From Candidatus Jorgensenbacteria bacterium RIFCSPLOWO2_01_FULL_45_25b (GTDB lineage: Bacteria; Patescibacteriota; Minisyncoccia; UBA6257; GWB1-50-10), in contig MFKK01000037.1 of the NCBI GenBank assembly GCA_001781035.1, positions 1 to 57,984 of the forward strand: DNA of 57,984 nt, given 5' to 3'. Position numbers and translations under genes: made by a program. Below are positions 1 through 57,984 of the stretch, piece by piece. Under the pieces are notes generated by a model, which saw only the letters and a program-made list of their open reading frames with translations, made no database searches and was not told where the DNA came from. The stretch's first letter is position 1. Every line of letters starts with the position of its first letter.

Positions 1-579
1 GGGCGGGACCCGAAGCATTCGGCGATCGCGGTTACGGAGGGGCTCTTGGAGATTTTAGACCGGAGCGAGCTTGAGGGCGTGCTCGCGCATGAGCTTTCGC
101 ACATCGGGAACCGCGATATGCTTGTTTCTACCGCGGCCGTGGTTCTTGTTGGGTTTATTTCCATCCTCTCGGATTTTTTTATGCGTTCCATGTGGTTTCG
201 GGGACGAGGCAGAGAAAGAGATGGCGGGGCAGGGAATATTATGCTTCTTATCGCGATTGCCTTTTCCATTCTTGCTCCGATTTCCGCGATGCTTATTCAG
301 CTTGCGATTTCAAGAAAGCGCGAGTTTTTGGCGGATGCCTCCGGCGCGCTTCTTACGCGTTATCCCGAGGGGCTCGCCTTGGCGCTTCTTAAAATTTCCA
401 AAAGCTCTCTTCCAATGCGATTTTCGGGAAATACCACGGCGCATCTTTGGATTGATGACCCGTTTGACGACCCAAGAGGGGAGAAGTACGCGAGGAAGCC
501 GTGGTTTCATAAAATGTTTATGACTCATCCGCCGGTTCATGAGCGGGTCTCGGCGCTTCGCGGACTTGAGATAGAATAA
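1..579 (+). CDS. htpX: HtpX-like M48 zinc metalloprotease, 5' end outside window
   Basis: Frame-1 ORF is open from base 1. It has the HELSH (HExxH) zinc motif, hydrophobic segments and a C-terminal MTHPPVHERV. Confidence 0.85.
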   Translation, partial: GRDPKHSAIAVTEGLLEILDRSELEGVLAHELSHIGNRDMLVSTAAVVLVGFISILSDFFMRSMWFRGRGRERDGGAGNIMLLIAIAFSILAPISAMLIQLAISRKREFLADASGALLTRYPEGLALALLKISKSSLPMRFSGNTTAHLWIDDPFDDPRGEKYARKPWFHKMFMTHPPVHERVSALRGLEIE

Positions 580-648
580 TTCTTAATTATCAATAACTGA
601 ATTTGCTTGTTGCAAAGCGTTTTTTCAGGTGATACACTTTTAACTATT

Positions 649-1344
649 ATGAATCATAGGTTTGGGAAGGTAGTTGTTATCGCCTTAGGCGGTTCGGTTA
701 TTTTTCCCAATAACATTGATTCCGATTTCTTACGACGCTTTCGCCTGTTTATTAGAGACCAGGTTTCTCGGTATCAGAGAAAGTTTTTGATTGTCGCGGG
801 AGGCGGGAAAATTTGTCGCGCGTATCAGCAGGCTGCCTCCGAGGTGATACAGCTTCCTTCGGAAGATCAGGATTGGCTTGGTATCCATACGACGCGATGC
901 AACGCCCAGCTTTTGCGTTCCGTGTTTCGGGATATCGCGAATCCGGTTGTGATTGACGAGCGATACAAGGTTCGCACGCTTCGGTATCCGGTTACAATCG
1001 CTTCGGGATGGAGGCCGGGAAATTCAACCGATTATATCGCCTTCGCGCTCGCGGAGGATTTTGGCGTTGATGAGGTTGTGGTCGCGGGGAAGCCGAAGTA
1101 TGTGTATACGAAAGACCCACGGAAGTATAAGAGCGCGAAGCCCCTTACGTTGATTTCGTGGAAAGAGTATCGGAAGCTGATTCCCCGCAAGTGGGTGCCT
1201 GGAGCTCACGCGCCCGTTGATTCCGTTGCCGCGCGTTTGGGGCAGGAGGAGGGAATTTCCGCTTTTGTGATTGGCGGAACGGATTTGAAAAATTTTCAGG
1301 ACATGTTGAATGGCAAGGAGTTTCGGGGAACGATGATAGGGTAG
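649..1344 (+). CDS. pyrH: Archaeal-type UMP kinase / amino-acid kinase family protein
   Basis: VVVIALGGSV, IVAGGGKICRAYQ and SGWRPGNSTDY motifs. ATG at 649 chosen inside ORF 607-1344. Confidence 0.65.
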   Translation: MNHRFGKVVVIALGGSVIFPNNIDSDFLRRFRLFIRDQVSRYQRKFLIVAGGGKICRAYQQAASEVIQLPSEDQDWLGIHTTRCNAQLLRSVFRDIANPVVIDERYKVRTLRYPVTIASGWRPGNSTDYIAFALAEDFGVDEVVVAGKPKYVYTKDPRKYKSAKPLTLISWKEYRKLIPRKWVPGAHAPVDSVAARLGQEEGISAFVIGGTDLKNFQDMLNGKEFRGTMIG

Positions 1345-1521
1345 TTTACAATTATCAATTTATAATGGATTTAACAAGCTTACCACAGGATGGATTCGGC
1401 AATCTCACCACAGGTTTTCATTGAATTTTCAATGATTCAATTTTCAAACTTTTGAAATTTTGTTTTTATTGTTCCACTGCGCCCCCACGCCTATGTATAG
1501 GTAAGGGGGCATATTAGTATA

Positions 1522-2106
1522 GTGATAGATGGTGATATGTTTTGTTTTAATGGTCGCGCTGCACTTTTACCACGATCGTGGTATAATTGCAACGTGAGTT
1601 CTGTTGATGATGTTTTAACAATTCTTTTTAGTTATTCTGCTGGTTACAAACGATTGAGACAACTGGCGCGTGGCGGGTCTACTTTTCCTCAAATCGGACG
1701 TTTTTCTTCTTTGGATGAAAAAAAATCCGATTCTTCTCTTCGTTCCACGCTTTGCCGTTTGCGAAAAAATGGGCTTGCAAAAAAACAGGGGGGTGTTTGG
1801 TTTATCACTCCCAAAGGAGCAGATGTGCATAAGAAGCGTCAGGTAGTACGGAAGCGCGCGGAGTTTATGAAATTAAACCGAAAAAAGAAGAAGACGATGA
1901 TTGTCGCGTTTGATGTTCCAGAACACAAGAGAGGTCTTCGCGACTGGTTGCGCGAAGAACTTTTATTTTTAGGATTTGAGCCGATTCAGAAAAGTGTTTG
2001 GTTTGGTCCAGGTCCTTTGTTGGAGAAGTTTGTGCGCGAACTTGATGCGAGAGAGTTGCTTCCTTGTATAAAATTTTTTAGGGCGATGGAGGATGAACTT
2101 GTTTAG
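1522..2106 (+). CDS. PaaX-like regulator with winged-helix N-terminus and Cas2-like ferredoxin-fold C-terminus
   Basis: MIVAFDVPEHKRGLRDWLREELLFLGFEPIQKSVWFGP is the PaaX_C/Cas2-fold pattern. The true start may be GTG 1594, because the first 75 nt overlap a palindromic repeat. Confidence 0.6.
   Translation: MIDGDMFCFNGRAALLPRSWYNCNVSSVDDVLTILFSYSAGYKRLRQLARGGSTFPQIGRFSSLDEKKSDSSLRSTLCRLRKNGLAKKQGGVWFITPKGADVHKKRQVVRKRAEFMKLNRKKKKTMIVAFDVPEHKRGLRDWLREELLFLGFEPIQKSVWFGPGPLLEKFVRELDARELLPCIKFFRAMEDELV
1556..1596. repeat. Degenerate copy of the TTCCACGATCGTGGAA palindromic element (family P1)
   Basis: gcgctgcacttttaccacgatcgtggtataattgcaacgtg; shares the CCACGATCGTGG core with 2146, 42559 and 54801. 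Confidence 0.5.
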
Positions 2107-2145
2107 TTAGAAGAATTTTTTGGAAGTTTGTGGTCTGGGTGATTT

Positions 2146-2198
2146 GCGCTGCATTTCTTCCACGATCGTGGAAGAAATGCAGCGTTTTTTGTTTTTTT
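2146..2198 (+). terminator. Rho-independent terminator formed by a P1 palindrome
   Basis: Perfect palindrome gcgctgcatttcttccacgatcgtggaagaaatgcagcg followed by a T-run, 40 nt after the stop at 2106. Confidence 0.8.
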
Positions 2199-2410
2199 AA
2201 TAACATCGTGAACTCTCCGCCTTTACAAGTGGAGAGGTTCATTTGTCCGATAGTTTCTTTTTTTGATTTTAGGAGTGAATTTGGGTAGAGTGTATGTATA
2301 TTTCGTTGGTTGCCTTTACCCCCCTTGGGTTATGGCGTACCAAGGGTAGTCTTCGCCGAGGCTACGGTTATCAATGTCCGTCGTTGCTTTATGTAGGCTT
2401 TGGCGAGACA

Positions 2411-2495
2411 GGAAGGGTGCCGGAGCGGTCTAACGGAACGGCTTGGAAAGCCGTGGCTCGAAAGGGCCTCGTGGGTTCGAATCCCACCCCTTCCG
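2411..2495 (+). tRNA. tRNA-Ser (anticodon GGA)
   Basis: Manual cloverleaf: acceptor GGAAGGG/CCCTTCC, 3-bp D stem, anticodon loop TTGGAAA, long variable arm GGCTCGAAAGGGCCTC, T arm GTGGG-TTCGAAT-CCCAC. Confidence 0.9.
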
Positions 2496-4130
2496 CAGAT
2501 TGGACACAAGTCGCTCATCAAGAGCGGCTTTGTTCTTATTTGATGCGCTAAAAACGAATTGAGGATAGGTTCTAATCTGGGCAATTTCGCTTTCAACCTT
2601 CGGCAGCTTTTCAAAGATGGTTTTGAACACGGGACGCAGTGTTATAGCGACTTTCTGGTCTTGTATGACGAGGTGCGAACCTAAACAGGCAAAGATGGCT
2701 CGCTTGGTCTCCATATCGCCGCGGGCGAACCACGTGCGAGCGTATCGCGCGAAGTTGAACGTGCGCTCGCTCAATTCGAGCCATTCCTCGATTTCCCTGT
2801 TCTGCGTGCTGATGCTGCCCTCCAGCGCCGCTTTCTGCTTCAACAGGCGCGTGCGGAGGTCTTGATACTGCTGGTCGGAGATGAGTTGCCCTTCCATATT
2901 CTCTGGCGAAGAATACTTGAGCAGAAGATTATCGAGCTGCTGCGTAATGCGGAGATGCTCGCGCTCGCTGTTTTTCAAAACGGCTTCGTGCGTTTGCGCC
3001 TGTGTCTGACGGATTTCGTGCAAGTATCGGATAGCCCATTCCTTGAACTTCTCGGAGATGGTAAGTTTGTTGATTTCAGCATCAATCTGTGCGCTCAACT
3101 CCTTTAACTCAACCGCCTTCTCCTGGCAGTTCTCATCTTTCTGCTTCGTGCAGCGATAGTAAATGTAGTGGTGGATGTTGCCGTTCTTCTGGTGCTTCAC
3201 CTTCTCCTCGGCGGTAATCATCGCGCCGCAGTTGCCGCACTTCATAATCCCCGTGAAAGCAAAGCGGTGTTTTTGCGGTCGCGGTCTGCCGTTGCGTCCG
3301 AGCAGCTTTTGCACGATGTCATATTCTTTCTCCGTAATCATTGGCTCGTGCTTTCCCTGGTACCAGTTGCCGCTGCCCGCGGGGTATTCAAACATCCCGT
3401 AATAGAACGGGTTGGTAAAGATTCGATATATTGAACTGCGGCACAAAGATTTGCCGATGAAGCGTTTTGTTTTTCGGGTTTTGAACTTCCATTCCTCCCT
3501 TGCGATTCTGACAATTTTAGGCGGCGTGTAGTTGCCTGTAAGCATCAAGTCCCACATACGGCGCACCGAACCGAAACGCTCCTCATCTTTTACGATATAG
3601 TTTCTGCCCTTCTCCTCGTCTTGTTTTGTATTCAAATACCCAAGCGGCGCGCGTGAAGGATACCAGCCCATCTTGAGCTTGGTTTTCAACCCGCGCTTCA
3701 CGTTCTTGCTCAAATCAAGCACGTACTGGTTCGCCACGCCGAACTCAACAGATGTAATGAGTACGTTGTCGTCTGGGTAGTAATCTTTGTCGCTCGTCTT
3801 GATGTGCCTCAACACTTCCTTTTGAAGCAGCCACTTTATCGTTCCTTCGTCCACGGGATTGCGGGCAAGGCGGTCGAGCTTCCAACAAAGAATACCCTGC
3901 GCTTCTCCCTTCTGGATGCGGGCAATCATATCATTAAAAATCTCCCTGCCTGGAGCTTTTGCGGATTTTGATTCTATGAATGGTTGCTTAATTACTTTCA
4001 AACCAGAACGCTCCGCAATTTCCTTGAGTGTCTCAAGTTGCGACTCAATACTCAAAACTTGCCTGTCGTCATCCTCGGTGGACTTGCGGCAATAGACAAA
4101 GTATTTGATTTTTGGATTATCGTTTATCAT
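2430..4130 (-). CDS. Large serine recombinase (integrase)
   Basis: N-terminal resolvase motif YCRKSTEDDDRQ, a recombinase domain, a Cys-rich zinc ribbon (CGNCG...CTKQKDENC) and a long coiled-coil tail. The 3' end overlaps tRNA-Ser antisense. Confidence 0.9.
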   Translation of the reverse strand: MINDNPKIKYFVYCRKSTEDDDRQVLSIESQLETLKEIAERSGLKVIKQPFIESKSAKAPGREIFNDMIARIQKGEAQGILCWKLDRLARNPVDEGTIKWLLQKEVLRHIKTSDKDYYPDDNVLITSVEFGVANQYVLDLSKNVKRGLKTKLKMGWYPSRAPLGYLNTKQDEEKGRNYIVKDEERFGSVRRMWDLMLTGNYTPPKIVRIAREEWKFKTRKTKRFIGKSLCRSSIYRIFTNPFYYGMFEYPAGSGNWYQGKHEPMITEKEYDIVQKLLGRNGRPRPQKHRFAFTGIMKCGNCGAMITAEEKVKHQKNGNIHHYIYYRCTKQKDENCQEKAVELKELSAQIDAEINKLTISEKFKEWAIRYLHEIRQTQAQTHEAVLKNSEREHLRITQQLDNLLLKYSSPENMEGQLISDQQYQDLRTRLLKQKAALEGSISTQNREIEEWLELSERTFNFARYARTWFARGDMETKRAIFACLGSHLVIQDQKVAITLRPVFKTIFEKLPKVESEIAQIRTYPQFVFSASNKNKAALDERLVSNLRKGWDSNPRGPFEPRLSKPFR

Positions 4131-4968
4131 TGTTTTTATGATTACCAGGATTCTTTCTGCGAAAGATTACGTGTATCTCGTTCTCGTCTCCTGGCTTTGT
4201 CTGTTTATCCTGCGACGGTTCTGGTTGAGAGGGCGCTTTCGGTTTGAATACCACCTGGAGGCTGCCGTCCTTCGGTCTCTCGAAATATCCCTCCTCCTGC
4301 TTCGCCTCTTCTAACAGCTTCTCCAGCTCCTGCTCCTCTTGTTGATTTTGAGATAAGGTTAACTCCTCTTCTTCGAGCGCTTCCTTTTTATTGTTTAGTA
4401 TTTTTTCTTTTTCCTCTGGCGTAAAGATGCTGCTGCTGCCATAGAAAGGGTCATTGCTTCGCGGGTCTGTCTCCAGTTCCCGTTTTCTCTTTGCGTATTT
4501 TTTCCATTCTTCGCTATCTTCCTTTGGCGAGCGTAACGCCGCAATCTCTTCTTCCTGCTCGCCTAATCTGTGGAATAAAATTGCAAATGCCAACCCTCCG
4601 AAAAACAATATCCCCCCAAGCGACTCGGACAATTCAAAACTCATCAAGCCAAGCACTATTGGTGAAATACAAATTGCGGCGGAGATTTTTGAAAGCGTTT
4701 TGTAGGTCATAATCATAGTTGCTCGCGGCAATCCCCACAAATCAAAAAGGGACAGCCAGAGCCTGCGACCCACAAGATTGAATGCACGAAGGCACCAATT
4801 GTGGAGGATAGCTGCCCCTTTCAGCCCGCAATTGGAGCCGTAAAAGGCAATTACCCACGTGCTGATATTCAAACTTGTAGGTCGCAAGTTCATTATACCA
4901 ACCCTGTCAAAAGCTGCAAGGGGGTAATCCATACCTGTGAATTGCAGCAATAATGTGAGAGTGTTCAT
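4117..4968 (-). CDS. Hypothetical membrane protein with acidic coiled-coil tail
   Basis: ATG at 4968 lies 3 nt after the upstream stop. The 3' end overlaps the recombinase start by 14 nt. It has TM segments and an E/K-rich tail. Confidence 0.6.
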   Translation of the reverse strand: MNTLTLLLQFTGMDYPLAAFDRVGIMNLRPTSLNISTWVIAFYGSNCGLKGAAILHNWCLRAFNLVGRRLWLSLFDLWGLPRATMIMTYKTLSKISAAICISPIVLGLMSFELSESLGGILFFGGLAFAILFHRLGEQEEEIAALRSPKEDSEEWKKYAKRKRELETDPRSNDPFYGSSSIFTPEEKEKILNNKKEALEEEELTLSQNQQEEQELEKLLEEAKQEEGYFERPKDGSLQVVFKPKAPSQPEPSQDKQTKPGDENEIHVIFRRKNPGNHKNNDKR

Positions 4969-4970
4969 AG

Positions 4971-5783
4971 TTACCACGTCATTGGTTTCTTCTCTTTGAT
5001 TCTCCCTTCCCGCGCCCATTGTTTTAGCAGTCCTCGTAACGCACTGAATGATGGGCTTGCGTCTCCATTGCGTTGTAGTTCCGAATAAGCTGCGAGCGCA
5101 TCTGATTCCTCGTAATAGCCTCGCAACATAATCAGCGTGCCTTTTGAGATTTCCCCCTTAATAGGTTCCGTATTCTTTGCCGTTTTTATATTTTCCGCCC
5201 TGATTTCTTTATCTGATTCCATTAGATGATTTCGTGTCTCATCCGTGCCACTGTTATAAGGTGGATTTTGAGACTGTTGACCCTGTTTTAGTGATACTGT
5301 TTTCGGCTTCCTTATCCCCTGTATAACAGTCTCAAAAGGAAGACTGTTAAGACTTGTCCAATGAGATGTCTCAAGCAGGGCATAGACGTTCGGCACGCGC
5401 CCCTTTGAGCGGCGGATGATTGCAATAATGCTGTACGCTTCCAGTATCCTGAATGCTCTAAATACAGTGCTCCTATTCGTTATTCCGCCCAGCTTCATAA
5501 CCGTTGCCGCGGCAGGAAAGCATATCTGCTTTTCGTGGTGCGCGTACTTTGCGAGAATGCAATACACTGTGGTTGTGCTGTCTGGGAATGCTGCGGCGTA
5601 CCCTTTCTCAAAGTATTCGTTATCCAAGTAAAGGCGCGTCTGTTTGACAGGCGGTCTTACGGGCAAGCCATCGAACGAATCCAGCTTTGGCTGCCATTTC
5701 TTTTTATTCAGAATGTTGCCTATGTTTTCCATTGTCATCGTCATTAAGCCACGATTTCTTAATCGGCTTATAGATTGCATCAA
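4971..5783 (-). CDS. Winged-helix DNA-binding protein (possible replication/regulatory protein of the island)
   Basis: ICFPAAATVMKLGGITNRSTVFRAFRILEAYSIIAI is wHTH-like. The start may be 5744-5732 (MTMTMENI). Confidence 0.55.
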   Translation of the reverse strand: MMQSISRLRNRGLMTMTMENIGNILNKKKWQPKLDSFDGLPVRPPVKQTRLYLDNEYFEKGYAAAFPDSTTTVYCILAKYAHHEKQICFPAAATVMKLGGITNRSTVFRAFRILEAYSIIAIIRRSKGRVPNVYALLETSHWTSLNSLPFETVIQGIRKPKTVSLKQGQQSQNPPYNSGTDETRNHLMESDKEIRAENIKTAKNTEPIKGEISKGTLIMLRGYYEESDALAAYSELQRNGDASPSFSALRGLLKQWAREGRIKEKKPMTW

Positions 5784-5895
5784 AGAGCGTCAAAAGCTGT
5801 GTTGCTTCTTCCATTGCCTGCTCATCGGAGATTTCGGTACCCTTCTCCTCTTTCCAAATTGCTTTGAACTCTTGTAATGCTTTATCGGAAGTCAT
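5704..5895 (-). CDS. Small acidic hypothetical protein
   Basis: 63-aa ORF in an operon context. Its start overlaps the upstream stop (5892-5895). Confidence 0.4.
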   Translation of the reverse strand: MTSDKALQEFKAIWKEEKGTEISDEQAMEEATQLLTLFDAIYKPIKKSWLNDDDNGKHRQHSE

Positions 5896-6155
5896 CGCTC
5901 GTATATCCGCGCCTTTAATGTTTTGAGTTGGTTGAAGAACGCTTGCGGCTCAACCCGTAAATCTCCTCGCCAGTACGCATTCACTCCTTCTTGCAGTCCA
6001 GCGGAGTTTTGAAAGATGAAGACCGACCGTGTGGGGCTTACTCGCTCCATTTCTTCAACGACAAAGCCAGAAACGCAAAGAGCCGCAGTCAACGAAAGGT
6101 CTGCGGTTCGAAAATCTTTGTTGTTCTGGTTCATCGTCATAGTTTGGGTAGCCAA
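5892..6155 (-). CDS. DUF5659-like small protein
   Basis: The pattern TADLSLTAALCVSGF...FIFQNS...FFNQLKTLKARI matches my memory of DUF5659, which is common in CPR and phage elements. Confidence 0.6.
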   Translation of the reverse strand: MATQTMTMNQNNKDFRTADLSLTAALCVSGFVVEEMERVSPTRSVFIFQNSAGLQEGVNAYWRGDLRVEPQAFFNQLKTLKARIYER

Positions 6156-6216
6156 AATAAAAACAAGCTACGTTTTCAGCGTAGCTGTTACAAAAAGAGC
6201 TGTCGTTTCTATCCTG

Positions 6217-6933
6217 TTAGTTCAGTGTCTTTCTTGCTCCTGCATTCCGTTTCTTGTCCTTGCTTTCTGTTTTTGGCAAGGCATTGAGTTGCTGACGCAG
6301 TTTTACTTCATCCACTTGAAGCTCTTTCAAATCGGCATCAGTAAGACTATTTCTGAACTCGACCGCTTTAATTGATGCGTTTGGGAAGAATGCTCTTTTG
6401 AGTTCTCCCTTAAAGCCCAAGTCGGCGATAATCTGCGCAAACTTTTTGGCTATATCCAATTTCGCAGCCCGCAATGCCTCCCTGGTTATTGTTGTATTCG
6501 GGTGTTCAATTGCAAACAAGATGAAGTCGTGATTTTCAGAAGCAAAGTTTGGCTTGCCGACAATGTACTTATCATTCACGATAACCTCTCGCGTTTTGGT
6601 AAGACACACAAGGTATTTCGGCTTCGCAGACTCCAAAAACCTTTCCAGCCTTTGCCTATCAATCGAGTAAGTCCAAACTGCCCGCGGGTGCGTCCGTGTA
6701 GCGTAAAGCAATCGTGAACGCGTAGATTGCGGCTTTTCCTCTTCGTACTGGAGTTTCTTGCGCTGAATCACTCCGCTTTTGCCCAACTCTGTAACAGCCC
6801 AAAGCAAGCCCTGTTCTGATAGGTCTGGTTTGAGTAAAGAGTCCCAATAGAACTCCACATCACCGTCCGCCGCATTCTTGTATTGGAGCGCATTTGTAAT
6901 AAGTTGAATAACCGCTCGAAGTTCTTTTGTCAT
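6217..6933 (-). CDS. Hypothetical protein
   Basis: ORF 6217-7104 trimmed to ATG 6933. The longer form overlaps the convergent-looking HTH gene and leaves no promoter space. Confidence 0.5.
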   Translation of the reverse strand: MTKELRAVIQLITNALQYKNAADGDVEFYWDSLLKPDLSEQGLLWAVTELGKSGVIQRKKLQYEEEKPQSTRSRLLYATRTHPRAVWTYSIDRQRLERFLESAKPKYLVCLTKTREVIVNDKYIVGKPNFASENHDFILFAIEHPNTTITREALRAAKLDIAKKFAQIIADLGFKGELKRAFFPNASIKAVEFRNSLTDADLKELQVDEVKLRQQLNALPKTESKDKKRNAGARKTLN

Positions 6934-7026
6934 ATCATTGTCATTTGAGTCGGCCACTGCCCTGTCAAAAGTTGCCCGATTCTTAATTGAAGTGTAGAAT
7001 AAAGTTATTAGTGAGTCAAAACTTTT

Positions 7027-7209
7027 ATGATAAAGACTTACACACTGCAAGACCTGGAAAAGATACTCGGCGTCAAGGAGCGGACGCTCTTTCGGTATAT
7101 TCAAAAGGGCTGGCTCAAAGGGTCAAAGCGCGGCAAATGGCGCTTTACCGACCAGGACATAAGGGACTTCCTCAAACACGGAAGAGATGACAGTCTAAAA
7201 GCGAAGTGA
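7027..7209 (+). CDS. Excisionase/MerR-type helix-turn-helix protein
   Basis: YTLQDLEKILGVKERTLFRYIQKGWLKGSKRGKWRFTDQDIRDFL is the typical Xis-family HTH pattern. Confidence 0.7.
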   Translation: MIKTYTLQDLEKILGVKERTLFRYIQKGWLKGSKRGKWRFTDQDIRDFLKHGRDDSLKAK

Positions 7210-7230
7210 GTAGCCTCAAACAAAAGAACT

Positions 7231-10200
7231 ATGCCAAAACTTCACGGAGTATTTATCGGAATAGACCGCTATGCTTCACCAGCGATAAACTGGCTTTCTT
7301 GTGCGAGAAGAGACGCGACTGCGCTCCACGCTCTTTTCGCTGACAACCTGCCAGGCGATTTGAAGCTACTGACTGATAAAGACGCCACTCGTTCAACTCT
7401 TGAGAAAGAACTAAAAAGTCTTTCGCAATGCGCTCCCGATGACATCGTGGTTTTTGCTTTTTCTGGACACGGCACAGAGACTCACGAGCTGGTAACGTAT
7501 GATACTGATAGGGCAAAGCTCTCGGCAACAACTATTTCCCTGAACCAATTAGGAGAACATTTTTCCAAGATACCTGCGCGTCGGCTTATCTGTATTCTTG
7601 ACTGCTGTTTCTCTGGCGGGATGGGAGCGAAAGCATTGCAGGTGGACGTTGTGCCCCGTGATATACCTTCGGGCGAAGAGTTGTTGAAACAATTATCTGG
7701 AGACGGAAGAGTAATCTTGACTGCATCGCTTGCGACAGAAAAGGCGTGGGAACACCAGAAACTCGGACACGGATTACTTACCCACTACCTGTTAGAAGCA
7801 TTGCAGGGGGCGGAAGAAGTACGCAAGAGCGGCAAGGTTGGTCTCTACAAGCTACTTGATTATGTAACAACCAAAGTAATAGATTCAGCTAAAATCTTCG
7901 GAGAAGAACAACACCCAGTATTACTTGGACAAATCAAGGAAGAAATAACGCTTCCGATTTTCAAACCAGGAAAACTTTATAAGGAAGCATTCCCCGAAAG
8001 AGATACAAGAAAAGTTACCCCCGACGTTCAATCGCTGTCTGCGTTTGGCTTCCCCGACGACCTTCTCAAAGCCTGGGCAGGCTCCTCAATAACCACACTG
8101 AATCAATTACAGGTGGACGCCATCAATGAGTTTAAGGTGCTCGATGGAGAGCACCTTGTTGTCTCTGCGCCCACCTCCGCTGGTAAAACTCTCATCGGTG
8201 AATTGGCTGCTTTGCAGGGCGTCATAGAAAGAAAACGTGCGCTCTTTTTATTGCCACTAAAGGCACTGGTAAATGATAAGTTGAGACATTTTGAGGAAAC
8301 ATATGGAGCGTTTGGATTACGGACTATACGAGCAACTGGAGAGAGCACCAGCGATGACATTTTGCCCTTGATGCGCGGGCAATACGATATTTGTTTGATG
8401 ACATATGAAAAGTTTTCAGCAATGATACTCGGCAGTCCCCACATACTCGACCAGGTAAGCACGATAGTGGTTGACGAGGTACAGATGATTGCCGACAAGT
8501 CTCGTGGCGTCAATTTGGAGTTCATTCTCACTCTTCTACGAATGCGACGGAAGCAAGGCATTGAGCCACAAGTAATCGCGTTATCTGCTGTGATTGGGGA
8601 TACGAATGGTTTTGAGAGGTGGTTGGGCGCGAGATTGCTACGACGCACCGAGCGCCCCGTACCATTAGACGAAGGTATTGTCAGATTGGATGGTACTTTC
8701 CGCTATATCGAATCTGATACGGGTAAAGAAAAGACCGTGCAGTCAGCACAAACACAATTCAGGAAAGGTAGCGGACAAGATGTCATCATTCCGCTTGTAG
8801 GAAAATTGGTCAAAGACGGCAAAAGCGTCATCGTGTTCAGGGAAACCAAGTCAGAAGCACAAGCGTGCGCACTTTACTTGGCTCGAAATCTGGGCTTACC
8901 GCCTGCTCAAGTCGCAGTGGATAATCTTCCGAACACAGACCCGTCTATTTCTTCACAAAAGCTACGAGAAACATTGAATGGTGGCGTAGCATTTCACATT
9001 TCTGACTTGGATGCAGAAGAGAGAAGACTGATAGAAGAGCAGTTTCGCGCCTCATCCTCCGCACTAAAAGTTATTGCTGCAACGACAACGCTGGCGATGG
9101 GAGTGAACACACCCACAGAGGCAGTTATTATCGCGGGATTATCCCATCCTGGAGACGTGCCATATTCTGTTGCGGAATATAAGAACATTGCGGGAAGAGC
9201 TGGGCGACTCGGTTATACAACACGTGGTTCCTCATTCCTTGTCGCTCTCACTCCGAGTGAGGAACATACGCTTTGGACGAACTACATACAAGCGAATCCA
9301 GAAGATTTACATTCAAAGTTCTTTGCTGACAATACCGACCCTCGTTCGCTGGTAATAAGAGTGCTGGTAGCCGTTCGTTCAAGGCGAGGGCTTACCGCTG
9401 ATGAGATTGTGGAGTTTTTGGAAGAGAGCTTCGGTTCTTTCCAGGAAAAGATAAAGAATCCTGCTTGGGCCTGGGATAAAAACCAAATCACGGCAGCAAT
9501 TGAAGAACTGCGTACTCATCGGCTCATCGAACAAGATAAAGATGGTTTCTACCATCCAACTCCACTTGGAAGACTGGCTGGTGAATCTGGTTTGGAAGTA
9601 GAATCAGTATTGCGAGTCGTCAGTGCACTACAAGGAATCCAGCAGGCTGATATTAGCGACCCAGCACTTATCGCTCTGACCCAAGTTACTGTTGAACTTG
9701 ACCAGGTTTTATTCCCGCTCAACAAAAGAAGTACACAGAAGGAGCCTCAAACTTGGATGACAGAAGTTAGGAATCAAAGAATACCTGGGAACATCATCAA
9801 CGCATTCCATCGTTCTATCCAAGACCAAACTGATGCGACACGACGGGCTAAAAAGGCAGTGGCCTGTCTCTTGTGGATTACAGATAAACCACTGGTAGAA
9901 ATCGAAAATGTGTTGATGCAGTTTGACCGTGCAGACACTGCTGCTGGCGCCATAAGAAGCGTGAGTGCCAGAGTTTGTGATGTTTTATCCACAGTTGCCA
10001 GAATCGCTGAACTACTCAATCCAGGATTTGATTTGGCTGCTCGTGTCGAGCGATTGTTGGTGCGACTTGAAATCGGCATCCCAGCAGGGGTAGTAGAACT
10101 GGGCAGTATCTTCGGTAGGGTTTTCAATCGCGGTGATTATCTCTGTTTAATGAAAAACGGAATCACAACTAAAGAGGCATTTGAAGCCGCAAAAGAGGAT

Positions 10201-10326
10201 GCACTTTTGCAGTGTTTAGAAAACAATCGGGAAAAGCTCGCGGCAGCAAAAGTGAGGCTTGAAGAATACGAGCGAGAGGAAAAGCCGATACCTGGCTCCC
10301 CAATTCTTCCAGAATACGAAGGATAA
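7231..10326 (+). CDS. Caspase-like (peptidase C14) domain fused to Ski2/Hel308-like SF2 helicase
   Basis: C14 dyad motifs FAFSGHG and ILDCCFSGG. Helicase motifs APTSAGKT, LPLKAL, TYEKF, VDEVQ, LSAV, ATTTLAMGVNTP and AGRAGRLG. Confidence 0.85.
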   Translation: MPKLHGVFIGIDRYASPAINWLSCARRDATALHALFADNLPGDLKLLTDKDATRSTLEKELKSLSQCAPDDIVVFAFSGHGTETHELVTYDTDRAKLSATTISLNQLGEHFSKIPARRLICILDCCFSGGMGAKALQVDVVPRDIPSGEELLKQLSGDGRVILTASLATEKAWEHQKLGHGLLTHYLLEALQGAEEVRKSGKVGLYKLLDYVTTKVIDSAKIFGEEQHPVLLGQIKEEITLPIFKPGKLYKEAFPERDTRKVTPDVQSLSAFGFPDDLLKAWAGSSITTLNQLQVDAINEFKVLDGEHLVVSAPTSAGKTLIGELAALQGVIERKRALFLLPLKALVNDKLRHFEETYGAFGLRTIRATGESTSDDILPLMRGQYDICLMTYEKFSAMILGSPHILDQVSTIVVDEVQMIADKSRGVNLEFILTLLRMRRKQGIEPQVIALSAVIGDTNGFERWLGARLLRRTERPVPLDEGIVRLDGTFRYIESDTGKEKTVQSAQTQFRKGSGQDVIIPLVGKLVKDGKSVIVFRETKSEAQACALYLARNLGLPPAQVAVDNLPNTDPSISSQKLRETLNGGVAFHISDLDAEERRLIEEQFRASSSALKVIAATTTLAMGVNTPTEAVIIAGLSHPGDVPYSVAEYKNIAGRAGRLGYTTRGSSFLVALTPSEEHTLWTNYIQANPEDLHSKFFADNTDPRSLVIRVLVAVRSRRGLTADEIVEFLEESFGSFQEKIKNPAWAWDKNQITAAIEELRTHRLIEQDKDGFYHPTPLGRLAGESGLEVESVLRVVSALQGIQQADISDPALIALTQVTVELDQVLFPLNKRSTQKEPQTWMTEVRNQRIPGNIINAFHRSIQDQTDATRRAKKAVACLLWITDKPLVEIENVLMQFDRADTAAGAIRSVSARVCDVLSTVARIAELLNPGFDLAARVERLLVRLEIGIPAGVVELGSIFGRVFNRGDYLCLMKNGITTKEAFEAAKEDALLQCLENNREKLAAAKVRLEEYEREEKPIPGSPILPEYEG

Positions 10327-10388
10327 AAAGGTTCCCAGGCAAAAAGCATCAACTTGAAGGCCACGAAGAGTTCAAACCATAACATTTT

Positions 10389-10898
10389 ATGGATGTAACT
10401 TATATAAAACATAGACTTGATTTATATGTCGGCTCCATTCAATACGGTGTAGGTAATTGCAAAAACGCATACGCATACCTCAAACAAAAGAATGATGAGC
10501 TGAATGAAGCGTGGCGCAATGGTACGACGCACAGTCTCAACGAATTGGGGCATCTCGATAAGGTTTTCAAAGATTACCTGATTTTGAAAATTGCGGGTCT
10601 CTTTGACAAACGTGGCGATACGCTATCGCTTTTTAGTTTGCAGAAGTTTCTCCAAAACAATCTGCCCGATAGTGAGGGCTTATTTGCACCTGGCTTTGTG
10701 GAGATTCAAAATAAGTACCAGGACACAATCAAGAAAGTCGTGAAAGTACGACATAAAGCTGTTGCACACACGAGCGATGATTTCCCCGACAACATTCTTT
10801 ACACGCAGGACTTATTGGCAATGCCGATAATGGAGTTTCTGAAAGACGTTGAAAACCTTGCTGCGCAGGTTGGCACAATCACATTTCCAGTGAGGTAG
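10389..10898 (+). CDS. AbiU2-like HEPN-domain protein (putative RNase)
   Basis: LKIAGLFDK...KVRHKAVAHTSDD fits the Rx4-6H HEPN motif. Same strand, 62 nt after the helicase fusion. Confidence 0.5.
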   Translation: MDVTYIKHRLDLYVGSIQYGVGNCKNAYAYLKQKNDELNEAWRNGTTHSLNELGHLDKVFKDYLILKIAGLFDKRGDTLSLFSLQKFLQNNLPDSEGLFAPGFVEIQNKYQDTIKKVVKVRHKAVAHTSDDFPDNILYTQDLLAMPIMEFLKDVENLAAQVGTITFPVR

Positions 10899-11326
10899 AG
10901 GATTTTGCCCCAAAATCTCTCCATCTGGAGACGGCTACCCCAGCGCCCGCGCAAAGTTGAAAATCAAAACACCCCCCATCTATTTTGGGTTTTTAAGAAA
11001 AACGGGCACAAGAAAGACGGGGGTACACCCCGTCGGGACAGTCGCAGCGGTGATACTGTTTGAAATCGGCGATGCTGTTATACAGAAGCATACAGGGTTA
11101 AATACTGATAAGTACCATATTGAAAAACAGGGGGCTGCCAAAACAAGCCAATGTTATGTCAAAAGTTGCAAGGATGCTATTGATTGGTAGGTACGTAATG
11201 AAGCTGTACGGAATAGACCAGGAAATACTATACTACCCGTGCTGACTCCAACGAGAGTTTTGGGATGAAAAACCAGTTAGACGGGTTCTGCCAATAGGTA
11301 CGAACATCGTCCACTACCCCCCGCCA

Positions 11327-12313
11327 ATGCATATTATATTTCCTAAAAAATTACAGAAGGGTGATGAGGCGCGCGTTATCGCGCCCTCACGTTCGCTCGG
11401 TATTGTTTCCGAGGAGGTACGAAGTGTCGCGAACCGGAGATTTGCCGAACTTGGTTTGAAGATAAGTTTTGGCAGGCACGCGGAAGAAAAGGATGATTTT
11501 TTTTCTTCCAGCATTCAGTCGCGGGTGGAGGATTTGCACGAGGCCTTCCTTGACGCGAATGTCGTGGCAATTTTTACGGCCATCGGCGGTTTTAATTGCA
11601 ATCAGTTGTTTCAATATTTTGATTGGAATCTGATACAAAATAATCCGAAGATATTGTGCGGTTACTCTGACATCACGGCTTTGAGTAACGCGATGTTCAC
11701 AAAAACCGGACTTGTTTCATATTCGGGTCCGCATTATTCCACTTTTGGTCAGGAGCTCTATTTTGACTATACGTTGGACTACGCGAAGCGATGTTTGTTT
11801 TCTAATAATAGATTTCAAATTCATCCAAGCATGGAATGGAGCGATGATTTGTGGTATAAAAATCAAAAGACGCGCGACCTTATTCCAAACCGTGGATTCC
11901 TTGTGATAAATGAGGGGAGAGCTTCGGGCAGAATTCTTGGGGGCAACCTTGGTACGTTTAACTTATTGCAGGGCACGGAATATTTTCCTAATCTTAGGGA
12001 TTCTATTTTGTTTCTTGAAGATGACCTTGAGTCATTGCCTCACACTTTTGACCGTGATTTACAGTCGCTTATTCATGTACCCGGATTTGCCGGAGTCCGA
12101 GGGATTGTGATTGGTAGATTTCAGAAGGCGAGCAATATGCCTGATGAGTTATTGATTAAAATTATCAAAACAAAAAAAGAATTGGATAGGTTACCGATTC
12201 TTGCGAACGTTGATTTCGGACACACCGACCCTAAATTCACCTTTCCCATAGGCGGGGAAGCGAATATGGAAATTCTGAACGGGAAAGCGAAACTGGAAAT
12301 AGTAAAACATTGA
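11327..12313 (+). CDS. S66-family LD-carboxypeptidase (LdcA/MccF-like)
   Basis: GYSDITAL nucleophile motif and C-terminal DFGHTDP. Confidence 0.8.
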   Translation: MHIIFPKKLQKGDEARVIAPSRSLGIVSEEVRSVANRRFAELGLKISFGRHAEEKDDFFSSSIQSRVEDLHEAFLDANVVAIFTAIGGFNCNQLFQYFDWNLIQNNPKILCGYSDITALSNAMFTKTGLVSYSGPHYSTFGQELYFDYTLDYAKRCLFSNNRFQIHPSMEWSDDLWYKNQKTRDLIPNRGFLVINEGRASGRILGGNLGTFNLLQGTEYFPNLRDSILFLEDDLESLPHTFDRDLQSLIHVPGFAGVRGIVIGRFQKASNMPDELLIKIIKTKKELDRLPILANVDFGHTDPKFTFPIGGEANMEILNGKAKLEIVKH

Positions 12314-12363
12314 AGTTTTTGTTTTTTTGAGTTTGTTGCTGGAGTTGGTAAACTAGAAATGTG

Positions 12364-13056
12364 ATGATAGCAAAAAAAAGATTGAAGGTTGGTGTTATCA
12401 GGTTTCCGGGTTCAAATTGTGATTTTGACACGCTTCATTTTTTTAAAAAGTTCGGACATAAGGCGGAATTTATTTGGTATAAGGACGTAAGCATTCCGCG
12501 TTATGATTTACTTGTTCTTCCCGGCGGGTTCGCGTTTGGGGATCGTGTATACGCCAAAGCAACGGGGCATTATGATATAGATCCGGGTGTTCTCGCGATT
12601 TCTTCGCCGGTACTTAAGGCCATTAAACGGGTGGTTCGTTTGGGCGTGCCGATTTTGGGTATTTGCAACGGTTTTCAGATTCTCGTAAAAGCAGGGCTCT
12701 TGCCCGGTAAGCTGGTTCAAAACGATTCAAAAAAGTTTTTTTGCGACTATGTTCGCTGTGCAGTTCAGGGCGCGTCTTTTTTTGGCGACCCTTCCATGCT
12801 TGGGAAAACATTTATTATTCCGGTCGCGCACGGGTATGGCAGATATATAGCGTCAGCACGTTTGTTGAATAGATTGCAGAAAAACAAGCAGATTTTTTTA
12901 AGATATTCAACATTTAATCCGAACGGGTCCGCGCTGAATATCGCGGGAGTTTGCAACGAGCAAAAAACTATTTTTGGCATGATGCCCCATCCGGAGCGGT
13001 CGCTTGATGGGAAGTATTTTATGCGCGCAATAGAAACATATGTCGCGGGAAACTGA
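12364..13056 (+). CDS. purQ: Phosphoribosylformylglycinamidine synthase, glutaminase subunit
   Basis: VGVIRFPGSNCD, GICNGFQIL and MPHPER motifs. Confidence 0.9.
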   Translation: MIAKKRLKVGVIRFPGSNCDFDTLHFFKKFGHKAEFIWYKDVSIPRYDLLVLPGGFAFGDRVYAKATGHYDIDPGVLAISSPVLKAIKRVVRLGVPILGICNGFQILVKAGLLPGKLVQNDSKKFFCDYVRCAVQGASFFGDPSMLGKTFIIPVAHGYGRYIASARLLNRLQKNKQIFLRYSTFNPNGSALNIAGVCNEQKTIFGMMPHPERSLDGKYFMRAIETYVAGN

Positions 13057-14584
13057 TATACCAAAGATTCTTGCCGAGGCGATGGCGAGCGAGCATACAA
13101 GCTACAAGAGCACGAAGAAGTTTTTGTCGCGTCTCCATACCAAGGGCAAGTATGTGATACAAGGGCCCGGCGAGAACGCGGGAATTGTTGATTTGGGAGG
13201 AGGATGGGCGCTCGCGATGCGCGTGGAGAGCCATAACCATCCGTCGTTTATAAAGCCATATCACGGGGCCGCGACAGGAGTCGGCGGAATCTTGCGGGAT
13301 ATTTTTACCATGGGCGCGCGCCCGATCGCGCTTTTGGATATTCTTCGTTTTGGAACTGATAGGAATGCTCGTCGTCTTTTGCGCGAGGTTGTTCGCGGTA
13401 TTTCCGATTATGGTAATTGTGTTGGGGTGCCTGTTGTCGGCGGAGATTTGTATGTTGACAGCACATACAATCATAATTGTCTTGTGAATGTCGCGGCGTT
13501 CGGTTTGGTTCGGAAAGATAAGATTATTTATGGCAATGCCCTTACTCCCGGAAATGATTTAATTTATGTCGGCGCGCGGACGGGGAGAGACGGGGTGGGC
13601 GGCGCGCAGATGGCGTCCGCGAATCTTGACGCGCAGGATGAGGCTACTATTCAAGATGCCGACCCGTTTCTTGAGAAGTTACTTTTGGAGGCGTGTTTAG
13701 AGCTTGCCGATACGCCGTGGATTGAAGGAATGCAGGATATGGGCGCGGCTGGACTTTTGTGTTCCACGTCCGAAGTCGTGCTCCGCGGACGCAAGAAAAC
13801 GAAAAAGAATCTTGGCGCGAGAGTGTATCTTAATCGTGTTCCGACTAAGGCGCGAAATATGTCGCCGGTTGAGATGTTGCTTTCAGAGTCACAGGAGCGA
13901 ATGTTAATTGTTGGACATTGCAGACATCGCGAAAAAATTCTTAAGGTGTTTAAGAAGTGGGATTTAGAGGCATGCGTGGTTGGCGCGGTAACGAATGACG
14001 GGAAGTATACGATTGTGTATGACACTCCGCGCAAAAAGAATATTATTTTGCCAATGGAGTTTTCAGATATTTTTCCTGATGTACGAGAGGATTGGGATTT
14101 GACGAGTTGGAAAGCACAAGGTACGAAACACGAAAAAGCCGCGAGTCGGATTACACAAGAGATTTGGCATCAGTATGATTGGATGGTTGGTATTCGGACG
14201 CTTAAGGGTCCGAATAAGTCGGGGCGTTACGCCGTGCTTGATGTGCCGGAAATTGGAAAGGAAATTGTTATCGCGTGGAGCTCGGATGAGGGATTGTCGG
14301 ACAGCGATCCGGCGCGCGGGATTCAACACGCGTTTGATGTTTGCTTGCGTCGTTTGCGTTCTCTTCGCGCGATGCCTCTTGGAATTACGAATTGCCTTAA
14401 TTTCGGGCACCCAAAAGATTCAATGGGCGCGTTTGCAGAAACGATAGATGCTCTTACGAAACGCTGTAAAGAGAAAAATATTCCGGTTGTGGGCGGAAAT
14501 GTGAGTTTGTATAACGCGCACAGAGCGTACTCAATCAAACCAACCCCTGTGCTTATTATGGCGGGGGTGAGGAGACGAGTGTAA
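13040..14584 (+). CDS. purL: Phosphoribosylformylglycinamidine synthase subunit PurL, C-terminally short
   Basis: SEHTSYKS, GPGENAGIVD, ESHNHPS, GAATGVGGILRD and GGNVSLYN motifs. At 514 aa it lacks the last AIRS_C-like domain. Confidence 0.85.
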   Translation: MSRETDIPKILAEAMASEHTSYKSTKKFLSRLHTKGKYVIQGPGENAGIVDLGGGWALAMRVESHNHPSFIKPYHGAATGVGGILRDIFTMGARPIALLDILRFGTDRNARRLLREVVRGISDYGNCVGVPVVGGDLYVDSTYNHNCLVNVAAFGLVRKDKIIYGNALTPGNDLIYVGARTGRDGVGGAQMASANLDAQDEATIQDADPFLEKLLLEACLELADTPWIEGMQDMGAAGLLCSTSEVVLRGRKKTKKNLGARVYLNRVPTKARNMSPVEMLLSESQERMLIVGHCRHREKILKVFKKWDLEACVVGAVTNDGKYTIVYDTPRKKNIILPMEFSDIFPDVREDWDLTSWKAQGTKHEKAASRITQEIWHQYDWMVGIRTLKGPNKSGRYAVLDVPEIGKEIVIAWSSDEGLSDSDPARGIQHAFDVCLRRLRSLRAMPLGITNCLNFGHPKDSMGAFAETIDALTKRCKEKNIPVVGGNVSLYNAHRAYSIKPTPVLIMAGVRRRV

Positions 14585-14632
14585 ACGATTGGATGATTTG
14601 TTTATTGTTGTTATGTGTGGTATTGTATTGAT

Positions 14633-14860
14633 ATGTCGCAGATGAAAAGGCAATTTACCGCCTTGTATAAAAAGCAGGGCAAGTGGTATGTTGGTTGGAT
14701 TGAAGAAATTCCTGGAGTAAACACTCAAGGACGAACGCTTCAAGAAGCGAAGTTGAATTTAAAAGAGGCTTTGAATTTGGTTTTGGAAACGAACAAGCTT
14801 TTGTCCGGCGGAAGTGAGGACAGAGAAGTGATCCGAGAGTCGCTTATGGTTGCTTTGTAG
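14633..14860 (+). CDS. hicB: HicB-family antitoxin
   Basis: YVGWIEEIPGVNTQGRTLQEAKLNLKEALNLVLE is the UPF0150/HicB pattern. Confidence 0.7.
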   Translation: MSQMKRQFTALYKKQGKWYVGWIEEIPGVNTQGRTLQEAKLNLKEALNLVLETNKLLSGGSEDREVIRESLMVAL

Positions 14861-14873
14861 AGATTATTAACTT

Positions 14874-15068
14874 ATGAAGCGAATAGATTTGGTGAAACAT
14901 CTTTTTAATGAAGAGTGTGTTTTATTTAGAGAGGGCGGTAAGCATAGTGTTTTCTTTAATCCTAAAACAAAGAATGTTTCTACGGTGCCTCGTCATAAGG
15001 AAATAAATAGTTTTCTTGCGGAGAAGATTTGTAAGGATTTAGGGATAAGGGAGTTGAAAAAGAAATAA
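14874..15068 (+). CDS. hicA: HicA-family mRNA interferase toxin
   Basis: REGGKHSVFFNPKTKNVSTVPRHKEINSFLAEKICKDLGI is the YcfA/HicA pattern. Confidence 0.75.
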   Translation: MKRIDLVKHLFNEECVLFREGGKHSVFFNPKTKNVSTVPRHKEINSFLAEKICKDLGIRELKKK

Positions 15069-15200
15069 CACAAGAAACCTTTCTATATCTATTGCAAAAA
15101 AATTGCGGATGGGCTACAATAGGGGGATTGTAAATAAGACGCAGGGACATTAGGTCGAGTTTCTCTGTAGAAGCAAAAAAAAGACAATAAAGACAATCAC

Positions 15201-15398
15201 ATGAACGGAACTATCAAAACTCTTACGGATAGGGGATTCGGGTTTATTGCTCGCGAAGGCGAGACAAAAGACCTCTTTTTTCACTCCAAAGAATTGAATG
15301 GTGTCGCGTTTGATGAATTGAAGGTTGGCGATAAGGTCACCTTTGATGTCGTCAACAGCGAGAAGGGCCCGGCGGCGACGAATGTTTCGCGCGCGTAG
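15201..15398 (+). CDS. cspA: Cold-shock protein (CSD)
   Basis: GTIKTLTDRGFGFI RNP1-like motif; 65 aa. Confidence 0.9.
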   Translation: MNGTIKTLTDRGFGFIAREGETKDLFFHSKELNGVAFDELKVGDKVTFDVVNSEKGPAATNVSRA

Positions 15399-15415
15399 GC
15401 TTCACTAAAAAGAAT

Positions 15416-15446
15416 CGCTCCCGCTTTTGCGGGGGCGTTTTTTTTG
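15416..15446 (+). terminator. Rho-independent terminator of csp
   Basis: cgctcccgc-tttt-gcgggggcg followed by T8. Confidence 0.8.
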
Positions 15447-15518
15447 TTTCTGTGGCGTGAGAGTTTGTTGTATAGTTATTGTGGATTCCGTACTTGATAT
15501 GGAATGACAAGTTTTTTT

Positions 15519-15563
15519 AATATTGGGGATGTCCGACATCCGGCGGGATGACGGACATCCTAA
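15519..15563 (+). repeat. 45-nt hairpin/mini-ORF repeat, copy A
   Basis: aatattggggatgtccgacatccggcgggatgacggacatcctaa. It differs from 16781-16825 at 2 positions and has the 9-bp stem ggatgtccg/cggacatcc. Confidence 0.8.
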
Positions 15564-15567
15564 GTTT

Positions 15568-16137
15568 ATGCAAAGAAAAATTAATATTCATGGAAGGGAG
15601 ATTTCTTATGTTCTTCAGACAAGCAAGCGGGCGCGGGCGACGCGCCTTACGTTGTATTCTGACGGGAGGTTTGTGGTTACCGTTCCACAAAGGATGCGAG
15701 ATGGTTTTGTTGAGGAGTTTCTTCTTCGGAAGGCGCGATGGATATTTAAGAAGCTGGAATATATTAAGAGATTTTCGGATAAAACTTTTTTAGGAGGTGG
15801 TAGGAGAGAATTTTTGAAACACAAAGATAGGGCGCTTGCGTTTGCGGAGGAGAGAGCGCGGTATTTTAACGCGAGATATAGTTTTGAGTACAAGAGAATT
15901 ACCATTCGGAATCAGAAGACGCGTTGGGGGAGCTGTTCAAAGAAGGGAGGGTTAAGTTTTAATTATAGAATCGCGCTGTTACCGCAAAGATGCGCCGATT
16001 ATATTATTGTTCACGAGCTTTGCCATTTGAGAGAATTTAATCATTCACGAAAGTTTTGGGAGCTTGTCGCCCTTTCATTTCCCGATTATTTGGAAATTCG
16101 GAAAGATATAAAGAAGCTGTGTATATCAGGTTTTTGA
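15568..16137 (+). CDS. YgjP-like (DUF45) metal-dependent hydrolase
   Basis: RWGSCS and HELCHLREFNHSRKFW motifs. ATG 15568 preferred over 15523. Confidence 0.75.
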   Translation: MQRKINIHGREISYVLQTSKRARATRLTLYSDGRFVVTVPQRMRDGFVEEFLLRKARWIFKKLEYIKRFSDKTFLGGGRREFLKHKDRALAFAEERARYFNARYSFEYKRITIRNQKTRWGSCSKKGGLSFNYRIALLPQRCADYIIVHELCHLREFNHSRKFWELVALSFPDYLEIRKDIKKLCISGF

Positions 16138-16209
16138 CGAAAGATGTTTTTTAGATTAAAAAGAAGATAGAATCGTTCTTCGTGTACCTTATTAACCAGG
16201 AGGAGACTC

Positions 16210-16542
16210 TTGGATAGCTTGGAAAAGCTCTCGTCGCTTCAGTTGAAGCAGATGCGGCATGCTTCTACGCGTGTCGCGAAACGGTACGGTTTACGGCTTC
16301 CGCCGGAAGACTACTTTCTTCTCCTGTCGCTCATTCACGAGGGGCAGGCGGAGTTTGTTTGTCGGACGAAGAGAGGCGGGGTTCTCTACCGCCTTTCTTT
16401 TCGGAAGCACGTTCTTCATGCGTGTTACGATCCGAAAACACGCATGATAGCGACGTTTTTTTCTCCCTTCAGAAAGGAGAGGTGTGTTCGTTTTTCTGGT
16501 GGGAGACGCGCTCGTTATTACGTGTCTCCTCGTTGTGTGTAG
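16210..16542 (+). CDS. Hypothetical protein
   Basis: ORF only; non-ATG start in the track and no recognisable motif. Confidence 0.3.
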   Translation: MDSLEKLSSLQLKQMRHASTRVAKRYGLRLPPEDYFLLLSLIHEGQAEFVCRTKRGGVLYRLSFRKHVLHACYDPKTRMIATFFSPFRKERCVRFSGGRRARYYVSPRCV

Positions 16543-16608
16543 CGTGTGCGGTTTCTCGTTGCCTCGGGTTTTTATCCCGAGGCATACTTTTTGAAATTAA
16601 AGTAAAAA

Positions 16609-16705
16609 TGTTACCCTTCAAACCCCGTAAAGGACGGAAAGTCGCTTTCAGCGACCTCGTCCTACGGGGCAGGCTTCGCATGGGGAATAATATTTTATAT
16701 ATAAT
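16609..16705 (+). repeat. REP/MITE-like element, copy a
   Basis: Shares the 5' end gtta-cccttcaa-ccccg and the 3' end ggggaataatatttta with 21493-21587. The internal hairpin is ccccgtaaaggacg...cgtcctacgggg. Confidence 0.7.
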
Positions 16706-16780
16706 TGAGAATGTTTTTGAGATAGAGTATAAATATATGGATTACATAACTAGTGATAAGTTTTGCTTGTGTGACGACTC

Positions 16781-16825
16781 AATATTGGGGATGTCCGACA
16801 TTCTGCGGGATGACGGACATCCTAA
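16781..16825 (+). repeat. 45-nt hairpin/mini-ORF repeat, copy B
   Basis: aatattggggatgtccgacattctgcgggatgacggacatcctaa. Confidence 0.8.
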
Positions 16826-16867
16826 TGACTGATATTTTGGTGACGGAAGGAGGGTGTCTTGTAACTC

Positions 16868-17215
16868 ATGTATTTTATGATGAAAGAAATTATTTCATTT
16901 TCGGAGTTTCAGAAGCTGGATTTGCGGGTTGGGAAAATTTTAACGGCGGAACGAGTGGAGGGTTCGGAGAAGCTTCTTCGGCTGGAGGTTGATTTTGGAG
17001 AGGAGGTTGGTATTCGGCAGATACTCGCGGGTATTGGAAAGGCATACGTTCCCGACGAGCTTATTGGCAGAGAGATTGTTGTCGTTGTAAATCTTGAACC
17101 GCGCATGATGATGGGACTTCAGAGTCAGGGAATGCTTCTCGCCGTAGACGGAGGAGAGGGGCCTGTTTTGCTTTGTCCTCAAAGAGAGGTTTTTTCGGGT
17201 TCGCCCGTTCGGTAG
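16868..17215 (+). CDS. tRNA-binding domain protein (CsaA / MetRS C-terminal-like)
   Basis: FQKLDLRVGKILTAERVEGSEKLLRLEVDFGEE...VVVVNLEPRMMMGLQSQGMLLA. Confidence 0.8.
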   Translation: MYFMMKEIISFSEFQKLDLRVGKILTAERVEGSEKLLRLEVDFGEEVGIRQILAGIGKAYVPDELIGREIVVVVNLEPRMMMGLQSQGMLLAVDGGEGPVLLCPQREVFSGSPVR

Positions 17216-17602
17216 ATTCCTAAAGAACCAGGAGGTCCCTCTCCCCGCTTAGCGGGGTTCGGGATGCTCGATTTCTTATCCTTCCTCGTCAAAGCGAGGT
17301 TGGAAGAAATCGGCAATTCCTTGATTTCTTCTTTTTCTGTTGGTATGATAAACGGCGTTTTAGGAGGCGATTTATTTGTGAGAACGTAGGGTGTTGTTTG
17401 CACGTTTCTGCAGACAATTCGCACGAAAACACGCTATCAATTTCCCCTGCGAGGAAATTGCGCTCGCTCTCGGTCTCGCTCTCCCTCGCTTCGCTTGGGA
17501 TCCATGCCCGCTCGGCCTGCGAGACGGTTTTCTTAGCAAATTGTCCGCAGAAACATAGATGTTTTATAAAGAATGTTCGCAAATGTAATAATTTATTTAG
17601 GT

Positions 17603-18142
17603 ATGTACGCGAAACAACAAACAATCATTACCGCGCTTATCGCCTTTTTACTTGGATTTATTATTGCCTGGATGATTTTTGGCAGGAGTCCGGTTGCGGA
17701 GGCGCCGATTGAGGAGAGCGAGGAGGCTGGCACTTCTTCGCTTCCCGCTATTTCAAAAAATGAAGTTTCAGAGGAGAAGGCTTCAGTTGATTCCGATGTT
17801 ATTTCAAAGCCAATTGTTTTTTCAAAGGAAGTTCCTGTGGTTCACGACCAGCCGGCTGGCGCTACTGTTCTTGTGAAAGAGGTTGTGTTTGGCAAGCCTT
17901 CATGGATTGTCGCGCGCGAGGAAAGGAAGGGAAGTATCGGCAATATTTTGGGAGCGCTTTGGCTTCCGTCGGGAACGCATCAGAATCGGGAGGTGGAGCT
18001 TCTTCGCGAAACTGTCGCGGGCGGGATGTATTATGTTTTTCTTCACGATGATGACGGAGACAAAAAGTTTAATTCTTCCATTGACCTTCCTATAACTGAT
18101 TCTCTCGGCAAGCCTATTTCTGTGCCATTTAGGGCTTTGTAG
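17603..18142 (+). CDS. Membrane-anchored hypothetical protein
   Basis: N-terminal TM segment IITALIAFLLGFIIAWMIF followed by an acidic linker. Confidence 0.55.
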   Translation: MYAKQQTIITALIAFLLGFIIAWMIFGRSPVAEAPIEESEEAGTSSLPAISKNEVSEEKASVDSDVISKPIVFSKEVPVVHDQPAGATVLVKEVVFGKPSWIVAREERKGSIGNILGALWLPSGTHQNREVELLRETVAGGMYYVFLHDDDGDKKFNSSIDLPITDSLGKPISVPFRAL

Positions 18143-18212
18143 GCATGCCTTCCCTTCGACTCGGCTTAGGGTAAACTGCTCGGACAATAACCGAATTTCG
18201 TAATTCACAGCG
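18143..18212 (+). repeat. REP/MITE-like element, copy d
   Basis: ccttcccttcgactcggcttaggg...aataaccgaatttcgtaattcacag. Confidence 0.65.
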
Positions 18213-18263
18213 ATGTGGGAGTATTCCGTTTTTTATTGTATAATTTTTTCATTCGGTTTTTTT

Positions 18264-18986
18264 ATGGACACTCAACCTATTCATCATATTGCCGTTATTC
18301 CTGACGGAAACAGGAGGTGGGCAAGGAGGCGCGGGCTCCCGGGGCCGCAGGGGCATGTGGAGGGCATGAAGAAATTTGGCGAAGTCGCGAAAGAAACATT
18401 TCGGCTTGGGGTTCGGTATTTTACCTTTTGGGCGGCTTCGGAAAGCAATCTTACGAAACGCACAAAAGAAGAGGTCGCGGTTCTTATGATGCTTTTTCGG
18501 GATGAGATTGTTCGGCAACTTCAAGCAAAAGAATTTGACGAGCTTCATGTCCGAGTAAGAGTGCATGGGAAGGGGCTCGAAATTTTGGGGGACAAGAAAT
18601 TTACAGACGCGGTACGCGACTTGGAAGAAAAATCTTCGAAATATACAGATAAGCAACTTACCATTCTTTTTGGGTATAATGGAACCACGGAGATGTTGGA
18701 AGCAATACAAAGCATTGCTTCAGAATCAAGAATTAAGAATCAAGAATTAAGGATTACGGACGAATTAATTCGAACACATCTGTGGACAGGGGAATTGCCG
18801 GATGTGGACTTGGTGATTCGCACGGGATCGGCGGGGGATCCGCATAATTCCGCAGGGTTTATGATGTGGCTTACCAAAGAATCACAGTTTTATTTTACGG
18901 ATACGTACTTTCCGGATTTCGGAAAGAAAGGACTTGCCGAGGCGTTTGAAGAATACGCGAGGAGGGAGAGGCGGTTGGGAAAATAA
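18264..18986 (+). CDS. uppS: Undecaprenyl-diphosphate synthase (cis-prenyltransferase)
   Basis: HIAVIPDGNRRWARRRG and IRTGSAGDPHNSAGFMMW motifs. Confidence 0.9.
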   Translation: MDTQPIHHIAVIPDGNRRWARRRGLPGPQGHVEGMKKFGEVAKETFRLGVRYFTFWAASESNLTKRTKEEVAVLMMLFRDEIVRQLQAKEFDELHVRVRVHGKGLEILGDKKFTDAVRDLEEKSSKYTDKQLTILFGYNGTTEMLEAIQSIASESRIKNQELRITDELIRTHLWTGELPDVDLVIRTGSAGDPHNSAGFMMWLTKESQFYFTDTYFPDFGKKGLAEAFEEYARRERRLGK

Positions 18987-19872
18987 CAATTATATCGTTC
19001 GGAATGTCATATCAGAAAAGCCGTTTGAGTGGTCGCTTTCTGGCGGCGCGGTTTCTAGTTTTTCTTTACGCTGGGGAAGTTCGCCTGAAAATTTGCAGTA
19101 TCGCAAGGATGGAATTATCGGCACCTCAATCGCTATGTACGGACTTAATACTTCGTCAACTTGTTATTGGCAGGTTATTGGCGTGAACGGGTCAAGTACC
19201 ATATTTGGCAACATTCAATCATTTACCACCGCTCCCGTATTTACCTACTATTTGCCCTTTAACGAAAACTCGGGAACCGTTACCCGTGATTCCACGCTCG
19301 GCACTACCGCGACTCTTTACGGAGGAGCCCGCTTCTCCACCTTCTGTCCCGAGGGAAGCTGTTTGAATTTCACATCAAGCACCACTGCCTACGCCTCCAT
19401 ACCCACAACCTCAACCCTTATCGGTTTTCGCGACATTACTCTCCAGGCTTGGGTCTTCCGCAGAGCCGTATCACCCCGCACTCATGTTCGCGTTGTTTCC
19501 AAAGATTATGACTACTTCCTCGGCTTCTCGGGAGCGGGATCAAATCGTCTTGCCGTTGATTCCGGAGGAGGCGGAGGATGGCAGGGACTTACAACCGCAA
19601 CTCGCGATCTTCCTCTCGGAAGATGGGTTCACATCGCCTACACCTATTCTTCCTCCACGAATCGTTTGTACTATGACGGAGAGCTTGTCGAAGAGCAGGC
19701 GAAGACGAGAACCTTCGGACCAGGAACCCAGCCTCTTACCATCTCCGGACCAACCTTCGCGTTCAATGACCCCTTTGACGGGCTTGTTGATGAGGTGAAG
19801 ATTTCTCCTTTCGCGAAGACGGGAGCGGAGATACGGGCGGAGGTGTTAACTAAAACTCCTCCAATGCCTTAG
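18934..19872 (+). CDS. LamG/concanavalin-like domain protein, start uncertain
   Basis: ITLQAWVF..., LYYDGELV and DGLVDEVKIS are LamG-type motifs. Confidence 0.6.
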   Translation: MPRRLKNTRGGRGGWENNNYIVRNVISEKPFEWSLSGGAVSSFSLRWGSSPENLQYRKDGIIGTSIAMYGLNTSSTCYWQVIGVNGSSTIFGNIQSFTTAPVFTYYLPFNENSGTVTRDSTLGTTATLYGGARFSTFCPEGSCLNFTSSTTAYASIPTTSTLIGFRDITLQAWVFRRAVSPRTHVRVVSKDYDYFLGFSGAGSNRLAVDSGGGGGWQGLTTATRDLPLGRWVHIAYTYSSSTNRLYYDGELVEEQAKTRTFGPGTQPLTISGPTFAFNDPFDGLVDEVKISPFAKTGAEIRAEVLTKTPPMP

Positions 19873-19935
19873 TTTTGTTTTTCTTAATATTTTTATACGT
19901 TGACTTTTGGAAGCATCTCTCTCATTATTTTGTGA

Positions 19936-20234
19936 CGGGCTGTAGCCCGTTAGAGGCGCTCATTTCCATGTTTTATGTTTATGTGTTACAAAGCATTAAG
20001 GACGGTCAATGGTATACTGGTTATGCCAGTGATTTGAAGCGAAGAATCAAAGAACATAATTTAGGGCGGAATTTTTCGACTAAACACAGAATACCGTTTT
20101 GTCTCATTTATTATGAAGCTTGCTTGTCTGAAAAGGACGCAAAGACTCGTGAGAAATATTTGAAATCTGGAATGGGTAAAAGATATTTGAAGAATAGAAT
20201 GAGGTATTTTTTGAGCACCTCTAACGGGCTGTAG
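19936..20234 (+). mobile_element. GIY-YIG mini-cassette with terminal inverted repeats, inserted at the tRNA-Pro 5' end
   Basis: The 10-nt sequence cgggctgtag is present at 19936-19945 and 20225-20234. There is a 17/18-bp inverted repeat between 19944-19961 and 20213-20230. Confidence 0.45.
19968..20234 (+). CDS. GIY-YIG nuclease family protein (COG2827-like)
   Basis: FYVYVLQSIKDGQWYTGYASDLKRRIKEHN...KDAKTREKYLKSGMGK. The stop TAG lies inside tRNA-Pro. Confidence 0.8.
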   Translation: MFYVYVLQSIKDGQWYTGYASDLKRRIKEHNLGRNFSTKHRIPFCLIYYEACLSEKDAKTREKYLKSGMGKRYLKNRMRYFLSTSNGL

Positions 20235-20298
20235 TATACCGGTAGTACGTCTGCTTTGGGAGCAGATAGACCGGGTTCGATTCCCGGCAGCCCGACCA
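20225..20298 (+). tRNA. tRNA-Pro (anticodon TGG), CCA encoded
   Basis: Acceptor CGGGCTG/CAGCCCG, anticodon stem TCTGC/GCAGA, loop TTTGGGA, T arm CCGGG-TTCGATT-CCCGG, then ACCA. Confidence 0.85.
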
Positions 20299-20380
20299 AA
20301 AAAACGTAAAATGTAAAGTGAAAAAAGCAAAGCATTTAAAAGGCTTTGTCTTTTTTGGTTTTGCGTTTATAATAAATTTC

Positions 20381-20641
20381 ATGAAAAAGAAACCCGAAGC
20401 AATGTTAGAACTTTATCAGTTTGAGGAGTGTCCCTACTGCAAGCGAGTGAGAGAGAAGATGACGGATTTAGGAATGAGTTACATTATTCACAATGTGCCG
20501 CGCGCGAGAGAGAAGCGGGTTAAACTTGAAAAGATTTCGGGGCAGAAGTTTGTGCCAGTTTTGGTTGACGCGAATACGAAGACGATGATAGCGGATGATG
20601 ATGATAAGGCGATAGAGTATTTGGAGAAGACGTACGGGTAA
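20381..20641 (+). CDS. Glutaredoxin-like protein
   Basis: CPYC active-site motif and FVPVLVD. Confidence 0.75.
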   Translation: MKKKPEAMLELYQFEECPYCKRVREKMTDLGMSYIIHNVPRAREKRVKLEKISGQKFVPVLVDANTKTMIADDDDKAIEYLEKTYG

Positions 20642-20740
20642 AGGTCGTTTATAACCGCTCCGAAACTACGAATTATCCGAATCAACGAATACGAATATTT
20701 GTAGATTCGGATGAATTTGTAGATTGGGAACGGATTTTTT

Positions 20741-21211
20741 ATGAATAAAACTATAGCTATTATTGTTGCGGTTGTTGTTGTGGGATTCGGCGCGTGGTAT
20801 TTCATGAAGAGCGATTATTCGCTGAAGAAGGATGAGATGCAGGCGACCAGCACTCCCGAGGAGGCGGTCGTGAGTGAGAATGGTGCCGTGATGGGAGAGA
20901 AGCAGGTTGTTGTTTACACCGATGAGGGCTATGTTCCTTCTTCCCTTATCATCAAGGCGGGGGAGGTTGTGGAATTTAGAAATGAATCGTCGCGTGAGAC
21001 TTGGCCGGCGTCCGCGAAGCATCCGACGCATACCGGGTATCCGGGAACGGATATAAAGAAGTGCGATACGGCAGAGGCGGGTGAGATGTTTGATTCCTGC
21101 GGAGGCATCGCGCCCGGAGCGTCATGGACATTTACCTTTAACGAGAAGGAGGAATGGGGGTATCATGACCACTTGGACGCGAAGAAGTTTGGAAAGATTA
21201 TTGTTGAGTAG
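20741..21211 (+). CDS. Cupredoxin-like domain protein with N-terminal anchor
   Basis: IIKAGEVVEFRNES...HDHLDAKKFGKIIVE. Confidence 0.6.
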   Translation: MNKTIAIIVAVVVVGFGAWYFMKSDYSLKKDEMQATSTPEEAVVSENGAVMGEKQVVVYTDEGYVPSSLIIKAGEVVEFRNESSRETWPASAKHPTHTGYPGTDIKKCDTAEAGEMFDSCGGIAPGASWTFTFNEKEEWGYHDHLDAKKFGKIIVE

Positions 21212-21250
21212 AATCTAGAATCTAGAAGCTAGAAGCTAGAAGCTAGGATA
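21209..21250 (+). repeat. 7-bp CTAGAAK tandem array beginning at the stop codon
   Basis: tagaatc tagaatc tagaagc tagaagc tagaagc taggata. Confidence 0.9.
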
Positions 21251-21254
21251 TTGG

Positions 21255-21287
21255 AGATGGACATCAATTTGGTGTCCATCTTTGTTT
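21255..21287 (+). terminator. Rho-independent terminator
   Basis: agatggaca-tcaatttgg-tgtccatct followed by ttgttt. Confidence 0.75.
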
Positions 21288-21292
21288 ATCAC

Positions 21293-21416
21293 TTTGAATT
21301 ACGAAACTCCATTATTGCCTGAGCCCACGTCGAAGGCATTGCCTACGCGATAAATCTAAAATGTCGCCCTTCGACAAGCTCAGGGCATAATATTTAGGCA
21401 GTTTCGTAATTCAAGG
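21293..21416. repeat. Inverted pair of REP/MITE-like elements (c1 reverse, c2 forward)
   Basis: tgaattacgaaa...attattgcctgagc...cgtcgaagg faces cccttcgacaagctcagggcataatattt...tttcgtaattcaagg. Confidence 0.7.
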
Positions 21417-21492
21417 CTCATCGGGCTCTTTTTCTTTTGCTTGTCAATGGTGGTTGTTTCTTTGAGTTTGAGGTTTAATGGTTACAAGTAAT

Positions 21493-21587
21493 GTAACCCT
21501 TCAACCCCGAAGAATCCTTCGACAAGCTCAAGAAATACGGAGCAGGCAAACTCGGGGAATAATATTTTATCATTTTGTAATTCACAG
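21493..21587 (+). repeat. REP/MITE-like element, copy b
   Basis: gtaacccttcaaccccgaagaatccttcgacaagctcaagaaatacggagcaggcaaactcggggaataatatttt...ttttgtaattcacag. Confidence 0.75.
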
Positions 21588-21595
21588 ATTTATAT

Positions 21596-23317
21596 ATGGC
21601 GGGAGAGGTAGACATCATAAAAGAGAAAATTGATATTGTGGATTTTTTGCGGTCATATATTGACCTGCATCCCGCGGGGAAGAATTTTAAGGCGATTTGT
21701 CCGTTTCATTCGGAGAAGACGGCTTCTTTTGTTGTTTCTCCCGAACGGAGGATGTGGCACTGCTTTGGTTCGTGCGGGGAGGGGGGGGATATTTTTAAAT
21801 TTTTAATGAAGCATGAGAATTTGGAGTTTTATGAAGCCTTGAAAGTTTTGGCCGAACGGGCAGGCGTTCCTCTTCGCGCGCTTGACCCGCAGAAACAGAA
21901 GGAGTTTGGAGTTCTTTATGATATGCACGAGACGGCTAAGGATTTTTATCGGAAACAGCTTTCTTCGCAGACAGAGGCTTTGAGTTATTTGAGAGGAAGA
22001 GGACTTACGGATGAGACGATGGAGGAGTTCGGACTCGGATTTTCTCCGGGGGGAGAGGCGCTTACGCTTTTTCTTTTGCAGTCGGGATATGATATGTCGA
22101 ATATTGTTCGTGGGGGGCTCGCGCAGAAGAACGCGCAAGGGCTTCATCGGGACAAGTTTTATCGGAGGATTATGTTTCCGATTTATAATTCCATGGGAAA
22201 GGTTGTCGCTTTTACCGGACGGATTCTGCCGGAGAATGGAAGCCCTTCGACAAGCTCAGGAGATATACCGAAATATTTGAATAGTCCCGAGACGCCGATT
22301 TTTAACAAGTCGCATATTTTATATGGATTTCATGTTTCAAAGAATCATATCGCGAAATCGCGAACGGCTTTTCTTGTGGAGGGGCAGATGGATGTTTTGA
22401 TGTCGTGGCAGTCGGGAATACAAAATGTTGTCGCCGTTTCCGGAACGGGGCTTACTACGCATCATCTTGAGCGATTACGAAGACTCGCTGATACGCTTGT
22501 GTTGAGTTTTGATAACGATACTGCTGGATTGAAGGCGATGGAGCGTTCGCTTGACCTTTTTGCCGATTTTGATTTTTACGCGCGGGTTGCTTCTCTTGGA
22601 GAGCATAAGGACCCCGCTGACGCGGCGAAGGCGGATAAGGGATTTTTGGAGAGGGCTGTTTTGGAGGCGAGACCCGCCTTCTCGATTCTTTTTGAGTCGT
22701 ATTTCAAGGGGATTTCGTTTTCCGATGTTGCTTTGAAGAAACGGCTTGTGCGCCGTTCTTTGGAGAAGATTAGGGCTCTCAAGAGTTCTACCGAGCGGGA
22801 TATTTGGACGAAGGAGCTTTCAGGTGTTTCAGGCATTTCTGAATCGGGGCTTCTTGCCGAATTTGCTTCCATGTCCTTGCCCGCCTCACCCGTTTCTCAC
22901 GCGCCGGATTCTGTTTTTACCCCAACACTTCTTTCCCGCCCCCGACGAATTGAGCTTATCGCGAAGAGGCTGGTCTCGCTCGCGCTTCTTCGCGCTCCGT
23001 TTTTTGAAAGACTTATGGAGCATCGGGAGTGGCTTCCCAAGGAATATTGTAGTATTCTTGAGGAGCCTCAAGGAGTCCCTGCCACCGAGCTTAGTATGTT
23101 GGGAAGCTATGAGTTTGGGGGGGCGAAGGAGGAGGAGCTTCTTAAGGAATTTGATGACCTTTTGAGTTATATTCAGCTTGAGTTTTTGAAACAGAGAAGG
23201 AACGAGCTTCGTTTGAAGATTCGCGAGTGCGAGCGGAAGGGGACGAACGAGGAGTCTCAAACGTTTCTCGCGGAGTTTCATTCTCTTTCAAGGGAGATGG
23301 ACAAGTTAAAACGATAA
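21596..23317 (+). CDS. dnaG: DNA primase
   Basis: Zinc ribbon CPFHSEKTASF..WHCFGCG, the PKYLNSPET motif and the Toprim motif EGQMDV...DNDTAG. Confidence 0.9.
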   Translation: MAGEVDIIKEKIDIVDFLRSYIDLHPAGKNFKAICPFHSEKTASFVVSPERRMWHCFGSCGEGGDIFKFLMKHENLEFYEALKVLAERAGVPLRALDPQKQKEFGVLYDMHETAKDFYRKQLSSQTEALSYLRGRGLTDETMEEFGLGFSPGGEALTLFLLQSGYDMSNIVRGGLAQKNAQGLHRDKFYRRIMFPIYNSMGKVVAFTGRILPENGSPSTSSGDIPKYLNSPETPIFNKSHILYGFHVSKNHIAKSRTAFLVEGQMDVLMSWQSGIQNVVAVSGTGLTTHHLERLRRLADTLVLSFDNDTAGLKAMERSLDLFADFDFYARVASLGEHKDPADAAKADKGFLERAVLEARPAFSILFESYFKGISFSDVALKKRLVRRSLEKIRALKSSTERDIWTKELSGVSGISESGLLAEFASMSLPASPVSHAPDSVFTPTLLSRPRRIELIAKRLVSLALLRAPFFERLMEHREWLPKEYCSILEEPQGVPATELSMLGSYEFGGAKEEELLKEFDDLLSYIQLEFLKQRRNELRLKIRECERKGTNEESQTFLAEFHSLSREMDKLKR

Positions 23318-23330
23318 AATCCGAAGCATG

Positions 23331-23418
23331 AAATCCGAAATTCGAAACACGGGTTTATGTCATTTGAATTTAGAACATTAGAATTTGTTTCGAATTTCGA
23401 TATTCGAATTTCGGATTT
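23331..23418 (+). promoter_or_regulatory. Long imperfect hairpin between dnaG and rpoD
   Basis: aaatccgaaattcgaaaca ... tgtttcgaatttcga-tattcgaatttcggattt, with perfect 16-bp outer arms. Confidence 0.5.
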
Positions 23419-23426
23419 AAACATAT

Positions 23427-24695
23427 ATGGCAAAAAAAGAGAAAAAAATTATAAAAAAAGGAAAAGGTAAAAAGACTCTGAAGCGTCAAATTCCCTCAAA
23501 GAAGGCGGTAAGCAGGGTGCTTATTCGCACCGGTCGTTCTTCCCGGGGCGTTCGGCCTCCTCAAAAAAATGCTTCAACGAAAAAGGAGCTGAAGCTTACG
23601 AAAAAGGACCAGCTTATCAAGGAGTATGAGGAAAGGCTGAATGATTTGGTGTATCGCGGACGAGCGAGAGGGTTTGTTACTGATGCCGAAGTATTGAGTT
23701 TCTTTCCCCGTATTGAGGAGCACCTTCCTTTTTTAGAGATGGTTTACGCGCGGCTTGACCGCGAGGGTATTCGCGTAAAGGAATCCTCTCCTTTAATGAA
23801 GGTTATTAAAGATAAGGAGGAGATTACCGCGAAGGAATTGAAGGACGCCACTCGGATTGAACATGATTTGCCGGATGCCGTGCAGATGTATCTGAAAGAA
23901 ATAGGACGAACGGCTCTCTTAACCTCCAAAGACGAGAAGGAGCTTGCAAAACGGGCGGAGGGAGGCAATGAGGAGGCGCGGAAGAGGCTTATTCAGGCAA
24001 ACTTGCGGCTTGTTGTTTCTATCGCGAAGCGGTATGTGAACCGCAGTCCGCACTTGAGTATTTTGGATTTAATTCAAGAAGGAAACATCGGGCTTTCTCG
24101 CGCGGTTGATAAATTTGATTATCGGAAGGGATTTAAGTTTTCAACATACGCGACGTGGTGGATTCGGCAGGCGATTACGCGCGCTCTCGCGGATTATTCG
24201 CGCACAATTCGCATTCCGGTGCATATGGTTGAGACGATTACAAAGTATACGCAAATTAAGCGTCACTTGATGCAGGAGCTTGGGCGCGAGCCGTTGCCGG
24301 AGGAGGTTGCCGCGGAGATGGGAGTTGATGTGGAGAAGGTGCACTACATCCAAAAAATTTCACAGGAGGTTATTTCTTTGGAATCTCCGATCGGGGATGA
24401 TGACGAGGACTCAACCCTTTCTGACTTTATTAAGGATGAGCAGAGCCTGTCTCCCGACCAGCTCGCGAGCCACGCGCTTTTGAAGGATCAGATTCACGAG
24501 GTGATGAGAGACCTTACCGAACGCGAGCAGAAAATTCTCGCCATGCGGTTTGGATTGGAAGATGGGATTTCACACACGCTTGAGGAGGTGGGGAAGGTGT
24601 TTGGTGTTACGAGAGAGCGTATTCGGCAGATTGAGGCAAAGGCGTTGGATAAGATTCGGGGGAATGAGAAGGTGAAGAAGCTGGAGGGATACTGA
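23427..24695 (+). CDS. rpoD: RNA polymerase sigma-70 factor
   Basis: Region 2 [37 protein letters not shown] and region 4 [20 protein letters not shown]. Confidence 0.9.
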
Positions 24696-24740
24696 CGGGA
24701 ATTACTAAGTTACTAATTTCTAATTTTTAATGAATTTTCA

Positions 24741-26573
24741 ATGAAGTCATCGGAAATTAGGAGGAAATTTTTGAAGTTTTTTGAGGAGCGGGGGCATGTT
24801 ATAGTGCCTTCATCTTCTTTGGTGCCGGACGACCCTTCGGTGCTTTTGACGACCGCCGGAATGCAGCAGTTTAAGAGGTATTACACCGGTGAGGCGGACG
24901 CGATGAAAGATTTCGGTTCAAAAAGCACGGTGTCAATTCAGAAAAGTTTTCGCACTTCAGATATTGACGAGGTGGGCGACGAGAGGCACCTCACTTTTTT
25001 TGAGATGATGGGGAATTTTAGTTTTGGTGGATACTTCAAAGAAGAAGCGATTACGTATGCTTTTGATTTCATCACAAAGGAAATGGGGTTGCTGATTTCT
25101 TACGTGACGGTGTTTCAAGGTAGTCCTTCGACCCCAAAGAATCCTTCGACAGGTTCAGGAAATACGGAGCAGGCAAGTTCAGGAAATAACATTCCAAAAG
25201 ATACTGAATCCAAAGGGATTTGGGAGAGCTTGGGCGTGAAAGATGTAAGAGAGGAGGGAATGGATGATGTGTTTTGGGGGCCGACGGGGAGTTCGGGACC
25301 GTGCGGGCCGACGACGGAGATTTATTGCAAAAACGGGGCGGGGCAGGATATTGAGGTTTGGAATATCGTTTTTAACGAATTTTTTTGTACCGGTTCGCGC
25401 GAAGAGCTTTTGGCGGGGAGAGCTGAATTAAAACCCTTGCCGACGAAGGGTATTGATACGGGAATGGGGCTGGAGCGTTTGGCGATGTGCGCGCAAAAAA
25501 CAAAGACCATTTTTGAGACGGATTTGTTTGGCGGTTTTTTGAAAAAAGAGCCGATATCGGGTGTTACGGAACGCGTAAGAAGAATTGTTTTAGACCACGC
25601 GCGAGCGATTGCTTTTTTAATTTCTGACGGCGTGGAACCCTCCAATAAGGGCGCCGGTTATATTTTGAGGCGGCTTGTGAGACGAGCGATGGTGTATGAA
25701 TATTTAGTGAATCAAATTGAGTTTAAGCTTCCGATTGTGTTTACCGCGGTTCATGAAACATACGCGCGATGGTATCCTGAATTAAGCAAAGAGGAAATTC
25801 TTAACATTTTTGAGGGAGAAAAAGAACGTTTTTTGATTTCTTTGGAACAGGGATTAAAGGAGTTAAAGAAGTTTGAGAAGGTGGATGTGAAATCGGCGTT
25901 TTTTCTCTTCCAAAGTTTTGGCATTCCTTATGAGGTGATAAAGGAACTTGGCGGGGAGAGAACGATTCATTTGAAGCGCGAGGATTTTGAAAAAGAATTT
26001 GAAGAGCATCAAGAAATTTCCCGCGCGGGACTTGAGAAGAAGTTTGGCGGGCACGGTCTTATTTTGGATACGGGAGAGTTGAAGGCGGGGGATGTGGAGG
26101 AATTAAGGAATGCGACTCGGTTGCATACGACGACGCATTTGCTTCAGCAGGCGTTGCGGGACGTGCTCGGAGATTCCGTTCATCAGATGGGTTCGGATGT
26201 TACATCGGAGCGGACGCGGTTTGATTTTTCTTTTGCCAGAAAGCTTACGTCGGATGAGATTGGGCGCGTAGAGAAAATTGTGAATAAAAAGATTGAGGAG
26301 AATCTTCCGGTTGGTTGTGTAGAGATGTCAAAAGAAGAGGCGGAGAGAAGCGGCGCTTTGCACTTTTTTAAGGAAAAGTATCCCGACAAGGTTAAGGTAT
26401 ATTATGTCGGAGAGACGCTTTTGGACGCGTACAGCAAGGAGTTTTGCGGAGGGCCCCACGTGGGTCGTACCGAAGAAATTGGAAGAGTAAAAATTAGTAA
26501 GGAGGAGGCGGTTGCTTCAGGCGTGAGAAGGATGCGGGTAGTGTTGACTAAGGACGCAGAATTTAGAAGCTAG
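24741..26573 (+). CDS. alaS: Alanine--tRNA ligase, short form without the C-Ala domain
   Basis: FFEERGH, TTAGMQQFK, HLTFFEMMGNFSFGGYFK, and the editing-domain motifs HTTTHLL and CGGPHV. Confidence 0.9.
   Translation: MKSSEIRRKFLKFFEERGHVIVPSSSLVPDDPSVLLTTAGMQQFKRYYTGEADAMKDFGSKSTVSIQKSFRTSDIDEVGDERHLTFFEMMGNFSFGGYFKEEAITYAFDFITKEMGLLISYVTVFQGSPSTPKNPSTGSGNTEQASSGNNIPKDTESKGIWESLGVKDVREEGMDDVFWGPTGSSGPCGPTTEIYCKNGAGQDIEVWNIVFNEFFCTGSREELLAGRAELKPLPTKGIDTGMGLERLAMCAQKTKTIFETDLFGGFLKKEPISGVTERVRRIVLDHARAIAFLISDGVEPSNKGAGYILRRLVRRAMVYEYLVNQIEFKLPIVFTAVHETYARWYPELSKEEILNIFEGEKERFLISLEQGLKELKKFEKVDVKSAFFLFQSFGIPYEVIKELGGERTIHLKREDFEKEFEEHQEISRAGLEKKFGGHGLILDTGELKAGDVEELRNATRLHTTTHLLQQALRDVLGDSVHQMGSDVTSERTRFDFSFARKLTSDEIGRVEKIVNKKIEENLPVGCVEMSKEEAERSGALHFFKEKYPDKVKVYYVGETLLDAYSKEFCGGPHVGRTEEIGRVKISKEEAVASGVRRMRVVLTKDAEFRS
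25121..25196 (+). repeat. REP/MITE-like element, copy e, in frame inside alaS
   Basis: About 76 nt with about 12 mismatches to 21493-21568. It is translated as GSPSTPKNPSTGSGNTEQASSGNNIP. Confidence 0.75.
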
Positions 26574-26600
26574 AATCTAGAAACTAGAATCTAGGATATA
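26564..26600 (+). repeat. 7-bp CTAGAAK tandem array containing the alaS stop codon
   Basis: tagaagc tagaatc tagaaac tagaatc taggata. Confidence 0.9.
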
Positions 26601-26683
26601 TTCTTTCCAACACGAATAACAGAACTTTTATAGGAAATTATTGAGGCGTTTGGGGAAATGTTGTATAATATCTTTGTTTTCCC

Positions 26684-28426
26684 ATGAAATCCTCAAAGCA
26701 AAAAATTTTTCTTGACCAGCAGGTTGATATTACAACAATCGCGAAACATCTTTCGCGCGTACCAGAGAAGGAGATTATATTTAATTTTCCGCGGGGAGCG
26801 CGTTTTGCTTCCTCGCTTGATAATTTTCGCGCGTTAAAAAAGAGGGCGGATTCGCTGGGGAAGAAGGTGTTAATAGAATCAATAGACGAACGCGCTCTGG
26901 AGATGGCTTCTTCCACTGGTTTTGACACCTTAAATCCTATTTTTCAGACCGACCCCAAAACCGTTCGGGATATTATTCCGAAAACGACCTCCAAACCGGA
27001 AGGCTTTAGAACTCTTCCTGTACGTCTTTCTTCGCGAACTTCGTCTAGTGTTTCTTCCGAATCGCAGGAGAAGGCTTCTTTCTGGCGTAAGAAGGCATCG
27101 CCCGCGCCTCTTCCCACAAACAGGCTTCCTTCGTTTCTTTCCGATGACGCTGTAACAGACTCGGAATCCTCCGCTCCTGTTGTTTCAAAAAAGCCCTCAA
27201 AACCTCTTTTGTTTCCGAAGAACGCGGATTCAGGTTTTGGGATCCCTTCAAAAAAGACTGGTCGTTTTCGTGGCGGAAAGTTTGCGATGTCTTTTTTCCT
27301 GCTCGGCGGTTTGATTTTTTTGGGAGTTGGTGTTTGGGTGCTTGTCGCGGTTCTCCCAAAAGCCACAGTTAAGCTTGTTTTTAAGGAGTATTTAATGCCG
27401 TTTCAGTATCAGTTGAGAGTTGATACCGGTGTTTCAACATCAAGTATTCAGGAGGGAGCGCTGGTTCTTCCCGGAGAGCTATTGAAGGCGAGCAAGAATC
27501 TTCAGATGAGTTTTCCAGCGAATGGCACGGATAAAGTTGAGGTAAAAGCGAAGGGTAGGCTTACCATTTATAACGCCTTTAGTTCCGAGGCGCAGGCGCT
27601 TGTGGAACGTACCCGATTTGAAACTTCGGACGGAAGGGTGTTTCGTTTGATTGAGGGGGTTACCGTTCCGGGCGCGAAAATTGTTGACGGAAAGATTGAG
27701 CCGTCAACACTTGAGGTTTCCGTTCAAGCCGACCAAGCTGGAGTGGAGTATAACATTCCCGCTGTTCCAAAGTTTACTATTCCCGGATTTAAGGGAACTC
27801 CGCGATTTGAGGGATTTTATGGCGTTTCCAAAGAGCCGATGACGGGAGGATTTGTAGGTGTTCAGGCGGTCGCGACGGATGAGGATGTTGTTGCTGCGAA
27901 AAAGAGTCTTCGGGAGACGCTCTTATCTTCTCTAAAAGGGGAGCTTGGAATTTTGATGAAAGAGAATTATGACGTGCTGGAAGGTTCAACGGCATTTGAT
28001 GTTGTTAAGGAGGAAGTGGAACAGCCAGCGCCGCTTGAAAAAACATTTAAGTTGTATATGGAGGCGCGTTTTCGTCAGTTTGTGTTTGACCGCACGTCTC
28101 TTGAAGACGCTATTACCAAAGACGCGATACGGGAATTGGACGCGGGCTTCCTTCTTGCGGTTAAGAAAATTTCTGTTCAGTATTTTGACCCCCTGCTTGA
28201 TTTTTCAAAAGAGCAGTTGCAGGTGAGAGCGGAGGGAGAGATTGCGTTTCGCGCCGATATAAACGTTGGCGATTTAAAAAAGGAGTTTTTTGGAAAGGAT
28301 GCCGAATCAGCGAAGAAGATTATTTTTCAGCTTCCCGGGCTTGAGCGGGCAAATCTTTCCCTGAAACCTTTTTGGGTAGGCAGGTTTCCGAAGAACGAGA
28401 AGAAGGTAGAGATAGAGATAGAATAG
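26684..28426 (+). CDS. Hypothetical membrane protein
   Basis: 580-aa ORF with a Ser-rich linker and a single TM segment (FFLLGGLIFLGVGVWVLVAVL). No family recognised. Confidence 0.65.
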   Translation: MKSSKQKIFLDQQVDITTIAKHLSRVPEKEIIFNFPRGARFASSLDNFRALKKRADSLGKKVLIESIDERALEMASSTGFDTLNPIFQTDPKTVRDIIPKTTSKPEGFRTLPVRLSSRTSSSVSSESQEKASFWRKKASPAPLPTNRLPSFLSDDAVTDSESSAPVVSKKPSKPLLFPKNADSGFGIPSKKTGRFRGGKFAMSFFLLGGLIFLGVGVWVLVAVLPKATVKLVFKEYLMPFQYQLRVDTGVSTSSIQEGALVLPGELLKASKNLQMSFPANGTDKVEVKAKGRLTIYNAFSSEAQALVERTRFETSDGRVFRLIEGVTVPGAKIVDGKIEPSTLEVSVQADQAGVEYNIPAVPKFTIPGFKGTPRFEGFYGVSKEPMTGGFVGVQAVATDEDVVAAKKSLRETLLSSLKGELGILMKENYDVLEGSTAFDVVKEEVEQPAPLEKTFKLYMEARFRQFVFDRTSLEDAITKDAIRELDAGFLLAVKKISVQYFDPLLDFSKEQLQVRAEGEIAFRADINVGDLKKEFFGKDAESAKKIIFQLPGLERANLSLKPFWVGRFPKNEKKVEIEIE

Positions 28427-28487
28427 AAGCTAGAAGCTAGAAAATAGAAGCTAGAAGCTAGAAAATAGAAGCTAGAAGCTAAAATAA
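28424..28487 (+). repeat. 7-bp CTAGAAG array with 21-bp higher-order period, beginning at the stop codon
   Basis: (tagaagc tagaagc tagaaaa) repeated about 3 times. Confidence 0.9.
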
Positions 28488-28516
28488 AAGAAAAATAATC
28501 TGATATACTTATATAT

Positions 28517-29560
28517 ATGGAACAAATAAAATTCTCTCCAACAGCAGAAAAGCCGGAAAACGAGTCGGCGTTTGAACAGGTGGAAGGAAGAAAAGAAGCT
28601 CTTGAAAGAGCGCTTGAGTCGCTTCAAAAAACGCTAGAGAAACGATATGAAAATTTTCCATTCCACAATCCAAAACATTCCGAAGACGTGCGAAGTGGCG
28701 CGGTAAAATTTTTGGAGACTATAGAGGGCGTTGATTCTTCTTTAGTTACGTCAGAAGACAAAGAAATAGCCGAGCTTGTTGGGTTGGGACATGACCTTGT
28801 TCAAGACGCGGACACGCGCAGAGACGGAGCCCCACTTTCTATGAGGGTGCGTCATCGCGGCTTTGGTTTGGAGGATATATCAGGAAGAAAAACAGAGGGA
28901 AACGAAAGAAAAAGCGCGGAGGAACTTTTGGAAGAACTTGGAACATATAAAGACAAGGATGGAAAAAATGTGTTTGATGTGAAAGAAGGGTCCGTGTTGC
29001 GGGAGAAAATAATGAACGCGATAGCCGTAACATATCCGGAAACGGACATGGAGCTCTTAAAATCAAGCGGATTTAGGGACTTAAAGATTTTTCAGCAGTA
29101 CCTTACTCCTCAAAGCTCTGTTCTGGACCTTGCGATAGCGACCGCTGATTTGCGGGGTCCTCTTGCCGACGAGGATTTTGAGACATTTCGTAGAAGCGGA
29201 GACGCTGAATTCCGCGAGCTCAATGTTGCGATAAGCGAGGAGGTGGCGGGAGGAATAGAAAAGATTCCGCAGGAAAGAAGAGAGGCGATAGTAAAGAGCA
29301 TAAGAAATTGGAAAGTAACACAAATCTCATTCGCGAATTGGCAGAGATGGCTATTTGAAGAAAGCATAAATGGGAACGTTGCGCTCCAAAGCGCGCCAAA
29401 AGGAAGAGAAATAATGGACGCCTTGAAAAACGCGTATCTCCCAAATATGGAAAAAAATATTGAGGGAACAAAACGCGTTGCGGAAGAATCTCAAGTATTG
29501 AGCGCGGAAACCGAAGAGAATTTTCGGCAGGCGTTGGAAGCTGTAGGGTACGCGATTTGA
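28517..29560 (+). CDS. Hypothetical protein, possibly HD-domain
   Basis: FHNPKHSEDV ... LGHDLVQD resembles an H...HD motif. The assignment is weak. Confidence 0.55.
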   Translation: MEQIKFSPTAEKPENESAFEQVEGRKEALERALESLQKTLEKRYENFPFHNPKHSEDVRSGAVKFLETIEGVDSSLVTSEDKEIAELVGLGHDLVQDADTRRDGAPLSMRVRHRGFGLEDISGRKTEGNERKSAEELLEELGTYKDKDGKNVFDVKEGSVLREKIMNAIAVTYPETDMELLKSSGFRDLKIFQQYLTPQSSVLDLAIATADLRGPLADEDFETFRRSGDAEFRELNVAISEEVAGGIEKIPQERREAIVKSIRNWKVTQISFANWQRWLFEESINGNVALQSAPKGREIMDALKNAYLPNMEKNIEGTKRVAEESQVLSAETEENFRQALEAVGYAI

Positions 29561-29778
29561 AATTTTCCTATATTACCTACTCTAAACTAGAAGGTTACGA
29601 TAGAAATATAACTCGTCTCACTAAAGCGGAAGTTGTGAAATTCATAGAAATAGATTGAAATTAGTCCTTCCGCCAGGCGGGGTAACTCCCCCCCTCCCCT
29701 AAGTTTTAGGGGAGGGTACGACTTCTGTTGACTTTTCTTTAGTTTTAGTGTACAGTATGTACAAGGTGTTTTTTTTGT

Positions 29779-30600
29779 ATGAAAAAACTTTTTGTTTTAT
29801 TTATCTTTGTTCTTCTTTTTGGGGCGGTTTCTACTCGCTCTGTTTTCGCGCATCCGGGTCCGGTTGACGCGGAGGGATGCCACGAGTGTCGGCGAGGGTG
29901 TGATTTTTGGAATTATTGGAGTGTTCCGAATGTTTTGAAGCATTGTCATCCGGAGCGCGCTTTTGCTACGTCAACTGTTACCAAGGAGAAGGGCGCTGAT
30001 TATTCTTTGCTTTGGAGCGCTGGAGCGGAAGTGAAGCAGATACTTGGCGGAAATTCTTTTCTTGTTCAATTTGAGGACGGGTCAAAAAGAGAGGTGAGGC
30101 TTATCGGTGCTGAGTCTCCTAGTGTTTTTGTTTCTGAAGATAGGGCAGAATGTATTGAAAAGAAGGAGTTGGACGCGACGGAAGCGCTTCGCGGGCTTGT
30201 GTTTGAAAAAAAGGTTCTCTTGATTCGGGAGGGAGAAGAGAATGAGGATGAGGCTCATCGGCTTTTTCGCAATGTTTATCTTGAGGCTCTGTTTGTGAAC
30301 AGAGAGATGGCAAGTTCGGGATACGCGTATGTTTCGGACATGCCGTTTCTCGCGAGAGAGGATTTTTTGAAGGCGGAAGAGGAGGCAAAAGAAGCCGTTC
30401 TTGGCCTTTGGAATCCTGATATTTGTAAAGACGTAACGAAGCAGAGTGTGTTGCGCGACAAGCTGTACGCTCGCCTTTTGGATATTCGCAATGTTCCCCG
30501 ATGGATATTGTATCTTTTAGGTGTCGCCACTCCTTTTGTTTGGCTTGTGTCACGCGGTTTGATTCAGAGAAGAAAAGATAAAGAAGAGGAAGAATCCTAA
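29779..30600 (+). CDS. Secreted thermonuclease (SNase)-like protein with Cys/His-rich N-terminal motif and C-terminal TM
   Basis: Signal peptide, HPGPVDAEGCHEC, VRLIGAESP, NREMASSGYAYV and AKEAVLGLW. Confidence 0.7.
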   Translation: MKKLFVLFIFVLLFGAVSTRSVFAHPGPVDAEGCHECRRGCDFWNYWSVPNVLKHCHPERAFATSTVTKEKGADYSLLWSAGAEVKQILGGNSFLVQFEDGSKREVRLIGAESPSVFVSEDRAECIEKKELDATEALRGLVFEKKVLLIREGEENEDEAHRLFRNVYLEALFVNREMASSGYAYVSDMPFLAREDFLKAEEEAKEAVLGLWNPDICKDVTKQSVLRDKLYARLLDIRNVPRWILYLLGVATPFVWLVSRGLIQRRKDKEEEES

Positions 30601-30603
30601 AGT

Positions 30604-31293
30604 ATGAGAATTCAAAAATATCTTTCGGAGCAGGGCGTTATGTCCCGTCGGGAGGCGGAGGAGAGTATGCGGAAAGGGTTTGTTACGTGCAACGGGAAGG
30701 TTGTTCGTGATTTAGGAAGGCAGATTGACCCGGAACGCGACCGTATTCGCGTTCTTTCTTCCTCTTCTTCCGCCGAACGAAAAATGACAATTCTTGTAAA
30801 TAAGCCCCGCGGAGTTGTCTCGTCAAAAAATCCAAAAGAAGGCTTTACGGTTTTCCAAATGCTTCCTCAATTTGCAAACCTTCATGTCGTGGGACGCCTT
30901 GATAAGGAGAGCGAGGGAGCTCTTTTGCTTTCCAACGACGGGCCTGTTACGGCTTCCGTTACATCCGAGAAGCATCTTATTGAAAAAGAATATGAGGTTT
31001 GGATTCGGGAAGTTGTGCGTCCCGGGCGGATTCGGAAGATGGAGGAGGGGGTGCTTTTGGAAGACGGAAGAACATTGCCCGCGCGAGTTTCGCGAATTGA
31101 CGACCACGCGTTTCGGATTGTCTTGCGGGAGGGGAGGAAGCATCAGATTCGAAGAATGGCAGCCGTGCTTATGCTTACCGTTACCCGCCTGAAGCGTATT
31201 CGTATTGGAGACCTTACTCTCAAAGGCTTGAAGGAGGGGGGGTTTCGCGCGTTGTCTTTTGCCGAAGTTCAGGCGTTTAAACGGAGAAGCTAG
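30604..31293 (+). CDS. Pseudouridine synthase, RsuA/RluB family
   Basis: S4 domain MRIQKYLSEQGVMSRREAE and the catalytic motif VGRLDKESEGALLLSNDG. Confidence 0.85.
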   Translation: MRIQKYLSEQGVMSRREAEESMRKGFVTCNGKVVRDLGRQIDPERDRIRVLSSSSSAERKMTILVNKPRGVVSSKNPKEGFTVFQMLPQFANLHVVGRLDKESEGALLLSNDGPVTASVTSEKHLIEKEYEVWIREVVRPGRIRKMEEGVLLEDGRTLPARVSRIDDHAFRIVLREGRKHQIRRMAAVLMLTVTRLKRIRIGDLTLKGLKEGGFRALSFAEVQAFKRRS

Positions 31294-31325
31294 AAAATAG
31301 AAGCTAGAAGCTAGAATCTAGGATT
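31286..31325 (+). repeat. 7-bp CTAGAAG array filling the gap between convergent genes
   Basis: gaagc tagaaaa tagaagc tagaagc tagaatc taggatt. Confidence 0.9.
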
Positions 31326-32296
31326 TAAGGTTTGGTTTTTTTATCTTGTATCGTGTTTAGGAGTTTTTTTACTTTTTCAATACTTTTATCATCAAGGATT
31401 GAGATTCCAAGCACTTTCTTGGAGATTTTTTTCAGCTCGGTTTCTTTTTGCTTTAACTCTGCGCTTGAGACGGAGTCGCTTTTTGTAAGAAGCACATACT
31501 CGGGTTTTTTTAGAAGTCGAGGATTGTGTTTTTCCATCTCTTTTTTTACCGTGAGATATTCTTTTTTTGGATGTTCCGATTCGGCGGAGACGAGGTGAAA
31601 GAGAACCTTTGTGCGTTCAATGTGGCGGAGAAATTTGACTCCAAGTCCTTTTCCCGCGGAGGCTCCCTCAATTAGTCCCGGAATGTCGGCGAGGATGAGC
31701 TCGTAGTAGGCTCCGAGATTTGGTTCAAGTGTCGTGAATGGGTAGTTCGCGACTTTGCTTTTGGATGAGGTTAGCGCGTTTAAGAGACTGGATTTTCCGG
31801 CGTTTGGGAGCCCAATTAACCCGACATCCGCGATGAGCTTTAATTCCAGACGCAGAGAGAGATTTTCTCCCTGAAGCCCCGGTTGAAATTGTTTTGGAGT
31901 CGTGTTTCTTGAGGAACGGAAGAGAAAGTTTCCTTTTCCGCCATTTCCTCCCTTCGCGATGAGTAGTTTTTCTCCAACACGCGTGATTTCTTTTGTTTCT
32001 TTCGTCGCGAGATTTTGAATTACTGTTCCGGTCGGAACTTTTAATATCAAATCTTCTCCCGTTCTGCCGTCTCTGAATTGCGATCTTCCGTCCGCGCCAT
32101 CCCCCGCCTTTATATCTTTTTTGAATTGGAACTGATTTAGAGCGCTTATATTGGAGACGCCTTCAAGATACACATTTCCGCCCTTCCCGCCGCTTCCGCC
32201 GGTCGGGCCAAGGTGCATGGGAATGTTATTGAAAGCAACGCAACCCTTTCCGCCCTTCCCGCCGGAAACTTTTATCACTATGTCATCTATCAACAT
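31325..32296 (-). CDS. obg: GTPase Obg
   Basis: Gly-rich Obg fold (GGKGGKG, GGSGGKGGNV) and G1 motif GLPNAGKSSLL. Confidence 0.9.
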   Translation of the reverse strand: MLIDDIVIKVSGGKGGKGCVAFNNIPMHLGPTGGSGGKGGNVYLEGVSNISALNQFQFKKDIKAGDGADGRSQFRDGRTGEDLILKVPTGTVIQNLATKETKEITRVGEKLLIAKGGNGGKGNFLFRSSRNTTPKQFQPGLQGENLSLRLELKLIADVGLIGLPNAGKSSLLNALTSSKSKVANYPFTTLEPNLGAYYELILADIPGLIEGASAGKGLGVKFLRHIERTKVLFHLVSAESEHPKKEYLTVKKEMEKHNPRLLKKPEYVLLTKSDSVSSAELKQKETELKKISKKVLGISILDDKSIEKVKKLLNTIQDKKTKP

Positions 32297-32300
32297 ACTA

Positions 32301-33761
32301 TTATAGTTTTGCCAAATCTAACGTTTCGTCAATGCGGATTTTTTGCACGAAATCGGCAACATGGCTAACCAGTATCATCGCGCCCTCGTATTTATTTAGC
32401 GCCTCCGCGATCACCGGAATGTGGCGGAAGTTTATGTGGTTTGTGGGTTCGTCCAGTATAAGGAGTCCGGGCTTTTGGAGAACGAGGCGGGCGAGGGAGA
32501 GGAGCCCTTTTTGTCCTTCGGACAGGGAACCAATTTTTGTTTTTAATATTTCCGCGTTTAGGAGAAAGCCCGCCGCGACCGAGCGGAGATTTTCTTCGGT
32601 ACAATTTTGGACGACGTTTGTGAGCGAGGAGTAGGCGCTTTCGTTGAAATCAAGCGTGGAGAAATCCTGTCGGTAGTAGCCGACTCGTACGCCTTCCTGG
32701 AAGCTTATTCCTTTCGCGGTTCCTTTCGCGATTGATTCCAGGAGCGTTGTTTTTCCTATTCCATTCGGACCCGAAAGAAGAAGGTGCTGGTTTTTTTTCA
32801 AAGATATGGCTACTTTTTTTGCCGTTGTTTTGTGGTTTTTTACGACCGAGACGGATTGAATGTTTACAATTTCTCCCTGCAGGTTTTCTTCGCAAGGAAT
32901 GAAAAAGTTCCTTATTTTTTTATCTTCTTCGCGAATGTCTACCTTGTTTTCTTCCAGCTCATCAATCTTTTCGCGCATTTTTTTCGCGACGTTTCGCAGG
33001 CGGCCTCCTTTTTGCGCGAAGAAATTCGCCTGTTCTTTTCTGTTTTCAATATCTTTTTCAAGGCGTACGTTTAACATCCGTTCGCGCTCAATGCGTTTTG
33101 CTATTTCTTCAACTACGACGTAGTAGTTTCCGACATATTGTTCCACTTTGCGCGTGTGAATATCCAAGTACAACACTCCGTGGGAAAAGGAATTCAAAAA
33201 ATCCGCGTCGTGAGAAATAACAATACAGGTGTTTTTGAAATCTATGAGGAATTTTTTCAAATGCTCTATTCCTTCCTTGTCCAGATTATTCGTCGGCTCA
33301 TCAAGGAGGAGGAGGTCGGGGTTTTGTATGAGCGCGAAGGCGAGAAGAAGGCGCGCCTGCTGTCCTCCCGAAAACTGTTTTATTTTCTTTTCAAGCGATA
33401 CCGCGTGAAGATTTACCACTTGCAGAATTTTTTCACTTTTCGGGTCAATATCGTATATCTTTTCTTTGAAGGCGGACTCAAAAAATTCCCGCACGGTGAG
33501 CTCAAGTTCGTTTCTGGGAATGGTTTGTTTCGCGATCGCGACGGTTATGTTTCCGCTTACCGTTACCTTGCCCTCCTCGGGTTCAAGGTTTTTTGTAATA
33601 AGCTGAAGAATGGAGCTTTTTCCGGCTCCGTTTTGTCCCATGAGAGTTATTTTCGCTCCACCGCGCACCGAAAAACTCGCCTCATCAAGAATGGGTTTCG
33701 CGGGGCCGAAACTGAAGGATACCCCGTTGAATCTAAGAATGACATCGCCGTGGTTGTACAT
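32301..33761 (-). CDS. ABC-F family ATPase (two ABC cassettes, no TM)
   Basis: Walker A motifs GQNGAGKSS and GPNGIGKTT; signatures FSGGQQ and LSEGQK. Confidence 0.85.
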   Translation of the reverse strand: MYNHGDVILRFNGVSFSFGPAKPILDEASFSVRGGAKITLMGQNGAGKSSILQLITKNLEPEEGKVTVSGNITVAIAKQTIPRNELELTVREFFESAFKEKIYDIDPKSEKILQVVNLHAVSLEKKIKQFSGGQQARLLLAFALIQNPDLLLLDEPTNNLDKEGIEHLKKFLIDFKNTCIVISHDADFLNSFSHGVLYLDIHTRKVEQYVGNYYVVVEEIAKRIERERMLNVRLEKDIENRKEQANFFAQKGGRLRNVAKKMREKIDELEENKVDIREEDKKIRNFFIPCEENLQGEIVNIQSVSVVKNHKTTAKKVAISLKKNQHLLLSGPNGIGKTTLLESIAKGTAKGISFQEGVRVGYYRQDFSTLDFNESAYSSLTNVVQNCTEENLRSVAAGFLLNAEILKTKIGSLSEGQKGLLSLARLVLQKPGLLILDEPTNHINFRHIPVIAEALNKYEGAMILVSHVADFVQKIRIDETLDLAKL

Positions 33762-33921
33762 AATGTGGACGAATTTCTAATTCCTAATCTCTAATTTCTA
33801 AACAACACTAACATATAAGAAAACCGCAAGCGCATAGCATACCTTATTTCCTGATTTTTTTCAACCCCGTTAGCCCCGTTACAAATAGAATTTCTAGCAT
33901 TGGAGGTCGAACCTCCAAACA

Positions 33922-34521
33922 TTAGGGATTTACGCGTCTCTTTTTTTCCAGCCAGTCGGGTATCGGTTCAAAGATGATTTTTTCCCATCCGACCACTTCT
34001 TTTTCGGTTACGTCGTAATATGCCTGATAGGCTGTTTCCACGCTTCCATGAAGGGCATCTTTCCATTTGAGATTTAATTTTTCCGCAAGATTTTTTATTT
34101 TTTCTTCGCTTGGCGCTTCAAGTTCCAGAAAGGTTGGAATCCACGGCCATGTGTCTATCGTGATTTCACAATCCTCAAGTGTCCATGTTTCGCGTTTGGT
34201 TTCCTGATACGCGTGAGAGCGCAACCCTAACCTCGCGAGGAAGTCGCAGGTTGTTTCAAAATCACTTACTTCTATTGTTAGTTCCTTTGTGCCGTGAAGA
34301 GTTCTATTAATAAGCTGTTTGAGGCTTAGCGTTACTTTTTCGCCTTCATCGCGAACCCTTACCCACGCGCCTGTTTTTTGCAGTGTTTTGTCGGGGAAGT
34401 CAAACACCCGGCGTTTCATCAGATGCTCGGGATGTACGAGTTTTCCTCCCAGTTTTTGAAGGATTGTCCTTGTGTTTTCAGGCTTAATACCCAGAAATTT
34501 AGCCTCAATTTCAGTTTGCAT
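33922..34521 (-). CDS. CYTH-domain protein (class IV adenylate cyclase / triphosphatase-like)
   Basis: N-terminal EIEAKF (ExExK) motif. Confidence 0.7.
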   Translation of the reverse strand: MQTEIEAKFLGIKPENTRTILQKLGGKLVHPEHLMKRRVFDFPDKTLQKTGAWVRVRDEGEKVTLSLKQLINRTLHGTKELTIEVSDFETTCDFLARLGLRSHAYQETKRETWTLEDCEITIDTWPWIPTFLELEAPSEEKIKNLAEKLNLKWKDALHGSVETAYQAYYDVTEKEVVGWEKIIFEPIPDWLEKKRRVNP

Positions 34522-34568
34522 ACGTTCTGTACTTTAACAGGATTTTACTCTTTTGGCTAGCTTATTTT

Positions 34569-35858
34569 GTGTATATGGTATATAGTGCTCTGCGCATGAA
34601 CATAGAAAAAAGTTTCAATGAAATGGGTATCGCGCCGGGAATACTGGAGATTCTTTCCCGGATGAAATTTACTTCTCCCACGCCGATTCAGGAGCAGTCT
34701 ATTCCTGTTGCTTTGGAGGGTAAGGATTTAATCGGTATCGCGCAAACCGGCACCGGAAAGACGCTCGCCTTCGGGATTCCGATGATTCAGGCTGTTCTTC
34801 GAACGAAGGCGGAAGGGCTTGTGATTTTGCCCACGCGGGAACTTGCTTTGCAGGTGTATGAAGTTTTTCAAAACATCGCGGGACCTTTGGGGCTTCGGGG
34901 AGCGCTTTTGATTGGAGGCGAGGCGATTGGACGGCAGACGCGGGATTTGCAACGACACCCCCATATTATTATCGGAACTCCGGGAAGGATTTTGGATCAT
35001 ATTGAACGTAGAGAAGGATTGCTTTCTCATACTACCGTTTTGGTGCTTGATGAAGCGGATAGAATGCTTGATATGGGATTTGCTCCGCAATTATCCAAGA
35101 TACTTACGACTCTTCCGCGCGCGCGACAGACGATGCTTTTTTCCGCCACGATGCCCGCGGAAATTGTCCGTATCGCGCAGACTCACATGAGGCTTCCTGT
35201 TCGGGTGGAGGTTGCTCCGTCGGGGAGCGTGCTTCCGGAGGTTACGCAGGAGCTTTTCTTCGTTTCCCGAGAGGCGAAACCCTCCCTGCTTTTGAAATTG
35301 CTTGGCGAGTATCGGGGACAGATTTTGGTATTCGTGCGAACGAAATTTGGAGTTACAAAAATTACGCGTGGACTTCGCGCGCAGGGTCATCAGGCCGGGG
35401 AGCTTCATTCAAACCGGACGCTTGGCCAGAGGCGTGAGGCGCTAAACGGATTTAAGACGGGGAAGTATCGCGTGCTTGTCGCGACGGATATCGCGGCGCG
35501 CGGTATTGATGTGAAAAATATAGAGCTCGTGGTGAATTATGATTTGCCCTCAAACGCGGAAGATTATGTGCATCGTATCGGAAGAACGGGGCGCGCGGGA
35601 GTGAGAGGACACGCGATCGCGTTCGCGACCCCCGACCAGAGAGGGAATGTACGGGGAATTGAGCGACTTATGCGAATTGCTTTGCCTCTCTCCAAGCTTC
35701 CCGAATTGCCGAACGTTCCTCAAGTTTCGCAAGCAGTTTCTTTTTCACCGGAGAAACTCACGCCTTTTCGCGGAAGAAACTCCCGTTCCCCGTATTCCAA
35801 GCCTCCTCGGCGGGAATTTCACGGAGCGGAAAGAAGAATCGCTCGGAGGCACAGATAA
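34569..35858 (+). CDS. DEAD-box RNA helicase (start possibly ATG 34596)
   Basis: AQTGTGKT, PTRELA, DEAD, SAT and HRIGRTGRAG motifs. Confidence 0.9.
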   Translation: MYMVYSALRMNIEKSFNEMGIAPGILEILSRMKFTSPTPIQEQSIPVALEGKDLIGIAQTGTGKTLAFGIPMIQAVLRTKAEGLVILPTRELALQVYEVFQNIAGPLGLRGALLIGGEAIGRQTRDLQRHPHIIIGTPGRILDHIERREGLLSHTTVLVLDEADRMLDMGFAPQLSKILTTLPRARQTMLFSATMPAEIVRIAQTHMRLPVRVEVAPSGSVLPEVTQELFFVSREAKPSLLLKLLGEYRGQILVFVRTKFGVTKITRGLRAQGHQAGELHSNRTLGQRREALNGFKTGKYRVLVATDIAARGIDVKNIELVVNYDLPSNAEDYVHRIGRTGRAGVRGHAIAFATPDQRGNVRGIERLMRIALPLSKLPELPNVPQVSQAVSFSPEKLTPFRGRNSRSPYSKPPRREFHGAERRIARRHR

Positions 35859-36767
35859 TTATTTGAGCCACGAGGCGATTTCGTTTCCAAGTATCGCTCT
35901 TTTCCCTTTAAAAGAGTGGTTTGCTCCTTTGATGATGCTGTAGGTGAAATTTGGCTGTTCTTTTTTTAGAATACCTATTACGCGCGGAATATTTCCCCAG
36001 GCGTATTCGTCTTTGTCTCCATAGATGACAAGCGTGGGTTTTTTTATTGATTTGAAGTGACGAAAGAGAGGCTCTTTGGAGAGTTTTATTTTTTTAATAA
36101 CTTCATAAAAAGGGAAGATGTTGTAATCGCCGTCGGGATTCGCGATGTCGTAGAAGCTCGCATATGAGAATATAAGAGGCAGGAGATTTGGGATTATATC
36201 CTCACCTCTCCCGTTTTTTATTTTTTGTTTCGCGGTTTTTAGAGTTTTCCAAAATGTATTTTTTCCGAGAAGGTCGTAGTAGATTCCCGTGTCGTCTCCG
36301 CCACAGAGAAGGATGTATGTTTGTATTTCGTTTTTTGGTTTGTAGAAGTTGTAGACGCAGATTTTGTTCGCGCCCGTTGAGGAGCCCGCGAGATAGAGCG
36401 TTTTGCATCCGCGTTTTTTTAGAAAGGCAATCGCGCCCTCAATGTCTTCAACGCACTCCTTGATTTTTTCGTGCGCCATGCCGCACTTTTTCCCGCTTAT
36501 TTTTTCGTTTTTTTCAACATCAAGTTCGTGGACTATGTGCGCTCCGCGGTTGTTGAAGTAGAGGGTGGAAATCCCTTTTTTTTCAAGCGCTTCCGCGACG
36601 GGAAGCTTGTTTTTTGTATTATAAAAGACGGATGAACCTCCGTTGCCGTGGAGATAGATGAGGGCGCGAGCGGATTTTTTCACTTCGTAAAAAAGCCCCG
36701 GGAGAGTTAGGCCGTCTTTGGTTTTGAATTCAACAAAATTCGGGGGCAGTGTTTCTTTATTTCGCAT
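35859..36767 (-). CDS. Alpha/beta hydrolase
   Basis: LHGNGG and the GSSTG nucleophile elbow. Trimmed to ATG 36767 because the longer ORF overlaps pyrF. Confidence 0.7.
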   Translation of the reverse strand: MRNKETLPPNFVEFKTKDGLTLPGLFYEVKKSARALIYLHGNGGSSVFYNTKNKLPVAEALEKKGISTLYFNNRGAHIVHELDVEKNEKISGKKCGMAHEKIKECVEDIEGAIAFLKKRGCKTLYLAGSSTGANKICVYNFYKPKNEIQTYILLCGGDDTGIYYDLLGKNTFWKTLKTAKQKIKNGRGEDIIPNLLPLIFSYASFYDIANPDGDYNIFPFYEVIKKIKLSKEPLFRHFKSIKKPTLVIYGDKDEYAWGNIPRVIGILKKEQPNFTYSIIKGANHSFKGKRAILGNEIASWLK

Positions 36768-36797
36768 CTGTCCATTATACTGGAGAGAGGAAAGGAT

Positions 36798-37634
36798 ATG
36801 AAAGAGAGAAATTTTCAACAGTTGCTGGACGCGCGTGGACGTCTCGGCAAGTTTCTTTGCGTCGGGCTTGATAGCGAATTTAGCAGGATTCCTTTGTCCG
36901 CGCGGACTGATAGCATCGCGGATTCTATTGCAGGGTTTAATCGGGCAATTGTTGAGGCGACGAAGGATTTTGTGTGCGCGTACAAACCGAACGTCGCTTT
37001 TTATGAGGCGTATGGGGACGAGGGATATTCCGCTTTGCGACGGACTGTTCTTGATATTCATACCATCGTGCCGGATGTGCCGGTGATTCTTGACGCAAAG
37101 CGCGCGGATATCGGCAGTACGAATGCCAATTACGCGAAGATGGCATTTGAGTATATTCAAGCTGACGCGATTACGGTTCATCCGTATCTTGGAGGGGAGG
37201 CACTTTTGCCCTTCCTTACGCGAGCGGAGAAGGGCGTTATTGTACTTTGTCGCACATCCAATTTGGGAGCAGGCGAGTTTCAGGATTTATTAGTAAATAG
37301 CGAACCTCTTTATCGTTTTGTCGCGCGCCGAGTCGCGAGTAAGTGGAATAAAAATGGTAACTGCGGACTTGTTGTCGGGGCAACGTATCCCGACGAGCTT
37401 CACGAAGTTCGTGAAATTGTCGGCGACATGCCAATTCTTATTCCGGGCATTGGCGCGCAGGGCGGCGATTTGCAGAAAGTTGTTTCCGCGGGCAGGGATA
37501 GCCACGGACGAGGCATTATATTAAGTTCTTCACGCGGTATTCTATTTGCTTCCGATGGCGTGGATTTCGCGGAAGCCGCCCGACGCGAGACGGAGAAGCT
37601 TCATACGCTTATTAGTCAATATATGCGAATATAA
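36798..37634 (+). CDS. pyrF: Orotidine 5'-phosphate decarboxylase, type 2
   Basis: LCVGLDSE, DAKRADIGSTN and PGIGAQGG motifs. Confidence 0.85.
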   Translation: MKERNFQQLLDARGRLGKFLCVGLDSEFSRIPLSARTDSIADSIAGFNRAIVEATKDFVCAYKPNVAFYEAYGDEGYSALRRTVLDIHTIVPDVPVILDAKRADIGSTNANYAKMAFEYIQADAITVHPYLGGEALLPFLTRAEKGVIVLCRTSNLGAGEFQDLLVNSEPLYRFVARRVASKWNKNGNCGLVVGATYPDELHEVREIVGDMPILIPGIGAQGGDLQKVVSAGRDSHGRGIILSSSRGILFASDGVDFAEAARRETEKLHTLISQYMRI

Positions 37635-37639
37635 AGAAT

Positions 37640-38263
37640 ATGAACGAGCAGGAAATGATACAAATTTTGAATGAGGTTGGAGCGATTATTACCGACAGCC
37701 ATATTGTGTATACTTCCGGGTTACACGGCGCGACGTATATAAATAAGGACGCGATTTATCCTCATATCGCGCTTACGTCTCGTCTTTGTCGCGCTATTGC
37801 CGAACGGTTTTTGGAAGACAATGTGGAAGCTGTTATCTCTCCAGCAATTGGGGGCGTGATTCTTTCGCAGTGGACGGCACATCATCTTACGGAGATGAGC
37901 GGGCGTGAGGTTTTGGGGGTTTATGCCGAGAAGTCTGATGGTGGTATGTTTATTATCAAGCGCGGTTATGACAAGCTTATTGTTCATAAGAATGTTTTGG
38001 TCGTGGAAGATATTTTGAATACCGGCGGGTCGGCGAAGAAGGTGATTGAGGCAACACGCGCAATCGGCGGGAAGGTTGTCGGGCTTGGCGTTCTTTGCAA
38101 TCGCGGAGAAGTGGCGCCTCAAGATGTGGCGAATGTTCCAAAACTTATCTCTCTTATCAATTTGAAGTTTGAGACATGGGAGGAGGCGGTTTGTCCTCTT
38201 TGTAAGCGAGGCGTTCCTATTAACACGGATGTCGGCAGAGGACGCTTGATTCCTCGCATATAA
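37640..38263 (+). CDS. pyrE: Orotate phosphoribosyltransferase-like PRTase
   Basis: PRPP loop VLVVEDILNTGGSAKK; adjacent to pyrF. Confidence 0.7.
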   Translation: MNEQEMIQILNEVGAIITDSHIVYTSGLHGATYINKDAIYPHIALTSRLCRAIAERFLEDNVEAVISPAIGGVILSQWTAHHLTEMSGREVLGVYAEKSDGGMFIIKRGYDKLIVHKNVLVVEDILNTGGSAKKVIEATRAIGGKVVGLGVLCNRGEVAPQDVANVPKLISLINLKFETWEEAVCPLCKRGVPINTDVGRGRLIPRI

Positions 38264-38267
38264 ATGT

Positions 38268-38804
38268 ATGAATATTATTCTCGCGGCGGTTATCTCTTTG
38301 GACGGGAAGATTACGCGTCACAATGAGACGGGCGCGATTTCTTGGAATTCTATTGAGGATAAGAAGCATTTTGCCCGGCTTATCGCGAAGAGCGACGCGA
38401 TTATTATGGGGAGGAAGACATACGAAGCGGCGCGGAAAATTATAGTCTTGTCGCCCAGAAGACTTCGTATTGTTCTTACGCGAGCGCCCGAGAAATATAA
38501 AAAAGAAGCCGTTTCTCGCGAGCTTGAATTCTCAAAAGAGTCTCCCCGCCAAATTATTCGTCGTCTTCAAAAAATGGGGCGTCGCAAAATTTTGATTGTC
38601 GGAGGAGGGGAGATATACGCGCTTTTTTTGAGGGAGGGGCTGGTTTCCCGAATAGAGCTTACGATTGAGCCAAAGATATTCGGAACGGGAGGAAATTTTC
38701 TCGCGCCTCTTCAGATGAAGAAAGAATTTCGTTTGGTTTCGGCGCGGCGATTAAACAGGCGAGGAACTTTGCTTTTGACGTATGATGTGATTTCCACGAC
38801 TTAG
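38268..38804 (+). CDS. RibD C-terminal / dihydrofolate reductase-like reductase
   Basis: IILAAVISLDGKIT ... IMGRKTYE ... LIVGGGEIY. Confidence 0.65.
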   Translation: MNIILAAVISLDGKITRHNETGAISWNSIEDKKHFARLIAKSDAIIMGRKTYEAARKIIVLSPRRLRIVLTRAPEKYKKEAVSRELEFSKESPRQIIRRLQKMGRRKILIVGGGEIYALFLREGLVSRIELTIEPKIFGTGGNFLAPLQMKKEFRLVSARRLNRRGTLLLTYDVISTT

Positions 38805-39733
38805 AATGTTATTGTTTTTCCGTCAAAGGCGGATTTAATTTTCACCGTACCGGTTCCGGGTGTTATTTCGCCGATTACTGTGGCATTTTTTGTTTTTGAG
38901 AGTATTGCTGATACCTCTTTTTTTGGAGTAGAAAATATAAAACCTATTCCGCAATTGAATGTTTGGTACATGTCTTTGTTTGCCATCCCTTTTTTGTGGA
39001 TTTCATAAAATATTTTTTGAGGCAGGAGGCTTTTGGGGTGTTCTATATTAGCGTTCGCTTTCCCCAATATATCTTTCAGTTTGGTAAAGGCGCCGCCTGT
39101 GATGTGCATTAAACCGTTTATTTGATGTTTGGAGGAGAGGCTTAGAATTGTATCAAGGTATATCGCTGTCGGCGTTGTAAATTCGTGTCTTTTTATATTT
39201 CCGAACATTTTTCGTATCGCGGTGAAGCCGTTTGAGTGAAGACCGGAGCTTTTGAGACCTATTAGAATGTCGCCAATTTGAAACTTGTTTGGTTTAGGAT
39301 TTTTTACAAACCCCGAAACGGTCATACTAATATCAAGTCCCTCCGTATTGTTATGAAAAGAGTTTTCTCCTCCTGCGATTGCTATCTTGTATTTCAGGCA
39401 TTGCCGAACCAGCTCTTGAATTATTTTGAAGATTCGTTCGTTTTCAAGCGGAACTGTGATGTGATTTGAAAGCTTGTAGGGGATTGCCCGAATGATCGCG
39501 AGGTCGTTTAGGTTCATCGCCAGGGCGTCAATAACTGCGGCTTTAAATGTTCCTTCTTTCCAGTGATAGAATCCTTTCGTGCCTATGCCGTCGGTGTGGT
39601 CAACTTCCGGATAGGAAACCTTTTTTTGAATAATGGGATAGGTGTTGAATGTTACCGAAACGTAGGGGGTTTGCCAGGTTTTTTTAATTTCGTTGATGAT
39701 TTTTTGCTTGTAGGGTTTGAAGGGTTTGTACAT
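38801..39733 (-). CDS. purM: AIR synthase (phosphoribosylformylglycinamidine cyclo-ligase)
   Basis: DGIGTK motif and AIRS N and C domain pattern. Confidence 0.8.
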   Translation of the reverse strand: MYKPFKPYKQKIINEIKKTWQTPYVSVTFNTYPIIQKKVSYPEVDHTDGIGTKGFYHWKEGTFKAAVIDALAMNLNDLAIIRAIPYKLSNHITVPLENERIFKIIQELVRQCLKYKIAIAGGENSFHNNTEGLDISMTVSGFVKNPKPNKFQIGDILIGLKSSGLHSNGFTAIRKMFGNIKRHEFTTPTAIYLDTILSLSSKHQINGLMHITGGAFTKLKDILGKANANIEHPKSLLPQKIFYEIHKKGMANKDMYQTFNCGIGFIFSTPKKEVSAILSKTKNATVIGEITPGTGTVKIKSAFDGKTITF

Positions 39734-39746
39734 GAGATTTTTACCA

Positions 39747-40277
39747 TTATAGGAAGCTTTGTTTTATGACTTTCAGCGCGTTTTTATTCGCGGGGTCAAT
39801 GACAATTTTTTCCGCTTCATCAAACGTGAGCCATTTTGTGTCGTGAAATTCGCGCGGGTCAATATTAAAGTCATCTCCGTTTGTTTCCATTATAAACCAA
39901 ATATCAAAGTGTGTTTTGCAGGGCCTTGTGCTGTTTTCTATGTTGGTAATGGTAAAGAGAAAAGAAGGCGGGAGTTCTTTGAAAAAGTTTTCTACGCCTA
40001 ATTCTTCGTGGATTTCGCGATTTAGCGTTTGCCAAAGCGTTTCGCCTTTATCAATATGTCCGCCAGGAGCAAACCAGAGACCGGATTTTTTGTGGTGAAC
40101 GATAAAAACCTTTTTGTTTTTCGGATTGTAGGGCAGAAAATAGGCGCAAAAGTGGCTTTCCGGATTTTCGTCTCTTGTAAGCGCGTCCTTTTTTAACCGT
40201 TTTAGATAGAGTTCGCGGACCTCTTCATTTTTGCAGGCTGAAGTTTTCAGGATGTTTAAGATTTGAGAGTGAAGCAT
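39747..40277 (-). CDS. NUDIX hydrolase
   Basis: Nudix box GGHIDKGETLWQTLNREIHEELGV. The start was trimmed to avoid palindrome P3. Confidence 0.8.
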   Translation of the reverse strand: MLHSQILNILKTSACKNEEVRELYLKRLKKDALTRDENPESHFCAYFLPYNPKNKKVFIVHHKKSGLWFAPGGHIDKGETLWQTLNREIHEELGVENFFKELPPSFLFTITNIENSTRPCKTHFDIWFIMETNGDDFNIDPREFHDTKWLTFDEAEKIVIDPANKNALKVIKQSFL

Positions 40278-40290
40278 ATTTTGGCGGTGA

Positions 40291-40326
40291 AAACATTCCA
40301 GCATTCTCAAGAATGTTGGAATGTTT
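40291..40326. repeat. Palindrome family P3, copy 1
   Basis: aaacattccagcattctcaagaatgttggaatgttt. Confidence 0.8.
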
Positions 40327-40437
40327 ACGCTTTGTTATTTAATATCAAAATAATTTTTTCTGGTTTTGTGAGCCTTGAATAGTGGAGAACAATCTTATCA
40401 TCATACAAACGATGTGGGTGTGCTACAATCAGAGTAT

Positions 40438-40977
40438 ATGACTGAAGATGAGCAAAGGCAAGACAATGTTGCTTTTGTGGATGGGCAAAATTTATATATG
40501 AGCACCACGATGGCGGACAAGCCATGGCACATTGATTTAGCCCGACTTCGCGTATATTTGAAGAGAAAATACAAAGTTGAGAAAGCGTACTATTTTTTGG
40601 GTTTTACACAAGAAGATCGCCGCGAACTTTATGACGAAATACAAGAAGCGGGATTTATTCTCCAATTCAGGGAGCATAGTTCAGTAATGCTTGGCAAAAA
40701 GAAAGGAAATGTTGATACCGATATTGTTTTCGCCGTCATGAAAGCGTTATATCGTAATGAAGTATTTGGAGGGGTTGTTTTGGTGTCGGGCGACGGAGAT
40801 TATAAAATGTTGGTTGATTTTTTAATTGAGGAAAATAAGTTTGGGAAAATACTTTTTCCGAACCAAAAAAGAGCATTTTCTTTATATAAACGTATAGCGT
40901 TGAGATACAAAGCCGATTTAAGTGCCGAATTAGTAAGAAGGAAGATAGAAAAAGAAAAGGGCTCCTTAGGTAGTTAG
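40438..40977 (+). CDS. NYN/LabA-like (PIN-related) domain protein
   Basis: VAFVDGQNLY ... VLVSGDGDY. Confidence 0.75.
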   Translation: MTEDEQRQDNVAFVDGQNLYMSTTMADKPWHIDLARLRVYLKRKYKVEKAYYFLGFTQEDRRELYDEIQEAGFILQFREHSSVMLGKKKGNVDTDIVFAVMKALYRNEVFGGVVLVSGDGDYKMLVDFLIEENKFGKILFPNQKRAFSLYKRIALRYKADLSAELVRRKIEKEKGSLGS

Positions 40978-41059
40978 CCGTTCGGATCCCTTTTCGTCGT
41001 GATGTTTATATGTTAAACAATAGCATTAATGGTGTCAATTGCGAGAAAGTCAACATTAA

Positions 41060-42481
41060 TTACTTAAGGCTGGCTCTTGTGATGGAGCCAAAATAGCCTT
41101 TTGCCGGAACGATTCCCAGACTTGCTTGATATTCTGCGAGGGCGTTTTGAGTGAGCGTTCCAAAGTATCCCGTGCTTCCCGCCTTCGCGAGAGCGAGAGC
41201 TACGGGGCCGGTATTTTTTTTGATTAAGTATCGTTGCAGAAGTTGTACCGCGCTTCCTTCCGAACCGATTTTGAGGTCTATATTTATTGAGGCAAGACTA
41301 AGTGTTTCGTTTGTTTTTTGGGAATGTTGCGAGATTATTTCGGACGGCACAACTTCTCGTGATAAAAGGCTTAACATATGCGTTTTTGTAACGGGGCCGA
41401 AGTATCCTTGAGCGGGAAAAATGTCTACCGACGCTTGGTATTCCGCGAGGGCGTTTTGCGTGAGCGTTCCAAAGTATCCCGTGCTTCCCGCCTTCGCGAG
41501 AGCGAGAGCTACGGGGCCGGCACTCTCTTTAATTAAGATTTCTTGAAGGAGACGCACGCTCTCGTTCTGCTCTTTTGCTTTTATGTTTGTATCTATCAGC
41601 CGAGCTTTCGCGAGAATATCCTCGTTTTCCAGTAGCCATGTGATGATTTTTGGCAGTGTTTGTTTTGTGGTTTGCGCTTCTTTGATGAATTCCGGATATT
41701 CGCTTATGACGTGAATGGCAACAGAAAACGCCGTGTCTGATTTGTCTATTATCCTGCTTAATATCTCTATTCTTTCTTCCAGAGAAAATTCTTTCGTAAG
41801 GCGCGGATAGGGATTTGTCGCGATTCCCGTGTAATAGATGCCGAGGTGGAGATGCGGTAGTGTCCATCTGGCATTTCCCGTATTTCCGACATATCCAATT
41901 ACATCGCCGCGCGAGAGTGTTTGCCCCGCTATTATGTTAGGGGCAACTTCATCAAGGTGGGCGTAATAAAATTGTTCGCCTCCGGGGTTCGCGGTTAACA
42001 CAAAATTTCCACCCCGATTATCATAGCCGATGTTTGTGATGACCGCGTCTGTCGGAGAGATGATGAACGCGCCCCGCGGAGCTATGATATCTATTCCCTT
42101 ATGCACTCGTCCGTTTTGGCGTTTGTGATTCCATGAGTTTTCGGTTTCATTTGGTTTTATGTTGAAAAGTATTGGTATGTATATGTCTTCCGACGGATTT
42201 GGATTTAGAGCCCTTACCTTGTCTTGAACATCCTCGGGTATTCTAAAAAGAAACCCCTCAATCGCGTCGTCGGATATTGTTTGGAGAGTTGAGGAAGAAT
42301 CCATAGGAAGGGTGGAGGAGGGTTCTGTGAGCGCGATTGTGGAGGATACGGCGAGCGGGGAGACTGGAATTTCCTCGGCGCGCGCTATGTTGGAAGGAGC
42401 TTGTTTTACGAGAATACTCACTATTCCAAAGGCCAGAAGCATCGCAAAAGCCTTTTGTTTCTTGAGGTTTGATATGCCCAT
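41060..42481 (-). CDS. M23 peptidase with two C-terminal peptidoglycan-binding repeats
   Basis: HKGIDI, YYAHLD and GNTGNARWTLPHLHLGIY motifs, plus a duplicated GPVALALAKAGSTGYFGTLTQNALAEYQAS. Confidence 0.85.
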   Translation of the reverse strand: MGISNLKKQKAFAMLLAFGIVSILVKQAPSNIARAEEIPVSPLAVSSTIALTEPSSTLPMDSSSTLQTISDDAIEGFLFRIPEDVQDKVRALNPNPSEDIYIPILFNIKPNETENSWNHKRQNGRVHKGIDIIAPRGAFIISPTDAVITNIGYDNRGGNFVLTANPGGEQFYYAHLDEVAPNIIAGQTLSRGDVIGYVGNTGNARWTLPHLHLGIYYTGIATNPYPRLTKEFSLEERIEILSRIIDKSDTAFSVAIHVISEYPEFIKEAQTTKQTLPKIITWLLENEDILAKARLIDTNIKAKEQNESVRLLQEILIKESAGPVALALAKAGSTGYFGTLTQNALAEYQASVDIFPAQGYFGPVTKTHMLSLLSREVVPSEIISQHSQKTNETLSLASINIDLKIGSEGSAVQLLQRYLIKKNTGPVALALAKAGSTGYFGTLTQNALAEYQASLGIVPAKGYFGSITRASLK

Positions 42482-42558
42482 ACGCGTTTTTCTATTCTAC
42501 CATGTATAGCAAGATATGTCTCGGGGGTCTAGTGAAATTAAAAAAGAAAACATAAAAA

Positions 42559-42598
42559 ACGTTGCACTTTTTCCACGATCGTGGAAAAAGTGCAACGT
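42559..42598 (-). terminator. P1 palindrome, terminator-like on the minus strand
   Basis: acgttgcactttttccacgatcgtggaaaaagtgcaacgt is preceded on the plus strand by an A-run, which is a T-run on the minus strand. Confidence 0.6.
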
Positions 42599-42628
42599 AA
42601 GTTGCGCAGCAATATCTTGCTCTGTCCA

Positions 42629-43730
42629 GGTTCAGATACATATGAGACACTAGGTTTGTAAAGTAATGATGTTTCGCGTCGGCATTCGACCTTGTTCCAA
42701 TTTCGCCAGATATTCTTTTGGGGTGAGATAGCTTAACGCTTCGTGCGGTCTCACGTTGTTCCAAACATCTTGCCATACTCGTATTCTCTCGCGCATAACA
42801 GGGAGGAGCATGGAAATGTTCCCTTGCCGGTAGAATTCTCTCTCATCTGCCCCGTGAGAGATTTCAACGTACGTATTCTGTTTCGGATGTCTGGGGTATG
42901 TGAAGAAGTGAGACAGATTGAGTTCCCGACACCTCTTTTCAAACTCCTTCTGAAACGGAGCTCCATTGTCTGTCTGAACAGCCCGAATCGGAAAAGAGAA
43001 CCCCTAGAGACACTCTTCAAGAAACAAGGCTCCATTTCTTGACGACTCGGAGGCATACACCCGAAGAACTCTTGTTTTTGAAAGCACGTCAATGGCGGTG
43101 AATTGATAGAGCTTCTTTCCTCCGGGAAGCATGATGTGTTTCGTATCCATCTGTACCATATCACCAGGTGAAGATATCCTCATTCCATGCGGGAACCTTG
43201 CTCTTGGATGGAGAGCCGCTCTTCTTCGTTTCTCTGATATCTTCTTTGCGATCATACCGCGACGTTTCAAAATTCTTCCTATGGTGCTTGCGGAAACCAT
43301 CACTCCTTCTCGTTTCAGAAGGACATGGAGCTTGTGCTTTGACCACGCAGGATGCTCTCTGCGCAGGGAAACGATGCGTGCCGCCACTTCAGGCGGAGTT
43401 GTCGGTTTGCGGAGACGCTTCGGTCTTCGCGACTCCTCATTCAGTCCCAGAAGTCCGCGCGTGCGATATCGTTCAAACCATCGGTGCATCGTTGCGCGTC
43501 CGATGCCAAAATGACGGGCAGTGAGAGCGGTGTTTTTTCCATGAGCTCTGTGCCAGTCGAGAATGTTGATCCTGTATCTTGCTTCTTTCGTCAACCTTTC
43601 CCCAAGAAGGGCAGAACGCGCGATGGATGTCGCTCCGGGGAAGACTGTTCCGTATATGGTCATATGACGACCACTGTATCTTCCTTTCATCTTTTTTGAG
43701 AAGCGCTATGTGTATCATATGTTATGAACC
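42629..43730 (-). mobile_element. IS481/IS3-superfamily-like insertion sequence
   Basis: Terminal inverted repeats ggttcagatacatatgagacac and gtgtatcatatgttatgaacc (about 19 of 22 matched) bracket a DDE transposase. Confidence 0.75.
42650..43690 (-). pseudogene. DDE (rve) transposase interrupted by a single in-frame TAG at 43004-43006
   Basis: ...FLEECL*GFSFPIRAVQTDNGAPFQKEF...NNVRPHEALSYLTPKEY... The same frame runs on both sides of the stop, for 347 codons in total. Confidence 0.75.
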
Positions 43731-43779
43731 AGTACATGCTCTTTTCACGGCGCTATTTATGTGTTATTCTGCAGTCGTT

Positions 43780-45189
43780 ATGTTTCGCGATAAAAATTTT
43801 TTGAAATATATTCGGCAGTTTAGGTATGTTGTATTGGTCGCGGGTATCGCGATTTTGATACCGTCCTTTTATTTGAAAAAGGCGAGTCAGACTGTTGAGG
43901 TGGTCGTTTCCAACGGAGAAAACACGAAGATTCAATTTGCTTACGGCAGTTGGCCGGCGCTAGAAAACGCCCGCTTTTTTGAAAAAGTAAAACAGGATTT
44001 TGTTTCAAAGCAAACTGATTTTATTGAGGCGGACCTTTCCGCGATGTTGGTGCGCATGTATAGAAAGGGAGCGCTTGTGAAGGAGGTGCCAATTGTTTCC
44101 AAGGGGAAACCGGGTTCCTGGTGGGAAACTCCCGCGGGATTGTATAAAATTGAAGCAAAAAAAGAAAGCCATTATTCTTCTTTTGGACACGTCTATTTGC
44201 CGTATAGCATGCCTTTTCAGGGAAATTTTTTTATTCACGGGTGGCCACGCTATGAAAATGGCAAACCCGTGCCGGAAGGATATTCCGGTGGTTGTATTCG
44301 TCTTTCTGATGAGAATGCAAAAGAGGTTTATTCGTTCGCGAGCGTTGGAATGCCCGTGCTTGTGTATGAGCAATCTTTTGGAAGCGACCCTAGTAGGCAG
44401 GATTTTTCCTATACCTTTAAACAGCCACAAGTAAGCGCCGTGAGTTATCTTGCCGCTGATTTGGAGAACAACTTTGTGTTTCTTGAAAACAAGCCGAGTG
44501 AGCGACGTTCCATCGCGTCGCTTACCAAGCTCATGACCGCGCTTGTTGGAGTGGAATATATCAATGTTGAGCGTGAAGTAACCATCACCCCTTCTATGCT
44601 GGTTGAAACGGGTATTCCGCGTCTTAAGGCGGGAGACCGTTTTTCTGTTCTTGACGTTCTTTCGGCTCTGCTTATGGAATCATCCAATGAGGCGGCGAGG
44701 GCGGTAGCGGTGTCGCTCGGTGAAAAGCGATTTGTACAGCTTATGAATACTAAAGCCGTCGCGATTGGCATGAAGCAGTCTGCGTTTGTAGATACATCGG
44801 GCGCTCTCTTGGGTAATGTTTCAACCGTAGAAGATTTGTTCGCGCTCGCAAAATATCTCTATTACAACCGAAGTTTTGTTCTGCACATGAGCGTAGGAAA
44901 AGAAAGTCGCGCTGTGTATGGCCTATCGGCATTTAAGAATCTCAAAAATCTTAATGCTATTCCCAGTTTACAGGGAATGGTGGGTGGCAAGACAGATGAT
45001 GGCGATACGGCGAGCGATGGCATGCTCGCGGTATTTGAGATTACTATTGGAGGGAAGAAGCGACCGATTGCCATTATTGTGCTTGGGTCTCGCGACGGCA
45101 AGCGAGACGTGGAGGAGGTGTTTCAGTACGTCTTGTCAAATTATGAAAGAAAGGATAGTAGCGCGTTAGATGAAAACGCGGCGCTATAG
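43780..45189 (+). CDS. L,D-transpeptidase (YkuD) fused to S11 D-alanyl-D-alanine carboxypeptidase
   Basis: FIHGW...YSGGCIRL (YkuD), then ASLTK (SxxK), SSNEA (SxN) and GGKTD. The start was chosen after the IS end. Confidence 0.8.
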   Translation: MFRDKNFLKYIRQFRYVVLVAGIAILIPSFYLKKASQTVEVVVSNGENTKIQFAYGSWPALENARFFEKVKQDFVSKQTDFIEADLSAMLVRMYRKGALVKEVPIVSKGKPGSWWETPAGLYKIEAKKESHYSSFGHVYLPYSMPFQGNFFIHGWPRYENGKPVPEGYSGGCIRLSDENAKEVYSFASVGMPVLVYEQSFGSDPSRQDFSYTFKQPQVSAVSYLAADLENNFVFLENKPSERRSIASLTKLMTALVGVEYINVEREVTITPSMLVETGIPRLKAGDRFSVLDVLSALLMESSNEAARAVAVSLGEKRFVQLMNTKAVAIGMKQSAFVDTSGALLGNVSTVEDLFALAKYLYYNRSFVLHMSVGKESRAVYGLSAFKNLKNLNAIPSLQGMVGGKTDDGDTASDGMLAVFEITIGGKKRPIAIIVLGSRDGKRDVEEVFQYVLSNYERKDSSALDENAAL

Positions 45190-45196
45190 GTTGAGT

Positions 45197-45721
45197 TTAC
45201 GGGATAAATTTTTTGAAGACATCGGCGAGTTTTTCAACGACGCCTACTTTTATGTCTTCCTCGGTTTTTACGGGATGCTTTGAGATAATCGCGCGCGGAG
45301 GAGTGTGGAGATTTTTTACCGAGTCAATGATAAAATCCAAGAATTTTTTCTGTTCCGCTTCGCGCTCCTGATTTATATTTTCTTTTAGCAGTACGCGATA
45401 CGCCTCAAGAGAGCGCGCCATCATTGATTTGAAAGAGTATTCTTCCAGGTATTCCCGCTCCCTGTTGTGTTGGGCGTGAAAGAAGATGGCGGAGTATATA
45501 AGGGGAAGGGTGAGGGCGAGTTCCACCCAAAGGATTATGCTAAATCCCATTTCGGTCGTGAGGCTGAAGGCGAAGAGCGCGATGCAGAGGAGAAGGATGT
45601 TATTTATAATAAAGCAGTTCCGCCACATATTCTTTGATTTTTCCAGCTCTATTTTTCGTTCCTCAAAGATATTGAAGGGCGATTCCGTTGATGTTGTGTT
45701 TATTTTTATTCTCTTTCCCAT
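45197..45721 (-). CDS. Hypothetical two-TM membrane protein
   Basis: ORF with hydrophobic segments; no family recognised. Confidence 0.55.
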   Translation of the reverse strand: MGKRIKINTTSTESPFNIFEERKIELEKSKNMWRNCFIINNILLLCIALFAFSLTTEMGFSIILWVELALTLPLIYSAIFFHAQHNREREYLEEYSFKSMMARSLEAYRVLLKENINQEREAEQKKFLDFIIDSVKNLHTPPRAIISKHPVKTEEDIKVGVVEKLADVFKKFIP

Positions 45722-45738
45722 GCATTTGATTATATCAT

Positions 45739-47838
45739 ATGTTATACTATATGTTAATGAGGATTTTGAAGGACAATAGATTTTTATTTATTATCGTAGG
45801 CATTTTGCTTGTTGTGCCGTTTTCCGGTTTTGCCCAGTCTTTGGATTTGTCGTCAGTTATAAAACAGCTTCAAGAACAGATTGAGGCGTTGCAGAAGCAG
45901 GTTGTTTCACTGCAATCCCAGCTTCAAGTCGCGAAAGAAGAAATAGCGGAGGTAAAGACAGAATTAAAGCTTACTAATTCTCTCGTTCGTGGCTCATTTG
46001 GTGATGAAGTAAGAGCTTTGCAGGAGTTTTTGAAGCAGTTCCCAGATATTTACCCAAGCGGACTCGTAACTGGTTATTTTGGTCCGCAAACGGAACTGGC
46101 TGTCAAGAAGCTTCAGGAGAAACAAGGAATTGAGGCGGTCGGCATTGTCGGTCCCAAAACGCTTTCTAAAATTAACGAGCTTATTGCTTATGGAGCGGGC
46201 ACCTCGGGCGTGGTTCCGCCCGGACTTCTCATAGCTCCCGGTATTCAGGCGAAGCTCGCGACTACAACAATTTTGATTGTAAGTTCAACCTCACCAAACA
46301 CGACGACCACACTTCCTGTTGTTGCGCTCCCCTTACCTTTGCCAGTGACAAGTTCAACGTCTCCATTTTCCACAACGACGACGCCTGTGGTAACGCCGGC
46401 ACCTGTTGTGACTTCAACTCCCGCGCCAGCTACACCATCAATAGCGCCCGTTTTTTCTGTAGCTTCGCCGGCAAGTGGCGCGACGTGGAATAAGGGCAAC
46501 ACCTACAGTATTCAATGGTCTAATACCGGTTTGGTTGTTTCTAATGTTAGGATTAGTCTTTACAAAAATGGCGCGACTTATTCGTCTGACCCATTTATTG
46601 CCATTGATGTTCCCAATAGCGGGAGTTATAGCTGGCAGGTTTTTTCCTCGTTATCCGACGACTCAAATTATTCCGTGAGAGTTTTTAATTCCGCCTATCC
46701 GAATAATTGGGGAGATAGCGGTTTGTTTAGTATAATCGCGACTACGACAGCAACTACGGCAACGACTACTACGTCAACGGCAACTACGACAACAACCACT
46801 ACGGCTACAACAACTACTACAACCACTCCGATTATTACCGTTACCTATCCCAACGGAGGAGAGACGCTGGGATATTTGAGCTACGGCTTCTATTACAATT
46901 CAAGTAATGTTAGCAGAGTTGGTTTTAAGGTTCTTAAGGGTTCGCAGACTGTTTATGAGAGCACTACTCCGACCACAGCCGGAACGAGATTATCTTTTTC
47001 GCCGTTTCCCGATAACTCCGCGTGGTCCGCGTATCAATCGGGAAGTGATTATAAAATAAGAGTTTTTGATTGGGACAATTCAAGCGTGTATGACGACAGC
47101 AACAATTATTTTAGCGTAGACGTGACCGATCCCGTTGTTTCCAACCTCTCCGTTTCACTAATTACCGAGAACTCCGCCGTTATTACTTGGACAACCGATG
47201 AGCCCGCCAACTCGCAAGTAAATTATGGGAGCACATCCTCAAATTGGGCACTGACTCCCATAGATTACACTAAGGTTACCTCGCATTCCGTTACGCTTAC
47301 CGGTTTGACAAGCGGTACGCTTTATAAGTATAGAGTTATGTCAACGGACGACTTGGGAAATACAACTCAAACTCCAACATATCCTTCGGAGTACACGTTT
47401 ACGACTACCGCTATAGCCGCTTCTGTCACGATCACTTATCCCAATGGCGGAGAAACATGGGAAACGGGTCAAAACTACACTATTACTTGGAATTCAACTG
47501 GCAATATCAATGGCGTACTGTTATTTTTAGCCAATGAAGCAGGGCAGGTTTTTGTTACAAATTTAGTTAATGTCTACGGCAACCCCGGCAGCACTCAATG
47601 GGGCGTTTCTTCTTCTTTCTTAGGACGTTATAGAATATTAATCCACGGTTGCTCGGCTTTAAACTGCACGGTTGGCAATACTAAAAGCACTGAAAGCAGT
47701 GTTGCTAGCGATTTAAGTGATAGCTATTTTAATATAGTTTCCGCAACAAGTTCCGCAAACCTTGCCAATTCTAATTTGGCTTCACTTTTGGAATTACTTG
47801 CCTCGCTTCTTCAAAATCTTCAGCAGACGTTGAGATAG
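45739..47838 (+). CDS. Secreted surface protein: PG-binding domain, Thr/Ser-rich linkers, Ser-Thr-rich-like repeats and an Fn3-like domain
   Basis: Signal peptide; GDEVRALQEFL...GYFGPQTELAVKKLQ; repeated YPNGGET...W motif; AVITWTTDEPANSQVNYG. Confidence 0.7.
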   Translation: MLYYMLMRILKDNRFLFIIVGILLVVPFSGFAQSLDLSSVIKQLQEQIEALQKQVVSLQSQLQVAKEEIAEVKTELKLTNSLVRGSFGDEVRALQEFLKQFPDIYPSGLVTGYFGPQTELAVKKLQEKQGIEAVGIVGPKTLSKINELIAYGAGTSGVVPPGLLIAPGIQAKLATTTILIVSSTSPNTTTTLPVVALPLPLPVTSSTSPFSTTTTPVVTPAPVVTSTPAPATPSIAPVFSVASPASGATWNKGNTYSIQWSNTGLVVSNVRISLYKNGATYSSDPFIAIDVPNSGSYSWQVFSSLSDDSNYSVRVFNSAYPNNWGDSGLFSIIATTTATTATTTTSTATTTTTTTATTTTTTTPIITVTYPNGGETLGYLSYGFYYNSSNVSRVGFKVLKGSQTVYESTTPTTAGTRLSFSPFPDNSAWSAYQSGSDYKIRVFDWDNSSVYDDSNNYFSVDVTDPVVSNLSVSLITENSAVITWTTDEPANSQVNYGSTSSNWALTPIDYTKVTSHSVTLTGLTSGTLYKYRVMSTDDLGNTTQTPTYPSEYTFTTTAIAASVTITYPNGGETWETGQNYTITWNSTGNINGVLLFLANEAGQVFVTNLVNVYGNPGSTQWGVSSSFLGRYRILIHGCSALNCTVGNTKSTESSVASDLSDSYFNIVSATSSANLANSNLASLLELLASLLQNLQQTLR

Positions 47839-47980
47839 CTTGTTTTTGAAACTTATTTCTTAGGAATTCCTCCTCCTCTTCCGTCCCGCTAAGCGGGACT
47901 TTTTCGGAGTCACGGACTTTTCTTTCTCCCCGTTAAGTGGGACGGAAAAGTTCCGTTCAAAACCCTTTTCCAGCATAGTA

Positions 47981-48023
47981 AATACAAAACAAGCGTATCC
48001 TTGTGATACGCTTGTTTTGTATT
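47981..48023 (+). terminator. 19-bp-stem hairpin terminator
   Basis: aatacaaaacaagcgtatc-cttgt-gatacgcttgttttgtatt. Confidence 0.7.
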
Positions 48024-48324
48024 GGCTAGGGGTGCTGGACGAAGTTAGAACCCTTCTCCTGCAAGGAAAATCGTCTTTTTCATACAGCTTTGTTCTTTGA
48101 TTTTACCGTATTGCAGGATTCAGTAGTAATTGCCATCGACAGGACTTGAACCCGCAACTATTGACTTTTTTTGACAGTTGCTATAATTATGGTGTTCATT
48201 GAAAATCAATGAGGCGAGCATTTTGGACGCCAAATACTTGGTTTCTAAAGTGCTCGTCTCAATTTCTGAGACGGCCGTAGTCCCGCACGATGCGGGATAA
48301 TTCCAAACCATAAGGAGGTGTGCG

Positions 48325-49077
48325 ATGAGAAAGTCGCATACTGCTGGTTGGGCCTCGGATGCCCCGACGCCTGCCCAGCTCAAAGAGCTGTTTTCCCAGA
48401 TTGCGAGCGGCCGTATCAACAAGCGGCGGCTCCAGACCTTCCTGCGAAGCGGGATGGTTTTCAAGAACGAGGAGATTGCTCGCCTGATTCTTGGAGACGA
48501 CATCGTCTTCCCAGACGAAGTCGCTGAGAGTCGCGGGCTCTCCTACACCGACGCCCAGCTCAAGCACTTTGCGGAGATGATGCCTTCGGAGGAGGTGCTT
48601 CGCTGGTGCAAGACCAACGGCTACGCCATTGTAGCGGGGCCCCCGTCGCCGATGGGACTACTAGAGGTTCGAACTTTCAAGTCCGAACACTTTTACTCGA
48701 AGGGTGGCGGGTGGTATGGGGGGGGTCACGCCTTCGGCAACGGCGACAGGGCCGAGACCGAGTGGCTCGCCATCCGCAAGGAGCCCGTTCCGAACTCTCT
48801 CAATCAGAGCTGGAGCGAGCAACTGCGGCTTCTTTCGAAGGACGAGCAAGTTCCGAACACTGGCGAGATGAGCTGGTTCATCACGACCTTCTACGAGGTG
48901 CGTGGCGTGCGGCTCTTCGAGGAGGTCTATGTTCGGACCTCCTCTGTCACTTCGGGCGGCAGCCGTGTCCTTGTCGGCCGCTTCGACGAGGTCGGGCTCT
49001 ATGTCAGCGGCTGCTGGGACGGCGGCCGCCGCTACAGCTTCGGTTTGGCCGCCTCTCGGAAAAGTTCTGAACCTTGA
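48325..49077 (+). CDS. DGR variable (target) protein with C-terminal VR
   Basis: Strong SD aaggagg. It is GC-rich, and the C-terminus RVLVGRFDEVGLYVSGCWDGGRRYSFGLAASR aligns to the TR translation. Confidence 0.85.
   Translation: MRKSHTAGWASDAPTPAQLKELFSQIASGRINKRRLQTFLRSGMVFKNEEIARLILGDDIVFPDEVAESRGLSYTDAQLKHFAEMMPSEEVLRWCKTNGYAIVAGPPSPMGLLEVRTFKSEHFYSKGGGWYGGGHAFGNGDRAETEWLAIRKEPVPNSLNQSWSEQLRLLSKDEQVPNTGEMSWFITTFYEVRGVRLFEEVYVRTSSVTSGGSRVLVGRFDEVGLYVSGCWDGGRRYSFGLAASRKSSEP
48946..49059 (+). repeat. DGR variable repeat (VR)
   Basis: 114 nt aligning gap-free to 49427-49540, with 20 differences, all where TR has A. Confidence 0.9.
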
Positions 49078-49108
49078 AGTCTTGAGGGCTTGACCCTCTT
49101 GAATACTT

Positions 49109-49142
49109 GAGCTTCCGTCCGATTTTTTTTCGGCGGAAGCTC
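49109..49142 (+). terminator. Hairpin/terminator downstream of VR
   Basis: gagcttccg...cggaagctc with an inner tccga-T7-tcgg, followed by a T-run. Confidence 0.7.
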
Positions 49143-49426
49143 TTTTCTTTTGTTTTTCAAAAAGTTATTCTGTAAATGTTCTGCTAATGCAGGTGCGGCT
49201 ACGGTTTCACCTCGCAGGACATCCCATCTTTGAGATTTCACCAGAGTATCGTCGCCTACGGGTTACGATAGCGCGTGAACCAGACGGAGATAGAACTTCT
49301 TGCTCATCTTTAGTGGAGATAGCGAAAACATCGCTTGCTCCCGAATAAAATACAGGAAAGAGAGGATATAAGCCTTTGGCAGTAAACCTCAATTTCCAGT
49401 GCCACGGACGAGGATGGGCAAACCAT

Positions 49427-49540
49427 GTCACTTCGGACGGCAACCGTGTCAATGTCGGCAACTTCGACGAGAACGGGCTCAATGTCAACAACTACTGGGA
49501 CGACAACCGCAACTACAACATCGGTTTGGCCGCCTCTCGG
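49427..49540 (+). repeat. DGR template repeat (TR)
   Basis: Adenine-rich (AAC codons) counterpart of VR. Confidence 0.9.
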
Positions 49541-49590
49541 CAGTCATTCTCCGTCAATGTGAAATACCCTCGGAAAGGAGGGTATTTCAT

Positions 49591-49941
49591 TTAACGCTCT
49601 TTAGTTGACCTAATCCAACCACCAAGCTGTCTTCCGATTTCATCAACCGTCTCCTGCCACTTAATGTATTTGTTGACATCAATAACTTTTACTTCTTTAC
49701 AAAGCCGTAAGAACACTCGCAGAAAGTTTAGTTTGACGCTGGTTTTTTCTAACACGGGTAGTTTTTCGGTCTTTGAAAGCTGACTTGCCCAAAGCAAATT
49801 TTCCAATACATCTAAAGTAATGTTTTCGCATCTCTGCCAAAGCGTGTGGCGGTCTTGTTTCTTAACATTGTTTCGGTAAGCATAAAACTCCTTATACAGC
49901 TCGTAAGTTATTTTGAAAATTGGTATATCAAAATCATCCAT
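49591..49941 (-). CDS. avd: Four-helix-bundle protein, Avd-like (accessory variability determinant)
   Basis: 116 aa with a helical pattern ending ...DEIGRQLGGWIRS, typical of the 23S-rRNA-IVS/Avd family. It lies next to TR and RT. Confidence 0.7.
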   Translation of the reverse strand: MDDFDIPIFKITYELYKEFYAYRNNVKKQDRHTLWQRCENITLDVLENLLWASQLSKTEKLPVLEKTSVKLNFLRVFLRLCKEVKVIDVNKYIKWQETVDEIGRQLGGWIRSTKER

Positions 49942-49944
49942 ATT

Positions 49945-50994
49945 ATGAAAATCTATAAAAATGTTTTTGAAAAAATCATCTCACTGGAAAATCTGTTTTC
50001 GGCGTGGGATAAGTTTAGTAGCGATAAAAAGAAAAAACGGGATGTTGTTGAGTTTGAATGGGAGCTTGAGCAAAACATTTTTCAGCTTCATCGGGATTTG
50101 AAAAATAAAAAGTATAAGCACGAAACATATACTTCGTTTTATATTCAAGACCCCAAACAGAGGCACATTCACAAAGCTATAGTCAGAGATCGAGTGCTCC
50201 ATCACGCAATTTTCAGCGTGTTGAATCCTATTTTTGAGCCGACATTTATCGCACATTCGTTGTCGTGTCGTGTCGGCAAAGGAACGCATAAAGGAGTAGA
50301 TATTTTGGGCAGCATAACGAAGGCAGTCAGCCACAACATTCATAAGTCTTGTTTCGCTCTTAAATGCGACATTAAGAAATTTTTTGGGACAGTTGACCAT
50401 GCTATCCTTATGACCCTGCTTACAAAACGAATCAAAGACGCCGATGTGATGCTGGTTCTTAAAGAAATCGTAGAGAGTTTCAAATCCGAATACTCTAATC
50501 TTTTTCAAGCAAAGGGACTGCCCATCGGTAATTTGACTTCCCAGCTTTTTGCTAATATCTATCTCAACGAGTTTGACCAATTTGTTAAACATCGCTTGAA
50601 GATTGAAAATTACGTTCGTTATACGGACGACTTCGTAATAATTTCTGACAGCAAAACTTTTCTTGAAAATCTTATTGAACCAATCAGAAAATTTTTGCAC
50701 GATAGGCTGGCTTTGGAACTTCATCCCAGAAAAGTCAGTATCCGCAAATTGCACTGGGGCGTAGATTTTCTCGGCTATATTGTTCTCCCACACCATCGCT
50801 TGTTGCGGAGAAAAACTAAACAACGAATTTTGAGGAAACTGCATAAAAGAGTTTCTGAATACAAAAGCGGTATTATTACGAAACAAACACTGGAACAATC
50901 TCTCCAGTCTTATCTCGGTGTTCTTTCTCATGCGAATACTCATAAATTTGGCGATGAATTAAAAAATCAATTCTGGTTTTGGTTAAGTGAATAA
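49945..50994 (+). CDS. DGR-type reverse transcriptase
   Basis: IGNLTSQLFANIYLNEFD (the [LIV]GxxxSQ hallmark) and YVRYTDDFVII (YxDD). Confidence 0.9.
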   Translation: MKIYKNVFEKIISLENLFSAWDKFSSDKKKKRDVVEFEWELEQNIFQLHRDLKNKKYKHETYTSFYIQDPKQRHIHKAIVRDRVLHHAIFSVLNPIFEPTFIAHSLSCRVGKGTHKGVDILGSITKAVSHNIHKSCFALKCDIKKFFGTVDHAILMTLLTKRIKDADVMLVLKEIVESFKSEYSNLFQAKGLPIGNLTSQLFANIYLNEFDQFVKHRLKIENYVRYTDDFVIISDSKTFLENLIEPIRKFLHDRLALELHPRKVSIRKLHWGVDFLGYIVLPHHRLLRRKTKQRILRKLHKRVSEYKSGIITKQTLEQSLQSYLGVLSHANTHKFGDELKNQFWFWLSE

Positions 50995-51205
50995 AGTTAC
51001 TCCACGCCTCAACTCACTATTGTTTAGAATTACCAGAAGCCAAATTTGTTGCTGGTGGTTGGGGTTTCTTAACTTCTAACGAGTTTCTGAACCTTTGCCA
51101 CCAGCGACAAATGAAGCTCGTAAAATTGCCGCAAGGTTAGAGCCTGCGAAAAAGCCAGTGAATAAAAAGAAAATCGGGCAATTGTATGCCCGAAGTCCAG
51201 TAATG

Positions 51206-51276
51206 CTGCCGGGCAGGGATTCGAACCCCGGTACTCGCCTCCAAAGGGCGATGTCCTACCGCTAGACGACCCGGCA
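51206..51276 (-). tRNA. tRNA-Gln (anticodon TTG)
   Basis: U1-A72 acceptor TGCCGGG/CCCGGCA, D arm GTCT-AGCGGTA-GGAC, anticodon loop CTTTGGA, T loop TTCGAAT, discriminator G. Confidence 0.85.
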
Positions 51277-51315
51277 ATAAGTTCTTTTTACCATGTTTTT
51301 TTGATTTTGGGAATT

Positions 51316-52464
51316 TTAAGCGGTTTTTTGGTTTAGACTTTCAATCAGAGCAATTTCTAGCGGGATAATGGGGAAGTTACTGTATCTCATCTGACCGTAC
51401 GCTTTCAGGAGATTTTTTAGGGTTTCAATGTGGGAGTTTTTGAAAAGTTTGGAGTGTCCCTTAATTTTTTGGAGGTGCTCTCCGACGAGTTCGTTTTCAA
51501 GATGAACGGACATCATCGGGTCAAACTTAAGAACCGCCGTGTTGCGGAAGTGAATGATGAGGTCTTTGGTTAGCTGGACGAGATTCGTTCCCTCCTCCGC
51601 TATGTTTGAAAGATAATCAAGCGTTCCTTCTAGCTCCCCTTTCAGGATTTTTTCCGCGAAGTTCGCTATTTTATGAAAGCCTACTTTGCCGAGCGTGCTT
51701 TCAATCGCTTCTGTTGTGATTTCGTTTCCTTTTAGGCTAATCATCTGGTCAAGAAGGGATTCGGCGTCGCGGAAGCTTCCTTCGCCGGAGGAGGCGATCA
51801 GCTCAAGCGCGTCATCGGATATTTTTATTTTTTCCGCGCTCGCGATTTTCTTTAACTTCTCAATGATTATTTTCAGCGTCGGGTGTTTGAACTGGAACTT
51901 TTGCGTGCGGGAGGCGATTGTCGCGGGAATTTTTTCTATTTCGGTTGTCGCGAGAATGATGATGACATACGAGGGGGGCTCTTCCAGCGTTTTCAAAAGA
52001 GCGTTCGCGGCTTCTTTGGTAAGCTGATGCGCTTCGTCAATGATAAAAACCTTGTGTTTTAAAACAGAGGGCGAGACGCGGACGTGTTCTTTTAGAGCGC
52101 GCATCTCATCTATGCCTCTGTTTGAGGCGGCATCAATTTCAATGACGTCCAATGCGTTTCCGATATCAATAGATTTGCAGGCGTGGCAGGCGTTGCACGG
52201 CTCACTCCCGACGCTACGGTTGGGATTTTGACCCCCTTTGGACATCGGAGCCTCCGCTAATTGTTTTTGGCGCGCTTCACAGTTCGCGATTTTCGCGATA
52301 AGGCGGGCAATTGTTGTCTTCCCCGTACCGCGGGGGCCCGAAAAGAGATAGGCATGGGCGATTCTATCTTGGCGCGCGGCTTCCTGTAGAATTCGCACGA
52401 TGACTTCGTGGCCGATGAGATCGGCGAAAGTGGCGGGGCGATATTTTCTGTATAAAGCTAACAT
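51316..52464 (-). CDS. dnaX: DNA polymerase III subunit gamma/tau
   Basis: LYRKYRPATFADLIGHE, GPRGTGKTT, IDEAHQLT and the zinc module CNACHAC. Confidence 0.9.
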   Translation of the reverse strand: MLALYRKYRPATFADLIGHEVIVRILQEAARQDRIAHAYLFSGPRGTGKTTIARLIAKIANCEARQKQLAEAPMSKGGQNPNRSVGSEPCNACHACKSIDIGNALDVIEIDAASNRGIDEMRALKEHVRVSPSVLKHKVFIIDEAHQLTKEAANALLKTLEEPPSYVIIILATTEIEKIPATIASRTQKFQFKHPTLKIIIEKLKKIASAEKIKISDDALELIASSGEGSFRDAESLLDQMISLKGNEITTEAIESTLGKVGFHKIANFAEKILKGELEGTLDYLSNIAEEGTNLVQLTKDLIIHFRNTAVLKFDPMMSVHLENELVGEHLQKIKGHSKLFKNSHIETLKNLLKAYGQMRYSNFPIIPLEIALIESLNQKTA

Positions 52465-52533
52465 GATGTAAATATAGCCCAGAAAATAGTAAAAAAGAAG
52501 CGGGCTCAATTATATTCTTCCCATTTTTTCATT

Positions 52534-52563
52534 ACGCTTCACTGTACTAGTACGGTGAAGCGT
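52534..52563. repeat. Palindrome family P2, copy 1
   Basis: acgcttcactgtactagtacggtgaagcgt. Confidence 0.8.
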
Positions 52564-52596
52564 GAGAGTTTACGCGCTTTTTAAGCGCGTGCGTGA

Positions 52597-53199
52597 ATGT
52601 TCCGCCGGCGTTATACTGTTGTTGTGAGGAAGATGTTGGTGATATGCATGATGTTGGTTTTAAGCGCTGGAGCTTATTATGTTTGGAGCGCAAGGTTGGT
52701 TGATGAGAACGTGAGATATGAGAAACAAGATATGGGAACATTATTATTAACAAGTCTGGTTTTTGAACACAATGGGGTGATTCCCGCGAAATATACCTGT
52801 GACGGGGACGATATAAATCCACCACTTGAGATTTCCGGCGCGCCGGAAAAGGCGAAGAGTTTGGTTTTGATTATGGACGATCCGGACGTGCCGAAAAATT
52901 TGCGGGCGGACGGAATGTGGGTTCATTGGGTTGTATTTAATATTCCGCCAGATGTTGCCAAGATTTCGGAGAATACGAAGGCTTTCGGTGTGTATGGGAA
53001 GGGTACGAGCGGTGAGATGGGGTATCAAGGGCCCTGCCCGCCGGATAGGGAGCATCGGTATTTTTTTAAGGTTTACGCTTTAGATGTGATTCTTGATTTG
53101 AAGGCTGGCGCGATGAAAGAGGAGGTTGAGACTGCTATGAACGGGCATGTTTTAGATAAGGCAGAGTTTGTTGGTCTGTATGAGAGAGCGACTCACTAA
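52597..53199 (+). CDS. YbhB/YbcL (PEBP/Raf-kinase-inhibitor-like) family protein
   Basis: IPAKYTCDGDDINPPL, MDDPD, WVHWVVFNIP and CPPDREHRYFFKVYALD motifs. An alternative start is at 52633. Confidence 0.8.
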   Translation: MFRRRYTVVVRKMLVICMMLVLSAGAYYVWSARLVDENVRYEKQDMGTLLLTSLVFEHNGVIPAKYTCDGDDINPPLEISGAPEKAKSLVLIMDDPDVPKNLRADGMWVHWVVFNIPPDVAKISENTKAFGVYGKGTSGEMGYQGPCPPDREHRYFFKVYALDVILDLKAGAMKEEVETAMNGHVLDKAEFVGLYERATH

Positions 53200-53226
53200 C
53201 ACCTCTTTGTTTATTTTTTATGGGAA

Positions 53227-53266
53227 AAGAACATTCCAACATTCTCAAGAATGTTGGAATGTTCTT
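53227..53266. repeat. Palindrome family P3, copy 2
   Basis: aagaacattccaacattctcaagaatgttggaatgttctt. Confidence 0.8.
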
Positions 53267-53407
53267 GGGGAATGTTTGATGGGTATTTGTCGTTTTTATG
53301 TTTGAGATTTGTGTATGATTCAATGGCATTAGTGGAATGTATGAATGCTAATTGTGAATTTTTAAATCGCAATAATAAACCCGCGTTACATAAACGCGAG
53401 TGGGTTT

Positions 53408-53485
53408 CTAGTTCGTGAGCCAAGTATTGACTGCCACTATCACGGCTGGCAGTAAGAGTAGTGCCAGCCAACCCAATTTTTTCAT
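53408..53485 (-). CDS. 25-aa hydrophobic peptide (candidate small ORF)
   Basis: SD gggaggtga lies 6 nt before the ATG. The peptide is MKKLGWLALLLLPAVIVAVNTWLTN and a hairpin follows the stop. Confidence 0.35.
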   Translation of the reverse strand: MKKLGWLALLLLPAVIVAVNTWLTN

Positions 53486-53520
53486 GGTCATCACCTCCCT
53501 TCTATTTGAATGTTACTACA

Positions 53521-53928
53521 ATGAATTTTTTTGGTAAATATGAGTGGACAAGGCACGCGAGCATGAAGATGCGGTATTATGGTTTGAGTGAGCAGAGAGT
53601 GATACGGGTGATACGCGCGCCATTTAGATGTGAGGAGGGGGTGTTGGAGAAGGCGATTGCCGTGATGCAACCCAACAAGGTGATAAAGACGGAGAGGGGA
53701 AGGCCGGTGGAGTGGAGGGAGGAGATTTGGGCGATGTATCTCCTTGCTGACGAGCGAGGAGATTTGAAATCCGATCCGCTAGCTGGCGGACGAAATACGA
53801 AACTTGCGAATTTTGGAATTTCGGACAAGAAAATTAAAATTATTACGGTGTGGCGCTATCCTGGGACGAGTAAGGAGAGAGACCCAATTCCCGCCGATAT
53901 TATTCAAGAGTTACGAAGTTTGTTGTAG
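53521..53928 (+). CDS. Hypothetical protein
   Basis: ORF trimmed to ATG 53521 (MNFFGKYEWTRHA...). No family recognised. Confidence 0.5.
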   Translation: MNFFGKYEWTRHASMKMRYYGLSEQRVIRVIRAPFRCEEGVLEKAIAVMQPNKVIKTERGRPVEWREEIWAMYLLADERGDLKSDPLAGGRNTKLANFGISDKKIKIITVWRYPGTSKERDPIPADIIQELRSLL

Positions 53929-53975
53929 TTTTGTTTCTTTTGTTTTCTGTATGTGTTGTGGTGTTGTATTATTGT

Positions 53976-53997
53976 ATTACTGTACTAGTACGGTGAT
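53976..53997. repeat. Palindrome family P2, copy 2
   Basis: attactgtactagtacggtgat. Confidence 0.75.
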
Positions 53998-54071
53998 TAC
54001 AGAAGAGACTCTGATTAAAAAAATTTAAGGAAGGCGCGCGCCTTACTTAATTGGTTTGGCACCTGAGTGCC

Positions 54072-54161
54072 TTAACGCCCGACCCCTCCCAAAGGAAGGA
54101 GACAGAGCTTGCCTATTACCCAAACAGCGTAAAGAAAAAGGATGACAACAGATATCTTCAT
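54072..54161 (-). CDS. 29-aa hydrophobic peptide (candidate small ORF)
   Basis: SD aaggaggag lies 6 nt before the ATG. The peptide is MKISVVILFLYAVWVIGKLCLLPLGGVGR. Confidence 0.35.
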   Translation of the reverse strand: MKISVVILFLYAVWVIGKLCLLPLGGVGR

Positions 54162-54187
54162 CTTTTTCTCCTCCTTCTTGTTTGATT

Positions 54188-54751
54188 ATGATTTTAAAAC
54201 AAAATTTTTTCAATAGGTCGGCGCTTGAGGTCGCTCCGGAGCTTTTGGGGAAGTTTTTGGTTCGGAAGCACAAAGGCAAAACTATTGTTGGCATGATTAG
54301 GGAGGTAGAGGCGTATAACGGGCCTTTTGATAAAGCTTCGCACGCGTCAAAGGGGCGCACGCCGAGAACGGAAATCATGTTTGGTCCGCCCGGATATTTT
54401 TATATTTATTTATGTTATGGCTTTCACTGGATGCTGAATGTTATAACTGGAGAGGAAGGGTATCCGGCGGCAATTTTGATACGAAGTGTTCAATATTTGG
54501 AAGCCGAACTCCCAAATATTGAGGGGCCGGGGAGAGTGACGAAGTTTTTTGGGATTGATGGAAAGTTGAACGGAAAATCCGCCTTCGCTCAAGGCTACAG
54601 CGAGACAAAGCTCGTCTTGCCCGAGAATGGGTTGTGGTTTGAGGATAGAGGCGATGAATTTTCAATGAAGATAAAGAGAGCGCCGCGTATCGGAGTTGCT
54701 TCGGCGGGCAGGGTTTGGAGTAAGAAGCCGTATCGTTTTTTTGTGGACTAA
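54188..54751 (+). CDS. mpg: DNA-3-methyladenine glycosylase (Mpg/AAG family)
   Basis: VAPELLGKFLV, EVEAY, DKASHA and PGYFYIYLCYGFHWMLNV motifs. Confidence 0.85.
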   Translation: MILKQNFFNRSALEVAPELLGKFLVRKHKGKTIVGMIREVEAYNGPFDKASHASKGRTPRTEIMFGPPGYFYIYLCYGFHWMLNVITGEEGYPAAILIRSVQYLEAELPNIEGPGRVTKFFGIDGKLNGKSAFAQGYSETKLVLPENGLWFEDRGDEFSMKIKRAPRIGVASAGRVWSKKPYRFFVD

Positions 54752-54800
54752 GTAAAACGTAAAATTTAAGGCATGAAGCGCAAAATAAATTTATAACTTG

Positions 54801-54848
54801 CGTTGCATATTTTCCACGATCGTGGAAAAAGTGCAGCGTTTTTTTATG
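54801..54848 (+). terminator. Rho-independent terminator formed by a P1 palindrome
   Basis: cgttgcatattttccacgatcgtggaaaaagtgcagcg followed by a T-run, 50 nt after the mpg stop. Confidence 0.8.
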
Positions 54849-55002
54849 TTTCTTTTATATTTCTATGTTTATACTCTTATGTTTATATTTACATGTTTGA
54901 CATGTAAATATAAGAAAAAGCCCGTTAGGAAGACTTTTGATTAAGTATGAAAGAGCCCGCACCTGATGGCACGGGCATTTGGACGAAACAAGAAAAAGCC
55001 CG

Positions 55003-55152
55003 TTAGGAGGGCTTTTGCGCGAGGGGCGCTAGGAGACACACTAGCAACCCCCCGACTAGGGTTGTAAGTCCGGCAAGTTCCAACGCGTCCGCGCGAAATT
55101 CGCCGGCGACCAGCATTACGATTGTTGCTACAAGACATATCGTTAGATACAT
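55003..55152 (-). CDS. 49-aa two-TM small membrane protein
   Basis: MYLTICLVATIVMLVAGEF...LTTLVGGLLVCLLAPLAQKPS. The stop codon lies inside a terminator hairpin, aaaagccc-tcctaac-gggctttt. Confidence 0.5.
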   Translation of the reverse strand: MYLTICLVATIVMLVAGEFRADALELAGLTTLVGGLLVCLLAPLAQKPS

Positions 55153-55291
55153 CTTGTTAGTTCCTTTCTTGTTTGACTCTGATTGAGTCACTAGTATCAG
55201 TGTCTTGATTTGTTGCCGATTGTCAATGAGGCGTATGTAAAAGAGCCCGTACTGATGGCACGGACCCTTGGACGAAGCGAGGAGGGTTCTT

Positions 55292-55951
55292 TTACCAACC
55301 CTCTCGCTTTTTTATGTATTGAATGACTTTTCCTGCCGAAACGATATCGCCCTTCGCGTAGTAGCGATTGAGGCGATCTAACTCTCCCTCAAGAGACTCT
55401 AGACGCGTTTGTCCTCCCTCCCCCTGGCTCCATGATGCTTCCTGGAACCACGGGAGTGGCTTGGGGGGGATGGCATAGACGCTGATGGGGCGGTCCCCGA
55501 ACACCGAGATGGTGTTCGTGAACGCTCGCAACAGATGCCCCGTGACGGTGACGACCCCTAGCTTGAACCCAGGTCGATGGGTGTTCTCTATCGCCCAGAA
55601 CGCAAGTTGCAGGGCTTCCGTTCCGGTGTGAGATAAGCCCGCGGGGCGGGGGAGAAGCTCTATCTTCTCATCCGGTACACCGTGGGAGATAAGTTGTTTT
55701 TTCCAGCTTATTCCGCCGGAGTATGCACAGGTAACTTCGTCTCCGGAAGGGAAGTATCGTCCTCCCCCGCAGAGGAGGAGACGAGAGGTGCGTCCCTCTC
55801 GCACCAAAGTAGCTCCGTGTTCTAAGATCGCAATCTCGTTTTCGGGCGTATGCCCGAACAAGTACACTGCGTCTAGTTTTTTCGGAATCGTGTCGTTGTA
55901 CACAAGCATTGTAGCTTGTAACAACTCTAACTCGTTCTCATACCAAAGCAT
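55292..55951 (-). CDS. DUF218/YdcF-like protein
   Basis: LLLCGGG..., GVPDEKIELLP...SHTGTEA and VVTVTGHLLRAF resemble the DUF218 pattern. Confidence 0.5.
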   Translation of the reverse strand: MLWYENELELLQATMLVYNDTIPKKLDAVYLFGHTPENEIAILEHGATLVREGRTSRLLLCGGGRYFPSGDEVTCAYSGGISWKKQLISHGVPDEKIELLPRPAGLSHTGTEALQLAFWAIENTHRPGFKLGVVTVTGHLLRAFTNTISVFGDRPISVYAIPPKPLPWFQEASWSQGEGGQTRLESLEGELDRLNRYYAKGDIVSAGKVIQYIKKREGW

Positions 55952-56204
55952 TACAGCTCCTCCACCAGGAAAAAACTAGGTGATAGACCGTCAGGTGCCC
56001 GATTGACGCTAGCACTTATGAAGCATTTTTCGGATAAAATGTCAATAGTAAGGAGTAGTAAACTAAAAATAAATCCCTTTGACCCCGAAAAGCTTTATAT
56101 CGGGGCGGGTAGGCTCCCGCCGGACCCTGCCAGTTGATGGATTTTGCGGGCAAGCAGGGTGAGAAATAGAAAATGAAGAAATGAAAAAAATAACAGAAAT
56201 TAAT

Positions 56205-56230
56205 GTATCACTGTACTAGTACGGTGATAC
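56205..56230. repeat. Palindrome family P2, copy 3
   Basis: gtatcactgtactagtacggtgatac. Confidence 0.8.
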
Positions 56231-56348
56231 ATAAAAATGTAAGTTTTTGCTTTTTGCTATTTTTATACATTTAGTTGAATAAAAAAATGTGTGAGGTTAG
56301 AATGACGGTGGAATTCGGTCTTTAACAACGAACGAGAGAGGAAAGGGA

Positions 56349-56498
56349 ATGAGAATGAGATCTCCTTTGCGGGAGGTTGGCGGATTTTTCGCTTTCCTTC
56401 TTGTAATGTTGGTTTACGGTGTTTCCTGGCTTTTCCATAAGAAAACCAGAGAAAACAGGACTAATGAGGTTCTCGATCGTCTTTATCAGCTTCTCTAA
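56349..56498 (+). CDS. 49-aa single-TM small protein (below the ORF-track cutoff)
   Basis: SD gaggaaaggg. The peptide is MRMRSPLREVGGFFAFLLVMLVYGVSWLFHKKTRENRTNEVLDRLYQLL. Confidence 0.45.
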   Translation: MRMRSPLREVGGFFAFLLVMLVYGVSWLFHKKTRENRTNEVLDRLYQLL

Positions 56499-56515
56499 AG
56501 AGGATGGGGGGATAG

Positions 56516-56686
56516 ATGAGTAGGGTGGGAACTTTCTTACGAACTGTGTTGGGGGTTTTCGTGTTCTTTATTCTTTTCCTGTTTATTCTCGTCCTGTCTT
56601 CAGTTAGTCTACTGGAGACGGGGATTCGTTCGGCATTTCGGCGCGCCAGAGCCTTTCTGGCGCGTGAGGCGCCGGACGATTCGTAG
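56516..56686 (+). CDS. 56-aa single-TM small protein (below the ORF-track cutoff)
   Basis: SD gaggatgggggg. The peptide is MSRVGTFLRTVLGVFVFFILFLFILVLSSVSLLETGIRSAFRRARAFLAREAPDDS. Confidence 0.45.
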   Translation: MSRVGTFLRTVLGVFVFFILFLFILVLSSVSLLETGIRSAFRRARAFLAREAPDDS

Positions 56687-56687
56687 T

Positions 56688-56715
56688 GCGGAGGGTTTAT
56701 CGACCCTCCGCTTTG
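56688..56715 (+). terminator. Rho-independent terminator
   Basis: gcggagggt-ttatcg-accctccgc followed by tttg. Confidence 0.7.
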
Positions 56716-56845
56716 TATGTGTGGAAGTTTTGGTATTTTTGGTAAATATGTTGTCCTTTAGTTATGTTTAAAAAAATAACTTTATAAAAATATGAAAACA
56801 GCGAGACCTGGGTGGTCGCGCTGTTTTTTTGCCTCTCTCTCATTA

Positions 56846-57043
56846 TCAAGGGATTCTTGTTTTCTCCTCCCATTTTAGTAGCCACCTTTCAAGAAGAAAG
56901 TATGGCCAAAGGAACGTTACGATGATGCTTACGAGTGTCTCTTTGGTCCAGGGAATGTCCTTTTTCCGGAGCTGAAGCGTTGCTCCAACCCCAGTTAAAA
57001 GATAAGAAATCGCCAGGGCTATTAGAATTGCTCTCCAGTTCAT
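56846..57043 (-). CDS. 65-aa two-TM small membrane protein
   Basis: SD gaaggag lies upstream. The peptide begins MNWRAILIALAISYLLTGVGA. A bidirectional hairpin at 56802-56836 lies downstream. Confidence 0.55.
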   Translation of the reverse strand: MNWRAILIALAISYLLTGVGATLQLRKKDIPWTKETLVSIIVTFLWPYFLLERWLLKWEEKTRIP

Positions 57044-57166
57044 CTTCTACACTCCTTCTAAAATAGAAGTATATCACTTTTGTTTATTTTGACTAGATTA
57101 TTCACTTCGTTCCGGCTTTTGCCCGTTTGTTGACGGACTACGGACGGGCAGGCAGAATGACACTAT

Positions 57167-57984
57167 TATGAAACTATCAATTGGCATTGTGGGGTTGCCG
57201 AATGTGGGGAAGTCCACGCTTTTTAATGTTTTAACAAAACAGCAGGTTCTGGCGGCGAATTATCCGTTCGCGACGATTGACCCGAATGTGGGGGTTGTGC
57301 CGGTGCCGGACGAACGAGTGGACAGGCTTGCGGAGATGAGCAAGTCCGCGAAGAAGATTCCCGCGGTTGTGGAATTTTATGATATCGCGGGGCTGGTGAA
57401 GGGCGCGAATAAGGGCGAGGGATTGGGGAATCAGTTTTTAACCCATATTCGCGAGACGCAGGCGATTTGCATGGTGCTTCGCGTTTTTTCCTCGTCGGAT
57501 ATTATTCACGTGGAGGGCTCCGTGAATCCTTTGCGGGATTTGGAGATTATTGAAACCGAGCTCGCGCTTAAGGATTTGGAGACGGTGGAGAAGCGTCTTT
57601 CAAAAATTCTTCGGGACGCGAGGACGGGAAATAAAGAGGCGGTGGAGGAGAAGAATATGTTGGAAAAGATATACGCGCTTCTTGAACGGGGAAGGTTTTT
57701 GTCGCATGACTCGGAATTCATATCTCTTATTCACGCGAATAGGCGAATAGTGGAGCAGTTGAATCTTTTAACGGCGAAGGCTCGGATTTTTCTTTTGAAC
57801 GGAGAGGAAAAGAATGTGAGCGAGGAGCTGAGGGTGGCGATTAAGGAGAGGGGCGGTTCGTACGTGATTGCCGATTTATTTGAACGCGAACTTGAGGAGA
57901 CGGGCGTTCCCGAACTTATTCAGAAGGCATACGAGACGCTCGGGCTTATCAGTTTTTTTACAACGGGAGAGGATGAGACGAGGG
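57167..57984 (+). CDS. ychF: Ribosome-binding ATPase YchF (Obg-like), 3' end outside window
   Basis: Open frame to the window end, so it is not in the ORF track. Motifs are MKLSIGIVGLPNVGKSTLFN, ANYPFATIDPNVG, DIAGLVKGA and GLGNQFL. Confidence 0.9.

Follow-up and report, generated by a model that had tools for sequence, protein, structure and literature searches.

Anatomy of a diversity-generating retroelement in a Candidatus Jorgensenbacteria contig and its possible control layers

Introduction

The prototype of the diversity-generating retroelements (DGRs) is that of Bordetella phage BPP-1, in which the target gene mtd with its variable region (VR) is followed by avd (accessory variability determinant), the template region (TR) and the reverse transcriptase (RT) gene brt; to our knowledge, no other DGR has been solved structurally. 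Many of these elements are known from CPR bacteria, and CPR DGRs were reportedly treated by Paul and colleagues in 2017. The DGRs of Patescibacteria/CPR form 'DGR clade 2', whose targets have no recognizable transmembrane or conserved domain (Roux et al. 2021, PMC8144416). As for the RNA of the BPP-1 DGR, its Sp region contains the primer strand, the cPRT Stop strand and a stem-loop (Handa et al.).

Here, we describe a DGR on a contig of Candidatus Jorgensenbacteria bacterium RIFCSPLOWO2_01_FULL_45_25b, a public Rifle groundwater CPR contig that has been in the public record since 2016; the whole stretch analyzed, of 57,984 nt, is called the window. This source agrees with the original prediction, which had pointed to CPR genomes as frequent carriers of DGRs and had proposed a complete DGR, and all of the defining features tested (RT, Avd, the adenine pattern of TR and VR, and a VR at the C-terminus of an ORF) support that identity. 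Thus, we hold it to be almost certain that positions 48161-50994 of the window are a complete, functional DGR of the Patescibacteria (CPR) type. Given that this Rifle CPR contig was already public and that a clade of CPR DGRs has been described, the element is a known kind of system, ordinary for the CPR group. Our analysis covers its anatomy, the adenine-specific pattern, the homology of RT and Avd, the conserved structure of the TR RNA and the polymorphism restricted to the VR.

Results

The element runs in the order target, TR, avd (minus strand) and RT (plus strand). It shares with the BPP-1 DGR an RT homologous over its full length, the IGxLTSQ and YxDD motifs and an Avd, as well as differences confined to TR adenines, a VR at the 3' end of the target, identical GC-rich ends of the repeats and a hairpin downstream of the VR. 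In contrast, the BPP-1 element is phage-borne whereas this one is chromosomal in a Patescibacterium, and the BPP-1 order (target, avd, TR, RT) differs from target-TR-avd-RT with avd on the opposite strand. Moreover, the target has no detectable sequence similarity to Mtd, no signal peptide and no phage tail-fiber context. With DGR clade 2 the element agrees in its CPR groundwater host, its cellular rather than viral nature and its domain-less target; membership in this clade fits by host and target properties, and nothing we found contradicts it.

The target (variable protein) gene occupies 48325-49077 on the plus strand and, according to the ORF listing, encodes 250 residues (GenBank OGG39718.1, 'hypothetical protein'). 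The VR (48946-49059, plus strand; codons 208-245) lies at its C-terminus, exactly where the original prediction had placed it, and has an ungapped match to the TR at 49427-49540 on the same strand. The recomputed pairwise alignment reproduces the predicted one: 114 nt without gaps and with 20 mismatches; counting the T shared at 48945/49426 extends the repeat to 115 nt. The copies lie in direct orientation 481 nt apart, with 83% identity, and their similarity collapses directly beyond both edges of each interval. At every mismatch (20/20) the TR base is an adenine, with 13 A>G, 4 A>T and 3 A>C changes; 20 of the 29 TR adenines are substituted, while all 85 non-adenine positions are identical, and the chance of all 20 mismatches falling on adenines is about 1e-15 (hypergeometric). 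The codons quoted in the prediction are correct, namely AAC AAC TAC in the TR against AGC GGC TGC in the VR, and GAC GAC AAC CGC AAC against GAC GGC GGC CGC CGC. All 29 TR adenines, and with them all 20 mismatches, occupy codon positions 1 or 2 of the target frame, and ten TR codons are AAY. Read from the sequence, no substitution at a TR adenine can reach a stop codon, and the 19 codons able to vary allow about 1e17 protein variants.

The VR closes with a GC-rich, IMH-like segment at 49040-49059 (plus strand; TCGGTTTGGCCGCCTCTCGG), the same 20 nt that end the TR at 49521-49540, as had been predicted; VR and TR diverge immediately after TCGGTTTGGCCGCCTCTCGG. Since the two ends are identical, a difference between IMH and IMH* is not visible here. 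By analogy with BPP-1, homing is probably guided by this shared 20-nt end. Scanning both strands of the window for the non-adenine positions of the TR, at full length and in halves, returned no further VR beyond the known VR and the TR itself.

The original prediction had called the element 'active or recently active', and two independent assemblies of the same organism (L047 and L048), which match the window over 4.7-8.2 kb, bear on this. The comparison is one of consensus contigs from different samples, not of reads; L047 ends before the TR and L048 has no TR. Relative to the window, L047 carries 19 substitutions across 4,869 nt; 16 fall within the VR, each of them at a TR-adenine position. 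L048 carries 11 in 4,735 nt, every one (11/11) in the VR at a TR-adenine position, with no other difference over 8.2 kb. There are at least three VR alleles on identical N-terminal 195 residues, the sole difference outside the VR being R196W (SNP 48910 C>T). Contigs that are otherwise identical and carry VR alleles differing only at TR adenines require very recent homing, and so, as far as consensus contigs can tell, the element is, or recently was, active. One could instead regard the locus, with its TR/VR pair and genes, as the fossil remains of an element that has ceased to mobilize information and whose VR differences arose long ago. Such a reading can draw on the consensus nature of the comparison and on L048 and the P0102 contig, where the VR is joined directly to the 3' flank of the TR and which, if this junction is real, would be a TR-less dead derivative. 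However, contigs alike over 4.7-8.2 kb have distinct VR alleles, with every difference at a TR-adenine position, the avd and RT reading frames are intact, and the non-adenine TR positions are still the same in the VR (85/85); we therefore give the fossil reading very little credence and retain that of an element active now or recently.

The RT gene (49945-50994, plus strand) encodes an intact protein of 349 residues, with IGNLTSQ at 50524-50544 and YTDD at 50620-50631, so that both the position and the motifs named in the prediction stand. Its best solved relative is bRT of the Bordetella phage (PDB 8ub7; E 5.7e-45), matched over residues 3-343, that is, its full length, with IGNLTSQ aligned to IGSLTSQ and YTDD to YMDD. 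The best group II intron RT is about 20 orders of magnitude weaker (E 1.5e-25). At the family level, the protein matches Pfam RVT_1 (2.8e-23) and the phage RT family phrog_1423 (2.6e-110), and the best tblastn matches against phages are to RT genes from phages and archaeal viruses (35-40% identity). The avd gene (49591-49941, minus strand; 116 residues) is divergent from the RT gene, the two start codons lying head to head, 3 nt apart. It is recognized by Pfam bAvd (1.1e-15, 58.5 bits against a cut-off of 40), by the PHROG 'Avd protein of DGR' (2e-19) and by NCBIfam DivGenRetAVD (1.8e-21, 76.4 bits, just under the equivalog cut-off of 80), which substantiates the proposal of an Avd-like ORF between TR and RT; the minus strand is our addition to that proposal. 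An RT of another class (group II intron, retron or defense-associated RT) that merely adjoins the repeat is highly improbable. NCBIfam, which has no DGR RT model, gives as best match a group II intron RT/maturase, but with 155 bits against a cut-off of 300, and the PADLOC defense RT models match weakly. Against this class assignment, the full-length bRT match stands far above that to any group II, retron or Drt structure, the IGNLTSQ is of the DGR type, an Avd is adjacent, and a maturase or endonuclease domain, intron RNA domains and an Rfam match are all absent. The RT is thus best read as that of a DGR.

The same module, target-TR-avd(-)-RT(+), is found in about 20 related Patescibacteria loci. 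Their TRs are about 118 nt each, with 15-22 mismatches, nearly all at adenines, and avd lies between TR and RT on the minus strand in all of them. In the window, the RNA that carries the TR spans about 310 nt (roughly 49283-49590); it is structured, non-coding and conserved in 15 related loci. An 8-bp duplex closes this RNA across the TR, with the 5' strand GACGGAGA at 49283-49290 (plus strand) pairing with TCTCCGTC at 49548-49555. In most related loci the two strands are GGATAGAG/CTCTATCC, unlike those of the window, which shows compensatory changes relative to the family consensus. Cognate duplexes reach -13 to -15 kcal/mol; the window 5' strand reaches only -3 to -7 kcal/mol with the 3' strands of most other loci and -13.3 kcal/mol with that of L001, a locus that has the same variant.

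Upstream of the TR, a leader domain (49299-49421, plus strand) is closed by a helix of 49299-49311 with 49406-49421. Although non-coding, it retains 74% mean column identity in the 15-locus alignment, and RNAalifold predicts 67 pairs, of which 30 show compensatory changes; among the covarying parts are the 12-bp helix that closes the domain and two hairpins inside it. Downstream, a spacer-like 3' segment (49541-49589, plus strand), conserved in 15 loci, comprises CAGTCA (49541-49546), the closing strand and a covarying 12-bp stem-loop (49560-49589), directly adjoining the stop codon of avd. With its pairing across the TR and its 3' stem-loop, the RNA resembles the cPRT Stop duplex and stem-loop of BPP-1; upstream of the TR, however, BPP-1 has the 3' end of avd, whereas the window has the structured, non-coding leader of about 140 nt. 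Inspection of the TR RNA identified neither the template:primer duplex nor the priming nucleotide or adenosine, and its promoter was not located. An Rfam search of 47500-51600, which included the RT-associated motifs of Weinberg 2017, returned nothing but a tRNA-Gln at 51206-51276. The least tenable alternative, an ordinary partial duplication that copied a 115-nt 3' fragment of the target downstream and diverged by chance or general mutational bias, would account for a direct repeat of this spacing (481 nt) and identity (83%), but it is refuted by the computed alignment (no mismatch at a non-adenine position; 20/20 differences at adenines of one copy only, P ~1e-15), by the recurrence of the pattern beside RT and Avd in about 15 related loci and by the location of the downstream copy within a conserved structured RNA, and we regard it as practically eliminated.

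Coming back to the target of this DGR, we found about 97 homologs; those with a taxon name are all from Patescibacteria, except one TPA record (P0049, labelled Thermodesulfobacteriota). The protein has no match in Pfam, NCBIfam, PHROGs, PADLOC or a PDB profile search, the Pfam search of 54 family members was equally empty, and among these 54 the FGE-sulfatase (PF03781) and DUF1566 (PF07603) domains are absent at E up to 1. The AF2 model is confident (pLDDT 89 for the full-length protein and 92.5 for the C-terminal domain alone) and places the VR in the last ~40 residues of a compact alpha/beta C-terminal domain. Against the PDB, Foldseek gives no significant match for the full-length model, although TvpA and TaqVP appear in the list. 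With the C-terminal domain as query, the first 30 matches consist almost entirely of FGE, pFGE, EgtB, SenA or TvpA-type folds, with weak scores (E 0.04-1, TM 0.4-0.57, probability at most 0.72); matches in BFVD are similar and weak. Modeling this domain alone raised the TM scores and left their significance unchanged. The target thus weakly resembles the DGR proteins with a C-type-lectin fold (Mtd, Treponema TvpA 2y3c and Thermus TaqVP 5vf4) and the FGE/EgtB family, with no sequence match in the PDB. [quoted passage not shown] The classical C-type-lectin-fold VR motif ends in ...GFRCA. The consensus of the target VR, ...RV.VG.F...GL.V...WDD.R....GLAASRK, ends differently.

The target gene lies in a cassette with elements of its own. 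A consensus scan places a putative promoter at 48161-48187 (plus strand), with TTGACT and the extended -10 TGCTATAAT at 48179-48187, and TGnTATAMT occurs in related loci at equal distance upstream of the conserved leader. At 48130-48165, what by eye seemed the 3' half of a tRNA, as a tRNA fragment or att site, was dropped, as ARAGORN and Rfam found no tRNA there. The structured 5' leader of the target mRNA (48194-48324), conserved in 20 aligned loci, carries the Shine-Dalgarno sequence AAGGAGG (48312-48318) and contains three hairpins, all on the plus strand: a long P1 (48210-48226 with 48245-48261), a short P2 (48255-48273), whose 5' arm is shared with the 3' arm of P1, and P3 (48282-48296). 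P1 and P2 are mutually exclusive. P1 is supported by covariation: 11 of its 22 pairs show compensatory changes across the 20 loci, it scores 0.341 for covariation, a value reached by 0/500 shuffles (0.199), and 88.8% of cells pair, against at most 53% with the partners slid. The leader has no Rfam match, and the covariance model R1 matches only directly upstream of target homologs, including sequences outside its building set and second paralogs. The leader may be switch-like, to judge from its alternative pairings, and found only on target-gene cassettes.

Downstream of the VR, an element at 49072-49112 (plus strand) has five CTTGA repeats around the 5-bp hairpin GAGGG-CTTGA-CCCTC (49084-49098). 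This hairpin lies 25 nt downstream of the VR, is absent downstream of the TR, and occurs in most related loci downstream of the target homologs, where its stem covaries (GAGGA/TCCTC, GAGAG/CTCTC); the DNA of 49035-49160 has a fold z-score of -4.3. By analogy, we infer that it is the counterpart of the target-recognition hairpin of BPP-1. An intrinsic terminator of the target gene, a 13-bp stem followed by a T run, occupies 49109-49142 (plus strand).

The composition of this cassette is unusual. The target has a GC content of 0.61 and a GC3 of 0.75, against 0.46 in the whole window, and across the family the cassette (about 1 kb from leader to terminator) stays near 57% GC, with GC3 of 0.6-0.8, at host GC contents of 0.33-0.60. 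Synonymous sites are far better conserved in the cassette than in the RT and avd genes that accompany it, a pattern suggestive of an exchange of cassettes or of nucleotide-level selection. Two other sources of the GC-rich target were discarded. Adenine depletion by mutagenesis of the whole gene does not fit, since family-wide the third positions are poor in both A and T, although in the window copy A3 is 0.07 and T3 0.18. Similarly, a recent transfer of the whole island does not agree with the RT and avd genes of the same loci, which are AT-rich and have diverged far more.

In sister lineages, a hypermutable (GA)n tract inside the RT coding sequence splits the RT; the RT of the window has no such tract. 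The length of (GA)n differs among otherwise identical populations and shifts the RT reading frame, and 16 of 18 tract-bearing RT genes are out of frame in the consensus. Programmed ribosomal frameshifting is an unlikely explanation for these split genes, because the tract gives offsets of both +1 and -1 that vary between identical populations. Phase variation by simple sequence repeats is familiar from the contingency loci of Haemophilus, Neisseria, Helicobacter and Campylobacter. The (GA)n of the sister loci is likewise intragenic, length-variable and frame-shifting; the gene affected is a DGR RT, in Patescibacteria. Judged by its sequence behavior, the tract may act in these lineages like a phase-variation ON/OFF switch for diversification. 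We found no report in the literature of such a phase-variation-like tract in a DGR RT.

Discussion

The way in which this element would work can be outlined with parts borrowed from Bordetella phage BPP-1, namely how synthesis is primed, how the RT misincorporates bases, which route homing takes and what the hairpins do. The structured non-coding RNA would carry the 114-nt TR, and RT and Avd would copy this TR into cDNA, placing random bases opposite the template adenines. The cDNA would then replace the homologous 114-nt VR at the 3' end of the target, probably guided by the shared 20-nt GC-rich end and the hairpin behind the VR. Since the TR would be left unchanged, the cycle could be repeated, and the resulting variants would be displayed on the surface of the small C-terminal domain of the target.

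As a DGR, the element adds little to what is known. Its value is that of a clean, compact and demonstrably active example whose parts can be mapped to the base. This base-level map, together with a TR RNA whose duplex and stem-loop mirror those of the solved DGR, recommends it for reconstitution in a system other than the phage model. Moreover, the target family, with about 100 members, offers a ready-made hypervariable domain that lies beyond the reach of sequence profiles.

We found no description in the literature of the regulatory and compositional oddities of this DGR family. It is conceivable, although we would sooner doubt it than assume it, that the lineage carries undescribed layers of control: a switch-like leader, a conserved cassette of stable GC content and, in the sister lineages, a (GA)n switch in the RT. 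If upheld, the leader RNA, the anomalous cassette and the repeat switch of the RT would bear on how a cell restrains and times a mutator. Hypermutation in these ultra-small bacteria would then itself be stochastically, and perhaps conditionally, regulated.

Adenine-specific diversification and recent activity

The repeat alignment put forward in the original prediction proved right in every detail on recomputation. The variable region (VR, 48946-49059) and the template region (TR, 49427-49540) of the diversity-generating retroelement (DGR) pair without gaps over 114 nt, or 115 nt counting the identical preceding base, and TR carries adenine at all 20 mismatches (13 A>G, 4 A>T and 3 A>C). TR holds 29 adenines, and the chance of all 20 mismatches falling on adenines is about 1e-15. 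The final 20 nt are the same in both copies, the likeness stops sharply at either boundary, and matching the non-adenine TR positions against both strands of the whole window returned no further copies beyond these two. All mismatches occupy codon positions 1 or 2 of the 250-aa target ORF (48325-49077, + strand; GenBank OGG39718.1, 'hypothetical protein'). Read from the sequence, TR comprises 10 AAY codons and 9 single-adenine codons with no third-position adenine, and no substitution at a TR adenine can produce a stop codon. In theory the element can encode 15^10 x 4^9, about 1.5e17, different proteins.

To follow activity we compared assembled contigs with the window, in place of read mapping. 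Another Rifle assembly of the same organism (L047) differs at 19 of 4,869 positions; 16 of these are in VR, and all 16 coincide with TR adenines. An independent ENA assembly (L048) shows 11 differences over 4,735 nt, every one in VR at a TR-adenine position, and equals the window elsewhere over 8.2 kb. Similarly, in the 90% identity cluster of the target the first 195 residues are identical, followed by R196W (a C>T SNP at 48910) and VR differences, which sit at codons containing TR adenines. The contig comparison shows that mutagenic homing was recent, in agreement with the earlier reading of the element as active or recently active.

In two independent assemblies, L048 (4621-4789) and the contig of the target homologue P0102, VR is joined straight to the 3' flank of TR (window 49059 to 49541). 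This junction drops 481 bp, comprising spacer and TR, and makes the target tail 12 residues longer (…SRQSFSVNVKYPRKGGYFI). It is either an assembly artefact of repeat collapse or a real TR-less variant with a 481-bp deletion.

The finding is real and correctly interpreted: a recently active, textbook-quality DGR of the CPR type. Exact protein matches assign the 57,984-bp window to Candidatus Jorgensenbacteria bacterium RIFCSPLOWO2_01_FULL_45_25b, part of a Rifle groundwater CPR data set, and Paul et al. 2017 reportedly mined Rifle CPR genomes. A DGR clade restricted to Patescibacteria, with targets lacking recognisable domains, has been described (Roux et al. 2021, PMC8144416). The element is of an already known kind, new or merely uncurated, and novelty, if any, is in the oddities of the family.

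Reverse transcriptase and Avd genes

The reverse transcriptase (RT) gene (49945-50994, + strand) encodes 349 aa, labelled 'reverse transcriptase domain-containing protein', with a Pfam RVT_1 match. Its best match among all solved structures is bRT, the RT of the Bordetella phage DGR (8ub7; E 5.7e-45, residues 3-343), while the best group II intron RT reaches 1.5e-25. The IGNLTSQ and YTDD motifs align with IGSLTSQ and YMDD of bRT, whose residues at these motifs contact template and dNTP (bRT-Avd-RNA structure paper). The protein also matches phrog_1423 at 2.6e-110, and its closest phage relatives by tblastn are RT genes of phages and archaeal viruses at 35-40% identity. Between TR and RT, the 116-aa avd ORF (accessory variability determinant; 49591-49941, - strand) scores above the cut-off for Pfam bAvd, reaches 76.4 bits with NCBIfam DivGenRetAVD (cut-off 80) and also matches PHROG 'Avd protein of DGR'. 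Both genes had been recognised from the sequence, as a DGR-type RT bearing these two motifs and an Avd-like ORF, and the database matches bear this out.

The start codons of avd and RT stand back to back at 49939-49947 with 3 nt between them (13 nt in the related locus L001). Because they are so close, the upstream region of each gene lies inside the coding sequence of the other, where its promoter and ribosome-binding sequences would have to be. Alternatively, a long TR transcript crossing avd in antisense may serve RT translation.

The target protein and its cassette

AlphaFold models of the target are confident (pLDDT 89 over the full length, 92.5 for residues 95-250). The N-terminal 95 residues are helical, and no signal peptide is evident from the sequence. 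The original prediction proposed examining the structure for a C-type lectin fold. The top Foldseek matches of the C-terminal domain are almost all C-type-lectin-like folds of the FGE/pFGE/EgtB/SenA/TvpA type, but none is significant (E 0.04-1, TM no higher than 0.57), and the full-length model likewise gave no significant match. By sequence, none of 54 family members matches Pfam FGE-sulfatase or DUF1566. A C-type-lectin-like fold of the modelled C-terminal domain is therefore plausible but unproven.

The target mRNA has a conserved, structured 5' leader of about 130 nt before the start codon (48194-48324), with a Shine-Dalgarno sequence after the hairpins. Half of the 22 pairs in its long hairpin (11) covary, and this hairpin exceeds all shuffle and slide controls; a second hairpin competes for and re-uses its 3' arm, and a third covaries too. 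All matches of a covariance model of the leader lie immediately 5' of target homologues, among them paralogues and loci outside model building, and the model scores far higher on the sense than on the antisense strand. No Rfam family matches the leader. Just past the target stop codon, five CTTGA repeats spaced 8-10 nt apart surround a 5-bp hairpin, GAGGG/CCCTC (49072-49112), and a strong terminator follows. The CTTGA element is conserved 3' of target homologues, even where no RT is nearby, and its stem covaries.

The GC-rich block of the locus is exactly the target ORF (GC 0.61, GC3 0.75), next to 0.375 for RT and avd and 0.46 for the window. Across the family (L001-L044), target GC is 0.52-0.64 in nearly all loci and 0.46-0.50 in three, with locus GC spanning 0.33-0.60. 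When species with unrelated flanks are compared, DNA identity across the 1-kb leader-to-terminator cassette is mostly 85-94% (80-82% in pairs with L021); for RT modules of the same loci it is mostly 70-79%, reaching 89% in the closest pairs. Within one subfamily, identity at four-fold sites is 0.68-0.83 for targets versus 0.31-0.45 for RTs, the closest pair (L015/L042) reaching 0.63 for RT. Candidate explanations for this composition and conservation are exchange of whole cassettes and selection acting at synonymous sites.

Between the upstream gene for a 699-aa threonine-rich PG_binding_1 protein and the target promoter lie two inverted repeats, at 47876-47950 (22-nt arms, 82% complementary) and 47976-48028 (24-nt arms, 92% complementary), and a tRNA-Gln gene (51205-51276, - strand) sits just downstream of RT. 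The repeats and the tRNA gene might delimit an inserted DGR block.

Structure of the TR RNA

Conserved non-coding DNA flanks TR in 15 loci, and 30 of the 67 pairs that RNAalifold predicts for it show compensatory changes. The predicted pairs include two hairpins and a 12-bp helix (49299-49311 with 49406-49421) that closes a leader domain about 120 nt long. Inspection and calculated duplex energies indicate that 8 nt directly 5' of this domain pair with a segment directly 3' of TR. The strands are GGATAGAG/CTCTATCC in most loci, and GACGGAGA (49283-90) with TCTCCGTC (49548-55) in the window. Cognate duplexes have energies of -13 to -15 kcal/mol; the window 5' strand gives -3 to -7 kcal/mol with the 3' strands of most other loci, and -13.3 with that of L001, which shares the variant. 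A conserved CAGTCA lies between TR and the 3' strand, and a 12-bp stem-loop with covarying sequence (49560-89) follows the duplex.

The TR of BPP-1, the phage of the prototype system, is framed by a primer strand, a 'cPRT Stop' duplex and stem-loops, and the same paper predicts elements of this sort for 207 DGRs from other phyla (bRT-Avd-RNA structure paper). The window has the same order: TR 3' end, short conserved segment, strand pairing upstream of TR, and stem-loop. The upstream partner is non-coding in the window; in BPP-1 it is the 3' end of avd. Nothing in Rfam matches the TR RNA, and inspection of this RNA did not reveal its priming nucleotide.

The target family and a variable tract in related RTs

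We collected about 97 target homologues, none with a Pfam domain; those with a taxon name are all Patescibacteria except one TPA record (P0049), labelled Thermodesulfobacteriota. RT and Avd adjoin the target in about 20 loci, always as a TR(+)-avd(-)-RT(+) block, which either follows the target, as in the window, or sits inverted upstream of it, placing TR and VR on opposite strands. The TRs of these loci are about 118 nt long, with 15-22 substitutions relative to their own VRs, nearly all at adenines. For many homologues, neither an RT nor an Avd gene lies within 6 kb (L004, L005, L007, L008, L011, L014, L020, L023, L025, L027, L032, L035, L038 and L044), and such RT-less targets retain the leader, CTTGA element and terminator. 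In some DGR loci there is a further target paralogue, diverged and preceded by a leader of its own: L001 (3875-4702), L028 (2873-3652) and L037 (4758-5531). RT-less targets and second paralogues may be diversified in trans, or they may be orphans.

Of about 19 related RT genes, 10 contain a (GA)n tract 11-33 nt long, as do 8 more from metagenomes (18 loci: L009, L012, L013, L016-L019, L022, L031, L039 and L049-L056). The tract is located in the loop immediately before the IGNLTSQ motif, equivalent to about 50470-50520 in the window, whose RT has no such tract. In 16 of the 18 genes it breaks the reading frame between the two halves of RT. Among five sister-sample contigs whose flanks are 99.5-100% identical, the tract measures 13, 15, 13, 25 and 13 nt; because lengths differ between such near-identical contigs, the tract is truly hypermutable. 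The literature searched gave no report of phase variation through such a tract in a DGR RT. It looks like phase variation, with slipped-strand changes turning the mutator RT ON and OFF.
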